DNA from: Reclinomonas americana ATCC 50394
Taxonomy: Eukaryota
NCBI GenBank assembly: GCA_048213135.1
Contig: PS015066.1
Coordinates: 25,160-62,650 of the forward strand
Reading direction: 5' to 3'
DNA length: 37,491 nt
Shown here: piece by piece, positions 1-37,491 of the stretch
Position numbering within the stretch: the stretch's first letter is position 1
Layout of the letters: the number at the start of each line of letters is the position of its first letter
Notes under the pieces: generated by a model
Told to the model about the DNA's origin: nothing
Seen by the model: the letters and a program-made list of their open reading frames with translations, nothing else
Databases searched by the model: none
Made by a program: the position numbers and the translations under genes

Positions 1-491
1 CACACACACTCACAAGACACACTCTTCTATGAAAAATATGCAACATGAGACACACACACACACTCACCCGTCGCACTCTCCCACATCCTCTGCACATCCC
101 TCGCGCGCGCCCTCTCAAACGCATCCGCCAAGTGCCGCACTCTCGCCACCAACGACGCCGCCTCATGCGCTCTCCCCGCGCCCAACGCCACCACAGACTC
201 ACTCGCACTCACAAACAACACGCTCCCTTCTCCAGCTCCAGAGCCTCCCAATTGCAAAGGCCGCGCCACTCGCATTCTACTCCCACTTGCCCTCGCTTTT
301 CGTGTGCTTTTCGTGTGCTTCAACAGGCGTCGCGTCATCTTTTGCCACACTTGTTGGCAGCGACGCGAGTGTGCTTGCATCACGTGTAAGGTGTCGCGCT
401 CTTCTCCGCTCAACTGGGCCTCTTGCACAGAGGTGGCGAGAGGCACCGCAGGCGACTTGTGAGTGCTGGCACTGCTTGAGCGCGCACCCAT
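1..491 (-). CDS. Hypothetical protein, 5' part (runs off window start); possible N-myristoylation start MGARSSS
   Basis: Open frame MGARSSSASTHKSP...DVQRMWESATG followed by a GTGAGT donor near 68; divergent from the gene at 689. No recognisable family. Confidence 0.4.
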
Positions 492-565
492 GTGCAAAGT
501 AAAGACAATATCTCGCAAGTGAGTCACCTAAGGTGTGTCGCCTATACACGCCTAAGTCATCGCCT

Positions 566-686
566 AAGTGTGTATAAGTGTGCGGGAGTGTGTATAAGTG
601 TGTAGAAGTGTGTGCAAGTGTGTGGAAGTGTGTGAAAGTGTGCGGAAGTGTGTGAAAGTGTGCGTAGAGTGTGTGCAAGTGTGTGT
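566..686. repeat. ~10-bp period minisatellite (AAGTGTGYNN)n, ~12 units
   Basis: aagtgtgtat aagtgtgcgg gagtgtgtat aagtgtgtag aagtgtgtgc aagtgtgtgg aagtgtgtga ... seen directly. Confidence 0.85.
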
Positions 687-688
687 CC

Positions 689-1214
689 ATGAGTGTGCAA
701 GAGCTGTGTGCGTCGTTCTCGTTTGCGCATGAGGAGCTGAATGCGCGACTGGAGGAGGTGCGCAAGAGTGTTTCTGCACTTGTGGAGGCGCGATTGAGAG
801 CTCGTAATGCACATGAAGAGTGGTTGCAAGCACGAGGTCTCTCTCTCTTAACTCTTGACTTGCAATCTGTGTGGTCACTGATGAGCGCGTGGCACAGTGT
901 GTGCTCGGCAAGTGTTTGAGGAGCGAGTAGCAGTGGTGCAACGCACTGCGCGGAGTGTGTCGTCTTTGTCGTCTTCTGCCTCTGTGGAGGAGGGAGTGCG
1001 CGAGTTTGTCTGTGCATGTGTGGCGATGCGAGTGGCGGTGCTGGCGGCGGAGAAGCAGGCGGATGCGTTGCGTGACACGCCGGATGCGGGTGTGGCGGCG
1101 GCAGTGGCCGAGTTCAATCGATTGGTGGAGGAGCTGGCGGGCGAGGCGGAGCGAGTGGGAGAGCGAGTGGTGCGTCTACAACTGATACATGCAAAGCTGT
1201 GGTGCTTACTGTAG
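689..1214 (+). CDS. Small helical/coiled-coil hypothetical protein, exons 689-836 and 898-1214
   Basis: MSVQELCASFSFAHEELNARLEEVRK...EWLQAR joins VCARQVFEERV...AKLWCLL* through a phase-1 GT-AG intron; coding-like composition. Confidence 0.55.
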
Positions 1215-1237
1215 TGTAGCCGTGGTTTATTCCGTAC

Positions 1238-4200
1238 ATGGCGGCGACGGGTGACACGGGCAAGGTCGACCTTGGTGGACGATTGCTGGACGCCAATGGG
1301 TTTTCGATATTCGAGACCAAGGCGCGTTGTGCATGACTGGTTAAGTTTTGCTGGCGTTCTTTGTTGCTCATGTGTAGGTGTGCAGTGTGCGATCAGTGGA
1401 TGGGTGATTCAGGATGGAGCGATGGGCGAGGGCACTGCGCGGTATCGGTGTTTGGATGTGGTGCGCTCGGATCGCTCGGTGGAGTGTCACGAAGCGGTGT
1501 CGGTGGTGCTGGAGGCGCTGCAGCGAATGGAGGAGTCGGGTGCGCTGCCGGCCGGCGCCGCCATGTCGTTGCTGTTGCAAGAAGTGGAGGGTGTCGGAGA
1601 GGAGAGCGGCGGGCATCCACTGGCCACGCTGTCGGCCACGCGCCATGCTGTGTTTGCGCTGGAGACCAACCACCCGGTGTTTCTGTACAATGGCGTCATT
1701 GGTGCGTCCGTCCGCACTGTGAGAGAAGGTGTAACGTGCCTGCCTGACGCTGCGGTCTTTGCAGATGCGAAATCCCCGGCCGAGGCACTGAATCGTGCAT
1801 TCGCCGCCTATCCGAACCGCCCGGCTGTCGGCATGCCCGCTCATCGAATCGATGAAACCAACATGCCATTCGGGCGGCAGTGCGACATGGCAGTGGAGGC
1901 GTGAGTAGCCGTGTGCCGATATGTGTAACTCTCTCTCTCTCTCTCTCGCTCTCGCTCGCTCGCTCGCTCTTCCCCATCGTCTCCCCCATCGTCTCTCCCC
2001 TCCCCCTTCTCCTTCCCCCTTCCCCCTTAACCCTTCTTCTCCGCCTTCCCCCCTTCCTTCTCACCCCCTTTGCTCACCGCAGATACCGCTTCATGTCCTA
2101 CCGCCGCATCGGCGAGCTGACGCGCATCTTGGCCAGCGCACTGGATCGCCTGCTGCCGCCGGGCGTCTTTGTCGGTCTCGCCGGCGACAACCGCCTCGAA
2201 TGGATCGTCACCGACTTTGCGTGCTCCGTTGCCTCACGCCATGCCATTGGCCTGCACAAGGTACATGCTTCTTGCCTCTCTCTCCTCCTCACGACACTTT
2301 TTCGCTCATCCACAACATGGCAGACATTTTCGGCCAACGATTTGGACTTTGTTGTGCACAATGCCGAGTTGCATGCGATTGTCAGCGACCTCGAGTTCCT
2401 TCGTGTCGTTGCCACGGCCGCTCCACGCATCGCCGACACGGTGCGTGTCGTGATTCTCATGGACGACGCGGCGCCGGCGGCATTGCTGGCGCCCTTGGCA
2501 CACCAGTTGAGCGAGGCCGGCATTCGATTGGTGCTGCTAAGCGAGCTGGTGGCCGGCGTGGTGGAAGCCGCGTTGCCGGTGCTCGACGAGGAGCCGCGTT
2601 CCATCTTTGCCGTGCTGTACACGAGTGGTTCGACAGGTCAGCCAAAGGGCGTCACCGTGACCTCGGAGGTTTCGTACTCGTCAAGAAAAAATGGCACACA
2701 AGTGTGCGTCGGTGCTGAGCAGCGCGTCGCGCAGATGTTCCTGAAGGACATTTCCAGCTCCGGCTTCATGGACGTGTATCCGGTGGCCGGCTGCTCGTAC
2801 ATTCCATTGTCGCACTCCACCGACCGCATGCGCGTGTGGGAAACAATGATTCAGGGCGGGCGCATCGGCTTCTGCAACTACCATTACACCAACTGGGTTG
2901 ACCACGAGACCGTGAAGAAGGACCAGCTTGTGCATGTGAGTGAGGCGGGGAAGGGAGCATGAGTGACGAGATGTCAGAGAGAGATCTCACGCTCGTTGGT
3001 ACGCCAGGATCACGACACGGGCACCAACAACGTGGAGACACTGCTGGAGGATCTGCGGCTGGTGCGGCCCACCATTTTCATTGGTCCACCGCGCATCTGG
3101 AATGGGATTTATGAGGTGCGACTCTGTGTATGCACTTATCTGCAGGACGACTTGTGCTCACGATCCTGTGCACAGATCTGGGGACGTAGCGTAAGGAGGC
3201 ATGTCGCCAATGGCGCAGCAGTCGAGGAGGCAGAGCATCTGGCCAGCGAGGAATGTCGGCAGATTCTCGGCAATCGCGTGGTGCACTGTGCCACTGGTGA
3301 GTTCACCTCTGTTTCCATCCGTTGGTGTGCGTGAAGTCTCACTTGTGTGGTAGGCGGTGCGCCGACGAGCGAGAAAGTCAAGGTGTGGGTGCGCAAGCTG
3401 CTGCCAGACGTGGCATTCATCGACTCGTATGGCGCCACCGAGTGCGGTGGCATTGCACGCGACGGCGTCGTCATGCCGAGTGTGGAGATGAAGCTCGTGG
3501 ATCATCCCGACATTGTGAGTCGCTGTACACGACTGGATGTGTGAGAGGCAGCTCGTCTCATCTACCTGTGCTCTCAGGGGTTCACCAACGCCGACAAGCC
3601 GTTCCCTCGCGGTGAAATCGCCGTTCGCTCTTTCTTTGTGTCACCTGGTTATCTCAAGTTGCATAATGTCTGCCCGCGTTGTGTGGCCACTTCGTGCTCA
3701 CCACTCGTGCACTGCAGAGATCCAGTGAAGACGGCAGAGGCGTTTCACGATGGGTGGTTCCACACAGGTCAACCTTTTATACAGTGTCTCCTCTGGTGAT
3801 CGATCCTTCTCACGTTCTCCGCAGGCGATCTGGGCATGGTGGACGGCGATGGAAAGCTGCACATTCTCGAGCGCGCCAATGTTTCGTGTGCTGTCAACGA
3901 TGACCACCTGTTAGCTTCTCGCAGTTCTGGTCTTCTTCTCGATTCCTGATGCACCTCTTTACATTCTGTTGTGCGATTCTCTATTAATATTCTGGTCTTC
4001 ATCTCGCTTCTTGGGTCACCTCTCTTTTTCTGGATCCTTTGCATTCTTCCCTGTCAGTTTGTCCTCCCAGCTGCACGCTATTCTCGATTCTGGTCTGCTT
4101 CTCGCTTCCAAACTCACTTTCTGAGCCTGATCTTTCTTCCCTGTCAGTTTGTCCTCCATTTCTTTCTGCAGCTGCAGGCTATTCTAGATTGCTGCTCGCT

Positions 4201-5058
4201 TCCTCGCTCACTCTGTTGACCCTGCTTCTCTTCCCCTGCCAAATTGTCCTCCCTTGCCTCCTGCAGCCGCAAGCCATTCTCGCTCACTGATACACTCCAA
4301 TGCTTTCCTTCTGCCACAACCTTTGGCCCGTGACCCTTGATTCTTTCGATTCTCGTCTTCTTCCGACTTCCTGCTGCAACCCTCTCTTTCTCTTGATCCC
4401 GTTCCCTCTTCCCCTGTCCTCTTGTTCCCCCCTACTGTGCTAACTCCGCCAAACGCGCGCAGGCCGTTCAAAGTCTCTCCACCGGCCAAGTGTACTGTCC
4501 GACGCATCTGGAGAGCCTCTTTGAAGAGAGCACCCTGGTGCGTGGCACACACCTTGCGTAATTATTGCGTGATGCACTGACTCTCTCTGCAGGTTCACGG
4601 CGTCTACGTGCATGGCGAGCCGCAACGAGACCACCTCGTTGCCGTGGTGGTGCCGTCGGAATCCGCTCGCGACTCGGTCACGCCTGCAGCGGTATGCTTG
4701 TCTCGCCCTTTCCCTCCTTCCCTGCCATTGCTCACCGCACCCAGGTCCTCGACGATTTCAACCGCCTGGCTGCGCTGCGTGGTGCGTCGCATTCCCACTC
4801 CCACCTCTTTTCCCCGTCGCCTTCTCACACCTGTCTCGCAGGCCTGGAGCCACACCAAGTGCCACAGGCGGTGCACCTCACGCTGGACGAGTGGCGCGCC
4901 GACGGCGACGCGCTGCTCAATCTGCATTTCAAGAAAATGTTGCGTGCACGCACCTCCCTCACGTTCCATCACGGTGCCCTCACACCCAAGAACACAGTCG
5001 CCGCAACTTTGCTCGCCACTACCGCGATCAGCTGCAGGCACTGTACGAGAGCAGCTGA
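1238..5058 (+). CDS. AMP-binding adenylation enzyme (long-chain acyl-CoA synthetase / carboxylic acid reductase A-domain-like), ~16 exons
   Basis: Spliced motifs YTSGSTGQPKG, PLSH, EDLRLVRPT, TGGAP, SYGATECG, DKPFPRGEI, GWFHTGDLG; C-terminus KKIRRNFARHYRDQLQALYESS*. The start at 1238 is inferred. Confidence 0.9.
3881..4462 (+). repeat. Unusually long intron containing degenerate pyrimidine-rich internal repeats
   Basis: TTCTTCCCTGTCAGTTTGTCCTCC at ~4044 and ~4134, with a related copy at ~4230; flanking exons ERAN|AVQSL join in frame. Confidence 0.6.
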
Positions 5059-5121
5059 CAGCATAATTCCTTTCATACAAGATTGTTTTTTTCTCTGTGG
5101 CTCCTGGTCACGAGAGCATCA

Positions 5122-6527
5122 TCAGATCAGCGACTCGAGGAACTCCTCAAACAGCCGATGGCAGTCGTCGAGGTTTCCCGGGTGCAGATTGATGTCTTGC
5201 GCCTTCAAGTGCATCATTTCTCGTGCTGCGCAAGCAAGAGTCTGAGTCACACAAAGAGAGATATTGGTAACGGATGCTGTGGAACGCAACGCAGTTTGAC
5301 GGGTCCATGCAGCGCTCCCGAGTGTGGTCGATTCGAGAGAATGAGGCACTGATCGCTCTTCAGGCCGCTGTTGACGACCACCGTGTCGTACCTGAGAATC
5401 CCGTCAAAAATGAGCAACCGCGAAGACGGAGACTATATGCATAGAAGAGACTCAGTCGCACCAGCTCTTGATCTCCGCCTCGTGTGCTCGCACTTCCGGA
5501 TTGAACACCAGCAACGCGCCATTCATGTCGGCCAGCACTGCCGGCAGGGTGCTCTCAAACCTACGCATTCACTCGCTTTTTAGAGAATAGCAGCGACAGC
5601 AGTGCCACTGGCAGACTCGTGCGTAACTTGCGATCGCCAGAGGCATCCCACAACTCCACGTGCACCTGTCGGCCCTGAATGAATCGCTCGACCTCGAAGA
5701 TCCTGCGATCGCCACAGAGAGAGAAAAGTCAATACGAGGGAGGGAGAGAGAGAGAGGGGGGGGGGGGGAGGAAGGAGGAAATCGAATGAAGCGAGACTGA
5801 GAGAACTGCACTGAATGATCACGAGTGAACGAGGACTGAAGAAAGACAGTTGTGATCACGAGCGCGTGGGATACCGCGAGTGCGTTCACGAGTAAAAGAG
5901 TGTTCGAGCGAGTACGTGAGACTTGTGAGGGGACTGAGATGGAGTTGTCTCTTGGGAGTTGTCCATCGTGATCGCATCACAGTCTCTCTCTCCTTCCCTC
6001 ACTCATCACCACCCACTCCAGCACTCTTTCTTGTCCTCACCCACTCACGATCATTCACCCAAGCACCACTCATCACGATCACTGTCTCCATCTCTTTCTC
6101 TCCATGATCTCACTTTCCCCTCCTCACTATCGCGTAATCACACACTCAAACCGTCTCCCCCGTCTCCCCCAGTTGTCCTCACTCGTGATCGCTCTCCCTC
6201 ACCGTCACAAACACTCACACAGCCACGATCACACACACACACACGATCAATTACACTCCCCTCCTCAGACGCGCATGATCACTCACTCTACCAGTCTTCA
6301 GTTGTCCACACTCTTGATCGTGCTGCCTCACCATCATATACACGCACAAGCACAGCCACGATCACACACTCACCCAGCCTTCCTTGTCCACTCATGATCA
6401 CGCTCTCTGCCTCCTTCCAACTCATCCTGATCACTCTCACTCATGATCACTCACTCTCCCCTCCTCACTCACGCGTGATCGCGCACTCAAACAGTCTCCG
6501 TCACTCGTGATCACTCTTCCCTCACCA

Positions 6528-6577
<50 letters not shown>

Positions 6578-6870
6578 ACATCTTCTCTCTCTCTCTCGCT
6601 CCCTTCCCACCCCTCCTCCCTTCCCCTTCTCCTTTCATTCCACCCTCCCTTCGCACCTCACACCCGCAGTGGGAATATACGGGCAATCCGCTGGATCCTT
6701 GATCGTCTCCGCCAGCACGTTCGTAATCAACGACTTGCCCGAGCCTACCAAAACGCGCGAAAACATAACCGTCAACTCAACAAAATAACACTCCCGCACA
6801 CACAGACACAGACACAGACAAGCACACCTTGTGGCCCAGCAATCACCACCTTCAATGTCGTCGACGCCAT
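5122..6870 (-). CDS. IFT22: Intraflagellar transport protein 22 (RABL5), Rab-like small GTPase, 6 exons
   Basis: Spliced product MASTTLKVVIAGPQGSGKSLITNVLAE...YIPTAGVRIFEVER...VELWDASGDRKFESTLPAVLADMNGALLVFNPEVRAHEAEIKSWY...LKSDQCLILSN...FEEFLESLI*; matches the RABL5/IFT22 pattern (P-loop, PTxGVRI, ELWDxxGD, no NKxD). Confidence 0.9.
5709..6657. repeat. ~950-bp low-complexity intron with dispersed TGATCA/GATCAC-rich degenerate repeats, poly-G, (GA)n and (CA)n
   Basis: Lies between IFT22 exons AGVR and IFE; repeated atgatcactc/cacgatcac motifs; (CA)n at ~6527-6580. Confidence 0.6.
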
Positions 6871-6952
6871 TCACACACACAAACAAAGAGAAACGTTGTT
6901 GTTGCGAGTATGATGAGTCACTGTCAGTGATTAATTGTCTCTCTTTCTCACA

Positions 6953-7973
6953 ATGGCCTCGCCCGCACTCATCGCCGCTCTCCTCGCCGTCATCACCATT
7001 GGCGTGGTACTCGTGTGGCTCATTGCCAAGTGGCATCGCGAGGCCAGAGAACGCGATGCAAAGGCCGCGCTGGAGGCACTGGCTGCAGCAGCAGCTGACA
7101 CGGGTGTTGCGCCTGCGCNNNNNNNNNNNNNNNNNNNNNNNNNNNNNNNNNNNNNNNNNNNNNNNNNNNNNNNNNNNNNNNNNNNNNNNNNNNNNNNNNN
7201 NNNNNNNNNNNNNNNNNNNNNNNNNNNNNNNNNNNNNNNNNNNNNNNNNNNNNNNNNNNNNNNNNNNNNNNNNNNNNNNNNNNNNNNNNNNNNNNNNNNN
7301 NNNNNNNNNNNNNNNNNNNNNNNNNNNNNNNNNNNNNNNNNNNNNNNNNNNNNNNNNNNNNNNNNNNNNNNNNNNNNNNNNNNNNNNNNNNNNNNNNNNN
7401 NNNNNNNNNNNNNNNNNNNNNNNNNNNNNNNNNNNNNNNNNNNNNNNNNNNNNNNNNNNNNNNNNNNNNNNNNNNNNNNNNNNNNNNNNNNNNNNNNNNN
7501 NNNNNNNNNNNNNNNNNNNNNNNNNNNNNNNNNNNNNNNNNNNNNNNNNNNNNNNNNNNNNNNNNNNNNNNNNNNNNNNNNNNNNNNNNNNNNNNNNNNN
7601 NNNNNNNNNNNNNNNNNNNNNNNNNNNNNNNNNNNNNNNNNNNNNNNNNNNNNNNNNNNNNNNNNNNNNNNNNNNNNNNNNNNNNNNNNNNNNNNNNNNN
7701 NNNNNNNNNNNNNNNNNNNNNNNNNNNNNNNNNNNNNNNNNNNNNNNNNNNNNNNNNNNNNNNNNNNNNNNNNNNNNNNNNNNNNNNNNNNNNNNNNNNN
7801 NNNNNNNNNNNNNNNNNNNNNNNNNNNNNNNNNNNNNNNNNNNNNNNNNNNNNNNNNNNNNNNNNNNNNNNNNNNNNNNNNNNNNNNNNNNNNNNNNNNN
7901 NNNNNNNNNNNNNNNNNNNNNNNNNNNNNNNNNNNNNNNNNNNNNNNNNNNNNNNNNNNNNNNNNNNNNNNNN

Positions 7974-8068
<95 letters not shown>

Positions 8069-8395
8069 AAGCGCAGGGAGAATAACCTTATTCACCCTCC
8101 CTCACTTCCTCCCTCACCCCTTCCCCTCCCTCCCTCCCCTCCCTCCCTCCCCTCTCCCACCCTCCCTCCCCTCTCCCTCCCTCCTTCCCTCTCACTCTCG
8201 CAGACCGTGGTCAGCCGCCTGACCGCACTCGACGAGTCGGGCAAGTTGACGGGCATCATTGACGACCGAGGCAAGTTCATCTGCATCACCAACGACGAGC
8301 TGAAGGCTGTGGCCGACTACATCACCGTCAAGGGACGTGTGTCCATCTCCGAGCTCACAAAGAAGGCCAACCAGCTGATTCGGTTCGATGCGTGA
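6953..8395 (+). CDS. DDRGK1: DDRGK domain-containing protein 1 (UFBP1), UFMylation adaptor; middle lost in gap
   Basis: N-terminal TM anchor MASPALIAALLAVITIGVVLVWLIA; last exon 8204-8395 encodes LTGIIDDRGKFICIT...ADYITVKGRVSISELTKKANQLI. Confidence 0.93.
7119..7973. other. Assembly gap
   Basis: Run of N. Confidence 1.
7974..8066. repeat. (CA)n microsatellite in DDRGK1 intron
   Basis: Pure CA run abutting the gap. Confidence 0.95.
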
Positions 8396-8505
8396 TGCAT
8401 GAGTGCATGAGTGAAAGCCATTGTTTGGGTGGCGACGAAACAACACAAGTGACGGCTTGCATTTTTTTCGTTCCCTATTAAAAAAAGAATTGTACAAGGT
8501 GTGTG

Positions 8506-11500
8506 TCATCTAGGAGGGTGGAAGCGCGCAATCGTTTCCGGAGCAAAGAAGCGCGCAAAGTCAGGCTCGGCCGACCAGTGCTGCGCGGCCAACTCGTACA
8601 CGCGCAGGAACACGCGCACAAAGCGCGCTGGCGAATAGAAATAATCAAAGATACCAGCAGGTGGTTGAAGAGCCTGCCACACAGAACAACAACAGAGCGT
8701 GAGCTCGAGTCTTTCTCTTCCGTACATGAAAAAACCCAACACATACCTCTTTGGTTTGCGGTGTATATTCGCGATAGTGGTTGCACACGTTGCGCGTCAG
8801 GCGCAACAAGTCAGTGGCGCTGTTCTTGTCGTACTTGCGATACGATCCGCAGTCGACGGCCACAAAGTCGTCGAGTTTGGCGATCCACCCGTCGGGACCT
8901 GCAGCAACACGAGATTAACAGAGCTGTCGCCACTACCGTCGTGCTGCTGCGGTGCATCAACACACTGACCGACAAGCGCCGGTGACTCCCGCGTCAGACT
9001 TTCCCACACAATGGACGGGCTGCCGCGCTCCTTGCCCAGCTGCTCGCTGACCTGGGAGATGAACATCATGCGCCGCTCGCCGTCCCAGAACGCCGGGTGT
9101 GCGCGAACTTCTTGCATCGATGGTCTGTGCCGCGGTGTGTAATGAGCACAACACACACTCTCATCAATGCATGGCGCACTTCCTCCACCGACCTGCTGTT
9201 GGGATCGGCCTGAATCATCGACTGAATGAGCACCTTGTGCAGCGGCAAGTGATCGACACCGCGCAGATCGGCACGCCCACGCAGAATGTTGTGCTCGCGC
9301 GAGTGCCTGCGTCCACTTGTCAATCCACAGCACGACAGCAAGAGCACGATGACGACGACAACAACAACGCAACACGTCGCCAAACGGATGCTTGCCCTTG
9401 GTGAGCACATAGTAAAACACACAGCCGACAGCAAACACATCCATGGCCTTGGTCATGCGACCCTGGTTCAGAATCTGTCGGGTACACACATTCAGAACAC
9501 ACAGTCCGACACATTCAAGTGCATCAAAATGCGCACCTCTGGTGCCTGCCAGCCAAAGGTGCCGTACTGATCCAGTGTTTGGAACGAGATCTGATCACGG
9601 GTGAGGATTTTGCCGGTGCCCATGTCGGAGATCTTGACCCTGTTTGCGCCACACGAGTCAGCACGTGTGGAAGAGACAGTGGCGACACACGCGATTGTCT
9701 GCTTACCTGCCGTCGGTGCCCACCAGAATGTTTGCCGGCTTGATATCTCGATGGACGATATTCAAGCTGTGCAAATGGGCAATACCAGCCGCCACGCCCT
9801 CAATGGCCTGCGCGTCACGAGTGAGCAAGAGGAGTGAGGGAGAATGGGTGTGCAAGACATAGACACCTTCATGGCCGCCTCGGTCGAACTCTCTGGCAGA
9901 ATGTCAGAGAGATTGCCAGTACACCGCTCCAGTACGAGATACACAAATTGGCCATCGGATTCCTGTCACCCAGACAAAGAATGCCGTGTGAATACGTGCG
10001 CACATCATCTCACCCAACACAAAGTCAACAAAACCTTGGCGTAGTAGCGGACGACATTGGGATGATCGTCCGACGACACCTGCATACATCCACCAAGTCA
10101 GTGCACGGGACTGACAAACAAGGTCGCTGGAGAGAGAACTCACGAGAATCTTGATTTCTGTGTCGCTGACATCGAAGAACTCGCACAGCATGCGTTTGAC
10201 GGCCACAGGCCGGCCACCCAACAGACCGGCGTACACCACGGTGCCGTCTTTTCCGCGACCTGTTCAGTTGCACTCAACAGTTAGGCATTCGTCATTGGTG
10301 CTGATAACAAGCGCGCAATCGCACCAAGAATTTCGCGCTGAATCTCCAAACTGCCGACACGAGTGACACCATCCGGGGTGACCTCCTTGTCCGGCTGGAA
10401 CTTTGGTGGCCCTGCACAACATGCACACGTGAGTCAATGAGAGTGAACGAGCATCGCAATAGTCGTCGCAATGTGACGCACTGCCCCGAGAACTCGACTG
10501 CGATGGGCGAGGTTGGTAAGCAATCTGACAAACACACGCACACAGAATGACACGGCAGCTCGATACAAACCGACGACCACGATCCCCACGACGGCGACTC
10601 CTCGTCTGCATCTCCCGCCGCTGCGGTCGGCGCCGCTGCAGTTGCTGGTGGTTGCGGCGGTGGCGGCGGTGGCGGAGGCAACGATTGCACCGGTGGCGGT
10701 GCTTGTTGTGGAGGCGGAGCAGCAGCAGTCAATGGCGGCGTCGAGGTGGCAGATTTCGGCGGTGTTGGTGCGACATGCGCCGGCTCAACCGGCGCGTCTT
10801 CAGGCTCCGGCTCGTCACCACTGTGCGTCTCGTCGTCCGACGGCTCATCCGAGGCGACTGCTGGTCTCTGCGAGCGCCCAGCCTTGCCACCCTTCTTGCC
10901 GGCCTTGCCGCCCTTCTTGCCCGCTGCTGGTGCCTTCTTGCCACCGGCGACTCCACTGCCGGTGTTATTCGACACCTGGCTGGGCTTGGAGCCACCACGG
11001 GAGGCAGTATTCTACCAGCGATGGTCAGCAAGCAGGAAACAGAGAGAGGAAAAGTGGAACTAGACAACACACCTTGCTCGGTCCAACAATGCACCGATGT
11101 ACGGCCACCACAATGCCCACAGGCAGCAGCAACATGCAGCACACGAGTGCAGCAGTGGCGGTCGGGTTCACTCGACTCAGTGCGAGCAACCAGTCAGCTG
11201 TGCCCCACCCGTCAGCATCGCACACACCTCACACCAGACGAACACAGCATGAGGGTTACGCAACCGAGAATGGTGATGAGCGGCGCAGTTGGCGGCACAG
11301 GCTCGTACTTGGGGATCTTGCTGGTGCTACCGAGTGACCTGTGTACACACACAGAGTGTTAGAAAACATCTCCTACCTTCCCTGACAGCAAGCATGCACG
11401 CAACGAATCCGTCGCCCGATCAGAGTCGCCAGTCGCCACCTGCTCCGAGTCTCCATGCGGCAACGCGAGGCGACCAGGCACAGCGATCGGTTCACTTCGT

Positions 11501-14500
11501 GTCGGTCTCTCGTATCGCAGCTGGTGAGAGGGCGTGAGTCACCGATGAAGTACCACCACATGCGCCATCATAGTCACAAACCCCATCATCCAGCAGAGGC
11601 AGCTCAATTGGACGCGTCGGCGACGGCGCCACGCCCGGCTGTGCCACTTTGACTACGACAAACACGCCACCCTGAGAGCCAGCGCTGCGCACGCGCATAG
11701 AACCGTGTCAGCTGCGCATTAACACACAGTGTAACGCGGTGACATCTGAGCGAGACCAACCTCGTGCCAATGGCTGTGCTCGGCAAGTCAATGGCCGGGA
11801 ACGGACTCTCGTACGCCGGTCGCAGCACGCTGGACAACGCAGCGTCTGTGCAAACATACACGCATGTGAGAAACTGCCACGATTTCACACGCACACATGT
11901 CGGAGACAGCGACAAAACTCTGCTGGTCCTCGCACTCGCGCATGAACCGATCGTAGTCTGCCGCCGAATACGCGCGATCAGACGTCAGCGTGCCGTCTGG
12001 GTCACCCTTGCGCGGCCGCTTGGAGCAGTCCACACGTTGGTGGTAGGCCCAGTTAAAGGGCTTTAGTGCACTGGAATGATGCAAAAAAGGCACCGTGAGT
12101 CGCGGTGCGACAGGAGCAGCAGAGAAATGCGCCACGCAACGCATCCGCAGCCGAATCCAGTGGTCCCGAGTTCTTCACCATGAAAATGTCCTCAATGACG
12201 TACTGCGACGTGCCGTACTGGCCCACAAAGACCGCATCCTCATCGGCACTGCTTCTGTGATGATTTTTGCGAGTGAGTCCGACTGGCGCCGCAGTGTCTC
12301 CTTATGCACACACACTCACCCAGTGGCGTGCGTAATCAGCGGAACAAAGGAGCGCTCGAAATGCGTCGCTGTTGGCTGATACACAGAGGCCACCACCGCC
12401 GACAGGCGGGCCTTGGATACGGCGCGACCTGCAACCCCCCTCCACGTAAATAACGCAACACGGATGACCGAAAAGGTCAAGCTAGCTGGCGTACGCACCA
12501 GTGTGGCGATTGATGATCATCAGTTGGCCGTCGGCGGATCCGAGGTACACAAAGGCCGAGCAGCCAGTACCATAGTTATCCTCGTCTACACATCCGTCAG
12601 CAGTCGCCTTTCATCGATTTACATCACTTTCTTGACGCAACGGTTCTGCTCGGGTTTGGCAAACGACGGGTGCAACTCGGTGTACGTGATGTTCCATCTG
12701 CGCGACACGAGGTGAGCAAAATCGGCAGCGAGCGAGTGGAAGTTGGTGCACACAACTTTTCCTGGCTGCGCAGCGGATCTAGTGCGCTGACGTGGTAATC
12801 AGTGCGCAGCACAAACAGCGAGTCCATCGGTCTGCATACGAGCGCGCACAAGTCAGCGGGTGCAGATATTAAGATGGATTACGAGTCGACGCAACACTTC
12901 ATCGTCGGCAGCAATTGCAGTGGCTCCCACGGCGGCCTTTGTTTCGATCCTTGGTGAGCACACGCACGCGCGCGAATGACAAGAGTGTGTCGACATGCGC
13001 ACTCACCACATGGTCCACAGTTGTGGGCGACAGGCGCGTACGAGGGCGCCCATCGCTCGACACGCTGCTCACGGACGCTTCGCGATGATACTGCTGGTCT
13101 GCAGTTGCGGCATCCGCCTGATCGGCCACCATGCTGTGCGACACGCGGAAGAGCTCTGCGGAAACCATGAGTTGACGATGGCGCCAGACAATGAGAACGC
13201 GAACGCCACAAACCTGTGCGCTGATTTACAATGTACAAGGTTCCGTCGACGCCCCGGAACGGCGAGCGATGCGCAATGTCGACCACAGACATGGGCATTT
13301 TCTGTGATTGACTCAGTCACCAGCCACCAATCTCGGCGACATGCACCAATACCAACTCACCTCAATGCCGGTTGCGTTACTTCGCAAGTAAATGTGCCCG
13401 TCAAGTGATGGGATGAGCGAGTACGCGACTGGGTGCGCGCCACCAGTGCTGAGGTCACCACTGGAGCGCACCAACGGTCCACCACTAAAGACAGTGGACA
13501 CAATGTCGCCAGTCATGGCGTGCACTCGGTGAATGTATCCGTCGACAGTCGACGCCAGGACCTCACACTCGCTTGGATCAGCAGGTGCCGTAAGAGTGCC
13601 GCCAGAGGACTGCGCGACCACCACCAGTTAAGCGGCATGATAGAGAGGGAAAGGTGACGGCAAGGACACGCAACTCGAACCACCGGTAGAATACCACCGG
13701 CGTCAATGGCGGCAACAAAATCCTTGGCCGTGGCCGCCTCGGCAGTCGAACCAGCAGCAGCGCGGGTGGCGCCAGCATTGCTCGACGTAGCACCGCGCTT
13801 GTTCGTTGCACCTTCCGACTGGCCAGCAGCCGTAGACGACGATTCGGGCTTCTTGATTGTGTCGCCTGGTTTGGTGGTTGACTCTTTTCGAGCCTTGTCA
13901 TCCACCTTGGCAGCAGACTCCTGCTTCTTCGCCTTGTCATCTGGCTTGGCGGCAGACTCTGGCTTCTTGCCCTTGTCATCCGGCTTGCCCACAGACTCCT
14001 GCTTCTTGCCCTTGTCATCCGGCTTGGCAGCAGACTCCTGCTTCTTCGGCTTGTCATCCGGCTTGGCAGCAGCAGACTCCTGCTTCTTGCCCTTGTCATC
14101 CGGCTTGACAGCCGACTCCTGCTTCTTGGCCTTGTCATCCGGCTTGACAGTTGTTGTTGCTGTTGTCGACTCCGATTTCTTGGCCTTCTCATCCACCTTG
14201 GCAGCTGACTCCGGCTTCTTGGCCTTGTCATCCGGCTTGGCAGCAGACTCCGGCTTCTTCGGCTTGTCATCCGGCTTGACAGCAGCAGACTCCTGCTTCT
14301 TCGCCTTGTCATCCACCTTGGGAGCCGACTCTGGCTTCTTGGCCTTGTCATCCACCTTGCCCACAGACTCCTGCTTCTTCGCCTTGTCATCCGGCTTGGC
14401 AGCAGCAGACTCCTGCTTCTTGGCCTTCTCATCCGGCTTGGCAGCAGCAGACTCCTGCTTCTTCGCCTTCTCATCCGGCTTGGCAGCAGCAGACTCCTGC

Positions 14501-15400
14501 TTCTTCGCCTTGTCATCCGGCTTGGCAGCAGCAGACTCTGGCTTCTTCGCCTTGTCATCCACCTTGGCAGCTGTCTCCTGCTTCTTCGGCTTGTCATCCA
14601 CCTTGGCAGCTGACTCCTGCTTCTTCGCCTTGTCATCCGGCTTGGCAGCAGCAGACTCCTGCTTCTTCGCCTTGTCATCCACCTTGGCAGCCGACTCTGG
14701 CTTCTTCGCCTTGTCATCCGGCTTGGCAGCAGCAGACTCCTGCTTCTTCGCCTTGTCATCCACCTTGGCAGCCGACTCCTGCTTCTTCGCCTTGTCATCC
14801 ACCTTGGCAGCCTTGTCATCCACCTTGCCCACGGACTCCTGCTTCTTCACCTTGTCATCCGGCGCCTTACTCGCCTTGCTCCCTGCCGGTGATTCCGGCT
14901 TGCCTGCAGATGATGATGATGATCGTGCAGGTTGATCCGATCCCGAACGACCGACGGTGGCCTCAGGGCTCGCCTTCTTGCCCGCGTCGCCCTTTTTGCC
15001 ACTCCTACCCGCCGCAGCACTGGTCGGCGACGACGATGATGACGACGACGATGATGAGGGCTTGACCGTCGATCTGCAGCACCACCGACAATTCAGCCTC
15101 ACGAATAGGAATCAACTCCTCACACAACACTGAAGCCACAGACAGACACAGACCACACGGCACTCCCCTCCCGCCCACATGCACACATAGAGACACAGAC
15201 AGACAGGCAGCGAGAGAATGACGCGATGAATGCCACGTGGATCCAATCGTCATCGTCTGACGCAACGGTTTGGCCAAACACCACGTGACGCACACGCTCA
15301 TCACCAACACCACCACAAGCAGCGTGATCAGCCGCACATGTGATCCGCCCACACGACTCCTCCTTCTCATAGGCGCAGACGAGCGCCGTCTCAACTCCAT
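8506..15400 (-). CDS. IRE1: IRE1 ER-stress sensor kinase/endoribonuclease, >20 exons
   Basis: Signal-like hydrophobic N-terminus; luminal motifs STVDG, IPSLDGHIY, SPFRGVDG, RTDY, WNITY; TM at ~11090-11200; kinase LGRGKDGTVVY, VAVKR, HRDIKPANIL, SDMG, GWQAPE, HPFG; KEN domain HPAFW, YRKYDKNSATDLLRLTRNVCNHYREY. Confidence 0.95.
13880..14862 (-). repeat. Coding minisatellite, 39/42-bp units (~24 copies) encoding K(P/V)DDKAKKQESAA(A)
   Basis: Repeated CTTGTCATCCGGCTTGGCAGCAGACTCCTGCTTCTT on the + strand; in frame within IRE1 exon 2. Confidence 0.95.
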
Positions 15401-15643
15401 GAAGAAGTCTGATCACGTTATGGACAGAGACAATCGCGCGCGAGTCTCGTCTGTCCGAGGCCTTTTTTGGGCGACCTTCGGTGTTTTCTTGCGCGCTGCA
15501 GTGCTGTGCTGTGCGCTGCGTGTCCACTAACGGCTGCGCTTGGTTTTCGTGGCTTCAATCGACAGCTGCGTGCGTATTGCAGCTCGTGGACAGTCGCGCG
15601 CGAGCCACGTCTGTCCGTGCGATTGAAAAACAAAGCGCGCGCG

Positions 15644-18958
<3,315 letters not shown>

Positions 18959-19140
18959 TTGGTGTGAGGCGCAGAACCATAGACCGGAATGAATGTATCG
19001 CATCGTTCTATCAGCGCGCGTGCCAGTGTTTCGATTTTGTGTACATTCTTGCAGTGCTTGCTGACTGTCTTTTTGATGATGTAAAAAAGAGCGGAAACAG
19101 ATAAAGAAAAAAAAGACCGTCCGCTCTCCACGCGCTCGCA

Positions 19141-22100
19141 TTATCGGCGAGGCGACGTGCTCCTCCTCTCGCCGCTGAGACCCGAATCGGAACCGCCTGC
19201 ACTCAGGTGGCGATCGGATCGTGAGTACGGCGAGCGGCTGCCTCCCATCAGTGCCGACGCACTGCAACAACAGGGTGAGGGACGGTGATGCGCTGACACC
19301 ATTTGAGTACTAATGCGCCCCGCTCACCTCGCTGCGGCGCCACTGGATGCCGTGGCAGTGCCGGCGCCGGGTACCTGCTGACCCTTGAGCATCAACATGG
19401 CCTGCGCCTGGCGCAACTGCTGCGACAGCTGATTCTTCTGCTCGCGCAGCTCGCGCAGTTGTCGCTCGTGCGTCTGTGCACGTGCCGCACGATGTGAGCT
19501 CGCGGGTGAGACAAGAAGGGACGACGACAAAATACAACGGGCTGCGCAACATGATAAACTCCATCCTTCTCCTGCTCCAGCGCCTGGAATTGGCGCTTCC
19601 ACGACTCGCGCTCACGCTCTGCCGTGCCCAGTCGCTCGCGCAAATCGTCAATCTCGCGTCGCAGATGCTCCACCGAGCGGCTCTGCTCGTCCACAGCGCG
19701 CAACTCGCGTTGTGACTGCTCGAGCTGCTCGTTGAGGATGTTGATGCGTGCCTCGGCATCGTTGAATCGCTCGCGTGTCTTGTCCGACGCACGAGTGGCT
19801 TCGTTTGCACGGTGCTCGGCAATCATATAGTTCTCCTCCACCATGCGAATCTTGGCCTCGCATTCGTCGCGGTAGTGCGCCAGGTTGTTGTCGGCCTCCG
19901 CCACCTCGTACTCCAGTTGGCGAACGCGGTGCTCCAGGTCGGCACGTGCACGCAGCTCCTCCGAGAGCTTGCCACGCAGCACGCCCAACTCCTCCGTCAT
20001 TGACTCCTGCACGGTCGAGACAGAGGAGGGTCAGGGACAGACGCAGCAGCAGGCGAGCGAGCTCACAGTGACGACAATACTCACCCGATCGCGTGCCATT
20101 GCAGCTCGCTCAGCATTCAGACTGCTGAGCTGCGTGGTGGTCGAGTTGAGCTCCGTCTGCTGTCGCGCCTTGACGGTAGTCAGCTCGTCCTGCAGCCTCT
20201 TGTTCTCATCCTGCAGCTGCTGCCGCTGGGCCTTGGCCGTGTCCAAGAAGTTGCGCGTTTGCACCAGCTCTGCCTTCACCTGCTGTGCAATCGAATCCAA
20301 CGACCGTTCGCGGCCCTCGGCGGCCTGCAACGCACTCTGCAGATGGAGGAGAAAAGGTCTTTAACAAAACCACACAACACGCAGGAGGGAGGAAGCAACA
20401 CAGGTGGTACGCAACTGCCAAGCCACGCATCTTGGCCTGCAGCTGATCGCGTTCCTGAGTCAGCGAATCGGCATGATCGCGAGCGTCGCGCAACTCCTGT
20501 GCCATGAGTTGCACGCGGTGCTGCAGCTCGCTGATCGAGTGAAACGTAAAGGTGAGCAAGCGAATACACCGCGACACTCGACACGTGCGCATGGTGAACT
20601 CACCGACACTCCTCGGTGAGCGAGTCGCGATCCGAGATCACATTCGACGAGTTGCGTCGCTCCTCATCGACTGCCAGCGACAGCTGCTGCATGTCGCGGC
20701 GCAACTGGACCAACTCCTCATCGCGCACCATGGCCTCGCGTTGCCGTGACTCGACAATGGAGCGCAGTTCGCGGATTTCGTCCGTGTACGCCTCACTGTG
20801 ATGCGAAAAGTGAGTCTCCCCGGGTGCGTACAGAAGACACCAAGTGATGAGCACACACACGCTCACCGCTGCATGGCAACATCCTCTTGCAGCACCGCCA
20901 CCTTTTGCACAGCACGCTCGTACTTGTCCTTCCAGTCGCTCTCCGATTCGCGCGTCTCCGCTCGTGCACTGTGCAACTCTTTCTGCAGAGGTGAAGCGCG
21001 CACTTGGTCAGCGCCCAATTCTCCCTTCCGCCAACACATATGGCCGCCAACACATATGGCCGCCACTCACCTCCAGCTGCTGTGCGCGAGTGGACAGACG
21101 ATTGTTCTCCAGCGTGGCATTGTGCAGCTGCAGCTCGAGAGAAGACTCGCGCTCACGAGCACGAATCTCCCACGAACTGACCTCCTGCAACGCCTGATCA
21201 CGCTCGTCCTCCAGTCGTCTTTGCGCCATGCTGTGTGTGATACACGAGTAAGTAACATGAGAGACGGACGTGGATGATGGAGCCACTCAACTGTGCACTC
21301 TGCAAGTCGGCATCCTGCCTCAGTCGCAGCGTACTAATGTTCTCGGTCAGCCGCGCATTCTCGTCCTCGACAGCCGTGACGCGGTCACGCAATCCCATGA
21401 CCTGCGACTGCAACTCGTCGGCGGTGCGTCGCAACAGGTCGTTCTCTTGCTCCATGGCACGCTTCTGCGACATCAATGTGCGCTCAAAATTGGTCCGTTC
21501 CTGCACAACAGAAGGCAACCGGTGAATGAAATGAACAGAAGCCAGGAAACACACACAACAACACGCAACAGTGTCGGCGCCATCGCGCAAGTTGTGCAAC
21601 GCCTCCGAAATGTCGGTGAGTTGCGTCTGCAGCTTCGCATTGTGCTCCTCCAGCGCACCACGGCCGTTGCGCAATTGAATGAGATCGTCGTTCGTCATCT
21701 CATATCTGCGACGGTACTCCTCCGAGCTGCTGCGGTACTTCTCCGCCTCCTCCGCCGTGTTGCGCAAGTCAGTGAGTGCCTGTTGCAGATTGAACACTAG
21801 CTCCTCGTTCTCCGATCGCTGCTGCGCCAGCAGACTGGCGGCGCGCGACTGATCCGCCTGCACTTTGGCTCTGCGCACGAGTCAGCCATCGTGACTCAAG
21901 AAAATGAAAAACTACTGCATCAATCATGCACGCAACAGCTGATTGCGCAGATCCGTGGCCGCATCCTGCAGCTCGCGCATAATCGTGTACGTCTTCTCCT
22001 CGTCTTCTGTGCGCCACTGCAGCACCTGGCGATGGTGGTCGTCGAGAGCCGTAGTCAGCGCTCGTACTCTCTTCTCCATCTCGTCACGTGCGCTTTGCAG

Positions 22101-23146
22101 CTGCTCGGCGCGCTTCTCATACGACTCTTGCAATCGCTTCGACTCGGCATCTTGCGTCTGCAGCTGATTGTCGATAATCATGGCCTGGTTCTTGTTGATC
22201 TCTTGCAGATTGTGCAGGTCTTGCTGGCTGGCCGTCAACTGTGCGGAGAGAGGAGGGAGTGTGCGAGGGTGAGCGCGCGCAGCACAGGAGACGACAACAG
22301 CGAGACCACAGAAACGAACATCGTGCTCGAGCTGTCGAATGCGATTGCGCAGATCGCGTGTCTCTCGCGAGTCGTGATCCTGATGCTGCAGCAGCTCGGC
22401 CTTGAGCTGTGCCACCTTTTGATTCAGATTGGTGACGCGCTCCGTCATTCGCTGCTGCTCCGTCGCACTGCGCTCCTGCAAGCGTGCTGCCGCCTCCTCC
22501 GACTCGCGCAGCCGTCGTTGCAATCGCTGCGGCATAATGAGCGCAACTGTTGCGATACCCCCAACTGATAAGAGAGCATCATACCTCGGTGTCCGCGCGC
22601 AGCTGCATGTTCTCGTCCTTCAGCTTGATGATCTTGCTTTCGGTCAAATCACTGTGCACCGAGCTGCCACCACCACCACTGCCAGTCACACGACGCACAT
22701 CCGACATGATGTCGTCGTCCTCGTATTGCTGCCCGACATTGTTGAGAACAAGGCGGTGCTCATGCCACCACAAAGAAGGAGAGACGCACCACTCGACGCC
22801 CACGACGCCCGGGTGAGTTGAGTCCCATTGACGCTGCGACACTGCTGGGCGCCACCACCGATCCCAACACCGCCGCCGTCACCGGTCTTCCCGGCGACGG
22901 GATCGCCGACATTGGATTGCGCAACACTCCACTGCGATCGGCACTGCTGGCGCGATCGTACAGCGGCAACGCACTCGACTCGCCAGCTGCGGCCGCCGCC
23001 GCTCTTCCATTGCCATACATGCCTACTCCTCCATTGGTGCCGGGACTCGGTGTGCTCGAGGGGAACAGAGGCGCCTTGCGACGCGGGAGCTTGGGCGGAG
23101 AGAAGCCGCCGCTGCCGCCTCTCGCACCACGCGACGCGAATGACAT
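19141..23146 (-). CDS. Large coiled-coil protein of unknown family (possibly cytoskeletal/centrosomal), ~14 exons
   Basis: Low-complexity Ser/Pro/Gly N-terminus (MSFASRGARGG...), then continuous E/Q/R/L heptad-rich exons joined by GT-AG introns; ends ...ERRSTSPRR*. Confidence 0.75.
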
Positions 23147-23557
23147 CTCTGTGTGAGAAGGGAGAGAGTCGATCAGCACGCGCGGGCCCATGCATGTCAT
23201 GAGTGGGCCCTCGACAATATGACACCAGCCCGCGGCATCAAAAGGCAGCGGGTGCGACGGGAAGGCGCGACTCACTGACACACACACACAGAGACGCACA
23301 CACACGCGCACGAGCGAGAGAGAGAGAGCGCGTACACACTGCTTTACGATTTGCAACGGTCGGCACTCGTTTCTCTCACGCGAACACACACGCGCGTGCT
23401 GGCACTGACAGAGACACGCGCACACACAATGACGCAGTCACCAACCTGTACGCTACTAAAACGCCCACGCACTCACACGCACAGAGAGAGGGACGAAGAG
23501 AGTGTCCACGCGCGTGCCACGCGATTTTTGCAATTGGAGTTGGACAAACAGAGAGCA

Positions 23558-23908
23558 ATGAGTGGCGAGCTCGAGGCGAACCCACTCGCTGACCTTCTCA
23601 ATGACTTTGATGAGGTGTGCTCCTTCCCCACTGCTCACTCACTCTCTCACCACATCAACTGATCCGCATAAAAGGTGGTCATGGAACGGTGGTATCCAAT
23701 GCTCCGAGAGCACACCTTTCGCAGCGAGTTTGTGCCCGTGTCGCCAGCACAAGCCAGCGCCTTGCTGCAGATGCATCGGAAGCAGAGCACAGACGAATGC
23801 AGTGAAAGCCTGCGTGAGCTGGCAGAGAGCATTACGCGCAGCAAGGGCGATCAGCAGGAGTTCATCTTTGTGAAAATGTCGCATCGCTCGCCGAAGGATG
23901 CTGTGCTG
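23558..23908 (+). CDS. CDC123/R2K-like ATP-grasp protein, N-terminal part
   Basis: MSGELEANPL...|VVMERWYPMLREHTFRSEFVPVS...FIFVKMSHRSPKDAVL; FVKxxxRSPKDA is the CDC123-type motif; cut by a 20-N gap. Confidence 0.85.
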
Positions 23909-23928
23909 NNNNNNNNNNNNNNNNNNNN
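23909..23928. other. Assembly gap (20 N)
   Basis: Run of N. Confidence 1.
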
Positions 23929-23969
23929 GGAGGTGTGCTTCTCGGTCTCGAGTCGCCATGCAAACAAAC

Positions 23970-24725
23970 CTGTGGCCCAGATGGCCTCCGCTTCCGGCTC
24001 CGTCTCGGTGATGCGGAACTGTGCACGCGAGAGCGTCGAAGGTGAGAATCGACAAGGCGACAACACATCGACGGCAGGCGCACGGCGCACCTCAAAGGGA
24101 CCATTCAGGAGCACGTCGCGATCGCGCACCGGGTGAAAGAGAAAGTAGTCGCTGGTGCTGAACGGGTTCAGCTCGACCACCCACACTCGCTGCTGCTCCA
24201 AATCCACATAAAAGTCGAGCACAAACTGGCCCGTCAGCAAGTGCGCCGGCAGCGACGGGCGAATCCTCTCCGCAAAGTACGTCTGCACGAGCTGAGCAAT
24301 CCGATCGCGCAGCTCGGGGAATTCGGCAAAGAAGCAAATGTAGTGGTACTGTGGAGAGCCATAGGGGGTAAGGTGAGACAGTGAGATGGTCTGCGTCTGT
24401 CCTCCACGCATCGCACCTGCGACATGCCAGTGAGCTGTCCCCGCGAGACGAATGCCCGAAACTCAAACGGCGAGTTCAGCGACATATACTCGCGCACCAC
24501 CACCTTCATATCCCACGGCCGCGCATTGTCCGCATGCAGCATGAGCGCCCACTCGAGATCCTCCGCCACGCGCTCACTCTGACTCAACATGCGCACCGCC
24601 TCCTCGCCCGAGCGCACTCCCATGGCCACATGATACGCCTGAATAATCGCCCGCAACCGCTCATTAAACGACGTGCCTCCGCCCGGCAACAGCCGCCGGA
24701 ACTCCGCCATCGTACACTCCGACTC
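23970..24725 (-). CDS. CDC123/R2K-like ATP-grasp, central and C-terminal part, on an apparently inverted contig
   Basis: SERVAEDL...VVVREY...FEFRAFVSRGQLTGMSQ|YHYICFF...FVLDFYVD...VWVVELNPF...DRDVLLNGPFE|FRITE; no clear start of its own and no stop. Confidence 0.88.
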
Positions 24726-25241
24726 NNNNNNNNNNNNNNNNNNNNNNNNNNNNNNNNNNNNNNNNNNNNNNNNNNNNNNNNNNNNNNNNNNNNNNNNNNN
24801 NNNNNNNNNNNNNNNNNNNNNNNNNNNNNNNNNNNNNNNNNNNNNNNNNNNNNNNNNNNNNNNNNNNNNNNNNNNNNNNNNNNNNNNNNNNNNNNNNNNN
24901 NNNNNNNNNNNNNNNNNNNNNNNNNNNNNNNNNNNNNNNNNNNNNNNNNNNNNNNNNNNNNNNNNNNNNNNNNNNNNNNNNNNNNNNNNNNNNNNNNNNN
25001 NNNNNNNNNNNNNNNNNNNNNNNNNNNNNNNNNNNNNNNNNNNNNNNNNNNNNNNNNNNNNNNNNNNNNNNNNNNNNNNNNNNNNNNNNNNNNNNNNNNN
25101 NNNNNNNNNNNNNNNNNNNNNNNNNNNNNNNNNNNNNNNNNNNNNNNNNNNNNNNNNNNNNNNNNNNNNNNNNNNNNNNNNNNNNNNNNNNNNNNNNNNN
25201 NNNNNNNNNNNNNNNNNNNNNNNNNNNNNNNNNNNNNNNNN
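24726..25241. other. Assembly gap
   Basis: Run of N. Confidence 1.
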
Positions 25242-25263
25242 ACCCACTTGCGCACTTTCACAG

Positions 25264-27052
25264 GCAATGTGCACACTGGGTGGAAGCACTTGCTCTTCCC
25301 CGAGAGCGCCGCAGCAGCACCGTCGGCAGCAGTGGCGGCGGAGGCGGACGATGACGGCGCCATGCTCATTCGCCAGGAGTCGCACCGCGAGGCCACACTG
25401 AGCCACGCCGGCATGTCGATGATGGCGGCCGCGCAGGATGACGAGGCCGCGGTGCCGTCGTCGCCCGCGCCCCTCTCGGCACACGACGTGATCAGCAAGA
25501 TGAACAGCTTCCCACAAGTGCCGTGCGTCGCTGAGCGCTTGCCGGTGAGTGCCACGTCGTTTTCCATGCATCAGCCTTCGCTGACGGGTTTGTTGTGCAA
25601 GTTCGCCTTGTGGTACGATCTATCGACGCGAGCCGAATTCGCGTTCAAGTTTGTGGACTCACTCATGCGGCACGGATACTGCATGGTTTGTTCTCATTCC
25701 ATGGGCAGTCAGCCATGCTGCAAACACCGACTGTGCGCTGGGTGCAGGTCCAAGTGTTGGAGGACGATTACTCGCCGATCGCTACAATGTGGGAAGACCT
25801 GCGCAAGTTCATGACCGAGAACAGCGAGGAGGAGAAGCTGGCTCTGTGGCTCAACGACTGGGATTGCGGGTTCGTGCTGGTTGCATCCATGACTGCTTCT
25901 CAAGCTTCTCATCCATCTCCATCAGGTATGCGTTCGCGCCCGACATGTTTGAGCAGTTCCGCTTCGTCTACTCTTCCAGTTGAGCTCGAGATGTTCATTA
26001 CGCATTACAAGCCCAGCGTTCTCCGCCGACACTGAACACCCGCTGCAGATGTTCGTGAGCGCTCGGATTACCCGTGGCCGCAGAAACCAGCCACGTTTCC
26101 GACCTCGGTTGTCAGCTGCGTCTCTCTCTCGATGCTCCTTGCTGCAGGAGGGCACGATCTCATGCGTGCGTGCATGTGTGTTTGCGCAGACTACCATGAA
26201 ACCATGGATGGACTGGCTCGTCAGCTGCTGGAAGCTGTGGCGGTGGGTCTGCATGCCGATCCAGCGCGCTTCCTCGAAGTGTGCGACGAGTCGCCGCTGC
26301 CGATCGGCAAGTACTCCAACGGCGATTTGCGCATGTTCCGTTACCACACGGAGACCGCCGGAGAGAACTACATTGGTGAGGCGCGAGACCAGGTTGGGGA
26401 TGCAAAAGCGCGTGCACTCACTTGCAGTGTCATGCGCAGGCGAGGTGCACTGCGACATTAGCATCCTCACTTGCATTCCCGTGTCGACGGCCGATGGACT
26501 GCAGGTTTTCGGTGCGTCATCATAACCTTTTGTGCGTCGCTCAAAGAGACTAACGCGATCGTGCAGACCGCAGCGGCATGAGCTGGCAGCTGCCCGAGGA
26601 GCACGGGTACGGACCGGCGACACGCGATGTGGTCGTGTTCCCCGGCGAAGTGTTGTGCGGTGAGCAGTGGGTAGGAGTTTGAAGGCAGCAGAAAGAGTCA
26701 TCGCTCTCACAGATGTGGTGCAGGACTGACGGCTGGATGCATACCCGCGTGCCCGCATCGGTTTGCTCTCTTTTTTGTTGCTTCTCGGCCTCGACGCTCT
26801 GGTCCCTCACTCGCTTTGTTGTCTCTCCTATCCAGTGTGAAGCTGAATCCACATGTCGTGGAGCGTTACTCCATGCCATTCCTGCTGCGTCCGCGTGACG
26901 AGGCGCCGATCCGCAGCGTGCTGGAGGGCCGCATTGCGGCCGAGGCCAAGCCGAAGAACATTGTCGAGTCGCCTTCGTACACCGAGTTCTATCGAGCGAG
27001 TTTCAGCACGTGTCTGTGCACCCCGCGGTGGAAGTATCTGCCACCGTATTAA
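25264..27052 (+). CDS. Isopenicillin N synthase-like 2OG-Fe(II) dioxygenase domain (probably the C-terminal half of the ATP-grasp gene)
   Basis: DIOX_N-like FVDSLMRHGYCMV, YPWP, MDGLARQLLEAVAVGL, LRMFRY, iron ligands HCD...H (EVHCDISILT; GLQV; VFPGEVL; IPACPHRV) and the RYS 2OG-binding motif; stop at 27052. Confidence 0.88.
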
Positions 27053-27114
27053 GTAAGGCTCCTGCCAGCCATGTGCTTCTCGTTCTCTTGTTGACCAGAA
27101 TGATGCTCAATTTA

Positions 27115-28461
27115 TCATGTTACCCCGAAAAAGTCGCCGACGGTCACCTCTCGCATACTCTCGTCGCCAATGAAGAGGCACATGAGTCGTGCATCCTCCA
27201 GCTCTCCGCGCGCATCGACACCGAATCTTGGATCTGTGTGTGGCGAGGAGAATGAGGGGAACCACACAGACAAAGATTGACGACAAGTGCGGACAGACCA
27301 TACCCGGTCGACGGCGTGGAAGAAACGAGGGTCTGCGGCACGAAAAGGGAGTGTCGGCAATGGTGAAGAAGATCGCTTCTACTGTTACTGCCACACGAAC
27401 CCTGTACACGTCGACGAGTTTGGTACTGGATGCGGCGTTGCGCAGCACGCGGAGCGTCTCGTACCAACTCCACGTGCCCTGCATGCCCTCGAAATCAGCC
27501 GAGGTGATAACCAGCAGCGGCAGTGTAGCCAACACGCGCCGTGCCTCATCCACCTCGGTTTCGCCTGTGATTGTGCATGCCACCGACGGCAAGCTGTCGC
27601 CCTCCATCAGCGAGCTGCAGGTCGGCGGAAGCTCGTTGCCCGACTCCACATCGAGCGAGTGCTCCGGCACCCTGCAGTCGCACAATGAACGACAGGGGAA
27701 TACGGCAACGCGGGCGGCGAGACGCGACGCACCAGTGCTGGAACAGCCCTCCACTGTAGCAAGCCCCTGTGAACAGCAACGCCTGCGTAATGGCTCCCGC
27801 TCGGAGAAGTGGGACCAGCAGCGCCGCCAGTTCTTGCCAGTGCTGCATGCACCGAGACGCGATGAGCGATCACTGGTGGATATGCTGCATGACGGTCGCA
27901 GCAAACCATGGTGTACGCCGATGTGCTGACTGTGGTGTCAAACGACGACACAGTGTGCGAGTCAACGTGCAGTGCCGCGTCGACTTCTTCATCGTCACCT
28001 CGCGCCTCGTTGAACTCGAGCCACCATCGTCGCCGATCGGGATCCACCGAGTGTGATCGCTGGTAATTGTGGTGAGCGATATGCGAGGGTGANNNNNNNN
28101 NNNNNNNNNNNNNNNNNNNNNNNNNNNNNNNNGGCTGGCCACGCATGCATGCACGCACCAGGAACAAGTCGACTCCACGCTTGCTTCTCTCGGAGAATTC
28201 ACTGTCGTTGTCGGTGCCGCCATGACCCAAGTAGACCAGCAAAAGACGCGACTTGTCGGGCAGTGATCGCACAGTGTGTTTGAGTGATCGCACCGAAGTC
28301 ACCACGATCGCTTCCTGCGAAGATGAGGAGGATCGCTGATTCCACCAGTCGCGCCACTCGTGACACAATCGCTCGATCTCATGGCGATTCTCATCCGGCA
28401 GGCAGTCTGGTCGACCTCCCTGCACGATGATCAGTGACGCGTGATGCACGGGGGAGGTCAT
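27115..28461 (-). CDS. Divergent clan CD cysteine peptidase (legumain C13/caspase-like fold)
   Basis: LLLVYLGHG (His ~28222) and LLFTGACYSGG (Cys ~27760), LLVITSAD, terminal FIGDESMREVTVGDFFG; the 3' exon phases and the start are uncertain. Confidence 0.6.
28093..28132. other. Assembly gap
   Basis: Run of N. Confidence 1.
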
Positions 28462-28590
28462 CACCGCTGAGTGGTGAGCGATCGGCACGCGGGACGAGGA
28501 CAACTCCGTCGCTGTGCGGTCGTCTGCATTGTATGTTTCCTGTTGTACACTTTATGGGAGAGGCACTTCCTCTCGCACGAGTTCTGAGCT

Positions 28591-28951
28591 NNNNNNNNNN
28601 NNNNNNNNNNNNNNNNNNNNNNNNNNNNNNNNNNNNNNNNNNNNNNNNNNNNNNNNNNNNNNNNNNNNNNNNNNNNNNNNNNNNNNNNNNNNNNNNNNNN
28701 NNNNNNNNNNNNNNNNNNNNNNNNNNNNNNNNNNNNNNNNNNNNNNNNNNNNNNNNNNNNNNNNNNNNNNNNNNNNNNNNNNNNNNNNNNNNNNNNNNNN
28801 NNNNNNNNNNNNNNNNNNNNNNNNNNNNNNNNNNNNNNNNNNNNNNNNNNNNNNNNNNNNNNNNNNNNNNNNNNNNNNNNNNNNNNNNNNNNNNNNNNNN
28901 NNNNNNNNNNNNNNNNNNNNNNNNNNNNNNNNNNNNNNNNNNNNNNNNNNN
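28591..28951. other. Assembly gap
   Basis: Run of N. Confidence 1.
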
Positions 28952-30832
28952 AAGGATCTCTAGCGTGTCCAGTGGTCTGCAGATGGAGAAACCGACGGCG
29001 ATATCCTCCGGCATCTCCGGCAGCACTTGCACTCCCATGAAGCGCCTTGTCTGCACACAAAACACCATCAGTGCGTGGCAAACAAGAGCAACCATCACCA
29101 GAGCACAGCGTACCGTCAAGTCGGTGCCTTCGTGGATTTCGCAGCCGAATCGCTTGTTGCGCAGGTCGAAGCGCAGAGTTACCACATCGCCCGAGGTGAT
29201 TGCGAATCCCGACAGCCATGCCGACGCTCGACCATTTCTGTACAGATTTCCATTGGCGAGGTCTGCGCATCGCGTCTGTCAGCTTCCTTCCCCTCCCACA
29301 CACGGGGGTAGAGTGCACGCAACAGAGGCAGGCGGTCGGTGGCGTCGGCAACTGAAACACGTCCATGCGCCACGATTGGGCGGGGATATCGTCGGCCACG
29401 TAGCCGACGGCGCACATGGTGGGCGTGTGGGCGAATGACACACGAATGCGTACCACCATCGTGCATGCGACGCCGATGCGATCGTCGCGCAGCACCTGTG
29501 CAGTGCGACCGGAACGGAATTGCGGCACTGTGGTCTGCACCGTCGACGGCGACGGCATGCTCACATCCGGCTCGAGGTGATCGGTCGACCATGTCAGCTG
29601 GCTAACTGGTCCTGTGTGCGACGCGCGATGAGCCCATCGAGCAGATGCTCGGCGGGTGGCACAAACACGCAACTGACGAGCGCCTGCTGTATTGTGGTGA
29701 CGAGCTGCTGGCACGTACTGCCCGAGTCGCAAACCGGCTCGGCCAGCTGCGCCGCCATCAACACGGTCGACGTCAACTCGGGCAGCGGACCTTGTGACCA
29801 GGCCAGCACATTGGAGGCGAGTCGTAGCAGCGCCTCGATGAACGGTGTCTGCGATCTGGAGAGCAGCTCGGCCGACAGCAACTCCACACCACCGTGACCG
29901 ACAAACGACTGAACGTTCCCGTCGTGCTCTGCGCCACGATCGTGTGAGTGGCAAACCACACATAACTCATGATCGCTCCAGTCGCAACTCCACACTGCAT
30001 TGGTGAGTGTCATGACGGCCTCGATCAGCAGCTCACTGCGCATATCCTCCAGACTGCGACTGCGCAAGTGATCGCGGACCCAGTCCAGCACACGCTCCAC
30101 GCCACCGCCTTCACAAAACGCATCCTGATTCAACGCGCAGCCTGTGGCGCACCACGGCAGTGAGCCTCCTCCGCAGATGGGGAAGAAGAACAACAAGTGC
30201 GCACCATGCATGGAGTTGCGCAGAGTGCCAAACAAGCTCTCCAGTACCATCTCGTCGCTCTCGCTCGCCATGAGCTGCAGCACGCGAGGTACTCCACCGC
30301 ACGAGTGGAAGACAACACGATTGGACAAGCTCCCTGTGATGGAGCGAGTGAGTGAGAAAGAGAGGGATGAGTGAGGAAGGAGTGTGAGGAGAAGAAGAAG
30401 GACAAGAGGAGTGGCCGCACCATACACTGCCACCCAGAGCGCGCGTGTGACTGTCTGTCGCACGCCGATTGTCGCATCTGAGAGGTTCTCCAGCAAGTCG
30501 CTCACCTGCTGCTCCTGTGCCACTCGCAGTGACTCTGCACCACAGAAGAGAAGAAAAGAGAAGAGAAGAGAGAAGAGAGTTAAAAATGTATCTCATGGCC
30601 TTCATCATCATCATCACATGCTGACTGACCATTTATGCACCACGCATCGTCATCGACGAATGCGCTGCCTTCTTTGTCAAGGCGAAGGCGATGGAATCGC
30701 TCGGCTTGTGCTTGGCATTGCTTCTCAATGACTGACAAGGCAACTGCTCCATGTGTGCGCGTGAGACTGAGAGAGCGAGGAGAGAAGGAGAGAGAGAAGA
30801 GTGCTGTGCCACAGACCGTCGTCGTCGGCCAT
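28952..30832 (-). CDS. Armadillo-repeat protein with C-terminal SPRY/B30.2-like beta domain (3' end in gap)
   Basis: Three ARM-like units (SNRVVFHSCGGVPRVLQLM; LNQDAFCEGGGVERVL; GNVQSFVGHGGVELL), then CAVGYV...YLANGNLYRNG...SGDVVTLRFDLRNKRFGCEI...IAVGFSI. Confidence 0.7.
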
Positions 30833-30953
30833 CCAACGCGGCGTTCGTCCCTATCAGTTGTCTCTCACTAACAGGACATATCACGAAAACTTCAAGCACC
30901 ACACTTCATTGGCTTGAGCATGTGCGTGAGAGCGAGCGACGGGAGCAGCGGGA

Positions 30954-32981
<2,028 letters not shown>

Positions 32982-32994
32982 CTGCAGAGTGTGG

Positions 32995-33180
32995 TGAGAG
33001 AGAGAGAGAGAGAGGAAGAGAGAGAGAGGAGGAGGAGGAGGAGGAGGAGGAGGAGGAGGAGAAGAGAGGAGAAGGAGGAGCAGACGGAGAAGAGAGAAAT
33101 GAGATGGAGAAGAACAAGGAGTAGGAGAAGAAGGAGGAGGAAGAAGAAGAAGAAGGAGAACAGAGCAAGAGAAGAGTAGA
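32995..33180. repeat. (GA)n/(GGA)n/(GAA)n purine-rich simple repeat, probably in a 5'-UTR intron of pip
   Basis: Simple repeat seen directly; bounded on the - strand by GTGAGT (~33200) and CAG|ATG (32982). Confidence 0.75.
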
Positions 33181-33484
33181 ATGAGGAAGGATACACTCAC
33201 AGAGAGAGTGAGTGTGCAAACTGTACTGCAGATGACTTCTGTGACTGCTTGAGTCTCTTGACAAGCTCCAAGAATTTCTCCGCAGACAACGCTCTCTTGT
33301 GCCCTCCTCTCACTCAGTTGCGTCTCTCTTTGTGTGCTCTCTCTCACACACACATGTGACTTGCCAGCACACACGCACCCTTCTGACTGCGCTTGAAAGG
33401 GCACGCAAAAACATGAGGGCATGACGTCACCGACGATCTGTCCCGCGTCGTGCAATCACTCTTCGTTTGCTCATTCAGCCGCCC

Positions 33485-36400
33485 ATGCCACCAAAGGCCT
33501 CAAAAGGTACGCTTGTCATGCATGTGCATGAGAGAGGCGCGCGAGCCTGCAGCCTGTGGTCGCTTGCAGTTGCATGCAGACTCTCCATTATCCTCCTCTC
33601 TCTGTGTGTGGCGTGCTCCTGTTCTCTCGCCACTGGTGGTTCTGTGATGAATGTGTGTGCGTCGTGGTGATGGCGTGGCGCGTTGGACACGAGCGGCCTT
33701 GCGTGTGCGCGTTGTGCTGTTGCTCGTGCACATTCACATGCACATGGCCACCCGCCACTCACACACTCACTTTTCACACGCGTGCAGAGAAATCGGCGGC
33801 GGCGGTGACGGCCGCGGGCAAGGCCAAGTCATCGATGGTGTGTGAGCCCGTCGCAGATGGCCTCCTTTATGCATGAGCTGATGATGTTCGATTTGTGTGA
33901 CCTGCAGAACGGGTCGACGTCGATGCTGCCGGCGCCTGTCACGCAAAAGGAGAAGCAGCAGCGGCAGCTGGAGAAGCAAAAGGCTGCTACCGCTGAGCAG
34001 AAGAAGAAGAATGCCGACCAGCAGCAGCAGAAGAAGAAGGATGATCGCAAGAAGAGGGAGGATCGGAAGAAGAAGGACGACAAGAGGAAGGAGCACAAGC
34101 AGAAGGATCACAAGAAGGAGGACGACAAGAGCAAGCAGACGAAGAAGAAGGACGACAGAAAGGAGAAGCCTGCTGCGCAGAAACCCGCGGCACCGCGCAA
34201 GCCCGTGGCGCCACCGTCGGAGCAGTCGCTGTTGCCGGTGTCGGTGCTGAAGCAGCGAGCGATCCAGATGTATCAGGAGCGCATTCGGCGACATGAGGAG
34301 CAGCATGGTGCGTGTTTCCATGTGTATGTGCATCGGCAGCACGTGCGGCAACTGACCTGTTGTTTGCATCACAGAGGCCACGGCCAGTGCTGGCAAGGAA
34401 TCGAGCGACGATCGGTGGTTGCGAATGGTGCTCAAGTCGGGCACGCTGTCGGATCGTGTGGCCGCCCTGTCGCTCCGCGCACAGCAGGATCCGATTCACT
34501 CGTTGCGACTGATCAAGTCGCTCGTCGCCATGTGTGGCAAGCAGGCTGCGCGTCGTGAGGCGCTGCTGGCTGCTGAGGCACTGAAGGACGCCTTCACCAA
34601 CAGTGACGCGCTGCTGCCGTCCGATCGCCGTCTGCGTTACTTTCACGAGTCTCTGGCCGCGTACCGTGTGACCACACCCGACGGCGACGTCCCCGACCGA
34701 TTGCTCATCGACTGGTGAGTGAGAGAGTGTGTGAGTGGAGAACGCCAACAGCAGGGAGCTGAACGTGGAGTGGGGACGCAGGGCATTTGAGGATTTGCTA
34801 AAGGAGACGCATGGCGAGTTTATGCGCACTCTGGAGGTGATGACGCACGACGCGTTGGAACACACCAAGACCGTGGCGCTGCGCTACTGCTTCGACATGC
34901 TGGTGGCGAAGCCAGAGGTACTTGCGCACACTTGCATCACCTTTGCACCCTCCACTCTTCTCTCACCCATTCACCCAACTCAGGGCGAACGCGTGCTGTT
35001 GAGCATGTTGGCCAACAAGCTCGGCGACCCCGATCGCAAGGTCGCCTCGCGCTGCTCGCACCTCCTCATGCAGCTCATCACCGAGCACCATCCGTCGATG
35101 AAGGCCGTGGTGGTGACCGAGGTGGAACGTCTCATGTTCCGCCCCAATGTGGACCTGCATGCGCTGCACTACTCCGCGGCATTCCTCAACCAGATCATTC
35201 TGACGCGTCGCGACAAGGCTCTCGCCACTTCGCTGCTGGAGATCTACTTTGGTATCTTCAAACTGCTCATCTCCAAGGGCGAGATGGAGTCGCGCACATT
35301 GTCGCTGCTGTTGACTGGTGTCAATCGAGCGTACCCGTTCGCGGCCGGTGCGTCGCTGGATGGCAAGAAGGATCGGAAGCAGGGAGGGCGGCAGCGTCGC
35401 GACGAGGACGAGGCTGCGGAGGCCGCGGAGGCCGCAGCCGCAGACGAGCAGGCCGAGGGTCTCACGATCACCGACAAGTTCCGCTCGCACCTCGACACGC
35501 TGTTCAAGGTGGCCAACGGGTCGCACTTCAACGTGGCCACGCAGGCCCTCCTCCTGCTCCTGCAAGTGTCGTCGGCAGACAGTGGTGAACTGCGCGATCG
35601 GTTCTACAAGACGCTGTACGGTCGTCTGCTGTCACCGGAGTTGCACGTGACCTCGAAGAAGGTGCGGTGTGCAGGAGGGAGTGTCAGTTTGTTGCAGATT
35701 GAGTGACCCTCTTTCTTTCTTCTTTTATTGCATAGGCGCAATTCCTGAACGTGCTGTTCCGTGCCATGCGCGACGACCCGATGGTGGACCGAGTGCGCGC
35801 CTTCACGAAGCGCGTGCTGCAAGTTGGCATGCACCAGATGCCGAGCTTTGTGTGCGGTGCCATTTTCCTGCTCTCCGAGGTCGTGCAGCGTCGATCGGTG
35901 CTCAAGTCCAGCATTCTGCACGCCGAGCACCTCGCGCCGTCCACAAGTGCCACCTCCACGTCCACTGCACCGCCCTTGGCGCGAGGCAAGTCTGCTTCTG
36001 CTGCCGATGCCGATGCCGACAGCGATGAGGATGAGTACTTTGGTGACGCGCGGAAGGTGGTGGAGGTGTGTGTGTGTGTGTGAAAGAGGGAGAGAGAGAC
36101 TGCGCGGTGAGTCCTCACTTTTGATGACACGCAGGACGGTGATGATGACGATGACGAGGAAGCAGACGAGGGAGAGGAGGCAGAGGAAGAGGAGGAGGAG
36201 GAGGACTTTGAGTTTTCCGGTGATTTCACGATGGACGGTGAGAAGGACGATGATGATGATGATGACGACGAGGACGATGAGGATGGCGAAGAGGCTGCCG
36301 ACAAGGAGGAGGGAGAGGAGCTAGCCGACGATGGAGTCTTGTGAGTGAGCCGATGCATGCAAGGCCAATCTTCAAAAGACTCACATCTGCCTTGCAGCAA

Positions 36401-37491
36401 ATCTGACTACCCGTACAAGCCACTCAGTCGCGACCCGCGACAGGCAAACACCGCCGGCACATGCTTGTGGGAACTGGTGCGTTGAGCACGAGGAGAATGC
36501 CTCTCATCAATCAATCACCACTCATTTTCATGCACGTGACACAGTCGCTGTTCCGTCACCACTTCCATCCCAGTGTGCGCTCGTTTGCCAACACGATGCT
36601 GCGCGGTGAGGCCGTGGTGTACACGGGTGATCCGATTGAGGACTTTTCCATGCACACCTTCCTCGACAAGTTCATGTGAGTCTTCACTCCCTTGGTCTTC
36701 TTCCTTCGCCCCGCCGCTCACCACTTTCCTCGCAGCTTCAACCGACCGAAGAAGCGCACGTTCAAGGACCGCAGTGGCAGCATCATGCAGCGGCGAGTGA
36801 GCACGTACGCTGCGGCGGAGCCACTCAACTCGTCCAAGTCGAACTTTTCCACACTGCCCGAGTCGGTGGTCCGCGAGAATGAGGTGTTCTTGCACAAGTA
36901 TCTGTCTCGTCGGGTGCCGGTTATGTTGCCCGAGGACGACGGAAAGCGCCAACGCGGCGACTTTGACGACGACGATGATGAGGACGATGACGAGGACGCG
37001 GAGCTGGACGATGATGAGATTGATCGCATTGTGGAGCGCGAGGCCATGGGCACAGATGCCATGCCTGACGACGACGACGACGACGACGAAGACGAGGTGT
37101 GTGCTCGGTGGGAGCGGAGGATTGATTGCCTTGGTGTCTCATGGTGTGCAATCCGTGCAGGATGATGAATTCGACGACGACGACGACGACGAGGACGAGG
37201 AAATGGATGCGAAGAAGCGGGCGGTGCGTTTCCAGCCTGCTGCATTTTCTCTGCGCATCCCAATAATCCCCCCGATGTGCAGATGTTCCGAAAGATGGAC
37301 GGCCTTGGCGACGAGGACGACGAGGACGACGAGGAGGATGCAGAGTTGAGTCGACTGCTGCTTGGCGAGGAGGACGACGACGACGAAGACGGCGGCGGCT
37401 TCAACACCAAGCTGGAGGGCGACAGCTCGGACGAGGAGGAAATGGGCAGCGATGACGACGACGACGACGGTGCTGGTGGTGGCAAGAAGTC
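33485..37491 (+). CDS. CEBPZ: CCAAT/enhancer-binding protein zeta / NOC1 / Mak21 ribosome biogenesis factor (3' truncated by window)
   Basis: SGTLSDRVAAL, KPE...LANKLGDPDRKVAS, LLTGVNRAYPF, HFNVATQALLLL, DRFYKTLY, DRVRAFTKRVLQ, RDP...CLWEL, HFHPSV, YTGDPIEDF...FLDKF, acidic tail. Confidence 0.95.

Follow-up and report, generated by a model that had tools for sequence, protein, structure and literature searches.

The dapdiamide enzymes DdaF and DdaC are an ATP-grasp ligase and an Fe(II)/2OG oxygenase, encoded as separate proteins in bacterial peptide-antibiotic gene clusters. Such pairs combine the same chemistries, ligation followed by oxidation, that a first-pass annotation had proposed for two coding regions of the DNA studied here. 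However, the pairs of the DdaF/DdaC type are bacterial, are separate proteins and contain an ATP-grasp of another clade, and a substrate shared with the present genes is not implied. The CDC123-clade ATP-grasps are predicted ligases, and we know of no substrates for them beyond eIF2 assembly. Isopenicillin N synthase, ACC oxidase and flavonol synthase are members of the oxygenase family PF03171.

In the article text of Burroughs et al. (2015, PMC4431377), D123/CDC123 is placed as the R2K.1 clade of the ATP-grasp enzymes. The hallmark of R2K is described there as an absolutely conserved lysine in RAGNYA strand 2, followed by a second Lys/Arg in the next loop; an ExR in the first kinase-like strand, an Asp in strand 4 and a terminal ExN complete the residues. 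The same text describes a "second, rapidly evolving" eukaryotic CDC123 set.

In our study, a window of 37,491 nucleotides from Reclinomonas americana ATCC 50394 (GCA_048213135.1, contig PS015066.1) was analysed, and all positions are numbered from its first nucleotide. Judged from their sequences, both domains of interest fall in known families. They probably belong to two intact genes, arranged head to tail on the plus strand once one contig is flipped, which are separate neighbours in a compact, intron-rich, protist-like genome.

A D123-like ATP-grasp gene split by an inverted contig

The window contained one run of 20 N and one of 516 N, and because these runs flank it, the 797-nt stretch between them is a separate contig (Table 1). 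This contig is inverted in the scaffold; its minus strand continues the D123-like gene that starts with ATG on the plus strand. The first-pass annotation had already flipped it, and the flip was borne out, as the Pfam D123 pieces were found to be collinear and the family-profile alignment ran ungapped across the A/B' junction with 245-255 bits. The Pfam D123 family (PF07065) gave three matches, which follow the order of the profile: positions 62-102 at 23675-23908 of the plus strand (20.3 bits, under the 24-bit cut-off), positions 111-183 at 24411-24725 of the minus strand (32.8 bits) and positions 188-250 at 23929-24351 of the minus strand (32.2 bits), the last two above the cut-off.

Table 1. 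Features of the D123-like and oxygenase genes and of the scaffold between them (positions in the window; a slash marks a splice site or a contig join).
Feature	Position	Strand	Details
D123-like exon 1	23558-23614	+	ATG at 23558, 19 codons; join to exon 2 ungapped in family-profile alignment
D123-like intron 1, 60 nt, phase 0	23615-23674	+	GAG/GTGTGC...AAAAG/GT; leave-one-out donor 7.8 bits
D123-like exon 2	23675-23908	+	Contig-end terminus ...FVKMSHRSPKDAVL with two R2K lysines; Pfam D123 profile 62-102
20-N scaffold gap	23909-23928		Hides about 0 coding residues; profile alignment ungapped across KDAVL/ESECTMAEF
Mis-oriented 797-nt contig with D123-like exons 3-5	23929-24725	-	
D123-like exon 3	24417-24725	-	ESEC...EFRAFVSRGQLTGMSQ; ExR motif; Pfam D123 profile 111-183, 32.8 bits
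D123-like intron 2, 68 nt, phase 0	24349-24416	-	CAG/GTGCGATG...CTCCACAG/TA
D123-like exon 4	24091-24348	-	YHYICFF...DFYVD...VVELNPF...NGPFE; Asp and ExN motifs; Pfam D123 profile 188-250
D123-like intron 3, hidden, in-frame, 72 nt	24019-24090	-	GAG/GTGCGCCG...CTCACC...GTGCACAG/TT
D123-like exon 5 to candidate donor	23970-24018	-	FRITETEPEAEAIWAT plus G of split codon; codon score +10.1 bits over 16 codons; profile-aligned
Intron start (donor CAG/GTTTGTTT) or coding read-through (G)LFAWRLETEKHTS into gap	23929-23969	-	
516-N gap concealing the junction	24726-25241		
Non-coding-like 22 nt ending in candidate acceptor TTTCACAG/	25242-25263	+	Codon score -3.3 bits over 7 codons
Oxygenase ORF, first visible exon	25264-25544	+	NVHTGWKHLLFPE; Ala/Asp-rich low-complexity stretch; in-frame Met codons 25362, 25413, 25500
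Oxygenase exons 2-6	25602-25685, 25748-25869, 25926-25978, 26049-26114, 26190-26375	+	
Oxygenase exons 7-10	26440-26511, 26567-26659, 26724-26760, 26836-27052	+	Stop TAA

The ATP-grasp had been read without interruption to EAIWAT. The continuation of RSPKDAVL into ESECTMAEF was found to be correct, but VRRAPAVDVLSPCRFSPSTLSRAQ, read as protein in that annotation, is the in-frame intron 3. This intron had leave-one-out donor and acceptor scores of 7.0 and 5.77 bits and an in-frame codon score of -9.0 bits over 24 codons; its excision raised the family-profile score from 245.2 to 254.6-255.1 bits and regained the family-invariant NGPFEFR. Splicing from another donor, at 24053, to 25264 would bring a Trp to position 16, as in the family, for a gain of 2 bits, but it was beaten by the 72-nt intron, which gains 10 bits. 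The resulting gene model has at least five exons and at least 302 residues and runs from 23558 to at least 23970 in the flipped contig; the final few codons and the stop would lie inside the 516-N gap.

The rebuilt protein matched a profile of 30 protist relatives with about 255 bits (E 5e-80, profile 34-330), and 33 of the 37 near-invariant columns of the protist D123-like subfamily were kept. The R2K residue set was present as FVK, RSPKDA, EFR (columns 374-376), DF (439-440) and ELN (459-461). In exon 2 the columns K210, R214, S215, K217 and D218 were conserved, and the "2K" lysine pair was matched by FIFVK and RSPKDA, where K210, R214, K217 and D218 are the family consensus and the strand mapping is that of the alignment alone. 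A profile of the window pieces and the 30 relatives matched the human and fission-yeast CDC123 chains over the ATP-grasp core (E 1.6e-33 and 1e-24, respectively); structures of the CDC123/D123 family have been solved (8PHD, 4ZGN, 4ZGO, 4ZGP). The first gene thus encodes a divergent CDC123/D123-family ATP-grasp protein with intact catalytic motifs. The retention of the R2K-clade active-site set suggests that its product would bind ATP and, like CDC123, may serve a protein or peptide partner as an ATP-dependent ligase or assembly factor.

The likeness to canonical CDC123 was confined to the core (profile 108-276), and the sequence by itself gives no ground for assigning an eIF2-related role. The subfamily to which the window protein belongs is divergent and is marked by an NGPFEFR motif of its own and by a short tail with a Trp helix. 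Protist members of this subfamily, such as KAJ3434439.1 of Anaeramoeba flamelloides ("cell division cycle protein 123") and EP00698_P003716 of Gefionella okellyi, showed 35-50% identity in the last ATP-grasp exon. The aligned relatives were stand-alone proteins of 326-416 aa in 30 of 30 cases, and the window protein is without about 33 N-terminal residues of their profile. The subfamily may be the "second, rapidly evolving" CDC123 set of PMC4431377.

A divergent Fe(II)/2OG oxygenase gene

The contig that follows the 516-N gap (25242 onward) encodes a complete, very divergent PF03171-type Fe(II)/2OG oxygenase. The gene model contained ten exons and nine introns; the intron at 26115-26189 has GC-AG ends. 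Searched as single exons or in-frame ORFs, the gene matched no Pfam family, the first visible exon included, except for an Rv2179c-like match at chance level, and searches of PDB with exons gave no hit. We therefore compared the spliced protein with a stand-in PF03171 profile, built from 24 loci of bacterial genomes that were reached via an ABC-F locus; 23 ORFs, scoring 58-97 bits with the Pfam PF03171 model, were used and one (L030, 596 aa) was dropped for its length. No PF03171-bearing ORF was found in six large plasmid records. The oxygenase scored 80.1 bits against this profile, the best of 200 shuffles reaching 3.5 bits, in an alignment that spanned only positions 120-295 of 315, so that the N-terminal (DIOX_N-like) half was undetected.

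The catalytic motifs HCD (26448-26456), HRV, with the distal His on the 37-nt exon, and RYS, in the last exon, aligned to the catalytic aaHeD, HRV and RyS columns of the profile. The HxD...H would bind iron and the RxS the 2OG carboxylate, judging by these motifs. An intact oxygenase with HxD...H and RxS, as originally annotated, is therefore present once the nine introns are removed, and the Ala/Asp-rich linker was likewise recovered, as a low-complexity stretch within the first visible exon. The label "IPNS-like" is apt only if it stands for PF03171 at large; no specific tie to isopenicillin N synthase was found, and the PDB searches with the exons were empty. The N-terminal extension is probably disordered and would comprise 60 to more than 90 residues; translation may begin at the Met codon 25362 or within the gap, in a short first exon that would be spliced to the visible one at 25263.

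One protein or two across the 516-N gap

The two coding regions are probably separate genes, which would form two transcription units. Their union in one polypeptide, as first proposed, depends wholly on sequence hidden by the 516-N gap, the comparative evidence is against it, and a fusion of any kind is a doubtful, minority possibility. In its simplest form the exon ending at 23970 would be spliced directly to 25264, giving a 705-aa protein of ATP-grasp, Trp helix (GWKHLL), a linker of about 80 Ala/Asp-rich residues and oxygenase; such a direct splice is unlikely. It requires either a wrong estimate of 516 N (a true gap of about 0-12 nt, with an intron of 63-75 nt) or an exceptional intron of about 579 nt.

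The sites needed for a direct splice are of good quality. The phase-1 sites of the first-pass annotation, CAG/GTTTGT at 23969 and TTTCACAG/GC at 25263/25264, were both confirmed as phase 1, so that the phases match. The GT at 23969 scored 8.91 bits as a donor, more than any of the 11 true donors when these were left out in turn. None of 188 exon GTs came up to this score, and 27 of the 4591 GTs in the window did. The AG at 25263 scored 5.64 bits as an acceptor; true acceptors ranged from -2.0 to 5.9 when left out in turn, ten of the twelve lying below it, and 14 of 169 exon AGs reached it. The joined ORF is open over 705 codons. The earlier statement that no stop intervenes is correct but says very little, as just 14 codons past the donor and 7 before the acceptor are visible.

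The intron length turns on the gap. All local introns (12/12) were 55-75 nt long. The visible parts, 41 and 22 nt, add up to 63 nt and fall within this range if the contigs abut, which favours a direct splice, whereas with the scaffolded gap counted in, the intron would come to 579 nt (41+516+22), which argues against it. The inversion of one contig shows the local scaffolding to be unreliable and speaks for the splice as a sign of local mis-scaffolding; on the other hand, the neighbouring 20-N gap is truly near zero, so the distances of the scaffolder are not obviously arbitrary. An artefactual gap, with abutting contigs and an intron of about 63-75 nt joining 23970 to 25264 into the 705-aa ATP-grasp/Trp-helix/disordered-linker/oxygenase protein, is rather unlikely. 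The divergent starts at 23147 and 23558 are about 410 nt apart and the convergent stops at 27052 and 27107 are 55 nt apart; with such spacings in the window, about 500 nt would be room enough for the end of one gene, the DNA between them and the start of the next.

The in-frame read-through past 23970 had a codon score of +0.9 bits over 14 codons. The 12 true introns, read likewise, scored from -12.1 to +1.8 bits and only one reached +0.9, while coding windows scored 6.0 +/- 5.1; the read-through thus looks more like coding than intron sequence, being more coding-like than 11 of 12 introns, against the expectation of a direct splice. On the other side of the gap, 25266-25361 was ambiguous, with +1.4 bits over 32 codons (coding 13.2 +/- 10.3, non-coding -17.6 +/- 7.2). 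These 32 open codons from the acceptor to Met 25362 score closer to coding, which disfavours a plain 5' UTR and counts in favour of the splice. From the in-frame Met onward, 25362-25544 gave a strong coding signal (+27.8 bits over 61 codons).

The C-terminal tail of the ATP-grasp gave evidence in both directions. The 30 aligned relatives all terminated 21-73 residues (median 29.5) past the invariant R of NGPFEFR. By the end of the contig the read-through tail has reached 28 residues, and a stop just inside the gap would therefore be typical. With the hidden intron excised, only 14 residues lie between the invariant R and the donor, so the coding sequence must continue past it, as a direct splice would provide. 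The GNVHTGWKHLLFP directly after the acceptor scored 5.0 bits on a matrix of the C-terminal Trp helix of the relatives, a value reached at 21 of 54,457 background positions, and the read-through ATGLFAWRLETEK scored -8.5 bits; true members, left out in turn, scored from -6 to 23, with 17 of 22 reaching 5. However, the Trp would stand at tail position 20 if spliced, outside the 15-18 of 21 of the 22 relatives, and at 18 if read through, and the full family profile had no preference for the spliced form (spliced 254.9, read-through 255.1, truncated 254.6 bits). The two methods disagree on the Trp-helix motif, only the simple matrix preferring the spliced form, and the motif is not decisive.

Fused relatives were not found in the searches made. 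A search with ATP-grasp exon 4 gave 95 library hits, of which 94 were at most 482 aa and too short for both domains; 42 of the 95 were domain-scanned, and 41 contained D123 only and none a 2OG family. One hit of 3334 aa was spurious, a DUF5649 repeat protein. No long forms of 729-2080 aa were found by a profile search for the ATP-grasp, and none turned up when the last ATP-grasp exon and oxygenase exons 5-6 served as queries in word-indexed protein searches. The 30 Atlas look-alike clusters among the matches listed were D123/R2K families only. Two metagenome scans gave no close relative and no ungapped copy of the locus, plasmid tblastn with an oxygenase piece gave no match, and Atlas gave no usable match with the last oxygenase exon. 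These are weak negatives, as the collections searched hold no close relative of this organism. We found no paper combining CDC123, 2-oxoglutarate and ATP-grasp, and the article text of PMC4431377 has no mention of dioxygenase, 2OG or oxoglutarate. The architecture search that the first-pass annotation had called for thus gave no fused form among the 95 hits, in the long-form profile search or among the Atlas clusters listed, and its remark that the architecture was not recognised as characterised agrees with our finding no report of D123 joined to a 2OG oxygenase.

Separate genes are favoured because the relatives stand alone, because the read-through is coding-like, because a 579-nt bridging intron would stand against local introns of uniform size and because the strong coding signal starts at Met 25362. 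A lineage-specific fusion of two neighbours also has a low prior, and this weighs equally on a fusion through at least one further coding exon hidden in the gap of about 516 nt, with normal short introns on either side. Such an exon would be compatible with the gap size, with the real-looking donor and acceptor and with the range of intron sizes; yet it would push WKHLL far from its family position and make its match chance, it would turn the matching phase into a 1-in-3 coincidence, and the searches for fused relatives count against it too, so that this form of fusion is very unlikely. Extremely unlikely is an inversion that the genome really carries, with the D123-like gene recently broken into a pseudogene, or an origin of the 797-nt contig from a paralogous locus: the contig does stand inverted in the deposited scaffold, but the junction is seamless, in frame and ungapped in the profile alignment, the exons are all intact with a strong coding signal and the near-invariant residues largely retained (33/37), and the N runs at both contig ends are scaffold joins and not sequenced breakpoints. 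The least probable reading takes the AG at 25263 as a trans-splice (spliced-leader) or alternative acceptor, with the ORFs co-transcribed and translated separately; all that speaks for it is the good acceptor, upstream of which no exon is visible, while there is no evidence of spliced leaders in this organism and the open stretch of 32 coding-like codons ahead of the first Met would be left without an explanation.

Meaning for the CDC123-like ligases

The solid results of the present study are a wrongly oriented contig by which a gene is cut in two, a gene model of at least five exons, now corrected, for a divergent protist D123-like protein, and a ten-exon model of a very divergent oxygenase that is overlooked by standard domain scans run exon by exon. 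A fusion, if true, would couple ATP-dependent ligation and oxidation on one substrate; it would be a pointer to a ligate-then-oxidise pathway and would supply a testable partner, and the 705-aa protein, if true, would be the first direct clue to the chemistry that is coupled to a CDC123-like ligase.

Orientation of the 797-nt contig and structure of the D123-like gene

The window was found to be a draft eukaryotic scaffold of ~58% G+C, with numerous short introns and six N runs. Two of these runs flank an isolated contig, which the first-pass annotation had claimed to be inverted, and this claim was borne out. The D123-like (CDC123-family, ATP-grasp) gene continues on the minus strand of the contig, and Pfam D123 (PF07065) matched three pieces of the gene in the order of the profile; the contig is therefore mis-oriented. 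Against a profile of 30 relatives, the rebuilt protein was aligned without gaps across the junction with the preceding contig, so the 20-N gap hides essentially nothing. A second small contig (28133–28590, within 28093–28951) lies between N runs of 40 and 361; the inverted contig prompted suspicion of it, and its codon scores were too flat to give an orientation.

Features of the window, with the D123 profile matches
Feature	Position	Strand	Remarks
AMP-binding enzyme	1856–2959	+	family match of ORF
Protein kinase	8800–9594	−	family match of ORF
ABC-F ATPase (ABC_tran + ABC_tran_Xtn)	17140–18466	+	family match of ORF
Nuf2	19395–20030	−	family match of ORF
D123-like exon 1	23558–23614	+	ATG at 23558
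D123-like intron 1	between exons 1 and 2	+	60 nt
D123-like exon 2	23675–23908	+	breaks off at contig end in ...FVKMSHRSPKDAVL
N run	23909–23928		20 N; left flank of 797-nt contig
Isolated contig	23929–24725		797 nt; continues D123-like gene on minus strand
D123-like continuation	797-nt contig	−	begins ESECTMAEF...
D123-like middle intron	24349–24416	−	68 nt
D123-like hidden intron	24019–24090	−	72 nt, GT-AG, CTCAC branch-like site
N run	24726–25241		516 N; right flank of 797-nt contig
Oxygenase, 10-exon model	25264–27052	+	contig after the 516-N gap; introns 55–75 nt, one GC-AG
GC-AG intron	26115–26189	+	75 nt; oxygenase exons 5/6; sole reading-frame-consistent splice there
CBF/Mak21	34735–36080	+	family match of ORF
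D123 match	profile 62–102		20.3 bits, below 24-bit cut-off
D123 match	profile 111–183		32.8 bits, above 24-bit cut-off
D123 match	profile 188–250		32.2 bits, above 24-bit cut-off

The hidden intron reads as protein because it is in frame and open (24 residues, no stop), and it would escape gene callers and by-eye readers alike. A profile of the tail only joined NGPFE straight to FRITETEPE, with 24 residues left out. Excision of the intron regained the invariant NGPFEFR motif and raised the profile score from 245.2 to 254.6–255.1 bits; the in-frame codon score was −9.0 bits for the intron and +10.1 for the next exon, FRITETEPEAEAIWAT. Once it is removed, just 14 residues lie between the invariant R and the proposed donor (23969), as against the 21–73 that come after this R in 30/30 relatives, so the coding sequence must go on past 23970.

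Relatives of the ATP-grasp protein

A phmmer search, run exhaustively with the last ATP-grasp exon as query, gave 95 matches (best 56.7 bits, identity at most 50% throughout). The Pfam scan took in 42 of them, namely all those above 272 aa plus P0005 (267 aa); the other 53 were each of at most 272 aa. D123 was the sole family in 41 of the 42. The top match, of 3334 aa, was rejected as spurious, being a DUF5649 repeat protein in the Pfam scan. The named relatives were of protist origin: 'cell division cycle protein 123' of Anaeramoeba flamelloides and a transcript of Gefionella okellyi. No close relative was found in metagenome scans. The window protein kept 33 of the 37 near-invariant columns in an alignment with 30 relatives, including FVK, RSPKDA, EFR, DF, and ELN, the R2K active-site set as described in PMC4431377. 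The family profile matched solved CDC123 chains (8PHD, E 1.6e-33; 4ZGN, 1e-24) in the ATP-grasp core only. Judged by these core-only matches and the kept R2K residues, the window protein belongs to a divergent subfamily within the CDC123 family.

An N-terminal motif of the type L..A...KLKK(T/V)....D.SAP, common among the protist relatives, was present in P0007, P0009, P0011, P0016, P0017, P0020, P0024, and P0032 (alignment A1, columns 1–40). We take it to resemble the actin-binding WH2 motif; Pfam found no WH2 family in the motif-bearing relatives at E ≤ 0.001, and the window protein is without the part that carries the motif. In three of the 30 relatives (P0030, P0047, and P0073), the C-terminus is hydrophobic (18-residue Kyte-Doolittle mean 1.2–2.5) and resembles a membrane anchor; the C-terminus of the window protein falls within the 516-N gap.

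The oxygenase gene and its neighbours

No single oxygenase exon gave a Pfam or PDB match, and a local profile was therefore built from bacterial ORFs matched by the Pfam PF03171 model at 58–97 bits (23 of 24; L030 was left out for length). The spliced oxygenase model scored 80.1 bits against it, the best of 200 shuffles reaching 3.5 bits, and its HCD, HRV, and RYS matched the catalytic columns. The alignment spanned positions 120–295 of 315; the N-terminal half of the profile was undetected in the model, and the domain is preceded by ~90 visible Ala/Asp-rich, low-complexity residues. The stretch of the GC-AG intron is also open in frame and may instead reflect intron retention or an assembly indel, although the profile alignment supports the spliced reading, TSVVNYHETMDG.

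The neighbouring ORFs match ordinary eukaryotic families, with no link to the ATP-grasp/oxygenase finding. The longest opposite-strand open frame (27107–27937) gave no family match, and its stop lies only 55 nt from that of the oxygenase (27052); if this frame is a gene, the short distance points to a very compact genome. Upstream, ~410 nt separate the D123-like ATG from the first ATG (~23147) of an opposite-strand open frame, and this stretch (23161–23557) is rich in CACA/GAGA/CGCG low complexity.

One gene or two

The first-pass annotation had proposed a hidden fusion of the ATP-grasp and oxygenase in one polypeptide. When the evidence is weighed and a lineage-specific fusion is given a low prior probability, the two are probably separate neighbouring genes. 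The in-frame read-through past 23970, GLFAWRLETEKHTS, is coding-like (+0.9 bits, reached by 1 of 12 true introns; coding windows 6.0 ± 5.1) and puts Trp-Arg at tail position 18 (family range 15–18). The scaffold estimates 516 nt of missing sequence, as against 55–75 nt in 12/12 local introns, and the adjoining 20-N gap was accurate. Given the window spacing between divergent starts and convergent stops, ~500 nt would leave room enough for one gene to stop and, after an intergenic stretch, another to start. No fused relative was found among the 95 matches, and none by a profile search for long forms of 729–2080 aa, which is weak evidence and had a range that did not take in forms of 483–728 aa; the Atlas look-alike clusters listed D123/R2K families alone. 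The main text of PMC4431377, additional files aside, nowhere mentions a dioxygenase partner, and no publication treating CDC123, 2-oxoglutarate, and ATP-grasp together was found.

A direct splice from donor 23969 to acceptor 25263 is a weaker candidate, with evidence of its own. The GT scored 8.91 bits with a matrix built from 11 local donors, and the leave-one-out scores of the true donors were all lower (−6.5 to 8.22); 0/188 exon GTs and 27/4591 window GTs reached 8.91 bits. The AG scored 5.64 bits, above 10 of 12 true acceptors (equalled or exceeded by 14/169 exon AGs). Both sites are in phase 1, the visible intron parts (41 + 22 = 63 nt) give a typical length if the contigs abut, and the joined ORF is open over 705 codons. 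The 32 codons from the acceptor to the first in-frame Met scored +1.4 bits, nearer coding (13.2 ± 10.3) than non-coding (−17.6 ± 7.2). When scored with a matrix of the Trp helix at the C-terminus of the relatives, GNVHTGWKHLLFP, directly after the acceptor, gave 5.0 bits, a value reached at 21 of 54,457 background positions and in 17 of 22 true members (leave-one-out), whereas the read-through scored −8.5. The full family profile showed no preference for the spliced form (read-through 255.1, spliced 254.9, truncated 254.6 bits). A fusion via exons hidden in the gap is very improbable.

On present evidence, the single polypeptide is the less likely reading; the flipped contig and the two intact enzymes stand as a real and useful observation. 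Each of the two proteins, ATP-grasp and oxygenase, is a new and divergent member of a known family.
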